Positions 1-64,000 of a stretch of DNA of 64,000 nucleotides are shown in pieces (position 1 is the first letter of the stretch; every line of letters starts with the position of its first letter). This DNA comes from an uncultured Verrucomicrobiae bacterium (GTDB lineage: Bacteria > Verrucomicrobiota > Verrucomicrobiia > Limisphaerales > JAFGQR01): positions 224,001 to 288,000 of the forward strand of contig CAWBHS010000049.1 in the NCBI GenBank assembly GCA_963788655.1. Reading direction: 5' to 3'. The position numbers and the translations under genes were made by a program. The notes under the pieces were generated by a model that searched no databases, was not told where the DNA came from, and worked only from the letters and a program-made list of their open reading frames with translations.

Positions 1-2092
1 GACGACACATCCTTGATCGAAATTTGTCGGCCGCGCGTCTTCGGGCCTTTGACTTCGACTTCGGACGGATTGCAGGTTTGCTGGTTGATCTTCTGGTACG
101 GCGCGGGCTTGTATTTGATGAAGAGTTCCTTCGGGGTGTCGGCCGCGAAAAACAGGATCTTGGATTTGGGCGGGAATGCAATGGTAGATCTTGTTCATGA
201 TCGTGCCGCCAAAGGTGAACCGCTTCAGGTATGACGCTTCCCGGTTCGTGTACACCAGAGTGAACACCTGCTCGCGATCCGGCAGACCGCAATAGTGACA
301 GGCCCGGGCCCACGAACAGTTTCTCCGGCAGTTCAATGACCTTGTAATGTCCGTCCTTGAACACGAGCAGGAGCTTGTCGAACTTCGTGCAATCCATTTT
401 GAATTCGTCCCCGGAAACCTTGTAGCCAACGTAACCGGACGCGCGGTCGTAGGACACTTTGAAGGACTTGAACGCGACTTCGCGGGCATCCACTTCATCG
501 TAGCGGCTGGATTTGGTCAGGCGCGGATACAGGGGGCCGTATTTCTCCAGCAGCGCTTCTAGGTGGGCGATGGCGTATCGGGTCAGGTTCTTGAGGTGTT
601 TCTTGGTTTCTTCGAGTTCGGCTTTCACCCGCTCCATTTCTTCGCGGTGCTTGTTGATGTCGAAGAGCGAAATGCGCCGGATGCGCACGCCCAGCAGCCG
701 CTCCACGTCCGGATCGGCCAGCTCGCGAACCAGTTGTTTGGCGAATGGTTTGAAGCCGTCGTACACGGCCTGGAAGACGGCCTCGTTGGTTTTGCACTGC
801 TCGATCTGCTTGTAGATGCGCTCCTCGATGAAGATGCGTTCAAGCGTGCGGAAGTGCAGTTCGTCCTCGAGTTGGTTCTGTTTCAGCTCCAGTTCGCGCC
901 GGAGCAGTTCGACCAGTTGATCGGTGTTCTCCCGCAGGACTTCCGACACCGTCAATTCGACGGGCCGGTTGTTCTTGATGACGATGATCCGGCTGGTGAT
1001 GGAAACCTCGCAATCGGTGAACGCGTAAAGAGCATCAACGAGTTGGTTCGCACTGACGCCGGCGGGCGCCTTGACCTCGATCTCGACTTCTTCGGAAGTG
1101 AAATCGTTGATGGTTTTGACCTTGAGCTTGCCTTTGCGGGCGGCGTCCTCGATGGAGGCAATCAGCGATTCGGTCGTGGTGGTTGGCGGGATTTCTTTGA
1201 TCAGGACCGTCGAGTCGTCTTTGACCTTCAGCTTGGCGCGCACCTTGACGCTGCCCTTGCCGTCGGCATAGCCGCGCGCGTCCATCAAGCCGCCGGTCTG
1301 AAAATCCGGCAGCACTTTGAACGGCTGCTTTTTGAGGATGGCGATCTGCGCTTCGAGCAGCTCCGGGAAATTGTGCGGCAGAATGCGCGAGGACAATCCG
1401 ACCGCAATGCCTTCGTTGCCCAACATGAGGTTGAGCGGCAGCTTGCACGGCAGCGTGACCGGTTCCTTGTTGCGGCCGTCGTAACTGGGAACGAACTCCG
1501 TGATCTCGTCGTTGAACAGCTCGTTGCGCGCCAGGTCGGTCAGACGGCACTCGATGTAACGCGGCGCGGCCGCGGGGTCGCCCGTGAAGATGTTGCCGAA
1601 ATTTCCCTGGCCCTCGATGAGATAGCGTTTGTTGGCCAGCACCACCAGCGCATCGCCAATCGAGGCATCGCCGTGCGGATGGAACTGCATGCAGTGCCCC
1701 ACCACGTTGGCCACTTTGATGAAGCGCCCGTCGTCCTTTTGGTGCAACGACCAGAGGATGCGGCGCTGCACCGGCTTGAGGCCGTCGGCCAGGTTCGGGA
1801 TCGCGCGGTCGCGAATGACGTAGGAAGCGTATTCCAGAAAACTGCGATTCACCCGGCCGTGGAGCGGCAGTTCAATGTGGCCCGGGGTGAACGGCCGATG
1901 GGCCACCGCGCCGGGCACGGTTTCGGCGATGATTTCGGTGTGACCATTGCCATTGCCATTCCCGTTGCCCGGGGGCTGGTCGTTGCCTTCGCCGAGATCG
2001 GCGGCGTTGACTTCATTCTGCCGGTCGCCGCTGCTCGAACCGGTGATCTTCAGATTCAATTGGTCGGAGGTGTTCTGGCGCTTCTTTGGCAT
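1..2092 (-). CDS. parC: DNA topoisomerase IV subunit A; 3' end runs off the window; frameshifts near 170-300
   Basis: Manual minus-strand translation from ATG 2092 gives FLEYASYVIRDRAIPNLADGLKPVQRRIL, FHPHGDASIGDAL and the catalytic AAAPRYIECRL motif. Lies directly downstream of the B subunit. The parC versus gyrA call is inferred from sequence style. Confidence 0.85.
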   Translation of the reverse strand, partial: MPKKRQNTSDQLNLKITGSSSGDRQNEVNAADLGEGNDQPPGNGNGNGNGHTEIIAETVPGAVAHRPFTPGHIELPLHGRVNRSFLEYASYVIRDRAIPNLADGLKPVQRRILWSLHQKDDGRFIKVANVVGHCMQFHPHGDASIGDALVVLANKRYLIEGQGNFGNIFTGDPAAAPRYIECRLTDLARNELFNDEITEFVPSYDGRNKEPVTLPCKLPLNLMLGNEGIAVGLSSRILPHNFPELLEAQIAILKKQPFKVLPDFQTGGLMDARGYADGKGSVKVRAKLKVKDDSTVLIKEIPPTTTTESLIASIEDAARKGKLKVKTINDFTSEEVEIEVKAPAGVSANQLVDALYAFTDCEVSITSRIIVIKNNRPVELTVSEVLRENTDQLVELLRRELELKQNQLEDELHFRTLERIFIEERIYKQIEQCKTNEAVFQAVYDGFKPFAKQLVRELADPDVERLLGVRIRRISLFDINKHREEMERVKAELEETKKHLKNLTRYAIAHLEALLEKYGPLYPRLTKSSRYDEVDAREVAFKSFKVSYDRASGYVGYKVSGDEFKMDCTKFDKLLLVFKDGHYKVIELPEKLFVGPGLSLLRSAGSRAGVHSGVHEPGSVIPEAVHLWRHDHEQDLPLHSRPNPRSCFSRPTPRRNSSSNTSPRRTRRSTSKPAIRPKSKSKARRRAADKFRSRMCR

Positions 2093-2145
2093 GGAAATTC
2101 GTTAATGGACGGGTGAACTTAAACCGGGAGCTAGGTGGTGTTTGG

Positions 2146-3987
2146 TCATTCTTCGACGGGCACAATGAGATGCTCCATGATGTAATCCTTGCGATCCGGC
2201 GTGTTCCGGCCCATGTAAAACGACAGGATGTTGGCCGCATCCGGCTTCGGGGCATGTTCCACGTGGCTCAAACGCATTTCCTTGCCGATGAATTGTTTGA
2301 ACTCGTTGGGGGAGATTTCCCCCAGTCCTTTGAACCGGGTGATCTCGGGTTTGCCGCCCAGTTTCTTGATGGCCTCGTCGCGCTCTGCTTCGCGAGTAGC
2401 AGTAGATGGTCTTTTGCTTGTTGCGCACGCGAAACAGCGGCGTCTCCAGCACGAACAGATGCCCGTCGTGTACCAGTTGATCGAAGAACCGGAAGAAATA
2501 CGTGATCAGCAGGTTGCGGATGTGCAGGCCGTCCACGTCGGCGTCGGTGGCGAGGATCACCTTGTCGTAGCGCAGCCCTTCGAGGTTGTCCTCGATGTTG
2601 AGGCTTTGCATCAGGTTGTACATCTCGTCGTTCTTATAGACGACGTCGCGCTTGAGATCCCAGACGTTGAGCGGCTTGCCTTTGAGCACGAAGATGGCCT
2701 GCTTGTTCACGTCGCGGCAACTCACGATCGAGCCGGCGGCCGACTGGCCCTCGGTGATGAACACCATCGTGCCTTTGCCTTTGCCCTTCTTTTTGTCGAG
2801 GTGATGCTTGCAGTCCTTGAGCTGCGGGATGCGGATCGTGATGGCCTTGGCCCGTTCGCGCGCCAGCTTCTTGACCTCCTGCAATTCCTTCCGCAGCTGC
2901 TGGGTGTCCTTGACCTTTGCCAGCGATCTTCTCGGCAATTTGCTTGTTGCGATTGAAGAACTGCAGCAGTTCCTCGCGAACCTTGTTCACCAGGTCGGAG
3001 CGAATTTCCGTGTTGCCCAGCTTGTTTTTGGTCTGCGATTCGAACATCGGATCCTTCAGCCGGATCGCCACCGCGCCCACCATGCTCTCGCGCACGTCGT
3101 CGCCGTCGAACTTCGCCGTTGGCAGTATTCGTTCACCGCCTTGAGCAGACCCTCGCGGAAGGCGCTCAGATGCGTGCCGCCATCGGACGGTGTACTGGCC
3201 GTTGACGAACGAATAAAACGTCTCGCCATACCGGCTGTTGCTGTGCGTGAAACAGAACTCCAGCGTCTTGCTCGTGTAATGCAGCGGCGGGTAAATCGGT
3301 TCGCTGCCGTCCGTCTGCAAATCCTCCATGACCAGGTCCATCAGCCCGAGCCGCGACTGAAACTTTTTGCCGTTGTACACCAGCCTCAGGCCGGTGTTCA
3401 GATAGCTGTAATGCCGCAGCCGCCGTTCGATGTGTTCCGGCCGGAACTCAAATGTCCTTGAAAATCTCCGGGTCAGGTTCGAACTCGATCAACGTGCCGT
3501 CCGGTTCCTTGGCGGCCTTGCCTTTCTTCTCCTTCTTCAGTTTGCCCTGTTTGAAGTTCGCTTCGACGAATTCGCCCGTCGCGATGACTGCGCACGAGGA
3601 ACGTCTTGGACAGCGCGTTGACCGCCTTGGTGCCGACGCCGTTGAGGCCGACGCTGAACTGGAACACGTCGTCGTTGTATTTGGCGCCGGTGTTGATCTT
3701 GGAGACGCAATCCACGACTTTGCCCAGCGGAATGCCGCGCCCGAAATCGCGCACCGACACCGCGCGTGCCGTCGATTTTGATCTGCACCTCCCTGCCGTG
3801 GCCCATGATGAATTCGTCGATGGCGTTATCGATGACCTCCTTCAGCAGGATGTAACAGCCGTCGTCGTAATGCGATGCCGTTGCCGATGCGGCCGATGTA
3901 CATGCCGGTGCGCAGCCGGATGTGCTCCAGCGAGGAAAGCGTCTTGATCTTGCTCTCGTCGTAATGGTGTTTGGTCTTCTCTGCCAT
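2146..3987 (-). CDS. parE: DNA topoisomerase IV subunit B, split by several frameshifts (probable sequencing indels)
   Basis: Pieces in different frames: [88 protein letters not shown]. Ends [23 protein letters not shown] at 2146. Confidence 0.88.
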
Positions 3988-4169
3988 ACTTCAGAACCAC
4001 AATATATTGGGGCTGCGCCGCCAATTGCCAATAAGGAAATGAAGGGAAATGAAGATTCCAGCAACGCTCGTAAAATGCCAGGCAGCCGGTTTTTTTGATG
4101 TTTGGGATCTGGAAGAGTTATCGTGGACAGATCCCGTTACGGCGGAATCTTATTGCGCCTCCCTGCCAG

Positions 4170-4278
4170 CGAAAGCGGGAGCAAGCTCCGCACACTCCAA
4201 ACGCTACGCGAAGTACGGCAGTGCCTGCCGCCACGTCGCGCCAGCGTTTGGAGTGCGTCCGGCTTGCCGGCGCTTTCG
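4170..4278. repeat. REP-like inverted-repeat doublet (family C: CGAAAGCGGGAGCAAGCTCC...TTTGGAGTGCGTCCGGCTTGCCGGCGCTTTCG)
   Basis: Imperfect long palindrome. Near-identical arms recur at 53083-53187 and a degenerate relative lies at about 32395-32480. Confidence 0.85.
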
Positions 4279-4348
4279 TCCAGGCAACTACACTTCTCGT
4301 TGTGCCCAGGCCAGAGTTCGTTCGTCTCGAGAATCCCGGTCGTTCGCG

Positions 4349-5306
4349 TCAACGCTTCAATCCTTCCAGCGCCTCTTTGACGCGGGTCTGTTGAGGCTGT
4401 TCGCGCTGACCAGTTTCCTTCAGGGCAATCAAATCGCGCCGTGGCTTTTCCCAGGCCCGGCGCACGGCGGCGGCCACCAATTCACGAACGGCCCGGTAGT
4501 CTGCATCTTGTTGATCCCGATAAATCGTCTGCCCGCATTTGCCCTGACCGCCAGCATCCCGCACCAATGGCGCCGCCAGGAAGAGGCTTTGCGCCGGTTC
4601 ATGAAGATCAATCCAATCCAGCCGGGTGATGGTTTTGAGTTCGTGGCACGACGCGCACCGGCGCTGATGGATTTCGATGAGGCGAGCTTCAAGTTGCCGG
4701 TCCTGGGGCAACGAATAAACCGGCTGGGCCGGCCGTTTGTTGGCGAACCGATCATGATACGGAGCATTGAGATCAATCCACGTCACCAACGTCCGCCATT
4801 CATCTTCCGTCACTCGATTAAGCTGAACGGTGTCACCGCGACGCAACACCCCGACAAGTTTGCTGCGATGGGAGCCTTGTTCGAATGGTTGGGTGATGTG
4901 CGCGTCACCTTGTACGTCCGACCACGAGACCAGGCGATGGTTGATGATGGTTTCGAACGCCCGGTTGTAGCCGTAATCGGCAATGCCAAAATCCTGGCCG
5001 TTCCAGCCGGCGGTCAGCCCCCCAAAAAAAGTCCAATCCGCCCGCTGGTTTCAAACCGCTGTGGCACCGAACGCAGCGACGGTCCAGAATGGGCTGCCAC
5101 CAGGCTTCAGCTTGCCGGAGCCAGTCGGTCTCGATGGCCTCGCGCATTGATGCAGCGTTAGCAGCACCAAACCCCATGCTCGCCAGCAATCCCAAAACCG
5201 TTGTCCGAAGGATGGCAGCGTAGATGGACCGTAGGCCAGGCCACCCGCGACGTTGAAGCCGAAAGCGACCATCCATTTCAGATGTAAACGCGGCCAGGCT
5301 TTTCAT
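4349..5306 (-). pseudogene. Secreted di-heme (2x CxxCH) protein resembling the C-terminal part of HzsA-like proteins; frameshift at homopolymers 5018-5030; probably internally deleted
   Basis: Signal-like N-terminus followed by QPILDRRCVRCH. Removing one T at the T7/G6 run joins it to ORF 4349..4849 (LVTWIDLNAPY...RCASCH). Confidence 0.55.
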
Positions 5307-5576
5307 AGGAACATCGTTGTAACCAGTTTCAATCCAGAAGAAAAGCTTTAGCGGTAACCGGACGTAGGCCAACTGTCCCGGCGGTCTCGAATTCCCAAGC
5401 ACCCAACAATTTCGTCCGCAGCGTTCTACGTGAAGCTATACGCTCGATGGAAATCCGGGCCCGGCGGGAAACCGGCCCTGCTTGTTGGATCGTTCGAGTC
5501 CTAAGCAATCTGCCTACCAAGTTTCCGCTTGGCGCCCGATGGCAAACGCCACCCGCAAGCCTAAGCTGTTATCGTT

Positions 5577-6152
5577 ATGAGCACTCAAATGATTGGCCCC
5601 GATGCCACGTCGGGATTCATGGATGATACGCGCCGGCTTGACGTGATAATTCTCTACGAGGATTTAGTCACCGGTCTGCGCGCCAAAGAGACGATTGACC
5701 GCATTGCGCGACAGCTCGAAATGGACGCGGAATTCACCATCAACCTTTGGAGGTTCGAGCTTCTGCGTTCACCAGGGGTGCGGCGGCGGGTCGTCCGGGA
5801 AGCACGCCAAGCCAGCTTGATTCTATTCTCCGCCCATGGACGCGAGGATTTGCCGGCGGAAGTCAAACAGTGGATCGAGGAATGGCGGGAGCAGCAGCAA
5901 AGCGATTACTGTGCGTTTGTCGTGTTGCTCGATGCATGTGAGAAACAGGTTGATAATCCGGTGCTCACTTACTTGGAGCGCACCGCTACGGAGGCCAAAC
6001 TCGGCTTGTTTCACCAGTTCTGCGGTACGCCCGTTACGGCATCCGAAACAGCCCGCGCGCGAATCAAACCGCTCGCCTTCGAATCGTCATTCGCTTTGGA
6101 AGAGGGTCTGCCCCCTCGCATCTCCAACGCGGGATGGGGAATCAATGAATGA
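5577..6152 (+). CDS. Hypothetical protein, possibly degenerate receiver-like fold, ending WGINE
   Basis: 191-aa ORF with alternating alpha/beta pattern (VIILYED, LILFSAHG, FVVLLD). TAAGCT lies 9 nt upstream of the ATG. Confidence 0.7.
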   Translation: MSTQMIGPDATSGFMDDTRRLDVIILYEDLVTGLRAKETIDRIARQLEMDAEFTINLWRFELLRSPGVRRRVVREARQASLILFSAHGREDLPAEVKQWIEEWREQQQSDYCAFVVLLDACEKQVDNPVLTYLERTATEAKLGLFHQFCGTPVTASETARARIKPLAFESSFALEEGLPPRISNAGWGINE

Positions 6153-6987
6153 CGGTCAGCGAGTGTTTCGGTCGCCTCGGATGAGGGGCCACGAGATCAT
6201 GACGGAAGTTGAAAAGTCGAAAAGCGGCCGCGTTGGGCACGCCACTTTGGTATGGCCGGCCTTCGGCGGTTGCGCGGGAGTAAAGGAAGATCCCCGGCAT
6301 GATTCAACGCGCCACCGCGAATTCATTTGCTGATGGCACCTAAGAATTATGCTCAATCACAAAGAGGACGCACCCCGATAGCGTGGTCGCGCGGACCGAA
6401 TTAGAAATTAACCTGTGCATGGTGCTCGGGAGCCCGGTCGTCAACCACGCGGAATGCAGGATTGGGAAGTGCAAGCGTTGCCGCGAAATCCGGGGCTCCT
6501 TGTGGTTCCTTTCGGGGACGAAGACGCGGTGCAAACTAGTTTAATGGGGCCCGTTCGGAAAGGACGTATCCGAAAAAGGGTCACAAGGGTTGGCTGGCTA
6601 TTAGCCGTTCCTCAAACTGCCCGGATACCAGCAATGGTTGGAAGGGGAGGGTTGGCCGACACGGTGCGGCGGTACGACCGGGCGAAGCGCCCGCGACGCG
6701 AGGGACCGGAAGCGATTCTGCTGATGCGGTTCGTAGTGCCGAGTGACCTGAAGAACGGGCCCCATTATCATTCCTCACCGGCAGGTAGGCTTTGGTCACC
6801 AATAGAAAGATGATGCGCCCGCCCTCCTCCAAGGCGGACAAAAATATCCACGTTCCGGGCGACGAAGAGGCGGCATTTCTTTGTTGCCGCATCTGGGTCC
6901 CGGCTTCCGCGTTGCGTTGGATCGGGGAAACCCTCATTCCCCCCGGCCGTTATTGCAGAAGCCGCCGAGCAATGGTATCACTCCTGA

Positions 6988-9027
6988 GTGTTGCCGCGAA
7001 AGCCATCACTCAAACCTGTCGCCGCGTCCCCAAGGGATCGGCCCGTTGATTCTTCCTCGCTTTGCGAAACGCCAAAGTCCGCGACAAATTCTCCGGCGCC
7101 CTTCCTCACGTTGGCAGAGCTGGAATCGTTTAACCAGGGCACCCATTTTCGCGCGTACGAGAAATTTGGGGCCCACCTGACGACGGTGAACGGGGTGAGG
7201 GGCGTCCGCTTCACCGTCTGGGCGCCCAACGCCGAGAGCCTCCACGTGATGGGCGATTTCAATGGGTGGGACAAGACCGCTCACGCGCTGAAGCCGTTGG
7301 GGCAGTCCGGTGTGTGGACCGGTTTTGTGCCCCACTTGGAGCCGGGCGCCCCCTACAAGTATCACCTGGCGTCCCGCTATAACGGTTACACGATCGACAA
7401 AGCCGATCCGTTCGCGTTCTGGAACGAGACGCCGCCGCGCACCGCCTCGATCGTCTGGCATCTCGACTACGATTGGCGCGATACGGATTGGATGAAGGAA
7501 CGCCACCGGCACAACGCGGCGGATGCTGCGGTCGCCATTTATGAAGTTCACCTGGGCTCTTGGCGGCGGGTTCCCGAAGAGGGCAATCGCTGGATGTCCT
7601 ACCGCGAACTGGCCCCCCTGCTGGCCGAATACGTGCGTGAGATGGGCTTCACCCATGTCGAATTGATGCCCATCACGGAGCATCCGTTCTACGGTTCCTG
7701 GGGATACCAGACCACGGGGTATTTTGCCCCCACCAGTCGGTACGGGACGCCGCAGGATTTCATGTATTTCGTCGATTACCTGCACCGCCAGGGGATCGGC
7801 GTCATCCTTGACTGGGTGCCGTCGCACTTTCCGACGGACGGCCATGGGCTGGTCTATTTTGACGGCACCCATTTGTTCGAACACGCCGATCCGCGCCAAG
7901 GATTTCATCCGGACTGGACCAGCGCCATTTTCAATTACGGACGCAAAGAGGTGTGCAGTTTTCTGATCAGCAGCGCGCTGTTTTGGTTGGAGAAATACCA
8001 CCTCGACGGGCTCCGGCTGGATGCAGTGGCATCACTGTTGTATCTGGATTATTCGCGTCCCTCCGGTGGCTGGATTCCCAACCAAGAGGGTGGCCGGGAG
8101 AATCTCGAGGCCATCGAGTTTTTGCACCGGCTCAACGTCGAGATTTACCGAAGCTACCCCGATGTCGTCACCGTCGCGGAAGAATCCACCGCCTGGCCCC
8201 GGGTGTCGCGGCCGGTACACGGCGGGGGCCTGGGCTTCGGCATGAAATGGGACATGGGCTGGATGCACGACACCTTGCGCTACTTTCAGCATGATCCGAT
8301 TCATCGCCAGCACCACCAGGGCGAGCTCACGTTCCGCCTGATCTACGCGTTCACGGAGAACTACATTCTGCCTTTGTCTCATGATGAAGTGGTGCATGGC
8401 AAAGGCTCGCTGTTCGGCCGCATGACCGGGGATGAATGGCAGAAGTATGCCAACCTGCGGCTGCTCTTTGGTTACATGTATGCCCAACCGGGCAAGAAAC
8501 TGTTGTTCATGGGCGGGGAGCTGGCTCAATGGCCGGAATGGAACCATGAAGCCAGCATTGAATGGCACGCCCTCTCCGATCCGTTTCATGCCGGGGTGCA
8601 GCAATGGGTGCGGCAACTGAACCACATGTACCAAACGGAGCCGGCTTTGCGGGAACGGGATTTCTATCCCGACGGCTTTGAATGGGTGGATTTCAGCGAC
8701 GCCCGCCACAGCACACTGAGTTTCCTCCGGCTGAGCCGGACGACCGGGGACATCGTGCTGGCGGTCTTTAACTTTACGCCGGTGATCCGTCACAACTACC
8801 GCGTCGGCGTTCCGCGGGAAGGCTTTTGGCAGGAAATCCTCAACAGCGATGCCTGCGACTGCGGCGGCAGCGGCCAGGGCAATCTCGGCGGCAAGCCGGC
8901 GGAGCCCGTCCCCATTCACCATCGGCCCTATTCACTTCGTCTTACGCTGTCGCCGTTGGCTGCGCTGTTTTTTGTCAATCGCCCCCGGCATGAAGTCGCG
9001 TCCGCATCGCCCGCAAACAAGGCATAG
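6988..9027 (+). CDS. glgB: 1,4-alpha-glucan branching enzyme (GH13)
   Basis: [72 protein letters not shown]. Confidence 0.97.
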
Positions 9028-9235
9028 CCATAGCAAGGCAACCGCATGCCGCCAGAGGAGCGTGGCTACCCAGCAGCATGGCCGTCGCAAAGACCACGAT
9101 GATTTCCACTTTTGGAATTGATAGCGACTGAAAACTTGGGGGATGAACCGTCAAGCTCTGATCCGAAAAATTAGTTTGAGCTAAGGATCTGTTCCGGGCA
9201 AACATCCAACCAACTGAAACTGCTCAAGACTTAAA

Positions 9236-9598
9236 ATGAAAACTCCACTCATTGTTTCTCTGGCAATCCTCCTGGTCGCCAGCCCCGGCTGCACCGTGAT
9301 TTCCAGCAATTCGACCACCACCCAATCCGGCACGAAAGTCTCGGATGAAACCCTGGTGCAATTGGAACTGGGCAAGACCACCAAGGACTGGCTGATCGCC
9401 ACGCTCGGAGCGCCCACCAGCGCGACCCAAGTGGACGAACATACCGAGATCCTGAAATACACCTCCTCCCGAACGACGAAACAAAGCGGCGGTCTCATTG
9501 TGGTCCTTCATGCCAACAGTGAAACCAAGGAGAAGGAAACGGTTTACTTCGAAATTCATGATGGAGTCTTGAAACGCTATTGGAAAGCCGACGCCTGA
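9236..9598 (+). CDS. Small lipoprotein, SmpA/OmlA(BamE)-like
   Basis: Signal peptide with lipobox SPGC, then LELGKTTKDWLIATLGAP. Confidence 0.7.
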   Translation: MKTPLIVSLAILLVASPGCTVISSNSTTTQSGTKVSDETLVQLELGKTTKDWLIATLGAPTSATQVDEHTEILKYTSSRTTKQSGGLIVVLHANSETKEKETVYFEIHDGVLKRYWKADA

Positions 9599-9684
9599 AC
9601 GCCCGTGCGAAACCTCGTAGCAGCCGACATACTGATGAGAGCTTGGGATGGACTACGCATGGTGACATTCAATCGGCTCCTTCT

Positions 9685-9817
9685 CCCTCACCCTAACCCT
9701 CTCCCCAAGGAGAGGGAACAGATGGAGGTGCCGCTACGGAAACCAAGGGACATCGTGTTTTCAGAAGACCGGTCATCGATTCTCCCTCTCCCTGGGGGAG
9801 AGGGCCGGGGTGAGGGG
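9685..9817. repeat. REP-like doublet (family D: CCCTCACCCTAACCCTCTCCCC...GGGGAGAGGGCCGGGGTGAGGG)
   Basis: Two inverted hairpin arms in an intergenic region. Confidence 0.8.
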
Positions 9818-9983
9818 AAACAAAACCATCGGTTAATCCAAAGTGTCTTCCATCCAGTCAACTGCACAGTAAGGAGGCTCCAACCTCCGCGTTGCGTCTG
9901 GCTCTCAAAAGAAGGTTGAGCTTCAATATGTCGGCGGCTGCCCCAATGAAATCTACAAACTTCCAACACACTTTGAGCTGGGT

Positions 9984-12900
9984 ATGAACAGAACCGTCTA
10001 TCCAATCTTGCCGCCTGTTTCCCGCATCGGCAAACGGGCAACCATCACTTGGCGCCTCCTGAGTGGTTGGATGCTGTTAGCCGCATGCGCTGTCGCTTTG
10101 CTGAGTCTTGCCCTCACTCCCCTCGCAGCCGCGCAGCCTGATTCTTCCAGCGCGCGTCTCCAGTGGGTCATTCTTGACTCAGACAATCAAACTGTCCCCT
10201 GCCGCATTCACTTGCGGGACGCGCAAGGCAAACCGGTGCAACCCCCGGAACTGCCCTTCTGGAAAGACCATTTCGTGTGTGCGGGCTCAATTGCTATCGA
10301 TCTCGCGCCGGACAACTACACTTATCAAATCGAACGTGGATCGGAATACTACGCGGCTACTGGTGCGGTTCGACTGGTGTCCGGCGAAACTCGATTCCTC
10401 ACCAACACGCTGCGCCGCCTCGCCAACCTGGCGTCCGAAGGCTGGTGGTCGGGCGAAACGCATGTTCATCGTCCGCCATCCGACATCGAGTTGCTTATGC
10501 GGGCCGAGGACTTGCACGTTGCCCCGGTCATCACCTGGTGGAACGACTCCAATCGGTGGTCCCGGCAGCCACGCCCGAGTGATCCCCTGGTTCGCTTCGA
10601 TGGCGACCGTTTCTATCATCTGATGGCGGGCGAGGACGAACGCGGCGGCGGGGCGTTGCTGTATTTCAACTTGCGCGAGCCGTTGAACATCACCGGCGCC
10701 CAACGCGAGTATCCGTCCTCGACCAAATTCCTCGCCGAAGCCCGTCGGCACAAAGGCGTGTGGGTGGAAATCGAAAAGCCATTCTGGTGGGACACGCCGA
10801 TCTGGCTGGCCAGCGGACAAGTGGACTCCGTGGGCATCGCGCAAAACCATCTCCAGCGCAGCGGTGTGCTCGACAACGAAGCCTGGGGTAAACCGCGCAA
10901 CCGCGAACGCTATCCCGGCCCGCACGGCAATGGACTGTGGACGCAGGATATTTACTACCACATTTTGAATTGTGGTTTGCGCCTGCCACCCTCGGCGGGT
11001 AGCGCTTCCGGAGTGTTGCCAAATCCGTTGGGCTACAACCGCGTCTATGTGCATCTGGACGGCGAACTGACTCATCCCAAATGGTGGGAGGGACTGCGCG
11101 CCGGACGGGTCTTTGTTTCGAATGGTCCGTTGTTGCGCTGCCGTGCCAACGGGCAGTTGCCCGGCCACGTGTTCAAGAGCAACGAGCCGCTCATGGTGCG
11201 GATCGAAGGACATCTCGATTCGCGCGACCCCGTGGCATCAGTTGAACTCGTTCACAATGGTCGCGTGGAACCAATTAACCTGCCATACCGGTTCACCGTT
11301 GAGCAAAGTGGCTGGTTTCTGGTGCGCGCTATTGCCGATGTGAAACCCACCTTTCGTTTCGCCTCCACCGGGCCTTTCTATGTCGAGATTGGCGCACAGT
11401 CCCATCCGGTGCAGCGCGAGTCCGCACAGTTCTTTCTCGATTGGACCCGCGAACGAATGCGGCAGTTGCAGCTCGACGATCCGCAACAGCGTGCTGAAGT
11501 GTTGGCCCCGATGCAGGCGGCGGAGAAGTTTTGGATGGCCAAGAGCCAGGTCGAAAAGCCAAACGAGCAAGGAGGCGCTGGGCTCGGAGTCCCGCCTTCG
11601 GGTGGAACTACAAACCTGAGTGTTCATACTACTTCCAAGAACGCTGAAGGCGCGCGGAAGACAGTCCTCACCGGTGAAGTCGTGGATGAAGCGACGAAAC
11701 AAATCATTCCGTCACGGCTCTACATCCAACGCGAGGATGGGCGCTGGTTCTTCCCGGAATCGACTGCTCCGGAAGGTTCCGCCCTTCGCTACGAACACCG
11801 AAATTGGGCGAACACGAACGCCGTCGAGTATCACACCACCCTTTCGGCCCATCCCTTCCGCATCGAATTGGAACCCGGCAACTACACCTTCACCGCTGAG
11901 CGGGGGAAGGAATACCGCCCGTTCACGCAGCGCGTCGAAATTGGCGCCGAACCGCTCACCGTGCGGTTGCCATTGCACCGCTGGGTGAACATGGCGGCGC
12001 GCGGCTGGTATTCGGGCGACACGCACGTTCATCGGACACTTGCTGAGTTGCCAAACGTCATGCTGGCGGAAGACCTCAACGTGGCTTTCCCGTTGACCTT
12101 TTGGGTGACCAAAGCCTTCGCCCCGCCGACCCAAGGCGACAAAAATACCGACGCCGGCGCCTCGCCCCAGTTGATGACCGTGGATGCCACCCACGTCGTC
12201 TGGCCGCGCAACACGGAATACGAAATCTTCACGGTGAAGGGTAAGCGGCATACGCTCGGGGCGGTGTTTGCGCTCAACCACAAGATCCCGTTCCGCATGG
12301 GTGCCCCACCGGTCATTCCGGTGGCCGGCCAAGCCAAACTGGAGGGGGCATTGCTGGACCTCGACAAGCACGACTGGCCCTGGTCGATGGCGCTGGTTCC
12401 ATTGATGGGCGTGGACCTTTACGAGCTGGCGAACAACCATCATTGGCGCACTGAATTCAGCATGACCAACTGGAGCACCCCGGCTCCCGATTGGATGCAC
12501 CTGCCGAACGCGGGCCGCCACGGCACCGAGCGCGATTGGACGCTCTACACCTTTCAGAATTATTACGCACTGCTGAATTGCGGCTTCCGCCTGCGCCCGA
12601 CCGCGGGCACCGCCAACGGGGTGCATCCCGTACCGCTGGGTTTCAGTCGCGTCTATGTGCAGTTGCCCGGCGGCTTCAGCTACGACGCCTGGGTGAAACG
12701 CTTCAATGAAGGGCGCAGCTTCGTGACCACCGGCCCGATGTTGCTGGTCAAAATCGACAATCAATTACCCGGCTTCAAATTCACGGCGCGGCCCAACAAG
12801 ACCCGGCGGATTCGTGTCGAAGGTACGGTGCTCAGTGAACAACCCGTGGAGATCATTGAAGTCATTTTGAACGGGCAAGTCGCGCACCGGCTTACGCCGG

Positions 12901-13214
12901 AAGGTCACCGGAATGCCGACGGCGCCTATGAAAGCAGTTTTCGTCAGATTGGGGACCTCACTGGTTCCGGTTGGGTGGCCGTGCGCTGCTGGGAGCCGCG
13001 CCCCAACAACCGGATTCGCTTCGCCCACACGGCGCCCAGTTTCTTCGACGTGCCCGGCCAGCCACTGCCTCCGCGCTCAGAGGAAGTCGCTTTCCTGATC
13101 CAGCGGGTGCAGCAAGAAATCGAACGCAGCGCCGGCACTTTGCCTCCGGAAGCCATTGACGAATACCGCCAAGCTCTCGCTGTCTATGAAGCCCTGGCGC
13201 GAACGGCGCGTTAG
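9984..13214 (+). CDS. Secreted CehA/McbA-type (PHP-like) metallohydrolase with two tandem catalytic modules
   Basis: Signal peptide. Two modules with WWSGETHVH and WYSGDTHVH, LNCGLRLPPSAGS and LNCGFRLRPTAGT, GRVFVSNGP and GRSFVTTGP. Confidence 0.8.
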   Translation: MNRTVYPILPPVSRIGKRATITWRLLSGWMLLAACAVALLSLALTPLAAAQPDSSSARLQWVILDSDNQTVPCRIHLRDAQGKPVQPPELPFWKDHFVCAGSIAIDLAPDNYTYQIERGSEYYAATGAVRLVSGETRFLTNTLRRLANLASEGWWSGETHVHRPPSDIELLMRAEDLHVAPVITWWNDSNRWSRQPRPSDPLVRFDGDRFYHLMAGEDERGGGALLYFNLREPLNITGAQREYPSSTKFLAEARRHKGVWVEIEKPFWWDTPIWLASGQVDSVGIAQNHLQRSGVLDNEAWGKPRNRERYPGPHGNGLWTQDIYYHILNCGLRLPPSAGSASGVLPNPLGYNRVYVHLDGELTHPKWWEGLRAGRVFVSNGPLLRCRANGQLPGHVFKSNEPLMVRIEGHLDSRDPVASVELVHNGRVEPINLPYRFTVEQSGWFLVRAIADVKPTFRFASTGPFYVEIGAQSHPVQRESAQFFLDWTRERMRQLQLDDPQQRAEVLAPMQAAEKFWMAKSQVEKPNEQGGAGLGVPPSGGTTNLSVHTTSKNAEGARKTVLTGEVVDEATKQIIPSRLYIQREDGRWFFPESTAPEGSALRYEHRNWANTNAVEYHTTLSAHPFRIELEPGNYTFTAERGKEYRPFTQRVEIGAEPLTVRLPLHRWVNMAARGWYSGDTHVHRTLAELPNVMLAEDLNVAFPLTFWVTKAFAPPTQGDKNTDAGASPQLMTVDATHVVWPRNTEYEIFTVKGKRHTLGAVFALNHKIPFRMGAPPVIPVAGQAKLEGALLDLDKHDWPWSMALVPLMGVDLYELANNHHWRTEFSMTNWSTPAPDWMHLPNAGRHGTERDWTLYTFQNYYALLNCGFRLRPTAGTANGVHPVPLGFSRVYVQLPGGFSYDAWVKRFNEGRSFVTTGPMLLVKIDNQLPGFKFTARPNKTRRIRVEGTVLSEQPVEIIEVILNGQVAHRLTPEGHRNADGAYESSFRQIGDLTGSGWVAVRCWEPRPNNRIRFAHTAPSFFDVPGQPLPPRSEEVAFLIQRVQQEIERSAGTLPPEAIDEYRQALAVYEALARTAR

Positions 13215-13475
13215 CAGTTTTTTCACGTTGAGTTCGGATTGAGCCTTTCCCCCCGGCTCAAGTCACGTTTGGCTTCCTGATCGCTGCGGCATTTTACGGG
13301 GGTGGTAAGAGAGGTGAGGTCAACGTTCCATGCCAGAGCGGCGGATGGGTAGCGTCGCCGTCGAATGCTCTTCAGTTTGCATCAGCGAGGCAATGCCAAA
13401 CCACCAGTGGGCGCCGAGTCGAGCTGTCGAAGCAGTGCTGCGACAATGCCAGCTTGGACAATTAATTCCCTCACC

Positions 13476-13502
13476 GTAGCCGCCGACGTAAGGAAGTGGA
13501 CC
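13476..13502. repeat. Single REP-like arm (family A: GTAGCCGCCGACGTAAGGA)
   Basis: Matches arms at 34560, 38421 (reverse complement), 40186 and in the 52 kb array. Confidence 0.65.
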
Positions 13503-13585
13503 CGCCGTATCTGATTGTGTGCTGGTTTTTTGAAGCCTGCTACGCTCCTTTGGTTCCGGTTCGTCCGATCCTGGAAATTTCCTGG

Positions 13586-14347
13586 TTAGGCGTTCAACCG
13601 TCCCAGCAACCGGAGCAATCCGTCGAGGATGGTGACCGGGTGAGGGGGGCAACCGGGGATGTAAAGGTCCACCGGCAGCAGGTTCGCCGCGCCGTTGCGG
13701 ACTTCGGGATGATCGACATACGGGCCGCCGGAAATCGCGCAGGCGCCCACCGCGATCACCAACTTGGGCGGCGGCACGGCGTCGTAGGTCTTTTGCAGAG
13801 CGAGCGCCATGTTTTGCGGGACCGGCCCGGTGATCAGCAAGCCGTCGGCGTGACGCGGCGAAGCGACGAATTGGACGCCAAACCGGCCCAGGTCAAACAC
13901 GACGGTGTTCAAAACGTTCACGTCCGCTTCGCAACCATTGCAGCCACCGGCGCTGACTTGGCGCAACTTGAGCGATCGGCCGAACAACCGGCGCGTCTTT
14001 TCTTCCAGCGCCCCCGCCAATTCCAGATCCTGGTTGCCGATGAGCAAGGCGTCGCGTCGGCTGGCAGCAAGACGGTAATCCGTGCTGAAACGGATTGCGT
14101 CTTCCGGGCAGGCCTGCGCGCACTCGGGGCAGAACAGACACCGGCCCAGGTCGAGCCGAAGGCCGTTCGCGTCAATCGTGATCGCGTCGGTCGGGCAAAC
14201 GTCGGCGCACGAACGACACTCGGTCGGGCAGCGGGTCGCATCGATTACCGGACGGCCGCGCAGACGGTCGGGTACCACGGGGGTCGTTCTTGGAAACCCA
14301 ACGGTACGATGGCCTTGTTGGATGCGGGTGAGCAGGGCTTTCAGCAT
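13586..14347 (-). CDS. Ehr/Hyf small subunit: 2x[4Fe-4S] (HyfH-like) domain fused to NuoB/HyfI-like domain
   Basis: CRSCADVCP, CLFCPECAQACP, GGCNGCE, SPRHADGLLITG, GACAISGG, PGCPPHP. Confidence 0.92.
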   Translation of the reverse strand: MLKALLTRIQQGHRTVGFPRTTPVVPDRLRGRPVIDATRCPTECRSCADVCPTDAITIDANGLRLDLGRCLFCPECAQACPEDAIRFSTDYRLAASRRDALLIGNQDLELAGALEEKTRRLFGRSLKLRQVSAGGCNGCEADVNVLNTVVFDLGRFGVQFVASPRHADGLLITGPVPQNMALALQKTYDAVPPPKLVIAVGACAISGGPYVDHPEVRNGAANLLPVDLYIPGCPPHPVTILDGLLRLLGRLNA

Positions 14348-14356
14348 GGCATGGCC

Positions 14357-15880
14357 TCACAAATCATGGCCGCAATACGACAGGTTGAAACTTTTGTTGC
14401 ACAGAGGAAAGTCGGAGATTTGCTGATCGCGCAACGCCATCGCCAGCCCCATCCAGTTGTGGAACGACGGATCGACGATCTTATATCGGGCAAACTGTCT
14501 GCGTTCATCGGTAAGCGCCACGTGGCAAATCTCGCCGCGCCAGCCTTCGGTCAACGACACCACCGCGGCCTGGGGTGCCAGCGAACCGAGTGCCGTGCGG
14601 GTGCTACCTTTGGGCAGCGATTTGAGTTGGTCGAAAATGAATTCCATCGACCGCTGAATTTCCAGCCACCGCACGTAAGCCCGCGCAAACACATTGCCAT
14701 CCGGATAGGTGGACACCGGGATTTGCGTAAAGCGGTACTGGCCGGAAGGAAACTGGGCGCGCACGTCGCGTTCCACGCCGCAGGCGCGCGCCACCGGCCC
14801 GACCAGGCCAAGTTCCATAACCGTTGCGCGGCTGAGGGAACCGGCATTTTCGAATCGCGAGCGGACCGACGACGTGTTCCACAACAACTCCACCGCGCGG
14901 GTGACATCCTGCCGCGCTTGTTCGAGCCGTTCGCGGAGTTGGGCCAGGCGGGTGTCGTCGGCATCGAAGCCGGTTCCGCCCGGCCGAATGAAGCCCCGGC
15001 CGAAACGGTTCCCGCCAAGCAGGGCGGTCATGTTCAGGAAGTCGCCGCGAATCCGGCCGCAATAAGACATCGTGGGCAGATAGCCGATGTCACCGGCCAA
15101 TGCGCCGAGGTCGCCGGTATGGTTGGCCAACCGTTCCAATTCCAGCGCCAGTGCGCGCAGGGCCTGGGCGCGGGCTGGCACGCGACAGTTGGCCAGCCCT
15201 TCCAGCGCCTGACAGTACGCCGTGGCGTGGCCGATGGTGGTGTCACCGGCCAACGTTTCTGCGTAGGGGATGCTACGTTTGTTCGGGCCGCCGATTAGGG
15301 CGCGTTCCACGCCGCGATGTTGGTAGCCGAGCGAAATTTCCAGGTGATACACGTGCTCGCCGTGGCATTGGAACCGGAAATGACCCGGCTCGATAACGCC
15401 TGCATGCACGGGCCCCACAGCCACCTCGTGGACTTCCTCGCCGTGCAGTTGGAAGAAGTCCGTGACGCCAGGTTGAAGTGGGGTTTCGGGCGCGCGATCC
15501 CAGGCATCCAATCCCGCCCGCCAGGAACGATGAAAACGAATCGGCTTGAGCCCCGGATGGCCGGTCGGTTTGACGCCCCATTGTTCGGCAATCTCCCGTT
15601 CGAACCAATGCGCCTGCGCGCATTCCGGCGTCAGGGACGGGTAAGTGTTCTGCACCTCGGCGGAGCAGATTGAAAGGTGGCCTTCGTTTTCATGGGCCAG
15701 CACGGCCACAAGTCGCACGGCGTTGCCGGCGGCGGCGCACCCAAACAGGGTGGCGATCCGGGCGCCGTGCCGGGTGTCGTTAATCACACGGGCCACAAAG
15801 TCGTCGATGGGCAATTGCAGGATTTGCCCTTGCGGTACCGCGACGGCATTGCGCAGCAAACCAGGCTGGGTGGCGGTCAT
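14357..15880 (-). CDS. Ehr/Hyf large subunit (HycE/HyfG, NuoC+D-like) lacking the Ni-binding CxxC motifs
   Basis: WFEREIAEQWG, VGPVHAGVIEPGHFRF, LGYQHRGVE, ELERLANH, EGWRGE, KIVDPSFHNW, C-terminal DFPLCNKSFNLSYCGHDL. Start ATG 15880 overlaps the upstream TGA. Confidence 0.92.
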   Translation of the reverse strand: MTATQPGLLRNAVAVPQGQILQLPIDDFVARVINDTRHGARIATLFGCAAAGNAVRLVAVLAHENEGHLSICSAEVQNTYPSLTPECAQAHWFEREIAEQWGVKPTGHPGLKPIRFHRSWRAGLDAWDRAPETPLQPGVTDFFQLHGEEVHEVAVGPVHAGVIEPGHFRFQCHGEHVYHLEISLGYQHRGVERALIGGPNKRSIPYAETLAGDTTIGHATAYCQALEGLANCRVPARAQALRALALELERLANHTGDLGALAGDIGYLPTMSYCGRIRGDFLNMTALLGGNRFGRGFIRPGGTGFDADDTRLAQLRERLEQARQDVTRAVELLWNTSSVRSRFENAGSLSRATVMELGLVGPVARACGVERDVRAQFPSGQYRFTQIPVSTYPDGNVFARAYVRWLEIQRSMEFIFDQLKSLPKGSTRTALGSLAPQAAVVSLTEGWRGEICHVALTDERRQFARYKIVDPSFHNWMGLAMALRDQQISDFPLCNKSFNLSYCGHDL

Positions 15881-17356
15881 CACAGACCTCCCAAGCTTTG
15901 GGCGATCTGGTGCAACAGATCGCTCACGGTTGGCGGCAGATAGAATCCCAGCCCCAACACCAACGCGCCCAGCACCGCGGGCGGCGACAGGGCAAGCAAT
16001 GACCGGCCAGTTGATTTCGCAATCGGCGCCGTTTCGGATTGTCCTTGCGCCATTCCCAGGAACGCAGTGGCCATCCCGATGAAAATAATTGCCAGCAGCA
16101 GCAGGTAAATGATTCCCACGACTGGACTCCCGTTGTCGAACGCTGCTTTCAATATGGTGAACTCGCTGAGAAACGGTCCAAACGGCGGCGTGCCCGTGAT
16201 GGCCAAAAAACCGGCGATCCACAGCGCCCCGGTCACTGGCGACCGCCGCAACACACCGCGCACCTGGCCGATGGTCTTGGTTTGATACATCGCGAGGATG
16301 TTGCCGGCCACGAAGAACAGCATCGCCTTCGTGAACGAATGATTAATGGCGTGAAACATGGCGCCGAACGAACCCGCGCCGCCCAGTCCCACCCCCAGCG
16401 CCAGAATGCCCATGTGTTCGACACTCGAATAGGCCAGCAGCCGTTTGTAGTCGGTTTGGCCCAGAATGAATACCGCGGCGACGCCCATGGAAATCAGGCC
16501 GAAGCCCACCAGTAGTTGCTGGCCGAAAACGATTTCTCCGGCGGCCACGCCCACCTGTTGCAACCGCAGGATGCCCAGAAACGCGCAGTTCAGCAGTGCC
16601 CCGGAGAGCAGCGCGGAGATGACGGACGGCGATTCACTGTGCGCGTCCGGCAGCCAGGTGTGCAACGGCGCCAGGCCCATCTTGGTGCCGTAGCCCACCA
16701 GCAGCAGAATGAACGCGGCCTTCAGCCAAGTGCGGTTGGAGGTTGTGGGCGTGCGCCACCAGCAAAGGCATTTCCAGGGGCAACGCCGGCTGACCAGGTT
16801 GTGCCGCGGCCACGCCCAGGAAGAAATTCCCCAACAAGGCCAGCGCAATGCCGACCGAACAAATCAGGAGGTATTTCCATGTGGCTTCCAGCGAACGATG
16901 GTGCCGGTGAAAGTAAATCAACGGGGCGCTCGCCAAAGTGGTTGCCTCGATGCCGATCCAGAGCAGGCCGAAATGCTGGCTGAGCGTGACCAATGTCATG
17001 GCCGCCAGAAAGAGCAGCAGGCAGCCGACGAAAACCGCCTCGGGCGCGTTCTCAAAAAGAAAGCCTTCCTCGAGATCGGTAATCCGCCGGCTTGATTCCT
17101 GGGCCAGATAACCCAGCGCATAAACCGACGCCGCCAGAAACAGAATGCTGGTAATGGTCAGGAACAGTCTTCCGGCGGCATCCAGGAACAGCCAGCCGCC
17201 CAGGGCCGGTGCGGGATCAAATCGCCACGCGGCCACGGTCAACGCCGTGTGCGCCAGCGCGGTGAGCACCAGGAGGCCGCGACGGGCGGCCGTGGCGCGC
17301 AGAAAGAACGCGGCGATGCCGGCCAGCGCGGGAATGAGAATCAAGGCAAGCGTCAT
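15880..17356 (-). CDS. HyfF-like antiporter-type membrane subunit; one frameshift near 16735
   Basis: ORFs 16634..17356 and 15880..16848 join: EATTLASAPLI, LEATWKY, GYGTKMGLAPLHTWLPDAHSE, KRLLAYSSVEHMG. Confidence 0.9.
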
Positions 17357-17359
17357 GGA

Positions 17360-17998
17360 TCAATCCTTCAAGGTGGAGAGCCGGTCGGTTTCGATATGAT
17401 CAAACTCGCGGCTGATGTGAAAAATGATGATGCCCATGACAAACACTGCCACGAACACGTCGAGGAGCACGCCCACTTCCACGATAAGCGAGGTTTCGCC
17501 CATCACACCGGCGCCGAACGTGAAGACCCCGTTTTCCAACACCAGAAAACCGAGCACCTGGTTGACGGCGCGTTTGCGGCTCACAATAAGAAAAAATCCC
17601 GCCAGGATGGAAAACAACGCAATCGGCACCAGTAGCGGTGACGCGGCCGACGGTAACGGCGGCAGTTTGGTGCTTAGTCCAAAGGAAGCCGCCAGCGCCA
17701 GCACGCCAGCAATGAGCGAGGTCACGTAGCCCACGTAGGGCTCGACTTCGCGGCTGACCTCCGCTTGGCGGAGCGCGCGAAACAGCAGCCAGGGAAACAC
17801 GATGCCTTTCAGCGTGATGCTGCCCACCGCCAGCGCCGCAATGCGCAGCGGTCCGGAAGCGGAGTGCGCCAATACCGGCAACAGCCCCAGCAAAATACCT
17901 TGCGCCGCCACGACGCGAATGGACGACCCCAGCCGGCTGGACGCCAGCAATTTCAGGTTCGTGAGCACCACCAGGATGAGAATCAAATCAACGTTCAT
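17360..17998 (-). CDS. HyfE-like membrane subunit
   Basis: Hydrophobic 212 aa with QVLGFLVLENG and VEVGVLLDVFV; operon position. Confidence 0.88.
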   Translation of the reverse strand: MNVDLILILVVLTNLKLLASSRLGSSIRVVAAQGILLGLLPVLAHSASGPLRIAALAVGSITLKGIVFPWLLFRALRQAEVSREVEPYVGYVTSLIAGVLALAASFGLSTKLPPLPSAASPLLVPIALFSILAGFFLIVSRKRAVNQVLGFLVLENGVFTFGAGVMGETSLIVEVGVLLDVFVAVFVMGIIIFHISREFDHIETDRLSTLKD

Positions 17999-18002
17999 GG
18001 CT

Positions 18003-18911
18003 TTAGCGCAGCACCAAAATCAACGCGACGGCCGCCATCGCGCCCGCCCCTACCAGGAGTTGCGGCACGAGCAGCAACCGCAACCGCGCCATGGTGGATT
18101 CAATAAGGCCTATCACCACGCCCACCGCCAACAGTCCACCGAGGGTGACGACGAGGTTGGCCCCCACGCCGGCACCACCGATGGGCAACACGGTGTCCAC
18201 CAGCAACACGCTCAGCAGCCACAGTTTCAGCGCCGCGCCGTAGAGAATGAAGGCGAAGTCCGGCCCGCTGTGATCGAGCACCATGACTTCGTGAATCATG
18301 GTCAGTTCGAGATGCGTGTTCGGATCGTCCACGGGAAGGCGGGCGTTCTCCGCCAGCAGCACGACGAGCAACGTGACGGCGGTGAGCGCCAGCACCGGGC
18401 CGGTTAGCATCCAATGCGTGGTTGCGAGCACCCCGAAGATTTGCGAGAGCGACAGAGTGCTGGTGAGCTTGGCCAAAACCGCCAGCGCCAACAGCAGTGC
18501 CGGTTCGGCCAGCGCGGCAAATTGCACTTCGCGGCTGGCGCCCATGCCTTCGAAACTGGAACCCGTGTCCAACGCCGCGAGCACGGTGACGAACCGCATC
18601 AGCCCCAGCAGGTAGGCGAACAGGATAAGGTCACCGCCAAAGGGCAGCAACGCCGGCACCTTGCCCATGGGCAGCAGCGTAATCGCGACCAGCACCGCCG
18701 CGAGGCTGATGATGGGGCCGGCGCGGAACACCCACGTGGTCGTACGGCTGTAAACCGCGCCCTTGCGGAGCAGTTTCCAGAGATCGAAATAGAGTTGCAG
18801 AATCGGTTGTCCGCGGCGACCGGCAACCACGGCTTTGGTGCGGTTAATCACCCCCGGCAACAGCGGCGACAGGACGAGGGCCAACAGTGGCGGAATCCAG
18901 GAGTAATTCAT
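18003..18911 (-). CDS. HyfC/HycD (NuoH-like) membrane subunit
   Basis: GRRGQPILQLYFDLWKLLRK, LDTGSSFEGMGASRE, ENARLPVDDPNTHLELTMIHE. Confidence 0.92.
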   Translation of the reverse strand: MNYSWIPPLLALVLSPLLPGVINRTKAVVAGRRGQPILQLYFDLWKLLRKGAVYSRTTTWVFRAGPIISLAAVLVAITLLPMGKVPALLPFGGDLILFAYLLGLMRFVTVLAALDTGSSFEGMGASREVQFAALAEPALLLALAVLAKLTSTLSLSQIFGVLATTHWMLTGPVLALTAVTLLVVLLAENARLPVDDPNTHLELTMIHEVMVLDHSGPDFAFILYGAALKLWLLSVLLVDTVLPIGGAGVGANLVVTLGGLLAVGVVIGLIESTMARLRLLLVPQLLVGAGAMAAVALILVLR

Positions 18912-18914
18912 GGC

Positions 18915-28625: not shown

Positions 28626-28959
28626 TCCTGCGTTTGGATTCAATCCGCGATCATCTCCCATCGGGATTGGAAATTCATTTGAACGTGCGCTGCTGTATCG
28701 CACTGGAAAATTGGCCCATGCTCAAAATCAGCGTTACGCAGACCAATCAACCGCAATCGTTTTATCGGTTGCAGCGATGGTAGCGAGTCCGAACTTCGAT
28801 TCCATCGCTTGGTTCGGCCTGCATTTGCATTTATTCTACTGTCCCTCAAAGTCTGCGCCGGCCGCGCAGTCTTTTCGCGCTTCAATCCTTCAACGCTTCA
28901 GCTTTGGTTGCGGCTCCGCCGCGCTGGGTTGATTCATGATTGAAGTGAATAGTCTCGGC

Positions 28960-30069
28960 TCAGCGTCTCGCTTCCTTGGCCTTTTGCAGATCGCAAACGA
29001 AAATGCCGTAGCCCACGCCGGCCGGATCGCTCGAACGCGCCAATTGAAACGCCAGGTAACGTCCGTCGTCGCTGATCACGCCGTTGGAGCCTTTGTAGCC
29101 GGGGTAGTCGCTAAAGAACGTCAGCCGTTCCAATTGCCCGCTGCCGTCGAGCTTGAGTTTCCACAAGTCGATATGGCCGGAGCCTTGGTGGTTTTGCTGG
29201 TCGCATTCGACCAACGTGGATTGGCCGTCCGGGAAAATGCCTTCCGGCTCGTCGTATTGGCTGGGAGCGTTCGAGTAGTTCACGACTTTCTTCGTTGCCA
29301 GGTCGATACCGCAAACGTCCGTGCCTTGATAGCCGTAGGCGCTGAAAATGAGTTCCTGTTCGGTGGGCGGCCGGAAATTTTGTGACTCCATCGTGCAAGG
29401 AAACGGCAAATCCCGACTGTCGATGATCGTTTTTTGGTGGGCCAGTTTCGGAATGCCGTTCTCATACACGATGTCCGCCTCGAGCATTCGCGACGTGCCT
29501 TTGGGCATCTCGTCCGGGTATTGGGCGCTGACCTGCGTCCAGGCAATGTGCTGCCGCCGACGCGACACCGCCGGGCCTTCGCTGCACTTGGTGCCAAGCG
29601 GCACGGGCGGTTTGGTCAGGCTTTTGTCCAGCACGTAGAGATAACATTGCACCCGGCTGACGTGTGGATTCTTCGGATCGAACGCCTCGGGGCCAGACAA
29701 CAAAATATCTCCATTGGCGAGATACAGTGCGCGGGTGTAACCCAGGTGGTAATAGTGATGCGTGAGCAGGCGAACCACCTTGGTCGCTACCTCCACTTCG
29801 TAAACGTCGCCGTAGGTTTTTTCGACAAACAGGATTTTCCGTCCGTCGTGCGACCAATCCGCCCGTTCACCGAACATGGTCAACCGGGTGATGTACGGCG
29901 GAAGTTCGTTCACCGGATTCTTGCCGGTTTGAGGCGCAGGAATTGCGGCATGGCTGGACATACCGGCGAAAACCGTGAGTGCGAATAGCAGGGCAGTCAT
30001 TCCATTTCGCGAAAGCGGAACTTGGTTTGTGGACAAGAGATGTTGGCTGGCAAAAGGCGTTGAGTTCAT
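28960..30069 (-). CDS. Secreted TolB/PD40-like beta-propeller protein
   Basis: GERADWSHDGRKILF, YDEPEGIFPDG, NGVISDDGRYLAFQ. Start 30069 chosen from the upstream TTGAGT...AATAAT promoter-like motif. Confidence 0.75.
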   Translation of the reverse strand: MNSTPFASQHLLSTNQVPLSRNGMTALLFALTVFAGMSSHAAIPAPQTGKNPVNELPPYITRLTMFGERADWSHDGRKILFVEKTYGDVYEVEVATKVVRLLTHHYYHLGYTRALYLANGDILLSGPEAFDPKNPHVSRVQCYLYVLDKSLTKPPVPLGTKCSEGPAVSRRRQHIAWTQVSAQYPDEMPKGTSRMLEADIVYENGIPKLAHQKTIIDSRDLPFPCTMESQNFRPPTEQELIFSAYGYQGTDVCGIDLATKKVVNYSNAPSQYDEPEGIFPDGQSTLVECDQQNHQGSGHIDLWKLKLDGSGQLERLTFFSDYPGYKGSNGVISDDGRYLAFQLARSSDPAGVGYGIFVCDLQKAKEARR

Positions 30070-30118
30070 CGGTTCGATTATTCGTTCAGCAGCAGCGGGA
30101 CTCAAGCTTGAAAATCCG

Positions 30119-30195
30119 GCGTAGCGGCACCTCGGAAGAGCGCCACATACTTTTCGTGTGTGAAATGGCGCCGCTCTGCCGAGACGCCGCTACGC
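30119..30195. repeat. REP-like doublet (family E: GCGTAGCGGCACCTCGGAAGAGCG...CGCTCTGCCGAGACGCCGCTACGC)
   Basis: Inverted arms; degenerate relative at about 32665-32745. Confidence 0.75.
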
Positions 30196-30206
30196 TGAAG
30201 TCAGCG

Positions 30207-30611
30207 TTACCGCAAATGATAGACTTCCTTCAGGTCGGCCCAGATTTTCCCTTTGGCGGCCGCGTCGGGCAATGGGCTCTGGCATGGGTCGGTTTCTTTC
30301 CACCAACGTTGCGTTTCCGGATCGGCGGCCATTTTCTTCATATCGGCGTCGAAGTCCGTGCCGGTGTATTCGAGGTAGGCAAAGAGGTAGAGCTTGCCGT
30401 CAATCTCCCGCTCGTAGATCGAGAAATTCTGGATGTGGCAGTCTTTGAGCGTTTGGTTCACGGTCGGCCAGGGATGGGCGTGAAGTTGTTTGTAGTGCGC
30501 GGCCTTGTCCGGTTTCAGACCGGTGATCCAGGCGAAGCGTTGCGGCTGGGTATTGGTGGCGCAGCCCGTGAGCCACGCGGCGGCGAGGAAGATCAGCAGA
30601 AGTTTCATCAT
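30207..30611 (-). CDS. rhaM: L-rhamnose mutarotase family protein with lipoprotein signal
   Basis: YKQLHAHPWP, IQNFSIY, LFAYLEY, ADPETQRWW. N-terminus MMKLLLIFLAAAWLTGC. Confidence 0.85.
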   Translation of the reverse strand: MMKLLLIFLAAAWLTGCATNTQPQRFAWITGLKPDKAAHYKQLHAHPWPTVNQTLKDCHIQNFSIYEREIDGKLYLFAYLEYTGTDFDADMKKMAADPETQRWWKETDPCQSPLPDAAAKGKIWADLKEVYHLR

Positions 30612-30615
30612 GCGT

Positions 30616-32311
30616 TCAACGGAATACGAGATAGAGAACCACAAACGTGATCAGCACCGCCGCGGAGGCGAAACGATAGTTCCCCAAGCCATGCCCGTGC
30701 GCCTCACCGCGCAACGGTTCGCGCCAGTCTTCCCAGATCAACGGTCGGGCCTCCTCCTTGAGCGGCTCGGGAAACCAATACGTCGTGACGACCATGATGG
30801 CGAGACACGCTACCAGCAGCAGGAACGCGATGAGCATGAAATCGCCGCGGTAAATGTTGTTCCAATCGAGCACGAAGGCCGCAGCCCCGAGCGCCATTCC
30901 GGCGATCAGCGTGAAGAAAGCGGATTTGCCGGATGCGCGCTTCCAAAACACGCCGAACAGAAACACGGTCGTGATCGGCGGCGCCACGTAGGAGATGAGC
31001 TTGTTAATGCCCTCGAAGATGGTGGTGTAGTGACCGAACAGCGGCGAACAGACGATGGCCAGCAGGGTGCCAATTACGGTCGTGGCTTTGCCGATGGTGA
31101 CGAGCTGGTGGTCGCCGAGGTTGGGCTTATGGCGTTTGAACAAATCGTAGGCAACGAGCGTGGCCGTGGAGTTGAGGGCGGCGGAACAGGTTTGCATCGC
31201 GGCGGCGAGCATGGCGGCGGCAACGAGTCCCTTTAGCCCCACCGGCAGCAGGTGGGTGATCAGGAAGGTGTAGGTGTCGGCGGCGGTTTGCGGCGCGGCG
31301 CCACCGAACGCGTTCTGCTGGACCAGCGCCGACGCAAATCACGCCCGGCAACACGAAGAAGAACACGGGCAGGATTTTGAGAAACGCGCAGAACAGCGGA
31401 CCGAGGCGGGCTTGCTTCTCGTCCTTGGCCGCAAGCACGCGCTGGACGATGGTCTGGTCGCAGCACCAATACCAGATGCCCAGCACCGGATAGCCCAGCA
31501 GGATGGAATACCACGTCAGACCGGAGGGATCGCCGGCACCGCGGGCCATGTGGAGGAAGTTGCCGGTGCCCCAGGTCACCTGGCTGTCCGGCACGGCTGC
31601 CAGCGGATGCGCATGCGATGCCAACGTCTGGGCCAGCGCGGACCAACCGCCGACCTTCAGGTAGCCCACCACCGTGATCACCACCGCGCCCACGAGCAGC
31701 AGCACGGTTTGCACGCTTTCCGTCCACACCACGGCCAACAATCCGCCAAGCATGGTGTAGATGCCGGTCAATAAACCCAGTACGACGATGAAGAACATCA
31801 GCGCGTCCACGCCCAGGATTGTCGCATCCAGCGGTAGCCCAAGAATGCCGCGCAACACCCACGCCGCCGTGTAGAGCGCCACGCCCATGTGGATGACGAT
31901 GGCGGAGAACAACGAAACGGCGGACAGCACATCGCGGCAACCGCGGTTGAAGCGGCGTTCGAGGAAATCGGGCAACGTGGCGACGCGTGAGCGAAGATAA
32001 AGCGGCGCAAAGAACAGCGAAAGCAGGATGAGCGTAAAGCCCGCCATCCATTCGAAGTTGCCGAAGACCAGGCCAAACTTGTACGCGGCTTCCGCGAGGC
32101 TGACGAGATGCACGGTGGAGATGTTCGCCGCAAACATTGCCAGGCCGATGACCGGCCAGGTGAGCGTGTTGCCGGCCAGGAAGTAGTGCCCGCCTTCACC
32201 ACCGCGCTCGCCCTTGCGCCGCAGGAAACCGGCTGCCACACCGAGGCCGACCACCGCCAGCAAGTAGAGGGCGATGATGGCCCAGTCCAAACTGCCGATG
32301 GTACTGTTCAT
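30616..32311 (-). CDS. Sodium:solute symporter (SSS); frameshift near 31330
   Basis: YFLAGNTLTWPVIGLAMFAANIST, TLPDFLERRF, GGLLAVVWTESVQ, WYWCCDQTIVQRVLAAK. Continues into ORF 30616..31242 (GLKGLVAAAMLAAAM). Confidence 0.9.
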
Positions 32312-32833
32312 TGGCCGTCGGCTGGTGAGGGAATCAACCTGGAAGCGCGGCTTGGCACCCTAAGCCAAACCAAGCTGGCGTGGGACGCGACCGCGTCTGG
32401 GAGTGCGGCAGTCTTCTGCCGCTTTGCGAAGGTCGGGCAACCATCGAAACCGCCAGAGGACTTGCGCCGTCCAAAACCTGGCAGCGCTTCGATCGGTTCA
32501 TTGAACGCGCCAATCGCACGCCAGACGTGGCTATGGCGATGATTGGAATTCAGGCGGGACTGATGCATGGCCGGTTCAATATTCGTCATCGAAGAGAAAT
32601 GCAAGCCCGAAGGATTCCGGCCGATTAGGAGCACGAAGGAAGCGATTCTCATGACACAACCCAATCCGCGGCGAAGCGGCACCTCAGCGGAGCGCCGCTT
32701 ATTCCCTTTGCGTAAAATGGCAGCGCTTCTCCGTGGCGTTGCGGTGAACCCTTCGATGAAATCGCACCGTTCATTCGTGTTGTCCTGCGCCCGGGCAATC
32801 CATATCCTTGGCGAGCAAATTGAAACGACACCC

Positions 32834-33292
32834 ATGAAAATCATCCACGCACATTTGCTGTTGCTTACCGCCGCGATGCTGAGTTGCCCGTTGTTGATCG
32901 CTCAGGAGGCTGCCCCCGCGGCTGCCGCGGCGACACCACGATCCTATCCCGAGCGGCTCCAATGGTGGGCCAACGCACGCATTGGCATGTTCATCCATTG
33001 GGGACCGGTGAGCCTGCAAGGCACGGAGATCAGTTGGTCGCGCGCCAATACCAATCCCAAGTGTCCGAACCGCGGCCCCATTCCCGCCGAGGTTTACGAC
33101 CACCTTTACCGGGAATTCAACCCGACGAACTTCGACGCCGCCGACCAATGGCAGGCTTGTTATCGCGGTGAAAATCCGGGCGCGAAATTGGTGGCTCGGT
33201 TCAAGCCGGTGACCGCCCAACGCGTGCGGTTGAACCTCACTGAGGCGACCGACGGTCCGACCGTCTGGGAATTTCAGTTCTTTGCTCCGTGA
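32834..33292 (+). pseudogene. Alpha-L-fucosidase (GH29) remnant: N-terminus fused in frame to the end of a C-terminal F5/8-like domain
   Basis: Signal peptide, then RLQWWANARIGMFIHWG...YDHLYREFNPTNFDA, then an abrupt jump to FKPVTAQRVRLNLTEATDGPTVWEFQFF. Most of the catalytic barrel is missing. Confidence 0.75.
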
Positions 33293-33352
33293 GAAGTTCT
33301 CACTGATCAATTAAGGGATGATTATTCCCAAAGATCTGGTATGGTTTGGACC

Positions 33353-34507
33353 ATGAAACTCCTGCTGACGACGATGGTGCTGCTGGTTGCGTCGCTGTCC
33401 GCTCCGGCCAGCAAACACCGCTGCGTCTGGTTTTGGCAAAGTCCTGGCAGCCCTTACGGGGCCTCCAACATCGTGGGGAATGCGGTTCTGGAAAACCAGA
33501 CCATCGCTTTCCTGCAGCATCGGTGGGTTAAACGGGTTTATGGCAGCTACGGCAGTCAACCGGTCACCGATCCCGGAGTCATCGCGACGTGGAATGACAA
33601 ACTTCAGGTCGCCGGAATCCAATCCCAATTCTTGATGTCGGAGAATACCTGGATCTTTCCCACCAACCACGCCAGCCTGTTGACGAAGATCAGCGAACGG
33701 GTGCTCGATTTCAACAATGCCCCGGGCCGCGCCACGGCGGAGAAGTTCGATGGTCTTCATCTCGACATCGAACCGCAGGGATTGGCCGGTTGGTCGAGTC
33801 TGACGTCCGCGGAGAAGCGCGACTTACTCCTCCTCTTGCGCGACACGTACGCTGCCGTCCGCCAACATCTCACCGACGCGGGTGTGCCGACATTTCCCGT
33901 CTATGCCGATTTGCCTGTGTGGTTCGACAACCTTCCGGTGGACGGTGGCTCCATCGGATGGACCAACGCCGTCGAGCGCGACCAGTGGTATGCGGATATC
34001 GCTACCAGCCTCACCGGCATCAGCTTGATGGCTTTTGATCGCACGACCTTCAGTTCCATCGACAATGGTGTTTCCTGGGAACGCGCCAATGTCAGCGGTG
34101 CCAGCGTGCGGGTGGGATTGGAAGCCGATATTGGCGCTGGCCTTACGTGGGAGGTGCTGCCTGACTTTGACGCGATGATGGAAACCCTGGAAGCGGCCTA
34201 CGGCGCCGGCGGTGCGGTGGACATCCAGAGTTACACCTTGTGGCGGGAAGCGGTGGCCGCCCAACCGATCATGGCCGTCGATGCCGCGCTACAGGTAGCC
34301 CAACTGGCCGACGGCGGAGACATCATCTTCGCGACCGAAAGCAACTGGACCTATCTGATTCACCAGACCCTTGACCTGTGTGCCTGGCAGGAAGTCAAAC
34401 GCCTCGCGGCAGTCGAAACCAACCTTATGAAATTTCCGGTTCAATTCCGAGGAGCGCACGGCTTCTGGAGGATCACGCGTTTCCAAACGCCTCCGGACCG
34501 GAAATAA
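33353..34507 (+). CDS. Secreted TIM-barrel protein (GH18-like FDGLHLDIEP motif) with C-terminal beta domain
   Basis: Signal peptide MKLLLTTMVLLVASLSAPA; FDGLHLDIEPQ; ISLMAFDR; VRVGLE. Confidence 0.65.
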   Translation: MKLLLTTMVLLVASLSAPASKHRCVWFWQSPGSPYGASNIVGNAVLENQTIAFLQHRWVKRVYGSYGSQPVTDPGVIATWNDKLQVAGIQSQFLMSENTWIFPTNHASLLTKISERVLDFNNAPGRATAEKFDGLHLDIEPQGLAGWSSLTSAEKRDLLLLLRDTYAAVRQHLTDAGVPTFPVYADLPVWFDNLPVDGGSIGWTNAVERDQWYADIATSLTGISLMAFDRTTFSSIDNGVSWERANVSGASVRVGLEADIGAGLTWEVLPDFDAMMETLEAAYGAGGAVDIQSYTLWREAVAAQPIMAVDAALQVAQLADGGDIIFATESNWTYLIHQTLDLCAWQEVKRLAAVETNLMKFPVQFRGAHGFWRITRFQTPPDRK

Positions 34508-34526
34508 ATGACGTGACGAGATTGCA

Positions 34527-34655
34527 GTTTCACCCCCCTGATTAAAAGGCCGACAGGCTGTAGCTGCTGACATGAGGAGACGGCCGCGGTGCGCCTTGAA
34601 CCTGTTCCGCCTCCTCACGTCAGCGGCTACGGCGAGGGTGAAATATCCAAACTGA
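34527..34655. repeat. Family A REP doublet with flanking TTTCACCC...GGGTGAAA inverted repeats
   Basis: GTAGCTGCTGACATGAGGAGACGG...CCGCCTCCTCACGTCAGCGGCTAC. The flank CCGACAGGCT matches the 52 kb array in reverse. Confidence 0.75.
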
Positions 34656-34673
34656 AGCCTTCGAAACAATTCG

Positions 34674-35198
34674 CTAATCAAACAAGGGAGCTTGGTCCAA
34701 GTCGGCGGTGCGTTGCGCGCGGAAGTCGGCGAGTTTGGTCTTCAGTTGCTCCGGAGTAAACAGCTTGCGCAGGCGGACGATTTCGGCGCGGGCCAACTGG
34801 TCGCACTGTTCGTTCAGCGCATGGCCGGCGTGTCCCTTGAGCCAGTGCCACTGGACTTGGTGCTGGGCGGTCAGCTCATCGAGTTGTCGCCACAAGTCCA
34901 CGTTTTTCACGGGCTTGCGGTCCACGGTGCGCCAGCCGTTGAGTTTCCAGCGGGCGACCCAATTGATGATGCCCTCGCGCAGATATTCCGAGTCGGTGAA
35001 CACCTCCACAACACACCGTTCCCGCAGCGCCTGCAACGCGCTGATGGCGGATTGAAGCTCCATGCGGTTATTGGTGGTGGCGGATTCGCTGCCGGTGAGT
35101 TCCCGTTGATGTGAGCCGTATTGCAGAATGGCCGCCCACGCGCCCGGTCCGGGATTGCCCTCGCACGCGCCGTCGGTATGGATGATGACTTTCTTCAA
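34674..35198 (-). CDS. rnhA: Ribonuclease HI
   Basis: [53 protein letters not shown]. Confidence 0.97.
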
Positions 35199-35252
35199 GC
35201 GCTGACCGTAAGTCCCGAATCCGGGAGCGGACCCAGGCGTTGCAGCACAACC

Positions 35253-35553
35253 TCAATCGGTCCGGACGCAAGCTTCAATATCCAAGGGAACAAAGGAAGA
35301 TACGGCCGATCACCAGTTCGATGTGGTTGTTGCGTTCCTCGTCGATCCAGATCAACTCCTCGCGCAATCGCAACTTGCCTTTGAGCACAATCCCGTCGCG
35401 CAGCCAGACTTCGACGTCGTGGCCGATGGGAAGGCCCAGTTGGGAGGCCAATTGCCGCAAGGACGCGCGCCGCTGCTCCTGCCAGGTTTGATACCCGTTT
35501 GGGGAAGTGCCCGCTTCAAATCTCAATTCCGTCTGACCTTGCTGAATGTCCAT
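35253..35553 (-). CDS. Small hypothetical protein upstream of rnhA; probable frameshift near 35295
   Basis: GLPIGHDVEVWLRDGIVLKGKL. Removing one base gives the C-terminus ISFVPLDIEACVRTD*. Leaderless-type promoter upstream. Confidence 0.6.
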
Positions 35554-36022
35554 TGGGGGGCAGTGTAAGAAATGCGGTGAAGGTTACAATTCAAAATTTC
35601 GGGAAATTCCAGGGAAAACCAGATGGCACGGTAACGTCCGTAACCAGATGATCTTCAACGGTCGGCGTTATTCGCTCGTTTACGATGGCGGCTCCGTCCA
35701 GCGGTTGAACGCTTATCCTGCCAAGCCATGCATGTCCTGCAGACAACCCAATTGTGTGCTCTCGAACATTGTTGGAGTCGCCGTGAGGAGACGCAGTTTT
35801 TAGACTGACGTGGAAGTCCGAGACTCCTTATTTCGTCGCCTGAGTGGAAGACTTATCATTGCGTGAAGGTTAGTTTTGGAAAACTCTTATGACAATTGAC
35901 CAACGCTGTGCCGAGGCCAATGCAGTGTTGACAGCCCCGACCAGCCCGGTAGGATTTTCCGCACCAAGATGAAAAGTGTGAGGTCCGCGTTGGCTGTTCG
36001 GAAGCGCCGCGCCGCGATTAAG

Positions 36023-36260
36023 ATGTGGACGATCCTTTCGTTGCTCGGTCTGTTTCTTGGGCTGGTGGTCTATTTCGTCTTCGACCAAGTGCGGGAACGT
36101 CCGCAGCGCCCGCTCGACTTGACCCCGTTCTATAACGCTTCCCTGACCAATTGCGCCGGCAACCATGCCTGGAACCGCGAAAACCATTTCCGGGAATTTC
36201 CCGAAGGCATCAATGATTTTGGCGGCATCAAGTTTGCCGTGCGCGGTTTTATGCAATTGG
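36023..36260 (+). pseudogene. Truncated membrane-anchored protein fragment read in frame into the OPT gene
   Basis: TM helix followed by LDLTPFYNASL...FPEGINDFGGIKFAVRGFMQL, then loss of protein-like character. Confidence 0.45.
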
Positions 36261-36370
36261 CACCCCACCGCGAGAACTTCAACCTCGGCCCGATCCAGAT
36301 GCCCCCCGGATCAACGGGATTCCCGTTTGTGCCACTCGCGTTCCAGATCGTTCTTGGCTTCACTTCCGCC

Positions 36371-36399
36371 TTGTCACCCTGCGTCCGGCACCAGACACT
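36371..36399 (+). promoter_or_regulatory. Sigma70-like leaderless promoter of the OPT gene
   Basis: TTGTCA-17 bp-GACACT-7 nt-ATG(36407). Confidence 0.5.
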
Positions 36400-36406
36400 G
36401 CGCTGC

Positions 36407-38396
36407 ATGGGCGAATCTGACCGGACAACAAACAATGCCGCATCCGTCCCTGAAACCGTGACCTCTGCCATTCCGCCGCTGCCGGAGAATGCGTCACCGG
36501 ACGAAAAGGACCAGCACTGGTTCACGCATCATTACCAGGGCGACAAGCAACGGCAACTGACCCTTCGCGCCGTCCTGATGGGCGGGGTGCTTGGCATGTT
36601 CATGTCCATCTCCAACCTTTACACCACCCTCAAGCTGGGCTGGTCCTTTGGTGTGGCCATTACCGCCTGCGTGTTGTCGTACGTGATTTGGAACTCCTTT
36701 CGGGCGCTGTCGGGCCGGCGCTTGAGCATGATGAGCATCCTGGAAAACAACTGCATGCAATCCACCGCCTCGGCGGCCGGATACTCGACGGGCGGCACGT
36801 TGGGCACGGCGTTTGGCGCCCTGTTGTTAATCAACGGCACGCATCAGCCCTGGCACGTGGTCGTGCCTTTCACGCTGTTTACGGCCGCGCTGGGTGTGTT
36901 CCTGGCCATCCCGATGAAGCGGCAAATGATCAACTACGAGCAGTTGAAATTCCCCAGCGGCATTGCGGCGGCGGAGACGTTGCGCAGTCTGTATTCCCAG
37001 GGGCGGGAGGCGTTGCACAAGGCTTATTCGTTGCTCCTGGCCTTGGGAACCGGCGGGCTGGTCGGGTTCCTCCGTTCCTACGGCACGCTGGTGGATGAAC
37101 TGACGAAATCAGGCCGGACGCATAGCTGGCTGCACAACCTGCGGCGAGTGGTCCAGATCCCCGAACAAATCGCCTTCGCCGCGTGGCTGAGTCCGCTGAG
37201 CAAAGTCAAATTGTACGGGCTGTCGTTCGAGCCGAGCGTACTGTTGATTGGCGCCGGCATGATTGTGGGATTGCGCGTGTCGCTGTCCATGCTGCTGGGG
37301 TCGGTGGTGCTCTATTACCTGGTGGTTCCGCCGTTGTATGCGATGGACCTGGCTCAAGCCGGCCTTGCCAACTACGTCCCCTCCTTCACGGTCAGCGCCG
37401 GCGGCTTCTTGAATCCCACGCGTTGGTCACTCTGGGGCGGCACGGCCATCATGGTGTTTTCGAGCCTGACTTCCGTGGCGCTGCAATGGCGCACGCTGGC
37501 CCGGGCCTTCACGATTTTCAAAAAGGAGAAGAAGACCGCGCAGTCCGATGCCTTGGCGGCCATCGAGGTGCCGACCGGCTGGCTGATCGCGGGATTGATT
37601 CCCATCACCATCGGCCTGGTGATCGTGCAGTTTCTGGCGTTTCAGATTTCCATTTTCCTCGGCCTCGTGGCAGTGGCCATGTCGTTTATCGTGTCGTTGG
37701 TTTGCTGCCGGGCCACGGGCGAAACGGACACGACGCCCATCGGGGCCATGGGCAAAGTCACGCAATTGTTGTATGCCGTGTTGCCGGGAGCCAAAGGCGT
37801 TGCATCGATCAACCTGATGGCCGCCGGGGTCACCGCCGCGGCGGGCGGCAGTGCGGCCGATTTGCTGACCGATTTGAAGAGCGGTTACCTCCTGGGCGCC
37901 AATCCGCGCAAACAATTCCTCGCGCAATTCTTCGGGATCTTCTTCGGCACCCTGGCGGTCGTACCGGCGTGGTACTTGATGGTGCCGGACAAGGCGGCGC
38001 TTGATGCTTTCAATCCCCCTGCCACGTACATGTGGAAAGCCGTGGCCGACCTGCTCACCCAGGGCATTCACATGCTGCCGCACACAGCCATTTGGGCCAT
38101 TGTGATCGGGGCGCTGCTCGGCGTGCTATTGCCGTTGCTCGAACGCTGGCTACCGAAAGCCCGGCCGTTCCTTCCGTCGGCCATGGGATTGGGTTTGGCC
38201 TGGGTGATTCCGTTTCAAAACTCCCTCTCGTTTGCTATCGGCGCGGTGGCAACATGGCTGTGGACGCGGGCGCACCGGCCGACGGCAGAAAAATTTAACA
38301 TCCCCGTGGCCTCCGGATTGGTGGCCGGCGAATCCCTCGTGGCGGCAATCATCGCCATTGCCTGTACAGTTGGTTGGTTTCCTGGTGGTGAAATAG
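36407..38396 (+). CDS. OPT family oligopeptide transporter; terminal frameshift near 38370
   Basis: QLTLRAVLMG, LKLGWS, ILENNCMQSTASAAG, LKFPSGIAAAE, GETDTTP, DLKSGYLLGANPRKQ, VASGLVAGE. Corrected end CTVVGFLVVK* at 38396. Confidence 0.9.
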
Positions 38397-38523
38397 CCAG
38401 GCGGTGTTGGAACACTGTATCCGCCTCCTTACCTCGGCGGCTACTGCGGCTTGGAAATTCCGGCCAACCACTTTCTTTTCCTGTTCAATCCCGCCAGCTT
38501 TCTGCTAAAGCTCCGGCGGTTTT

Positions 38524-40131
38524 ATGAGCAACGACACCAAGCAAAACTGGCAACGGTTTCAAAAAGACTATCGGAAGTTTGAAAAACTCGGTCTGGCCAT
38601 CGACCTGAGCCGGGTGAATTTCCCGGACAATTTCTTCCAGAAAATGAAGGGCTCCATGGACCGGGCGTTCGCGGCGATGGAGCAGCTTGAACAAGGCGCC
38701 ATCGCCAATCCGGACGAAGGCCGCCGGGTCGGCCACTACTGGCTGCGCAACGCCAAGCTGGCGCCCGATGCGGACATCCGCCGGGAGATTCCGCGCACGT
38801 TGGAGCGGATCAAGACGTTTGCCCGCGACGTGCATCGTGGGAAGATCCGCGGGGCCCAGGGCAAGTTCGAACATCTGCTGGTCATCGGGATTGGCGGCTC
38901 GGCGCTGGGACCGCAATTTGTCGCCCGCGCGCTCGGACATCCCCGCACGGACAAACTCAAGGTCCATTTCTTCGACAACACCGATCCCGATGGCATTGAC
39001 AAGGTGCTGGCCGAACTGCGCGGTCAATTGGGCAAGACACTTTGTGTGGTCATTTCCAAATCAGGTGGCACGCCGGAAACGCGCAACGGAATGCTGGAAG
39101 CCCGCGCCGCTTACGCGCGGAACCGGCTGCGGTTCGAGGACCACGCGGTGGCCATCACCATGGAGGGCAGCAAGCTCGACCAAAAAGCCACGCAGGACCA
39201 CTGGCTCACGCGGTTCCCAATGTGGGACTGGGTGGGGGGCCGCACCAGCGAAACCTCCGCGGTCGGACTGCTGCCGGCCGCACTCCAGGGGCTCGACATT
39301 GACGGTATGCTGGCTGGGGCGCGAGCCTGCGACGAAATCACCCGCGTGCCCGACGCCAGTCGCAATCCGGCTGCCCAACTCGCCTTGATGTGGCATTGCG
39401 TCGGCAAGGGCAAAGGAGAAAAGGACATGGTCGTGCTGCCGTACAAGGATCGCCTTGAATTGTTCTCGCGTTATTTGCAGCAGCTCGTGATGGAATCACT
39501 GGGCAAAGAGAAGAACCTGCGCGGCCGCGTGGTGAACCAGGGCATCGCCGTCTATGGCAATAAAGGTTCCACCGACCAGCACGCCTACATCCAGCAGCTC
39601 CGGGATGGGTTGAAGAATTTCTTTGTCGTTTTCATCGAAGTGCTAAAAGACCGCGCCGGCCAATCGATCCAAGTCGCTCCACAACGCACCTCCGGCGATT
39701 ACCTGTTTGGCTTTTACCTGGGCACCCGCAACGCCCTCTACGAAAATGGCCGCCAGTCCATCACGCTGACCATTGACGATGTTTCCCCGTTCCGCGTGGG
39801 AGTGCTGATTGCGTTGTTCGAACGCACGGTGGGCTTCTACGCCAGTCTCATCGGCATCAATGCCTACCATCAACCGGGTGTTCAGGCCGGCAAGGTAGCC
39901 GCGGACGAAGTGCTCAAATTGCAGACCCAGGTTTTGGACTCCCTGACGGACCGGACGAAGGGCAAACAGCCGACCAAACAAACCGCGGTCCAAATAGCGC
40001 GCGCGATTGGCTCGCCGGACGTGGAAACCGTCTTCAAGATCTGCGAGCACTTGGCGGCCACGCGTCCTTCGACCATTCGCAAGGCGGGCGGACCCAAGCC
40101 GGGCAATGTGACTTGGCAAGCCTGCCGCTGA
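38524..40131 (+). CDS. pgi: Glucose-6-phosphate isomerase
   Basis: [69 protein letters not shown]. Confidence 0.97.
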
Positions 40132-40164
40132 GGATGATAATCACCTGATGGAGCGATGACATTC

Positions 40165-40302
40165 TTAGAGCTTGTTTCAAAAATGGTAGCAGCCGACGTG
40201 AGGAGGCTCATTTTATTTCGGAAAACCGTGCTGCGTTCGACAAGAATGAGCCTCCTCACGTCGGCTGCTACAGATCGGATGGAGTTTTAAAACAGGCTCT
40301 AA
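40165..40302. mobile_element. MITE-like element: 18-bp IS-like terminal inverted repeats enclosing a perfect 27-bp family A REP doublet
   Basis: Outer TTAGAGCTTGTTTCAAAA / TTTTAAAACAGGCTCTAA (16/18 match). Inner GTAGCAGCCGACGTGAGGAGGCTCATT (40186-40212) and its exact reverse complement (40245-40271). Confidence 0.7.
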
Positions 40303-40457
40303 GCGGTTACTGGATGGTTCCTGAGCAGATGCCCTGACACTTGATGCTCCACTCCGCCCTGTTCGGTGGTTCTACGAACCACGGACCACCGCCGGTTGCC
40401 ACCTGCCAGCAGGATTTTCTGCTTTACCTCCACGCTGGCGGGCTTACTCTCCCAGCC

Positions 40458-41261
40458 ATGTCAGCCACGGTATCCAATTCGGGAAATGAATTGTTTCCCG
40501 CCACAGTTTCAGTAATTGCCCACCTTTCCACCCTCGCTGGGCGCTGTCCTACTAACGCAACTGCTGCTCGAGAGAAACGATTCCCCTTTTTCCGATTCGC
40601 CTGCCTTGCCCTCGGGCCGCTGGTTGTCCTGACGGGATGTGCCACGCATACCTACCAGCCGGCGACAGCCACGCCCACGCAAATCCGCAATTCCACCGTT
40701 GGTTACGCGGGCTACGAGTTAACGGTCCCGGAGGGCTTCACTGTTTTTAATCCGCTGACCGTGCCGCCCGATCCCAAGGCTTCTCCCTTCGTGGCGGGCG
40801 TGAAAATGGGCTACGTGGCCTTCTTGAAACGGGGCGGCCTGAATCAATTCAAAAAACTTCCCGGTCAAATGTTTGCGGAACGACACTTGATTACCAGTGA
40901 CACGGTGGCGGTGCAATTCACTGTCAGTACGTGGAATACCCCGATGGCTTTTAACCAACTCTCGAATAAACAAATGGAAGATCTCCTGGGCCACATCTCC
41001 ACCAGTGCCCAGCGCCGTAATAATCCGGCCAATGCGGGCGACAAGCATTTTATCCGTCTGGGCGACCGCCGCGGCATTAGCACCACCTACCATCAACAGT
41101 GGCGTTTGCCTACGGGTCAGACCGTGCCGATCGTGGGTGAGTTGCTGGTTGTGCCCGGACAATTGAACGAGGCGTTTGAAATCGAAGGCCTCGCCGAAAC
41201 CGATCACGAAGCCCAAATGCACCAGGCCTTGCGGCAAATGATCGCCAATCTCCACAATTAG
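40458..41261 (+). CDS. Hypothetical lipoprotein
   Basis: Lipobox VVLTGC. TACTCT lies 7 nt before ATG 40458; the true start is uncertain. Confidence 0.6.
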   Translation: MSATVSNSGNELFPATVSVIAHLSTLAGRCPTNATAAREKRFPFFRFACLALGPLVVLTGCATHTYQPATATPTQIRNSTVGYAGYELTVPEGFTVFNPLTVPPDPKASPFVAGVKMGYVAFLKRGGLNQFKKLPGQMFAERHLITSDTVAVQFTVSTWNTPMAFNQLSNKQMEDLLGHISTSAQRRNNPANAGDKHFIRLGDRRGISTTYHQQWRLPTGQTVPIVGELLVVPGQLNEAFEIEGLAETDHEAQMHQALRQMIANLHN

Positions 41262-41285
41262 CACGCCCGCTTAGAAAACCACTTC

Positions 41286-43412
41286 ATGAACCGACGCACG
41301 TGGCTAAAGACGCTTGCTCTATCTGGCGCGGCATACGCCTTGCCCAATCATCTGGCCGGGCAATCGAGTTCTCGCCGCCAACTCGCATCCGCCGGCGTGT
41401 TGCGCTATCTCGAAACGCATGCTCGTCCCGACGGTGGTTATGCCTGGGAGGACCAGCAACAGTCCCACCTGACGCCGACGTTTGCGGTCATCGGGTGTTA
41501 CCGCCGTTTGGGGCAATCGCCGCCCACACCCGCGCCATTGGCGGAGTTCGTGCGCACGCATCATCCGGCCCAACTCAAGAAACTGGAGCAGGAGCATCGC
41601 ATTTTCGACTTTCAACAAGTCCAGGCGTTGGTCTGGCTTGGCGCTGACGCTGCGGAGATCCGCCGCCGGATAAACGGCTATACCAAGCCATTGTCCTACA
41701 TGAAAGCATACGAGCGGCGCGGCTATCCGGTCTTCCAATCCGAAATGGCGGTCCTGCGCTGTCGGGAACTGCTCGGAATGAGCCGGGACGAGTCGCCCGC
41801 GGAATTCGTCAACTACTTGAACGACCGCCGGCGCGCCAACGGCAGCTTCAACAACACGCCCGCTGCCGACGGTGGGGATGGCCATGTGCTGAATACCTGG
41901 TGGGGATTGCAGGCGCTGAACAGCCTCGGACGCGCCCAGGAAAAGAAGGACGAACTGGTGGCATGGTTACGCGCCTGCCAATTGCCGAACGGCGGATTCA
42001 CGTATCAGCCCCAGCCTAAATTTGCTGGCGTGGATGATGTGGCCTACACATGGGCCGCCGTTCGCGCTTTGAAGTTGCTTGGCGCTGTACCGGACCATCG
42101 CGAGGCCTGCGTTGACTATCTGCATTCGCTCGCAAATGCGGACGGCGGGTTCAGCGACCGCCCTGGTTGGCTCAGCAATCCGTTGGCGACGTACTACGCC
42201 CTGGACGCTCTGGCGGCGTTGGGCGCGTTGGCCTCGTTGGCCGACATTCAACGTCGCCCGCCACGGCGCCCGCCAGCGGTGCCCGCCGATCTCAAAGTGT
42301 TCAGCCTTCAACTCGAGGCATTGGGGCAGGGGAGCCCGACCGAAGCGGTCGAGTTGGCCCGATCATTACGCATTCAACTTTGGGGCGCCAAGAATGCTCA
42401 ACCCGGTTGGATTTCCCGCGCCCAAGCGGTGGCTGACGAACAGCAGGTGCCGGTGAAATTTTTTGTGGCGAACGAAGAATATGGCACCTGGGTCAACGTG
42501 CCCGGCCTCGGCACATATAGTCACACCAGTGATCTGGCGGCGCCCGCCGGTCGCGATATCGGTGCCTCGCTGTCCGGCCAGGGCGACGTTTCATGGTCTG
42601 AATTTCGCCAAAGACGACTGAACCCCCTCGAGGCTGGCGATGGGCGGCTGATCTGGCAGTTTGGTGAAAACGAGGAACTGGTGCGCCTGTTTCTGGACGA
42701 CTCGGTGGCGCGCGGTGGTTTCGCGGCCATCAGCACCTTCCATTTCGGCAATCCGGATTTCACGAACACCGAGCCATTTCTTTACCGGTGGCGCGGGCAG
42801 ATTCCCTTCGTGGCCCTGCAGGATGCGCACGGCAGCGAACCGTGGTGGCTGGCCGATTTAACGACCGGCTTTCGCACCGTTTTCCTGGCCACGGAACCGA
42901 CGTGGGAAGGCTGGCTCAAGGCGCTCAAGCAAAACTGGGTGGGCGCCATTCGTCATGACGCCGTGAGCGGTTTCCAGACATGGATGCACAGCGGTTCCCG
43001 GGAAATGCTCAATTTTGTGCGCGCTCGTGAACGCAACTGGCGCTGGTGGGATAATCCGGACGTTCAACGTCCGTTGGTGTCGCTCGTCGCCCTCACGCCG
43101 GCCGACCAGTTCGAAGCCGAGCGGCCCGTGAAAGGCGTAACGCTGCGGGTGCGGTGCGCCTGGGAATGCACTCCGCAAGGCTTGCTCAAACAACCCCTCA
43201 CTGAGTTGGTCAGCTTGGCGGTCGATGGTCAATCGGTTTCGCCAGAACTCTGTACTCGCAAAGCGCCTCGGGGTATGCGGTTGGCCGATCATTATCACCG
43301 GTTTGCGATACCTGAGCCGGCTCCGGGAAAGCATTCGGTCACCGCGACCGTGCGCGAACTCGAGTCCAAGCGTCAATTCAGCCGAACCCTCGAGTTTGCC
43401 GCGCGAAATTGA
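41286..43412 (+). CDS. Tat-exported prenyltransferase/squalene-oxidase-repeat (alpha/alpha barrel) protein with C-terminal domain
   Basis: MNRRTWLK Tat motif; repeats RPDGGY, RANGSF, QLPNGGF, NADGGF followed by T[WY]xA[LV]xAL. Confidence 0.8.
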   Translation: MNRRTWLKTLALSGAAYALPNHLAGQSSSRRQLASAGVLRYLETHARPDGGYAWEDQQQSHLTPTFAVIGCYRRLGQSPPTPAPLAEFVRTHHPAQLKKLEQEHRIFDFQQVQALVWLGADAAEIRRRINGYTKPLSYMKAYERRGYPVFQSEMAVLRCRELLGMSRDESPAEFVNYLNDRRRANGSFNNTPAADGGDGHVLNTWWGLQALNSLGRAQEKKDELVAWLRACQLPNGGFTYQPQPKFAGVDDVAYTWAAVRALKLLGAVPDHREACVDYLHSLANADGGFSDRPGWLSNPLATYYALDALAALGALASLADIQRRPPRRPPAVPADLKVFSLQLEALGQGSPTEAVELARSLRIQLWGAKNAQPGWISRAQAVADEQQVPVKFFVANEEYGTWVNVPGLGTYSHTSDLAAPAGRDIGASLSGQGDVSWSEFRQRRLNPLEAGDGRLIWQFGENEELVRLFLDDSVARGGFAAISTFHFGNPDFTNTEPFLYRWRGQIPFVALQDAHGSEPWWLADLTTGFRTVFLATEPTWEGWLKALKQNWVGAIRHDAVSGFQTWMHSGSREMLNFVRARERNWRWWDNPDVQRPLVSLVALTPADQFEAERPVKGVTLRVRCAWECTPQGLLKQPLTELVSLAVDGQSVSPELCTRKAPRGMRLADHYHRFAIPEPAPGKHSVTATVRELESKRQFSRTLEFAARN

Positions 43413-43462
43413 CCGGAACCGCAAAGACTTGCGGCGCGGGCCGGGATTGATAGGGTGCAGCC

Positions 43463-44701
43463 ATGCGTGTCTCGATCCGGCAGGGTAACGGTTGGTTTCT
43501 GGTCGCCATGCTTGCGGCTGCTTGCGGCCACATCAGTCTGGGGGCCAATCCGCCCACCATGGTGTTATCGGTGGCGGACTCCAATACCACGGTGGCTGCG
43601 GGAGCGGCGGCCCAGTTCTGGCTAAATGCGTTGAATCCAGCGGCCGAGCCAACTGTCGGCCGGTTCCCAGCCACGCTTGAATGCCGGGTGGAGTCAGCGT
43701 CAGGCACGCAGCAATTGACGGCGGTTTTGCGCGACTCGTCACTACCAGTGAAAATGGAAATTGCGCCGGGCGCCTTTGCGCGGCGCGAATACGTGCTGCA
43801 GTTACCGACGGCGCTTGTGGGCGAGGTAATGGTCGAGACGGTCGAGCTTGGCCAGGGACGATTGGTGTTCCACGTTCAGCCCGCCCTGGCGGAAGCACCG
43901 CCAGCCCAGAAGGGAGTGGTGCCATTCTTGCAAGGGCGCCAACCGGGCGCCCCGGCGTCTTACAGTCCGGAGCAATTCTTCAAAGACCATATCTTCGGCT
44001 ACGAACCGTTATATTTCATTGCCGGGACCAAATCACCGAATGCGAAGTTCCAAATCAGTTTCAAATATCGCCTCGTCAACACCTACGGGGGATTGGCTCA
44101 ACGAGCGCCGTGGGTGGACGGATTTTTTCTGGCCTACTCGCAAACCTCGCTCTGGGATTGGAATGCACCTTCGGCGCCGTTTTTCGACAGCAGTTATCGT
44201 CCGGAGTTTTTCTATGCGTGGCCAAGCTTGGTGGGGGGCGGATCGAACGACTGGTTCCGGCTCGATCTGCAAGGCGGCGCGCAACATGAGTCCAATGGGC
44301 GGGCGGGAGCGGCGTCGCGGAGTCTGAACATTGTTTATCTGCGTCCGACGTTGGTTTTCGGTCGGGAGAATGAGTTTCAGTTGCAACTCAGCCCGAGAGT
44401 CTGGACGTATGTGGGCGGGCTGAGCGACAATCCGGACCTTGCCGACTATCGGGGATACGTGGACTTACGTGCCGCGCTGGGCTGGGCCCACGGCCTGCAG
44501 GCTTCAATGCTGGGCCGGATTGGAAAAACCGGGCGGCATCCGACGGGTGATTTTGCGCTGAGCTATCCACTGATGCATCCACCCCACGGCAGCTTGAGCG
44601 TTTACCTGATGGTGCAATACTTCACCGGCTACGGCGAAAGCCTGCTCGCGTACAATCAGCGTTCGAGCATCCTCCGCGCCGGGTTCGCGTTGTATCGGTG
44701 A
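43463..44701 (+). CDS. pldA: Outer-membrane phospholipase A with N-terminal extension
   Basis: AKFQISFKY, AYSQTSLW, SAPFFDSSYRPE, QHESNG...SRSLN, QYFTGYGESLLAYN; terminal FALYR. Confidence 0.85.
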   Translation: MRVSIRQGNGWFLVAMLAAACGHISLGANPPTMVLSVADSNTTVAAGAAAQFWLNALNPAAEPTVGRFPATLECRVESASGTQQLTAVLRDSSLPVKMEIAPGAFARREYVLQLPTALVGEVMVETVELGQGRLVFHVQPALAEAPPAQKGVVPFLQGRQPGAPASYSPEQFFKDHIFGYEPLYFIAGTKSPNAKFQISFKYRLVNTYGGLAQRAPWVDGFFLAYSQTSLWDWNAPSAPFFDSSYRPEFFYAWPSLVGGGSNDWFRLDLQGGAQHESNGRAGAASRSLNIVYLRPTLVFGRENEFQLQLSPRVWTYVGGLSDNPDLADYRGYVDLRAALGWAHGLQASMLGRIGKTGRHPTGDFALSYPLMHPPHGSLSVYLMVQYFTGYGESLLAYNQRSSILRAGFALYR

Positions 44702-44761
44702 CGGACAGTCGGGGTTGCTCGACGTTGCGAAATCAAACCGCGGCCCAGAGACCGCCGCGCG

Positions 44762-46024
44762 TCACTGCTTCTTGAGGCACAGCACCGCGTCGCCATCGAA
44801 GGGCGCTTTGAAGCGCCGCCGCGCGCCGCCTTGAATTGTTCCGGTCGCCGTAGCGTCGCCTTCTATCGGAGGCCACCATTCGACGGTGTAGGTTCCCGCC
44901 GCCGCGCCAAGGTCCATGCTCACCTCGCCGCCACCGGGCACGAATGCCACGTACGCAGTCCCCGGCTTGGCCAGGCAATACTTCGTCGAAGCCAGTTCGT
45001 TGTGAGGAATCAGTGCGGCCAGTTCAATGTGTTCGGCCAGGCGTCGAGATTGTCCGAGAGCACGTCGCAAGCTTTCCCAGCGCGGCTCGATTTGGGGCGG
45101 ACCGGCCAGGTGATCGGTCCAGGTTTCGCGCTTCTTGTCCTTGGCATCGCTGGTCTGATCGCGAGTGTAGGGATCCATAAACAGTGGATTCAATCCGCGG
45201 CAAAAACTTTTCCAGACCCACTGCGGATTACCGCCAATACCCCACAAATGATCCGTGTCACTGAGCAGCACCTTGCGGCCATCCGCGGCGGGCGGATTGT
45301 CGCGGTAACCCCCGTCGGGATTGGGCGAAATCCAATCCGCCGGACTTTTGAACAAGGTCGCATTGCTGCCGCGTTGTTTTTGATCGCGCGCAAATTGGAA
45401 CGTCATGCCCACCGGATGTTGCTTCGGCTTGCCGCGTTCGTAATCATGGATGAACCGGATCAGGTGATACTGCCAGTCGGTCGAGTAGGCGCCGGATTCA
45501 TTCACGATTTCATAAAGGACATTGTCGAGGTCGTTCAACGTGTCGATCACCTTCCGCACATAAGCTTCCTGCACGGCCGTGACGGCGGAGATTTGTAGCA
45601 TCTGCGTCTCGAGGCCGCGCCCATCACCATTCGGATCGCCGTTGATGCCATTGATATTATTGGCGGCATTGAAGGGATGACCCTTCCAACACCACGGCGT
45701 ATCCGAGGCCTGCAGACCGCGACCTTCAAACAACATTACTGAGACGTAAATGCCGCGTTGCCCGGCGGCTTTCATGTGGGCGCGCAGTCGCGTGAAGTAA
45801 GCCGGGTCCAGTTTCTGCACATTGAATTTCGGTTTGCCATCGAGCGCATTGCCCGGCCCGGTCCGTGGCCAGGGGAACGGTTGGGCGTAAGTCAGTTTCC
45901 CTTTGAAGCTGTATTTGGTGAGGTCCCACGTCCACATCCGGATAAAGTTGTGGTGGTGCTGATCGAGGAAATCCAAATACGGCTTTGTTTGTTTGAAAGC
46001 CGGGGCCATTACAATCTCCACCAT
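44762..46024 (-). CDS. Glycoside-hydrolase-like TIM barrel with C-terminal putative collagen-binding domain; no signal peptide, possibly 5'-truncated
   Basis: NFIRMWTW, GIYVSVMLF, NVLYEIVNE, DTDHLWG, YCLAKPG...YTVEWW...APFDGDAVL. Confidence 0.65.
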   Translation of the reverse strand: MVEIVMAPAFKQTKPYLDFLDQHHHNFIRMWTWDLTKYSFKGKLTYAQPFPWPRTGPGNALDGKPKFNVQKLDPAYFTRLRAHMKAAGQRGIYVSVMLFEGRGLQASDTPWCWKGHPFNAANNINGINGDPNGDGRGLETQMLQISAVTAVQEAYVRKVIDTLNDLDNVLYEIVNESGAYSTDWQYHLIRFIHDYERGKPKQHPVGMTFQFARDQKQRGSNATLFKSPADWISPNPDGGYRDNPPAADGRKVLLSDTDHLWGIGGNPQWVWKSFCRGLNPLFMDPYTRDQTSDAKDKKRETWTDHLAGPPQIEPRWESLRRALGQSRRLAEHIELAALIPHNELASTKYCLAKPGTAYVAFVPGGGEVSMDLGAAAGTYTVEWWPPIEGDATATGTIQGGARRRFKAPFDGDAVLCLKKQ

Positions 46025-46069
46025 TGAAGTTTGCCCGGAAATGGTGTCTAACCTTGCTCAAGAATAGTT

Positions 46070-49000
46070 ATGAGAACTTCCCGTTTTTCCTTGCTCCGGT
46101 TGGCCGTCGCCTCGCTGTGTGCGCTGCTGGTTGGTGCGACTGGCGTTCGAGCCACGGTGCGATTTGTCGATTTGAACAACCCCCATCCAATGCCGCCCTA
46201 CACCAACTGGGCCACGGCCGCCTTGACCATCCAGGACGCGATCGACGCTGCCGTGGACGGCGACGAGGTCCTGGTGGCTGACGGCGTGTATGCGACGGGC
46301 GGGCGGATCGCCAACGGCACGTTAACCAACCGCGTGTCCGTGGACAAACCGGTGACGGTGCGCAGTATCAACGGCCCGGCATATACCATCATCCGAGGCT
46401 GGCAAGTGCCGGACACAACCAATGGCGACCGCGCGATTCGCTGCGTCTATTTGACCAACCGCGCGACGCTGTGCGGCTTCACCTTGACCGGAGGAGCCAC
46501 CCGAAATGCGGGTGAGGATTTCGGCGACTTAAGCGGCGGTGGACTGGCTTGCGCCTCCACCAATTCGTGGGCTTCCAATTGTCTAATCATTGGCAACTCC
46601 GGACTCCTTGGTGGTGGGGCCCATTCCGGCACGCTGGACCACTGCACCTTCACCCGTAACACGGCTTATCTCGGCGGTGGTGCCTGCGAAAGTGTGTTGA
46701 ACAGTTGCGTCCTAACCGGCAACTCCGCGGGCAGTGGCAGCGGTGGCGGCGCGGCGATTGCCACGCTCAACCATTGTACGCTCACCGGTAATACCGCCAC
46801 CACCGGCGGCGGCACGTATGGCGGCACGTTGAGAAATTCCATCGTGTATTTCAATACGGCGGCTGACGGACCGAATTACCTGGGCGGCTCCCTGGATTAC
46901 TGCTGCACGATCCCCAAGCCATCTGCCGGAATGGGTAACCTGACTGATGATCCGCAATTGGCGAGTGCCACCCATTTGAGTGCCGATTCGCCTTGTCGGC
47001 GCGCGGGTGACGCCGCCAGCGGCGCCGGCACCGACATTGACGGTGAGCCTTGGACTGAGCCGCCGGCCATCGGCGGTGATGAATACCGGGAAGGCGAGGT
47101 GACCGGCGCGTTGCTGGTGGGACTTCAGACCGCCCGCACCAATGCGGCGACGGGTTGGTCGGTTGACTTCCTGGCCCAGATCGAAGGCCGGACCACCGCA
47201 AGCGCCTGGGATTTTGGCGATGGCACCACGGTGAGCAACCAGCCTTGCACCCGCCATGCATGGACGTCGCCGGGCGATTATCCGGTCGTTCTGCGCGCCT
47301 ATAACGAAAGCCACCTGGATGGGATCAGCGCGACGGTGACGGTCCACGTCGTGACGTATTACGTCGCGGCAGGTAACACCAAGGCGACTCCTCCCTATAC
47401 TTCATGGGCGACCGCTGCGGCAGACATTCAAGCGGCGGTCGATGCGGTTTCCGTGCCGGGAGCGACGATCTGGGTCAGCAACGGAGTCTATGCCACCGGC
47501 GGACGCGCGGTTTACGGAACGATGACCAATCGCGTGAGGGTGGACAAACCGGTGGCCGTGCGTAGCGTCAACGGCCCGGAAGTGACGGTCATCGAAGGCA
47601 GCAAGCCAACCCCCGCCGACGGAGCAGTCCGCTGCGTCTATTTGACCAACGGCGCGGCGCTCCACGGGTTCACTTTGACCAATGGTGGAACGGTCAATGG
47701 CGCAACCGCAATGGAGGGTAACGCTGGAGGCGTCTGGTGCGAATCCCGGGACGCATGGATGTCCAATTGCGTGATTACCGGTAACTCGGCTTTGCAGGAC
47801 GGCGGTGGTGTTTACCGCGGCACGCTATCTGATTGCACGTTGACCGGCAACACCGCCTCTCGTTATGGCGGGGGTGCTTCTGAAGCCACGATGATTGATT
47901 GCACACTCATGGGCAATTCGGCCAGCAGTGGCGGTGGCGTGTTTGACAGCATCTTGAACCACTGCTCGTTGACCAACAACTCCGCCGCCCAGGGAGGCGC
48001 GGTGTACGCCGGCACGCTGACCCACTGTACGTTGGTGAACAATTCGGCTGACTTGAACGGCGGCGGCGCGCACGCTGCCATGCTAACGCTTTGCACCTTG
48101 ACCCACAATTCGGCCGAGTCGGGCGGTGGAGCGTACAATTGCGAGTTGAACCATTGCACCCTCACGGACAACGCGGCGCAAACCGGCGGCGGAGCGTTTG
48201 GGAATACGCTAAATAACTGCACCGTGACGGATAATGTCGCTGGCCAGGGAGGCGGGACGTATGGCGCCGATCTGAGTAACTGTGCGGTGTCCCGCAACTC
48301 GGCTGCTGAAGGCGGCGGAATCTATGGCGGCACGCTGGCCAACTGCACGCTCACGGGTAACGCGGCCATTCAAGGCGGCGGGGCGTTTCAAGGCACACTG
48401 TATAACTGTATCGTTTATTTCAATCATGCCGTTACCGGAACGAATTACCTTGGTAGCACCTTGGACTACTGTTGCACGGTCCCGCCATCCCCAGGCGTTG
48501 GTAACATCGTTGCGAATCCGCAATTGGCCAGCGCCTGGCATTTGAGCGCCGAGTCTCCTTGTCGCGAGGCCGGCAGCGTCTTGTTCTCGCTGGGTACGGA
48601 TATAGACGGCGAATTGTGGACTACGCCGCCCGCCATCGGCTGCGACGAATTTCACGTCGGAGCGGTGACGGGTGCGTTGACTGTGAACCTTGCGTTGACC
48701 GTGACCAATCAGGCCGCTGGCTGGCCGGTGGATTTCACCGCCTTGATCGACGGGCAGACGACGGCGAGCGTTTGGGATTTTGACGATGGCGTCGCCGTGA
48801 GTAACCAACCTTACGCCAGCCATACTTGGACGGTTCCAGGAAATTATTCGGTGGTTCTGCGGGCGTTTAACGAGAGTTGGCCCGGTGGCTTGAGCGCTAC
48901 GGTTTCTGTCCACGTCGCGGCCGTGCATTACGTGGCCATCCAGAGCACCAATTCAATGTTGCCGTACGCTACCTGGGCCACCGCCGCCACGAACATTCAA

Positions 49001-50368
49001 TCCGCGGTGGACGCTGTCGCAGTGCCGGGGGCGTTGGTCCTGGTGAACGACGGAGTGTATGCCACTGGCGGCCGGGCTGTCTCTGGGAGCATGACCAACC
49101 GGGTGGTGGTGGATAAACAAATCACCGTGCGAAGCGTAAACGGCCCTGCGTTCACGACGATAGCCGGCCCACCGAGCAAGAACTGCGGTGCCCTTCGCTG
49201 CGTCTATTTGACCAACGGCGCGATGCTGTCCGGTTTTACTCTGACCGGCGGAAACACGTTGAACCAGGGCAATAACTACCTGGAGCAAAGTGGTGGTGGC
49301 TTGTGGTGCGAATCAACCGCGGCGGTGGTTTCGAATTGCGTCATCGCGGGCAACGCGGCGGCATTCGTTGGCGGCGGGGTCCATGGCGGCACCTTGAGTC
49401 ACTGTACGCTGGAGGCCAACTCGTCGGCCTATCATGGCGGCGGTGCCTTCGAGAGTGCGTTGAACCATTGCACGCTGCGCGGCAATTCTTCCGCCAACGG
49501 GGGCGGTGCCGCGGGGAGTACGTTGAATCAATGCATGCTGGTCAGCAATGCCGCATCGTCGGGTGGCGGCGCCTATCAATCCGGTCTCATTAATTGTCTC
49601 TTGACCAGCAATTCCGCCGATTGGGGTGGCGCGGTGTTTGCCAGCGTTCTGAACAATTGCACGTTGGTGGACAACCAAGCCCGGTCGAGCGGTGGCGGGG
49701 CGTATTGGGGCGCCCTGACCAACTGCATTGTGTATTTCAACGTCGCCCCCGAAGCGGCGAATTGTTTTGCCAGCGCTCGGAGTTACTGTTGCACGACGCC
49801 GCAGCCTTCTGACGGAGTGAGCAATCTGGCATTCGATCCGCGGTTCGTGGACCCGGCAAATGGAAATTGGCGACTGCAATCGAACTCGCCTTGCCTCAAC
49901 GTCGGTTACAACCCCGCCGCTCCGGATCAGCCGGATTTGGATGGCCGTCCGCGCCTTGTCGGCGGCACGGTGGACTTGGGCGCTTATGAGTTGCAAGAAG
50001 CTGTCCCGGGCGAGTTCCTGGGCTGGCTCGAACAATATCATTTGCCGACGGACGGGTCCGCGGACTTCGCCGATTTCGACGGTGATCGTTTGAACAACTG
50101 GCAGGAGTGGCGTTGCGGCACGGACCCGACCAGCGCCGATTCGGGCTTACGGCTGTTCCTCCCGGAACCCGTCGGCGCCGATGTGGCTTTGCGTTGGGAA
50201 AGTGTGTCGAACCGTTGTTATTTCGTGGAACGAGGAACGGACCTCAGCTCAGCGGCGCGATTTCTAACAATAGCCACCAATCTTGCCGGACTGGCCGGCA
50301 CGACAATGTTCACGGACACCAACGCTGCCGGCGCTCGAATGTACTTCTATCGGGTGGGAGTGGAGTAA
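46070..50368 (+). CDS. Secreted multimodular protein: three beta-helix modules, two PKD domains, choice-of-anchor-Q-like and C-terminal beta domain
   Basis: Three copies of PYxxWATAAxxIQxAxDA...RCVYLTN; many CTLxxNxA-GGG coils; WDFxDG...H.WT.PG.Y.V.L; DLDGRPRLVGGTVDLGAYE. Confidence 0.85.
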   Translation: MRTSRFSLLRLAVASLCALLVGATGVRATVRFVDLNNPHPMPPYTNWATAALTIQDAIDAAVDGDEVLVADGVYATGGRIANGTLTNRVSVDKPVTVRSINGPAYTIIRGWQVPDTTNGDRAIRCVYLTNRATLCGFTLTGGATRNAGEDFGDLSGGGLACASTNSWASNCLIIGNSGLLGGGAHSGTLDHCTFTRNTAYLGGGACESVLNSCVLTGNSAGSGSGGGAAIATLNHCTLTGNTATTGGGTYGGTLRNSIVYFNTAADGPNYLGGSLDYCCTIPKPSAGMGNLTDDPQLASATHLSADSPCRRAGDAASGAGTDIDGEPWTEPPAIGGDEYREGEVTGALLVGLQTARTNAATGWSVDFLAQIEGRTTASAWDFGDGTTVSNQPCTRHAWTSPGDYPVVLRAYNESHLDGISATVTVHVVTYYVAAGNTKATPPYTSWATAAADIQAAVDAVSVPGATIWVSNGVYATGGRAVYGTMTNRVRVDKPVAVRSVNGPEVTVIEGSKPTPADGAVRCVYLTNGAALHGFTLTNGGTVNGATAMEGNAGGVWCESRDAWMSNCVITGNSALQDGGGVYRGTLSDCTLTGNTASRYGGGASEATMIDCTLMGNSASSGGGVFDSILNHCSLTNNSAAQGGAVYAGTLTHCTLVNNSADLNGGGAHAAMLTLCTLTHNSAESGGGAYNCELNHCTLTDNAAQTGGGAFGNTLNNCTVTDNVAGQGGGTYGADLSNCAVSRNSAAEGGGIYGGTLANCTLTGNAAIQGGGAFQGTLYNCIVYFNHAVTGTNYLGSTLDYCCTVPPSPGVGNIVANPQLASAWHLSAESPCREAGSVLFSLGTDIDGELWTTPPAIGCDEFHVGAVTGALTVNLALTVTNQAAGWPVDFTALIDGQTTASVWDFDDGVAVSNQPYASHTWTVPGNYSVVLRAFNESWPGGLSATVSVHVAAVHYVAIQSTNSMLPYATWATAATNIQSAVDAVAVPGALVLVNDGVYATGGRAVSGSMTNRVVVDKQITVRSVNGPAFTTIAGPPSKNCGALRCVYLTNGAMLSGFTLTGGNTLNQGNNYLEQSGGGLWCESTAAVVSNCVIAGNAAAFVGGGVHGGTLSHCTLEANSSAYHGGGAFESALNHCTLRGNSSANGGGAAGSTLNQCMLVSNAASSGGGAYQSGLINCLLTSNSADWGGAVFASVLNNCTLVDNQARSSGGGAYWGALTNCIVYFNVAPEAANCFASARSYCCTTPQPSDGVSNLAFDPRFVDPANGNWRLQSNSPCLNVGYNPAAPDQPDLDGRPRLVGGTVDLGAYELQEAVPGEFLGWLEQYHLPTDGSADFADFDGDRLNNWQEWRCGTDPTSADSGLRLFLPEPVGADVALRWESVSNRCYFVERGTDLSSAARFLTIATNLAGLAGTTMFTDTNAAGARMYFYRVGVE

Positions 50369-50454
50369 GGCCGCCGCTACCTATCCACACTCCACCCAGG
50401 TGAACCCTGTCTTTGAATCTGTACGCGGCTGCGTTGGTTTTGTTCAAATTGGGT

Positions 50455-51694
50455 TCAGGCCTTCAGCGCTTTGAGGGGGAAGTCCCATTTCTCAGCTTTG
50501 CGCATCACTTCGTCCCAGGTGACTTCGCGTTGTTCGTATGCGGCCGTGCGGCCCAGGATGGTGGTCAGCGTGCTGCGCACACTTGGGGCCACGGTGGGAT
50601 TGCTGAAGTTACCCTTCGTGATACTCGCGTAAAACGTCTTCACGTTGTTCTCGACGCCTTCGGCGTAAATCCGGTTGGTCTGGCCGCCGTTATATTTGTC
50701 GTCGCAGTTCACCGTGACGGAACCGCCGTAGTGGGTGTCGATGGTGCCCTGCGTGCCGTAGATGCGGCATTGGATGTCGTCCCAGTAACGGCCGACCTGT
50801 TTCGAGGAAAAACTGATCAGCACATCGTTCGGGAACCAGAAGATGCCGGCGAAATGGTCCCAACACGTGCCGGCATAAGGACGCGCCCGTCCGCCGGTCG
50901 CGAAGGCCTTGATCGGTGCCGCGTCCAGAATCCAGGTGCATACGTCGAGCGTGTGGATGTTTTGCTCGGTGATGATGTCGCCGCTCAGGATTCGGTCCAC
51001 CGCCCAGGCGCGCAACCGGGCTTCAGGCTGCCCCACGTGCTTCTTATATTCATCGTCCATGCCCTGGAAATACAGGCTGCACTGGTAGGTGGATTCGCCG
51101 CTGATCAATTTGCCGATAGCGCCCCCATGCACGCGTTTCACCGCTTCGATGTAAGCCGGTTGGGCGCGCGTCTGGAAGTCCACGAGAAAGACCTGCTTCT
51201 TTTCCGAAGCCGATTTGCCGCTCGCCGCAATCGACTGGCAGCCCGGCACGTCCACGGCGATGGGTTTGGCCAGATACACATGCTTGCCCGCCGCCACGGC
51301 TTCGGCCGCGTGCGACGGATGGAAATAGGGCGGGGAAATGATGGCGACCGCATCGACTTTCTCCAGGAGTTTGCGGTAACCATCCAGGCCGGTGAACCGC
51401 ATGTTCTCGGGGATGCCGTGTTTATTGCCGGCGTTGTCCGCCTTGTCTTGGAAATAATCGGCGCAGGCCACCACGTTGAAGCCGCCCTGTTTTTTGAAAA
51501 AATCCACAATCCAGGTGCCGCGGCCGCCGCAGCCGATGAGACCGAGGTTGATCTTTGGAATTGGCCTCGGCGCCATGCACGAGGCCGGGACGCAGAATGG
51601 TTGCCCCCAGCGCGGTCGCGCCGGCGCCGGCGAGGAATTTGCGGCGGGTGATTTCCGAACTGGTGGTCAAAGAAGGATTCAAATGCTCAGACAT
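50455..51694 (-). CDS. Tat-exported Gfo/Idh/MocA oxidoreductase; frameshift near 51565
   Basis: ITRRKFLAGAGA in one frame joins KINLGLIGCGGRG, GKHVYLAKPIA and GDIITEQNIHTLD. Confidence 0.9.
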
Positions 51695-51845
51695 GTATTG
51701 CTCCGGTTTCAATGGTTTCATGATGCTCTAAAGTGACGAAGGAATGGCGATGGTCATTCAACGTCGGTCCGCATTGAAGGCAGCTTGGTCCCGGCCCCTG
51801 GCTGGAAGCAAGCCGGATGTTTGAGGCTGACCGGTGTTGCGCCCT

Positions 51846-52930
51846 AACGTGCTGCCGGCATCTTGCCGGCAGATCGAACGGAGACGGGCGTAACGAACAG
51901 AGTCAGAAGTTCGAGCGCATCCCTCGCGTCCGTTTCTGCCGGCGGGACGCCGGCAGCACGCTGCTGCTGGTGTCAGTCCAACGTGCTGCCGGCATCTTGC
52001 CGGCTGTTTGGAACGGTGGTTGCGATTCAATGACCAATGCCCAATCCCCAATGACCAGAGAATGACCAATGACTAATGCCCATTACCCCATTCGCGCGAA
52101 CCTATCCCAGTCGCCGCAGCCGCCGACGTAAGGAGGCGGACCTGCTGCCCCTTTCGTTGTCCGCCTCCTCACGTCGGCGGCTACAGCCTGTCGGTGTTTT
52201 AACCTCCGTGTGAACATCCGAGTTGGCGCGCCGATGCGGTATTGGCTTGGATGCTTGGAATTTGGGGCTTCTTTGGTCCTTGGTCATTTTGCTTGCTTCC
52301 AGCGTTCGCATTTGATCGTCGTGCTTGCATCCGGTTCTGCCGGCGGGACGCCGGCAGCACGCTGCTGCTGGTGTCAGTCCAGCGTGCTGCCGGCATCTTG
52401 CCGGCTGTTTGGAACGGTGGTTGCGATTCAATGACCAATCCCCAATCCCCAATGACCAGAGAATGACCAATAACTAATGCCCATTACTCCATTCGCGCGA
52501 ACCTATCCCAGTCGCCGTAACCGCCGACGTAAGGAGGCGGACCTGCTGCCCCTTTCGTTGTCCGCCTCCTCACGTCGGCGGTTACAGCCTGTCGGTGTTT
52601 TAACCTCAGTGTGAAACATCCGGGTTGGCGCGCCGATGGGGAAATTATTTGGGTATTTGGAATTTGGGGCTTCTTTGGTCCTTGGTCATTGTGCTTGCTT
52701 CCAGCGTTCGCATTTGATCGTCGTGCTTGCATCCGGTTTCTGCCGGCGGGACGCCGGCAGCACGCTGCGGCTGGTGTCAGTCCAGCATGCTGCCGGCATC
52801 TTGCCGGCTGTTTGGAACGGTGGTTGCGATTCAATGACCAATGCCCAATCCCCAATGACCAGAGAATGACCAATGACTAATGCCCATCACTCCATTAGCG
52901 CGAACCTATCCCAGTCTCCGTAACCGCCGA
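51846..52930. repeat. Tandem array of a ~402-bp composite unit (2.5 copies) made of REP families A and B plus CAATGAC-type heptamer runs
   Basis: TCTGCCGGCGGGACGCC starts at 51935, 52336 and 52739 (periods 401 and 403). Units are highly similar. An extra family B arm lies at 51846. Confidence 0.92.
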
Positions 52931-53002
52931 CTCGCGCCGGTAGCCCCGGCTCATCAAGTGGTAGAGGGCACCTGCGTATTGGATGCGGAGCTTGCGCGCT
53001 AT
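52931..53002 (-). pseudogene. 5' remnant of a REP-associated tyrosine transposase (RAYT/Y1)
   Basis: (ATA)ARKLRIQYAGALYHLMSRGYRRE matches the typical MARKLRxxYPGAxYHVxxRGxRRE N-terminus. Cut off at the REP array. Upstream TTGACA-16-TGGGCT-6 nt. Confidence 0.75.
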
Positions 53003-53082
53003 GGGGAAAGCCCAACGGAACCGTCATTACTGTCAATCGTGAGAACTGCCCCGTTTTCGTTTATGGCTCGCCCGGCATCAAC

Positions 53083-53187
53083 CGAAAGCGGGAGCAAGCT
53101 CCGCGCATTCCAAACGCTCCGCGACGAACGGTGCGAAACAAACGTCGCGCCAGCGTTTGGAGTGCGTCCGGCTTGCCGGCGCTTTCG
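53083..53187. repeat. REP-like doublet (family C)
   Basis: Arms near-identical to 4170-4278. Confidence 0.85.
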
Positions 53188-53343
53188 ACTGCAGCCAGGC
53201 GGGCAAACAACCCCCACACCCTCCAAAAAAGTGCCCTGGGCGCACGAGATCCCCATGCCGGCGTAACGTGAGCTGCATCCCGTCCGCTTGGATGCGGCGG
53301 TTTTCGATTGCCAAATCGGCCGGGCTCTGGCTTAAGTCGGGCG

Positions 53344-53802
53344 GTGGCATTCCTGAGGACATTTCTAAAATACTGGTTGCCGGTCTGGATCTGGATGGCG
53401 TTCATCTTTTCGGCCTCGACCGATGTGCTGTCGGCGCCACGCACCTCCCGCATCATTGGGCCCATCTTGCGCTGGTTCAAACCGGACCTTTCCAACGCCA
53501 CAATTTACCGGGTCCAATATGGTGTCCGCAAAACCGGGCACGTGACCGAATATGCCGTGCTGGCGATGCTCCTGTGGCGCGCGCTCCGCCAACCAAAGAC
53601 GAACGAGTCGCCGTTTTGGCGGTGGTCCGCCGCCGGGGTGGCGCTGGTGGTGGCGGCGCTTTATGCGGGGAGCGACGAATGGCATCAATCGCTGGTGCCG
53701 AGTCGGGATGGCCGCGTGGGCGATGTGCTGCTGGATACGTGCGGGGCGGCCGCGGGTTTGGGCCTGCTCTGGGCATACGGCCGGCGGCGCGACCGAGGAT
53801 AG
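53344..53802 (+). CDS. VanZ family membrane protein
   Basis: KYWLPVWIWMAFIFSAS, VRKTGHVTEYAVL, YAGSDEWHQSLVPSRDGRVGDVLLD. Confidence 0.9.
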   Translation: MAFLRTFLKYWLPVWIWMAFIFSASTDVLSAPRTSRIIGPILRWFKPDLSNATIYRVQYGVRKTGHVTEYAVLAMLLWRALRQPKTNESPFWRWSAAGVALVVAALYAGSDEWHQSLVPSRDGRVGDVLLDTCGAAAGLGLLWAYGRRRDRG

Positions 53803-53812
53803 GTTTTAAATC

Positions 53813-56287
53813 ATGAAGCGCCCGCTGCTCAACGTGGCGCTGCTTTACATTAGTGGCGTGTTGCTGGGGGAGCACATCGCAATCCCCCTCGGACTTCTTT
53901 TGCCTGGCGCCTGGTTGCTCGCGCTGGCGGCACTGGCTCTCGCGCGGGTGCGCAAGTATTTGCTGGCGCCACTAATTGTGCTGGTGGGGACATTGAACCT
54001 CACGTTGCACCGCGTGCCATTGGCGCCGGATGATTTGCGTTTGTTGATGGGCGCGAAGCCGGAGATTGTCCGGGTACGCGGGGTGTTGGAAGAGGATCCC
54101 ACCGAGCGAATCTATCAGCAAGCGGGCGAGGATGTTTCCCGCACGATGGCCCGGGTGCGGGTCACTGGATTGAAACCCAATCGCGCTTCCTGGCAACCGG
54201 CGTCGGGCCGGTTGGCGGTCACCACGGGCGGCGAATTTCCCGAACCACTGTGGAAAGGTCAGCGCGTCGAAATCGATGGGGTGTTGGCCCCGCCCGACGG
54301 ACCATTGGCGGAAGGCTTGTTCGACTACCGCGCTTACCTGCGGAACCTCGGCATCTATTATCAATTGCAGGTGCAGTCGCCGTTTGATTGGAAGGTGCTC
54401 CCGCCCCGCGTTGTGCCCGGTTTGGCAACGCGCTTTGGCGAATGGGCACGCGGGGTCCTGGCGCGTGGCTTGCCCGTCGAGGATGAACCATTGCACTTGC
54501 TTTGGGCTATGACGCTGGGCTGGCGCACCCGGCTTACCGGCGAAGTGTCGGATCCGTTTATGCGTTCGGGAACGCTCCATGTGTTTGCCATCAGCGGTCT
54601 GCACGTGGCGTTGGTGTGCGGGATTATTGTTCTCGTATTGCGCGTTTTCAAAGTGCCACGCGGGGCGTGCGGAATCGTCGTGATTCCGTTGTTGTGGTTC
54701 TATGCGGCAGTGACGGGTTGGCCCGCGTCGGCAGTGCGGGCGACTGTCATGATGTCGGTGATCATTGCCGGTTGGTCGCTGCACCGGCCAAGTGACCTGT
54801 TGAATTCGCTGGCCGCCGCGGGACTCATCATCTTGGTGTGGGATCCGTTGCAGGTGTTCCAGGCGAGTTTCCAACTCTCCTTTTCCGTGGTGCTCAGTCT
54901 GGCCCTGGTGGGTCCGCCTTTGTATCGGTGGAGCCAACGCTGGTGGCAACCCGATCCATTCTTGCCCGAAGAACTGCGTTCCCCCTGGCAGCGGCGGCTG
55001 GATGTTGGTTGGCGCTGGCTGCGAGCGAGCCTCGTAACCTCACTGGCGGCCTGGCTGGGATCGCTGCCGCTCATCGCCCATTACTTCCATCTGTTTACGC
55101 CGGTCAGTCTGCTGGCCAATGTTTTCATTGTGAACCTGGCAGCCGTGGCCTTGACCAGCAGTCTGGCCAGCGTGCTGTGCGGCGCCTGGTGGCCGGGGGT
55201 GTCCGTGCTGTTCAATCACAGTGCCTGGTTCATCATGGCGGTGATGTCCTGGACCAGCCGACACATCGCGGAATGGCCGGGCGCCTGGTTCTATGTTCGC
55301 AGTCCTTCAGCCGCCGGGCTGGCCTTGTATTACGGGATTCTCCTCAGTCTTGCGGCGGGTTGGTGGAGGCGGGCCAAGTGGCGGCCGTATATGGCAACAA
55401 TTTTGGGAATGACAGCCTTGTGGTGGGCGGGCGAGCAAATCATGTCAGCCACCCAAACGCGGATGACCGTGCTCCCGCTCAATGGCGGTCATGCCATTTA
55501 TTTCGACGCGCCGGGTTGGCGGTCCGATCTCCTGATCGATTGCGGCAATGAATCATCCGTTCAATCGGTCGTGATCCCGTTTTTCAAAGCCCAAGGCATG
55601 AACCGGCTTCCCACCCTGGCCCTGACCCATGGTGATGTGCGCCATGTGGGGGGCGTTGGACAGTTGAACGAAACGTTTCCGGTGCCGCGCATCATCAGGA
55701 GCCACTTGCGATTTCGGTCACCGCTTTACCGCAAGTGGGAGCAGGAGTTTGATCCCGCCGCCGGGCGGGCGCGCCTGGTTCAGCCGGATGACATGGTGGG
55801 ATGTTGGAAAGTGCTTCATCCGGATGCCGAAGATCATTTTGCTCAGGCGGACGACGGATCGTTGGTGTTGTGGGGCGACTTCCGGGGAACGCGCATTTTA
55901 ATGTTGGGGGATTTGGGTAAGGCCGGCCAGGCGGCGCTATTGACTCGCTATCCCGGCTTGCGGGCGGACATCGTCGTTTCCGGTTTGCCCGAGAAGACTG
56001 AGCCGCTCGACAATGCGTTCATCCAGGCGCTGCAACCGCAGATGTTGATTATCGCCGATTCGCGATATCCGGCGACACAACACGCCAGTCGCAAGGTGCA
56101 AGCGCGGCTGCGGCTCCAGCGCCTGTCGGTGCTTTACACCAGGGAAACCGGCGCGCTGACGATTGAGCTGCACCGCCGCGGTTGGACGATAGTCGGCATG
56201 CACGGCGAAGGCATTTCGGGCGGCCCCGGCGGGATCATTCAACCGGCCGGGTCAGTCGCACTGCGACATGACGAGCTTGCGGAATGA
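53813..56287 (+). CDS. comEC: ComEC/Rec2 competence protein (DUF4131 + Competence + MBL domains)
   Basis: FDYRAYL, GTLHVFAISGLHV, SAVRATVM, SFQLSF, LLIDCG, LTHGDVRHVGG. Confidence 0.93.
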   Translation: MKRPLLNVALLYISGVLLGEHIAIPLGLLLPGAWLLALAALALARVRKYLLAPLIVLVGTLNLTLHRVPLAPDDLRLLMGAKPEIVRVRGVLEEDPTERIYQQAGEDVSRTMARVRVTGLKPNRASWQPASGRLAVTTGGEFPEPLWKGQRVEIDGVLAPPDGPLAEGLFDYRAYLRNLGIYYQLQVQSPFDWKVLPPRVVPGLATRFGEWARGVLARGLPVEDEPLHLLWAMTLGWRTRLTGEVSDPFMRSGTLHVFAISGLHVALVCGIIVLVLRVFKVPRGACGIVVIPLLWFYAAVTGWPASAVRATVMMSVIIAGWSLHRPSDLLNSLAAAGLIILVWDPLQVFQASFQLSFSVVLSLALVGPPLYRWSQRWWQPDPFLPEELRSPWQRRLDVGWRWLRASLVTSLAAWLGSLPLIAHYFHLFTPVSLLANVFIVNLAAVALTSSLASVLCGAWWPGVSVLFNHSAWFIMAVMSWTSRHIAEWPGAWFYVRSPSAAGLALYYGILLSLAAGWWRRAKWRPYMATILGMTALWWAGEQIMSATQTRMTVLPLNGGHAIYFDAPGWRSDLLIDCGNESSVQSVVIPFFKAQGMNRLPTLALTHGDVRHVGGVGQLNETFPVPRIIRSHLRFRSPLYRKWEQEFDPAAGRARLVQPDDMVGCWKVLHPDAEDHFAQADDGSLVLWGDFRGTRILMLGDLGKAGQAALLTRYPGLRADIVVSGLPEKTEPLDNAFIQALQPQMLIIADSRYPATQHASRKVQARLRLQRLSVLYTRETGALTIELHRRGWTIVGMHGEGISGGPGGIIQPAGSVALRHDELAE

Positions 56288-56585
56288 TGAACTTCTTGAC
56301 CTCGACCGTGATGGATTGGGGACGAAACTCCTCAAGGATCATGGACGCGATGTCAGCCGCCAGCGTTTCGATCAACGCCCAGTGAACCCCTTCGCCGAAG
56401 CCCAACAGTTTCTGGGTAACCGCGTAATAATCGATGGTGTCCGCCAAGTCATCGTTGGTGCTGGCCGCTTTGAAGTCATGCGTCATTTCCACGGTGAGTA
56501 ACAGGCGCTGCGGCTTGCCGCGCTCTTCATCCGTCACGCCCACCTGATAGAACACTTCGAGATCGGAGATGATGATTTTGTCCAT
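56235..56585 (-). CDS. folB: Dihydroneopterin aldolase
   Basis: MDKIIISDL...GVTDEERGKPQRL, DDLADTIDY, LIETLA, VEVKK. Confidence 0.93.
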   Translation of the reverse strand: MDKIIISDLEVFYQVGVTDEERGKPQRLLLTVEMTHDFKAASTNDDLADTIDYYAVTQKLLGFGEGVHWALIETLAADIASMILEEFRPQSITVEVKKFIIPQARHVAVRLTRPVE

Positions 56586-56588
56586 GGT

Positions 56589-57668
56589 TCAAGGAGTGGT
56601 TTCAGTCGCCGTTGAGTATTTGGCCAACACCGATTCCAACAGGATGCGGGTCGGCTGGTTCAAGTCCAATTTCAACGCGGCCTCGGGGGATAGCCAACGA
56701 AAGGCTTCCGCTTCGTCATTTAATTTGACTTGGGGATCGAGGCCGCAACGGCAGGTGTAATTCAACAGGATGAAATGCGCGGGTCGGTAGAATTCCTCCG
56801 ACGCAATGCAGTCCTGCACCAGCACAAACTCAAGGTTGGTGATGTCGAGATTGGTTTCCTCCTTCAGTTCGCGGCGCAACGCGTCGTGCGACGTTTCGCC
56901 GAACTTGATTTTGCCGCCGGGAATGCCCCACAAGCGGGACCATTTGCGGGTCCGCACCATCAACACCTGGTTGGCCGGATTGAAGATCAGCGCACCCACC
57001 GTGGCCACCGGGCGATTGTCCAGGGGCGCGGGATTGAACTCGAGTTGGTTCCGTTCAAGGATCGCTTGCAATTCCGCCAAATGCTCGACCATCAGATCCG
57101 GTTTGGCGACGCGCAGTTGCTGCACGCTGTTGTATCCGGTGAGCACCGCGCAGGAATAGACGCCGCCGTGCCGCGCCGTTTCGATGTCGTGCTGCATGTC
57201 GCCGACGAACAGGGTCTCCTGCGGCTCGAGTTGGTTCTCCGCCAGTATCTCGCCGATCTTGTGGCGTTTGTCGTGGACGCCGAGGTAAGCCTTGTCGAGC
57301 AACGCCGCAAAGCCGGTTTGAGCCGCCTGCACCTGGAAATGATCGTGCCGCACCGTGCTGAGCACCAACGTGCGGAGTCGGCGCGCGCGGCAAAATTCGA
57401 GGAACGCCCGGGCGTGCGGCAGCTCGATGACGGAATCCTGGGCCTGGCAGAAATGCTCATGAAACCAAGCTTCCAACTGATCGAGGGGAACGTGGGGGGT
57501 GAACCGGTCGTAGAATCCGCGAAACGGCAAACTGAATTCCGCGCGAAACTGGTCGAGCGTCATTTCCGACAAGCCGGCCCGCACGAACACATGGTTCGTA
57601 GCCAGCAAGACCGCCGGCAAATCGTCCACCAACGTGCCCGACCAGTCGAAAATGATGTTGCGAATCAC
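56589..57668 (-). CDS. HAD-family phosphatase fused to Nudix hydrolase
   Basis: HAD motifs IIFDWSGTL and FVGDMQHD; Nudix box PGGKIKFGETSHDALRRELKEETNL. Stop lies 3 bp from the folB start. Confidence 0.92.
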   Translation of the reverse strand: MIRNIIFDWSGTLVDDLPAVLLATNHVFVRAGLSEMTLDQFRAEFSLPFRGFYDRFTPHVPLDQLEAWFHEHFCQAQDSVIELPHARAFLEFCRARRLRTLVLSTVRHDHFQVQAAQTGFAALLDKAYLGVHDKRHKIGEILAENQLEPQETLFVGDMQHDIETARHGGVYSCAVLTGYNSVQQLRVAKPDLMVEHLAELQAILERNQLEFNPAPLDNRPVATVGALIFNPANQVLMVRTRKWSRLWGIPGGKIKFGETSHDALRRELKEETNLDITNLEFVLVQDCIASEEFYRPAHFILLNYTCRCGLDPQVKLNDEAEAFRWLSPEAALKLDLNQPTRILLESVLAKYSTATETTP

Positions 57669-57674
57669 GAGCCG

Positions 57675-57702
57675 AGTTTAGCGCAGTTGCGATGGCTGGC
57701 AA
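57675..57702 (-). promoter_or_regulatory. Leaderless sigma70-like promoter of the HAD-Nudix/folB pair
   Basis: TTGCCA-16 bp-TAAACT-6 nt-GTG(57668). Confidence 0.6.
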
Positions 57703-57834
57703 CGTCGGGGAGGAACGAAATCCGAAAGTAAGCTGAAGGCCGAAACCCGAAAGAGACGCGTCCGTTAGCACAGTGGTTCCTTTAAAGTCAGCGGCGTTCT
57801 CACGAACGCAGCCACAGCGCCTGCATACATACGG

Positions 57835-58527
57835 CTAAGGATGAAACAGCAGCCTCGCATAACCGTAGGCAATGGTTTCGTCGATCACGGTGCGCACGCC
57901 TTCACTGGTTTGCCACCAATGGGCGGGATCGTATCCCCGTTCCTTGATGGCAGTGATGCCGACGTTGGCATCCTTGCCCAGTGCCATTTGAAAGAGCAGC
58001 CAGGTTCGGCGCGCATGCGGCCCTACGGTCATCACATGAAAGTTCCGCGTGGGAATTTGATGTTGGTCCAGCCATTGCCGGAGGGCGACGGCCGAAGCGA
58101 ATGTTCGGTTGCGAAAGGTCTCCGGGGCCGGCACCGTTTGCACCGCATTGGAATTGAGCCCCAACCGCAACAAGATGGCAGTGCCCAGTTCAGCGTGCGT
58201 TTTGTAGTCCGCCAAGTAGGCACCTTTCTCGAGCGGTCCCCCGGTAACATAAAGTTTCGTGTACGGGTGTTGGTTGAATTCGTTCAGCGCCTCCTTCAAT
58301 GCATAATCAGGCGCCCAGCCTTCGACGACCAGGGCACCGCTATAAATCGGGTGGGTCGGTGCCAGGAATGGATACACCTGTGTGCCTGCCAACAACGCCA
58401 GTGCGGCCACAGTGAGCAGCAAGACCGCCCACCCGCGCCACGTAGGCAGCCAGCACTGCCGGCTCCGGAGCAATCCCCAGCAGCGCTGGCTTTGTTTCTT
58501 CGGGGAAGCCATGGAGGGGGAAATCAC
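57835..58527 (-). CDS. YdcF/ElyC (DUF218) family membrane protein
   Basis: N-terminal TM helix; LVVEGW, YVTGG, RTFASA, VMTVGPHARR. Confidence 0.8.
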   Translation of the reverse strand: MISPSMASPKKQSQRCWGLLRSRQCWLPTWRGWAVLLLTVAALALLAGTQVYPFLAPTHPIYSGALVVEGWAPDYALKEALNEFNQHPYTKLYVTGGPLEKGAYLADYKTHAELGTAILLRLGLNSNAVQTVPAPETFRNRTFASAVALRQWLDQHQIPTRNFHVMTVGPHARRTWLLFQMALGKDANVGITAIKERGYDPAHWWQTSEGVRTVIDETIAYGYARLLFHP

Positions 58528-58610
58528 CTAATTGGCAGGTAAGCACTGGTTCGTCGCATTCATGTCGGAACTTTAACGCAACCAGGCGTCTGCCCACAAG
58601 CGGTTTGCGC

Positions 58611-58764
58611 TTAACACTACAGCGACACTTCCGAAGCACGGAGCGCGGCCTTTAGGCCGCTTCAAGCACCAAGGATCTGCCAGCGGCTTATTGAATAGGA
58701 CGGTGAAGCGGCGTAAACGCCGCGCTCCATCCGCGATTGGTGGAAAGTGTCGCTGTAGGGTTAA
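58611..58764. mobile_element. MITE-like element: ~22-bp terminal inverted repeats enclosing a REP doublet (family F)
   Basis: Outer TTAACACTACAGCGACACTTCC / GGAAAGTGTCGCTGTAGGGTTAA. Inner GGAGCGCGGCCTTTAGGCCGCTTCA / TGAAGCGGCGTAAACGCCGCGCTCC. Confidence 0.7.
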
Positions 58765-58816
58765 TTCAGCCGGAACTGCGCTTGCCTGGATTCCTTTCAT
58801 CTGCTGAACTGCGGGC

Positions 58817-59287
58817 ATGGCATCCTCGGGTTTGACCACTGATGGCGCGCCGGGGCCGGGCGCTGCTTCGCTGACGCACACGATCACCTTTCGCGTGCGC
58901 TACAGCGAAACCGATCAGATGGGCACGTTTTATAATTCCCGGGCGCTCGAATGGTTCGAGTGCGGCCGCACCGAATTTCTCCGACACCAGGGCCTGCCCT
59001 ACACCGCGATGGAAGCGCGCGGGACTTTTCTGCCGCTGGTGGAAGCGCATGTGGAATTTCGCGGACGCGCCCGCTATGATGATTTGTTGAAAATGACGAC
59101 GACCATGAGTTGGGTCGGCCGGGCGCGAGTGCGTCTGGACGAATCCATTATCCAGGTTGCCAATGGCAAACCCGTGGCCACCGGTTACACGGTCCACACC
59201 TTCACCGATCAAAGCGGCAAGCCGATCCGTCCGCCAGGTTGGTTTATGGAAGCGTTGGGCGGACCTAATCCAGCGGTGCGGTGCTGA
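58817..59287 (+). CDS. Acyl-CoA thioesterase (YbgC/4HBT family)
   Basis: RVRYSETDQMG...WFECGRTEFLR, ARYDDLL. Confidence 0.92.
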   Translation: MASSGLTTDGAPGPGAASLTHTITFRVRYSETDQMGTFYNSRALEWFECGRTEFLRHQGLPYTAMEARGTFLPLVEAHVEFRGRARYDDLLKMTTTMSWVGRARVRLDESIIQVANGKPVATGYTVHTFTDQSGKPIRPPGWFMEALGGPNPAVRC

Positions 59288-59349
59288 CAAAATTTCCTTT
59301 TCGACAGCCCGCTCGAACGAGTAAAAAATCCAGCAGCAACTCCCTTTGC

Positions 59350-60963
59350 ATGAGTGACGAAAATCGAATGTTGTTAAGCGGCGATGAAGCAGTGGCCCTG
59401 GGGGCCTGGCACGCCGGCGTAGCCCTGGGGGCCGGATATCCCGGTACCCCGTCAACCGAAATCCTGGAATCCTTCTCCAAATTGGGCGGGCGCGGCCAGT
59501 GGTCGCCCAACGAGAAAGTGGCGCTCGAAGTGGCCATTGGGGCGGCCTTTGGCGGGGCGCGCGCGATGGCGACCATGAAGCACGTCGGCTTGAATGTGGC
59601 TGCCGATCCGCTGTTTACCGCCGCCTACACCGGCGTCACCGGCGCGCTGGTCGTGGTCTCCGCCGACGATCCGGGCATGGCCTCCAGCCAGAACGAACAG
59701 GACAACCGCCGCTATGCCGTGGCGGCGGGCGTGCCGATGCTCGAACCGTCCGATTCGCAGGAGGCTTACGACTTCACCCTGGCAGCGGTGGAAATTTCCG
59801 AGCGCTGGCAGATCCCGGTGTTGCTGCGGCTGACCACCCGCGTTTGCCACAGTTACACGGTCGTCAAGCCGCGCGACAATCCGGAAACGCCCAAGCCCGC
59901 CAATTACGAGAAAAACATTCGCGGCCGGGTGATGATTCCCGCCTACGCCCGCCCGGCCCACCGGCGGTTGCGTCAGAAGTTGGCCGAAATTCAGGACTGG
60001 AACGAGACGTGCGCGCTCAACCAGACCGTCGCCGGAAGCCGCGCGCCGGGCATCATCACGTCGGGCATTTCCTACATGCACATCCGCGAGGCGGCGCCGG
60101 AAGCCAGCGTGCTCAAGCTGGGCTTAACCTATCCGCTGCCGATGAAGAAGATCGCCGAGTTTGTCCAATCGGTGGGGCGTTGCGTGGTGATCGAGGAAGG
60201 CGATCCCTACCTGGTGGATGCCATTCGGGCGGCCGGAATTTCTGTCGAGGGCAAGGACGAAATGTATCGGTTCGGCGAACTGAACGTCGAGCGGGTGCAT
60301 CGCATTTTGAATCACGACACCACGCCCGAACCCGCCAAGCCGCCCGGCAAACCGCCCCAACTCTGCGAAGGCTGCCAATACCGCCAGGTCTTCGACACGC
60401 TGCGACGGCGCGATTGCATTGTGGCCGGTGATATTGGTTGTTACACGCTCGGGGTGCTGGAGCCGTTCGAGGCCATCGACAGTTGTGTATGCATGGGCGC
60501 CAGTCTGGGCGTCGGCCTGGGTTTGCGTCACGTGCTCCCACCCGAACAATCGCGCCGCGTGGTCAGCGTGATCGGCGACAGCACGTTCGTTCACAGCGGC
60601 ATCAGCGGCTTGGTGGAGATGGTTTACAATCCCCCGGCCAATGGCCACGTGTTGATCATCCTCGACAACGCCACCACCGCCATGACCGGCCACCAGGAAC
60701 ATCCCGGCACGGGCCGCAAGCTGACCCACGAACCGACCGGCAAAGTCGTGTTGGAAGACCTGGCCCGCTCGCTGGGGGTCCAGCGGGTCCACGTCGTCGA
60801 ACCGCGGGTCGGCTCCAACGAATTCGAAAAGGTGCTGGACGATTGCCTGGGCAGCAACGAACTGTCCGTCATCATTGCCCGCCGGCCGTGTTTATTGATT
60901 GTGAAACAACTTAAGCAATACGAAAGCTGCGAGTGCGAAGCGAAAGGCGCCCATGCCGAGTAA
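59350..60963 (+). CDS. iorA: Indolepyruvate:ferredoxin oxidoreductase alpha subunit (no C-terminal ferredoxin domain)
   Basis: GYPGTPSTEI, NEKVALEVA, MKHVGLNVAADP, SSQNEQDNR, LCEGC, GDIGCYTL, IGDSTFVHSG. Confidence 0.93.
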   Translation: MSDENRMLLSGDEAVALGAWHAGVALGAGYPGTPSTEILESFSKLGGRGQWSPNEKVALEVAIGAAFGGARAMATMKHVGLNVAADPLFTAAYTGVTGALVVVSADDPGMASSQNEQDNRRYAVAAGVPMLEPSDSQEAYDFTLAAVEISERWQIPVLLRLTTRVCHSYTVVKPRDNPETPKPANYEKNIRGRVMIPAYARPAHRRLRQKLAEIQDWNETCALNQTVAGSRAPGIITSGISYMHIREAAPEASVLKLGLTYPLPMKKIAEFVQSVGRCVVIEEGDPYLVDAIRAAGISVEGKDEMYRFGELNVERVHRILNHDTTPEPAKPPGKPPQLCEGCQYRQVFDTLRRRDCIVAGDIGCYTLGVLEPFEAIDSCVCMGASLGVGLGLRHVLPPEQSRRVVSVIGDSTFVHSGISGLVEMVYNPPANGHVLIILDNATTAMTGHQEHPGTGRKLTHEPTGKVVLEDLARSLGVQRVHVVEPRVGSNEFEKVLDDCLGSNELSVIIARRPCLLIVKQLKQYESCECEAKGAHAE

Positions 60964-61448
60964 AGTCACCAATGTCATTGTCGCCGGCCTGGGTGGTCAG
61001 GGCGTGCTGAAAGCCACTGACATCCTGGCCGACGTGGTTCTGCGGGCCGGGTTCGAAGTCAAGAAGAGCGAGATCAAAGGCATGAGCCAGCGCGGCGGGT
61101 CGGTTACCGGCGACGTCCGTTTTGGCGATGAAGTGTTCAGCCCGATGGTGCCCGTCGGCGAAGCCGATTTCCTGTTGGTGCTGGAACCGACCCAGGTCAA
61201 ACCGCACCGCTACATGCTGCGTCCCGACGGCGTGCTGGTCACGCCCGAGCAAGTGGACGCCAGCAAGCTGCCCAATAAGAAAAGCCTGAACGTGGCCATG
61301 CTGGGCGCCTTCAGTGCGCATCTGCAAGTGCCCGAGGACGTGTGGCTCGGAGTCGCTCCGCACGCATTTTCCCGAAGCCTTTTTTGAAGCCAACCGTCAG
61401 GCCTTTTACCTGGGCCGGAATTCGCAATCCCCATCGCCAGCCGAGTGA
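60953..61448 (+). CDS. iorB: Indolepyruvate oxidoreductase beta subunit; frameshift near 61350
   Basis: [25 protein letters not shown]. Corrected end [13 protein letters not shown]...PAE* at 61448. Confidence 0.88.
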
Positions 61449-61453
61449 ACCCT

Positions 61454-62784
61454 ATGACCAAGAATCAGCCACTGCCTCCCATGCATCCCGCCAGCGCCAT
61501 GGATTTCTTGCCGCCGGATCAGTTGCGCGACGTGCAATTGACCCGCCTGCAATTTATGGTGCGGCGCGCCTACGACCATGTCCCGCTGTATCGCCGGCGC
61601 CTGGAGGAACGCAAATTGAAGCCGGACGATCTATTGTCGCTGGCGGACATCAATAAGCTGCCGTTCACCGTCAAAACCGATTTGCGCGACGCCTACCCGT
61701 TCGGGCTGTTCGCCAGTCCGATGCAGGAGATCGTGCGGTTCCACGCCTCGAGCGGCACCACCGGCAAGCCGATCGTGGTCGCCTACACGCAAGAGGACGT
61801 GGACGTCTGGGCGCGGGCGATGTTGCGGAGCTTTGCCGCGTGCGGCGTGCATGCCGGCGACATCATCCAGAACGCCTACGGCTACGGTCTGTTCACCGGC
61901 GGCCTGGGCGCGCACTACGGCGCGGAAGCCCTGGGCGCCAGCGGTCATTCCCATTTCCGGCGGCAACACCGACCGCCAGATCATGGTGATGAAGGATTTC
62001 GGCGTGACGGCGATCTGCTGCACGCCCAGCTACTTCCTGCACCTCATCGAGCGGGCGGGCGAAATGGGCATCGACCTCAAGGAATTGCCGTTGCGCGCCG
62101 GCGTATTCGGCGCCGAACCGTGGACGGAAGGCATGCGGCAACGCATCGAAGCCGAAAGCGGCATCAAGGCTTACGACATTTACGGTCTGTCCGAGATCAT
62201 CGGTCCCGGCGTGGCCATGGAATGTCAGCATCAGACCGGGCCTGCACATTTTCGAGGATCATGTTCTATCCGGAAATCATCGATCCGGAAACGGGCGAAC
62301 CATTGCCCGACGGCGCCGAAGGCGAACTGGTGTTGACCACGCTCTGCAAGCGGGCCATGCCGATGATCCGCTACCGCACGCGGGACATCACATCGCTCGT
62401 GACAGACACCTGCCCCTGCGGCCGGACCCTGCGGCGGATCTGCCGGATCGGCCGCCGCAGCGACGACATGTTCATCATCCGCGGCGTCAACGTGTTCCCG
62501 TCGCCAGATCGAGACGGCGCTGCTCGAGGTCGAGGGCACCCTGCCGCACTACCAGATCATCCTGACCGGCGACAAGGGACTGGACACAGATCGAGGTGCA
62601 GGTCGAAGTGACCGCCGAAGTGTTCAGCGACACGGTGGGCGCCATGGAACAGCTTCAGCGCAAACTGTCGCACTCGATTGAGAGCATCGTCGGCGTCCGC
62701 GCCGCCGTGCGCCTGGTGGATCCGCGCACCATGCAGCGCAGCGAAGGCAAAGCCAAACGCGTGCTCGATAAACGCAAGATATAA
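61454..62784 (+). CDS. paaK: Phenylacetate-CoA ligase; several frameshifts
   Basis: [93 protein letters not shown]. Confidence 0.92.
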
Positions 62785-62813
62785 CGACCGCAACGTTCGG
62801 AGAAAGGCCAACT

Positions 62814-63254
62814 ATGACAGTCAAACAACTCTCCATTTTTCTGGAAAACAAACCGGGCACCCTGAGCACCACCTGCCGGCTGCTGGCCCAGGAAGGCATC
62901 AACATCCAGACCTTCGCCCTCGCCGACACCAAGGAATTCGGCATCCTGCGCTTGGTCGTCCACGAGTGGGAAAAGGCCAAGGCCGTTCTCGAAAAGAACG
63001 GCTGCGTCGTGAAGGTCACCGAAGTGGTCGCCCTCGAAGTGCCCGACGAACCGGGCGGCTTGGTCCGGCTGCTGGAAATCCTCGAACAAGCCCGGGTAAA
63101 CGTGGAATACACGTATGCCTTCACCGACAAGCAGGAAGGCAAGGGCCTGCTGGTCTTCCGATTTGACAATCCCGAGGGTGCCGTCAAGGCGCTCCAGGCG
63201 AATCAATTCAACGTGGTCGGCACCACCGAACTCGCCCGCCGCCTGAAGAACTAA
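62814..63254 (+). CDS. Double ACT-domain protein
   Basis: KQLSIFLENKPG...DTKEFGILRL, VPDEPGGL...NVEYTYAF. Confidence 0.93.
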   Translation: MTVKQLSIFLENKPGTLSTTCRLLAQEGINIQTFALADTKEFGILRLVVHEWEKAKAVLEKNGCVVKVTEVVALEVPDEPGGLVRLLEILEQARVNVEYTYAFTDKQEGKGLLVFRFDNPEGAVKALQANQFNVVGTTELARRLKN

Positions 63255-63264
63255 CGTGCTTAAC

Positions 63265-63301
63265 AACGTGCTGCCGGCGTCCCGCCGGCAGAAACGGATG
63301 C
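63265..63301. repeat. Single family B REP arm
   Basis: AACGTGCTGCCGGCGTCCCGCCGGCAGAAACGGATGC is essentially the reverse complement of the arm in the 52 kb array. Confidence 0.8.
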
Positions 63302-63648
63302 GAACTGCGCTTGGGGTCTTTCCTAGAATTTTGCCGTTTGGTTATGCCCGAGGATCGCTCCCGCCTCCGGCGTTCTGATTGGCGCCCCGCCAACGACTCC
63401 TTGAATGCGAGGCGAGCGCCCTCATTTTGGAGCCCTGGCTGGTTCCGAGCCAATCAGTGAAAGCGCTCCCTTGGAAAGCTGGCGAATGCCGGTCAGGTGC
63501 GTCCGCAATGGGGATGCCGTCATCTGGGACAGGGCCAGGTAAGGCGCGACGGCGTCTCGCCTTCGCGGGTTTGCCTCCGTGCTATCCGGGAAATCCGTGG
63601 TTCATCCTCACGCCGGTTTTCGAGCGAACCCATCCCGCGCTCGAGGTT

Positions 63649-63756
63649 TCATTGATCCTGCGGGCTGCGCGCGCCAATCCCCGGCCGATTCAACACGTGG
63701 GTTTAAATCATCGTCGTGGACACGTCTTCATGCCCCAGCAACTCCGAAACGGTGCA
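63649..63756 (-). pseudogene. C-terminal relic of an integron-type tyrosine integrase
   Basis: Reads [34 protein letters not shown], matching IntI-type RTVQELLGHxDVSTTMIYTHVLNRGxxGVRSPLD. The catalytic Tyr codon position is TAA (63705-63703). Confidence 0.8.
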
Positions 63757-64000
63757 ACTTGAGCGCCTTGGGAAGGCGCGAAAGGAATTGCGGTGCCGCC
63801 GCAAGCCCCGCCAGGGGTAAGCGAGTGGGCACGAGCGAATCAATGTCCATGCTCCGATCCAGCAATGGCGACGCAAAGCAATGCCGCCGCCCCCCAACCA
63901 CCTGGTAGGGCGAGACTCCGTCGAGCCCTGGCTTCCCCGGAGCGCGCCCATCAACCTCCTGCCGGGCCAAGGGAAACGTTTGGTCTTCGAACGGCTCAGG

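Follow-up and report, generated by a model that had tools for sequence, protein, structure and literature searches.

The locus analysed here raises the question of whether a single polypeptide, encoded directly upstream of the dihydroneopterin aldolase gene folB, could carry out both dephosphorylation steps of folate synthesis. In passages of earlier work that deal with this part of the pathway, the pyrophosphatase step of dihydroneopterin triphosphate is given to the Nudix enzymes FolQ and NudB, and loss of the final phosphate is ascribed to a 'non-specific phosphatase' (PMC1971073, 2007; PMC4161248, 2014); according to the 2007 paper, most bacteria then still lacked an identified gene for the pyrophosphatase (PMC1971073). 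Our literature search found no paper describing a HAD-Nudix/FolB system, and no enzymology for any member of the HAD-Nudix family was found in the literature searched. From the sequence and its genomic setting we propose, with a probability of roughly 0.6, that the HAD-Nudix protein and FolB form a three-activity module, in which the Nudix domain would take the triphosphate to the monophosphate, the HAD domain would remove the last phosphate and FolB would cleave the product.

In the window (the whole stretch of 64,000 nucleotides that was analysed), the open reading frame of the HAD-Nudix fusion lies at positions 56,589 to 57,668 of the minus strand and encodes 359 amino acids between a GTG start and a TGA stop. 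The folB gene (56,235 to 56,585, minus strand; 116 amino acids, ATG start, identified from the list of open reading frames and Pfam FolB) follows after the spacer ACC (56,586 to 56,588, minus strand). The junction, read directly as TGA-ACC-ATG, has exactly the 3 nt that the initial annotation had reported, and no terminator-like site was found between the two genes on the minus strand. Upstream, where a single promoter had also been proposed, one sigma-70-like hexamer pair (TTGCCA-16 nt-TAAACT; 57,675 to 57,702, minus strand) ends 6 nt before the GTG. Shuffled versions of the 2-kb region would be expected to hold 0.6 such sites, so this single match is at chance level. The start itself is supported by 76 of 80 related loci, in which the match ran from query residue 1 or 2 and reached an in-frame stop; among the matches listed, these reading frames open with M/V-I-R-N-I-I-F-D-W-S-G-T. 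The AlphaFold2 model of the protein has a mean pLDDT of 92.8 and a pTM of 0.76.

The polypeptide carries both of the domains first assigned to it, Pfam HAD_2 in the N-terminal part and NUDIX in the C-terminal part. Residues 1-210 (57,039 to 57,668, minus strand) form a HAD domain with a C1-type cap whose nearest fold is the 'phosphoglycolate phosphatase-like' one of COG0546, with HAD_2 at residues 5-175 (E = 3.4e-19) and Hydrolase_like at residues 140-200. The best Foldseek matches were 2hsz, 2ah5 and 3d6j (target TM-scores 0.79-0.86), with 2nyv and 3qu2 as further matches. The generic HAD-IA subfamily model was the only one passed (25.8 against 23.3); the NCBIfam equivalogs for phosphoglycolate phosphatase, PpaX and MupP all scored far below their cut-offs (best NF009695, 53.3 bits against 225; PpaX, 40.5 bits against 218).

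The atypical motif I described initially is indeed present at 57,633 to 57,647 (minus strand). It reads F-D8-W9-S10-G11-T12, with D8, within IIFDWSGT, as the nucleophile and Ser10 where the general acid/base Asp+2 would stand. Motif IV (57,186 to 57,203, minus strand) reads G156-D157-M158-Q-H160-D161. DWSGT was invariant in our two alignments (13/13 in A1, 78/78 in A2), as were G156, D157, M158, H160 and D161, and for motifs II and III S104 was nearly invariant and K134 invariant. Among 119 representatives with a readable motif I, 116 have DWSG[TV], and the Asp+2 position is Ser in 117, Cys in one and Asn in one; where motifs I and IV could both be read (90 representatives), 87 showed GDxxHD. 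In the alignment with the solved structures 3d6j, 2nyv and 2hsz, all three neighbours have Asp at Asp+2, and V, A and N, respectively, at the position of His160. DWSGT with Ser at Asp+2 is a signature of this family and is accompanied by a motif-IV His that is likewise peculiar to it. Records under the names Patescibacteria and Aenigmarchaeota contain DWSG[TV] proteins that are more remote, an observation that we counted against the three-activity module.

In HAD phosphatases, Asp+2 protonates the alcohol leaving group. Ser at this position removes that Asp, so efficient cleavage of a phosphomonoester by the HAD domain is not assured. Loss of the general acid is least costly with good leaving groups, and P-type ATPases have Thr at the Asp+2 position; both points favour an alternative in which the HAD domain acts on phosphoanhydrides, either the triphosphate stepwise or the pyrophosphate released by the Nudix domain, leaving the last phosphate to a non-specific phosphatase. 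Two pyrophosphatases in the search results suit this alternative: PpaX ranks with the best NCBIfam hits of family members, and the HAD enzyme BT2127 appears in the list of fold matches. Against it, acid/base catalysis could be restored by the invariant His160, and if the triphosphate were the target of both, a chain with a Nudix and a HAD domain would carry one activity twice over. The backbone carbonyl at Asp+2 that binds Mg2+ would survive the substitution by Ser, going by a passage in PMC10541634.

The Nudix domain spans residues about 217-355 (56,604 to 57,020, minus strand; Pfam NUDIX at residues 221-341, E = 9.8e-23). Its Nudix box, read directly as G252-X5-E258-X7-R266-E267-L-K-E270-E271-T-N273-L (56,847 to 56,915, minus strand), had been called intact. 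This is true of the catalytic core GX5EX7REUXEE but not of the last consensus Gly, which is Asn (N273). An alignment of 78 sequences shows no variation at G252, E258, R266, E267, E270 and E271, and the core is found in 80 of 81 family members; the residues counted at the last position of the box are N (35), G (27), D (10), A (four), S (three) and Q (one). The best solved sequence relatives were 4kyx, 5x1x, AtNUDX1, NudI and NudB (E = 1e-8 to 1e-5; AtNUDX1 5.4e-6, NudB (2o1c) 1.5e-5), and NudB and AtNUDX1 are no nearer to the domain than MutT, NudI or ADP-ribose pyrophosphatases are. It scored 28.8 bits with the NudB equivalog NF006961 (cut-off 103), which counts against the module. No protein of the genome exceeded this cut-off (best 31 bits). 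FolE2, FolK (HPPK), FolP (DHPS) and FolC are each encoded elsewhere in the genome, unclustered; this set, with one FolB and nothing of the NudB type above the cut-off, favours the folate reading.

A further alternative draws on this domain, namely that the protein is a house-cleaning pair outside folate synthesis, with the Nudix domain acting on a damaged or surplus nucleoside triphosphate, the HAD domain acting on the monophosphate and the proximity of folB an inherited accident. The specificity of the Nudix domain is unreadable from sequence, and MutT, NudI and ADP-ribose pyrophosphatases, as its best solved relatives, would suit such a role. Other HAD and Nudix clusters occur in Bacillota with no known link to folate, and public annotations read just 'phosphoglycolate phosphatase' or 'NUDIX domain-containing protein'.

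In the genomic neighbourhood, a lack of conserved linkage to folB had been named beforehand as refuting the proposal, and the linkage proved to be conserved. FolB was found directly downstream in 69 of the 79 assessable loci, one of the 80 loci ending at a contig edge. A downstream FolB on the same strand was present in 70 of the 80, lying within 700 nt in 69 and displaced by 2.2 kb through an IS-like insertion in one, and unrelated genes stood downstream of HAD-Nudix in nine of the 79. The spacer in the 70 loci has a median of 8 nt, with 15 overlaps and 34 spacers of 0-20 nt. As a control for inheritance, the other neighbours in the window were followed through the same loci: ComEC was kept in 17/80 and orf164 in 12/80, and not one of the 80 retained the 230-aa gene upstream, the thioesterase or the IorA-like gene. 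Since FolB is kept in 69/79 loci and the other neighbours in at most 17/80, the link of HAD-Nudix to folB appears to have been selected, beyond plain inheritance. Retention of this pair while all other neighbours turn over speaks against an accident.

A sample of 301 genomes of the phylum gave, the window's own genome left aside, 32 strong HAD-domain orthologues. Five were HAD-Nudix genes, every one adjoining folB, 20 were single-ORF HAD-FolB fusions, two were HAD genes followed directly by folB, and five were stand-alone HAD genes, with FolB elsewhere in the genome in all five. Four sampled genomes have FolB of the same clade and no HAD. These four and the nine unlinked loci mean that the coupling of HAD to FolB is not obligatory, and since a single phylum supplies the bulk of the evidence, the counts do not represent independent events.

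Fusion proteins strengthen the link to FolB. Single proteins with the order HAD-Nudix-FolB, such as one under the name Prosthecobacter, and HAD-FolB, such as one of Akkermansia muciniphila, both occur. Of the 41 proteins of at least 300 aa listed in the representative library, six are HAD-Nudix-FolB, 15 HAD-FolB and 13 HAD-Nudix, and a second search gave 18 triple-fusion clusters among the matches listed. Linkers in the triple fusions are short, and the predicted fold of one of them has a mean pLDDT of 94.2 and a pTM of 0.73. An accident would not persist as one polypeptide across families with only 40-50% identity; with two FolB-fusion architectures besides, we regard the house-cleaning pair as very improbable.

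The Nudix domain is absent from the 20 HAD-FolB fusions, and no Nudix gene was found beside such fusions at the three loci whose neighbours were scanned. The constant partner of FolB is the HAD domain and not the Nudix domain, a point that the initial annotation did not contain. Some lineages thus do without the Nudix domain, which counts against the three-activity module. In these lineages the HAD domain may stand in for Nudix, which again would suit action on phosphoanhydrides. However, a fusion of HAD with FolB fits best if the product of the one is the substrate of the other, that is, the fully dephosphorylated pterin, and we consider the phosphoanhydride alternative unlikely overall.

FolB itself might depart from the usual reaction. 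In a third alternative, the Nudix domain forms the monophosphate, FolB cleaves this to hydroxymethyldihydropterin and glycolaldehyde 2-phosphate, and the HAD domain dephosphorylates the C2 product. The nearest families and folds of the HAD domain are phosphoglycolate phosphatase-like, with a C1 cap for small substrates, and phosphonoacetaldehyde hydrolase (2ioh) is among its fold matches. The substrate of the latter enzyme is an isostere of glycolaldehyde phosphate, and it too lacks Asp+2. In the FolB tree, a single clade with support 100/94 takes in the FolBs of genomes that have the HAD (30 with HAD and four without), and the sister clade of 10 FolBs from the same class has none with HAD. 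The co-occurrence of HAD with one FolB clade argues further against an accidental pairing, and a clade of their own, together with the mostly lower Pfam FolB scores in HAD-bearing genomes, would be in keeping with a FolB of altered substrate. An archaeal protein is annotated as 'dihydroneopterin monophosphate aldolase' in a passage of PMC5041015.

The FolB of the window nevertheless has a canonical profile. Pfam FolB covers residues 4-111 (E = 5.3e-26), the score with TIGR00525 is 78 bits (cut-off 72.15), and it is the single FolB match in the whole genome. E21, Y53, E73 and K98, which align with E. coli FolB (2o90) and are invariant in 68/68 sequences, are the catalytic Glu, Tyr, Glu and Lys. 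The sequence has no sign of a phosphate-binding site, and aldolases of the FolB family are not known from classical work to act on the monophosphate. Cleavage of the monophosphate by FolB is, in our judgement, improbable.

The three-activity module would commit 7,8-dihydroneopterin triphosphate, the product of FolE2, to folate synthesis. The Nudix domain would take off pyrophosphate to give dihydroneopterin monophosphate, and the HAD domain would strip the remaining phosphate by way of an aspartyl-phosphate formed at D8. Asp+2 would be replaced in its role by the motif-IV residue His160, or by Ser10 donating a hydrogen bond. FolB, by its family assignment, would then cut dihydroneopterin to glycolaldehyde and 6-hydroxymethyl-7,8-dihydropterin, which FolK and FolP would take onward. 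The analysis establishes which domains are present, that their catalytic motifs are intact and that proximity to, or fusion with, FolB has been selected; the substrates, the order of the steps and the role of His160 are what we infer, with genomic context speaking for the pyrophosphatase activity. HAD-Nudix is a strong candidate for both dephosphorylation steps because it adjoins folB by 3 nt and its domains also occur joined to FolB in related bacteria. A more specific version, which we hold tentatively and at somewhat below even odds, makes the DWSGT HAD a dedicated 7,8-dihydroneopterin-monophosphate phosphatase (Asp8 as nucleophile, Ser10, His160 as acid/base), to fill a pterin-branch step for which there is no gene, that, with Nudix and FolB, would act as one assembly from dihydroneopterin triphosphate to hydroxymethyldihydropterin with the intermediates kept bound, on one chain in Prosthecobacter; the Akkermansia HAD, which comes without Nudix, would remove all three phosphates.

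In this family a single candidate covers both steps, and its tie to FolB comes through gene fusion, which no other type of genomic evidence surpasses in strength. Its relatives appear under the names of cultivable bacteria, including Prosthecobacter and the much-studied gut commensal Akkermansia muciniphila. The names found for the Akkermansia HAD-FolB protein were 'HAD hydrolase-like protein' or 'phosphoglycolate phosphatase', and tools based on product names could overlook FolB there, which could affect metabolic models of folate production in gut bacteria. If the phosphatase assignment is true, Ser10 and His160 together would give the HAD superfamily an acid/base solution new to it.

Among known systems, FolQ (YlgG) of Lactococcus lactis, NudB of E. 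coli and AtNUDT1 share with HAD-Nudix the fold, the catalytic Nudix box and the proposed reaction. HAD-Nudix is not an orthologue of NudB (28.8 against 103 bits) and differs from it in being fused to a HAD domain. The folQ gene sits in a folKEPQC cluster, placed with folate genes as HAD-Nudix is with folB, according to a passage in PMC1971073. Table 2 of the same paper (de Crecy-Lagard et al. 2007) lists a FolQ-FolB fused protein in Parachlamydia sp. UWE25, a lineage related to Verrucomicrobiota; going by its table entry, it joins a Nudix pyrophosphatase to FolB by the same logic as our triple fusions do in their Nudix-FolB portion, and the text of the paper makes no mention of a HAD domain (PMC1971073). 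HADs of the COG0546 type (Gph, PpaX, BT2127, MupP) have in common with our family the Rossmann-like core, the four-helix C1 cap and the placement of motifs I-IV. The family differs in the Ser at Asp+2, the Trp after the nucleophile and the His before the second motif-IV Asp, none of which occurs in the three solved neighbours. A parallel is riboflavin synthesis, in which one dephosphorylation was long credited to non-specific enzymes and later given to C1-cap HADs (E. coli YigB/YbjI and plant homologues). There too a vitamin is made from GTP and the phosphatase substrate is about as large as a nucleotide, although pathway and substrate are different, and the YigB/YbjI-type enzymes are stand-alone proteins with a normal DxD motif.

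Both genes were taken from the ORF list and read directly on the minus strand, the HAD-Nudix gene at 56589-57668 (359 aa, GTG start) and folB at 56235-56585 (116 aa). In the longer protein, Pfam placed HAD_2 on residues 5-175 (E 3.4e-19) and NUDIX on residues 221-341 (E 9.8e-23), and its AlphaFold2 model reached a mean pLDDT of 92.8 and a pTM of 0.76. The Nudix box, read as G252-X5-E258-X7-R266-E267-L-K-E270-E271-T-N273-L, has an intact catalytic part, and its last, non-catalytic consensus Gly is Asn (N273). The shorter protein carries FolB on residues 4-111 (E 5.3e-26) and scores 78 bits, above the curated folB equivalog cut-off of 72.15. The HAD-Nudix ORF ends in TGA, followed by three bases (ACC) and then the folB ORF. 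ORFs, domains, motifs and junction are therefore as the initial annotation described them, with a HAD domain of atypical DWSGT motif fused to a Nudix box and a stop codon 3 bp before folB. The exception is the weight it gave to one promoter: a single sigma-70-like match exists (57702-57675), but 0.6 are expected in shuffled sequence, which is chance level and no evidence. The search for riboswitches or known RNAs upstream of or between the two genes gave only two sub-threshold chance matches. Were the -10-like hexamer at 57680-57675 genuine, it would place the transcription start on or beside the GTG, so that the mRNA would be leaderless; neither gene is preceded by an evident Shine-Dalgarno-like sequence. 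No RNA sequencing run is listed for the stretch, and the five DNA runs carry small shares (0.07-0.11).

Convergent to folB lies a gene for a ComEC/Rec2-type protein (53813-56287, plus strand; 824 aa; Competence, DUF4131 and metallo-beta-lactamase domains), whose 3' end overlaps that of folB by about 53 nt. Directly upstream of the HAD-Nudix gene, on the same strand, is a 230-aa ORF (57835-58527, minus strand) with an N-terminal hydrophobic stretch and no match in Pfam or NCBIfam. Beyond it, 58817-61387 (plus strand) holds a 4HBT_2 thioesterase, a 560-aa TPP enzyme (POR_N and TPP_enzyme_C) resembling the alpha subunit of indolepyruvate ferredoxin oxidoreductase, and an ORF from 60953, with overlapping junctions.

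We then asked how well the pairing with folB is conserved. Among 8000 candidates scored, 5718 relatives of the fusion protein were found at E <= 1e-3; the best 120 all combine HAD and Nudix domains at 66-72% identity and bear no more specific name than 'phosphoglycolate phosphatase' or 'NUDIX domain-containing protein'. Of 600 pattern matches in a species-level genome collection, 446 encode a relative; the analysis went on with the best 80 loci (44-69% identity). Seventy of these have a FolB homologue downstream in the same orientation, within about 700 nt in 69; at the remaining locus (L033) it is 2.2 kb off, behind an IS-like transposase gene (DDE domains) and a P63C-domain gene inserted at 5123-7066. 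With one locus (L059) ending at a contig edge, the predicted linkage held in 69 of 79 assessable loci, and unrelated genes follow the HAD-Nudix gene in nine. The spacer from stop codon to FolB start in the 70 loci has a median of 8 nt; 15 spacers are negative, 34 measure 0-20 nt, 15 measure 21-100 nt and 6 are longer. As a control, the same 80 loci keep ComEC in 17, the small ORF beyond ComEC in 12, and the upstream 230-aa gene, the thioesterase and the IorA-like gene in none. The pair is thus kept while its surroundings turn over, as selection for co-expression predicts. At the one full-length relative outside the window's class (L090:3395-4078, in sampled genome G004), folB is followed by a second, ordinary HAD_2 gene (227 aa).

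Whole-protein searching of a 301-genome sample of the phylum gave full-length matches in five further genomes and, in 27, strong matches to the HAD domain only (E 1e-47 to 1e-60, 39-50% identity). All 32 places were fetched and read, and DWSGT is present in every one. Five are HAD-Nudix genes, each adjoined by folB. Twenty are single ORFs (325-340 aa) that encode a HAD domain passing directly into a FolB domain; they come from one genus with genomes of 2-3 Mb, and Pfam confirmed this architecture for one of them (L085). Two are HAD genes with folB immediately after, and five are stand-alone HAD genes of one family, each with FolB elsewhere in the genome. In that family, loci L134 and L135 (genomes G279 and G132) and genomes G111 and G093 have the FolB domain in 307-327-aa open frames, so that FolB may be fused to something else there. 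The neighbours of three HAD-FolB loci that we scanned are dnaJ, an RNA methyltransferase gene and unrelated genes.

When the HAD domain was searched exhaustively against 1.84 billion representative proteins, it gave 109 matches at E <= 1e-30. The 41 listed matches of at least 300 aa comprise 6 HAD-Nudix-FolB, 15 HAD-FolB, 1 with a partial FolB, 13 HAD-Nudix and 6 with an unassigned tail. When the Nudix-FolB part of one triple fusion was used as query, 18 triple-fusion clusters appeared among the best 120 matches. Over their whole length the triple fusions align with the two proteins of the window, with short linkers between, and the predicted fold of one has a mean pLDDT of 94.2 and a pTM of 0.73. 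By exact look-up, one triple fusion belongs to Prosthecobacter, where it is called 'NUDIX domain-containing protein'; the 330-aa HAD-FolB protein belongs to Akkermansia muciniphila and is called 'HAD hydrolase-like protein' or 'phosphoglycolate phosphatase'. From these fused and neighbouring architectures, the HAD domain is thus the constant partner of FolB, whereas only some lineages have the Nudix domain. Among the related proteins, P0323 and P0343 (about 379 aa) join an RsmI-type TP_methylase to a Nudix domain 64-65% identical to that of the HAD-Nudix family, and P0125 (483 aa) has an Smr domain ahead of HAD-Nudix; these could be genuine fusions or the product of merging two gene calls.

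E21, Y53, E73 and K98 of the window's FolB, which we take to be the catalytic residues of the aldolase, are invariant in all 68 HAD-Nudix-linked FolBs and align with the same numbers in E. coli FolB (2o90). Of the 301 sampled genomes, 277 carry FolB, among them every one of the 33 with a HAD orthologue. A first FolB tree set all 17 FolBs of genomes without the HAD apart from the HAD-linked ones; it was rejected because the 17 came from the top of the score list and the sampling was biased. The corrected tree added five low-scoring FolBs from HAD-less genomes and omitted, from the rows of the first, 11 of 20 HAD-FolB, 5 of 10 genome_contigs and P0133 (a long branch). One clade (support 100/94) contained 30 FolBs of HAD-bearing genomes and four of the five additions, and its sister clade (97/90) ten same-class FolBs, none of which is accompanied by the HAD. 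The occurrence of the HAD therefore follows a single FolB lineage, in which it is dispensable.

The public records closest to the window's assembly (8.96 Mb, 115 contigs, 86% complete) are MAGs under the names Verrucomicrobiae, Limisphaerales or Pedosphaera. Besides its single FolB match, in the window, the assembly encodes a FolE2-type GTP cyclohydrolase, HPPK, DHPS and FolC, scattered and unclustered, with no additional folate cluster beside folK or folE2. FolE type I and DHFR_1 gave no match, which is not taken as absence because the assembly is incomplete. None of the nine Nudix matches in the genome reached the NudB equivalog cut-off (103 bits). The best, at 31 bits, is a Nudix domain outside the window (G000:C26:42251-42622, minus strand) in a 369-aa open frame, about as long as the HAD-Nudix protein. 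The organism thus appears to make the pterin branch de novo. For the steps from FolE2 to FolB, the genome has no recognisable enzyme besides the HAD-Nudix gene.

In the scheme that we propose, FolE2 would supply dihydroneopterin triphosphate, and the Nudix domain would release pyrophosphate from it in the manner of FolQ and NudB, for which this reaction is given in the relevant passages of two papers (PMC1971073; PMC5389931). The HAD domain would take off the remaining phosphate, a step drawn as a 'non-specific' phosphatase in the pathway descriptions of PMC1971073 and PMC4161248, and FolB would cleave the product. That the three activities act as a unit is suggested by the tight or overlapping junctions and by the versions that occur naturally as one chain. 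A role of the HAD-Nudix gene with FolB in the pterin branch, in some form, is very probable, and we give the full scheme of Nudix, HAD and FolB activities a probability of 0.6. Several findings speak against this scheme. The Nudix domain is not a NudB orthologue and is equally close to MutT, NudI and ADP-ribose pyrophosphatases, and other HAD and Nudix clusters occur in Bacillota. A nucleotide house-cleaning pair unrelated to folate would fit such affinities; set against the retained linkage and the fusions to FolB, we consider it very improbable. The Nudix domain is also absent from the 20 HAD-FolB fusions. FolB might use the monophosphate, with the HAD clearing glycolaldehyde phosphate; we regard this reading as unlikely. 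Further against the proposed scheme, the association is broken in the 9 of 79 loci and in four genomes, records named Patescibacteria and Aenigmarchaeota contain remote DWSG[TV] proteins, and the relatives are not independent because almost all evidence comes from one phylum.

The proposed phosphatase step would depend on an unusual active site. Motif I of the HAD domain is FDWSGT, with D8 as nucleophile and Ser10 at the acid/base Asp position of HAD phosphatases. Neither alignment shows any variation at D8, W9, S10, G11, T12, D16, K134, G156, D157, M158, H160 and D161. Motif I was readable in 119 of the best 150 representatives (DWSGT 107, DWSGV 9, DFSGV 1, DWCGT 1, DYNGT 1), and a His directly precedes the second motif-IV Asp in 87 of the 90 that also show motif IV. 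As PMC10541634 describes for HAD enzymes, residue +2 binds Mg2+ through its backbone carbonyl and contacts the substrate phosphate with its side chain. Ser at +2 retains the Mg2+-binding backbone role and loses the side-chain role, and we propose His160 as a candidate supplier of the acid/base function. The HAD could alternatively attack phosphoanhydrides or pyrophosphate, with the last phosphate still removed non-specifically; the altered motif I leaves room for this, the direct fusions to FolB fit best with a HAD whose product is the substrate of FolB, and we hold the alternative to be unlikely. Scores against curated equivalog models (phosphoglycolate phosphatase, PpaX, MupP and others) were all far below the cut-offs, and the fold search returned generic HAD and Nudix neighbours, with no solved HAD and Nudix protein and no substrate indicated.

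A full-text literature search, with most subscription journals outside its scope, found no description of a HAD dihydroneopterin-monophosphate phosphatase, nor of a HAD-FolB or HAD-Nudix-FolB protein. A table in a 2007 comparative study (PMC1971073) lists a fused FolQ-FolB protein for Parachlamydia. In the three solved neighbours that align at the active site, unlike in the HAD-Nudix family, position +2 is Asp and the place of His160 is taken by Val, Ala or Asn. A Nudix pyrophosphatase and a HAD phosphatase are known kinds of enzyme, and what would be new is the predicted non-canonical HAD active site together with the proposed assignment to the pathway.
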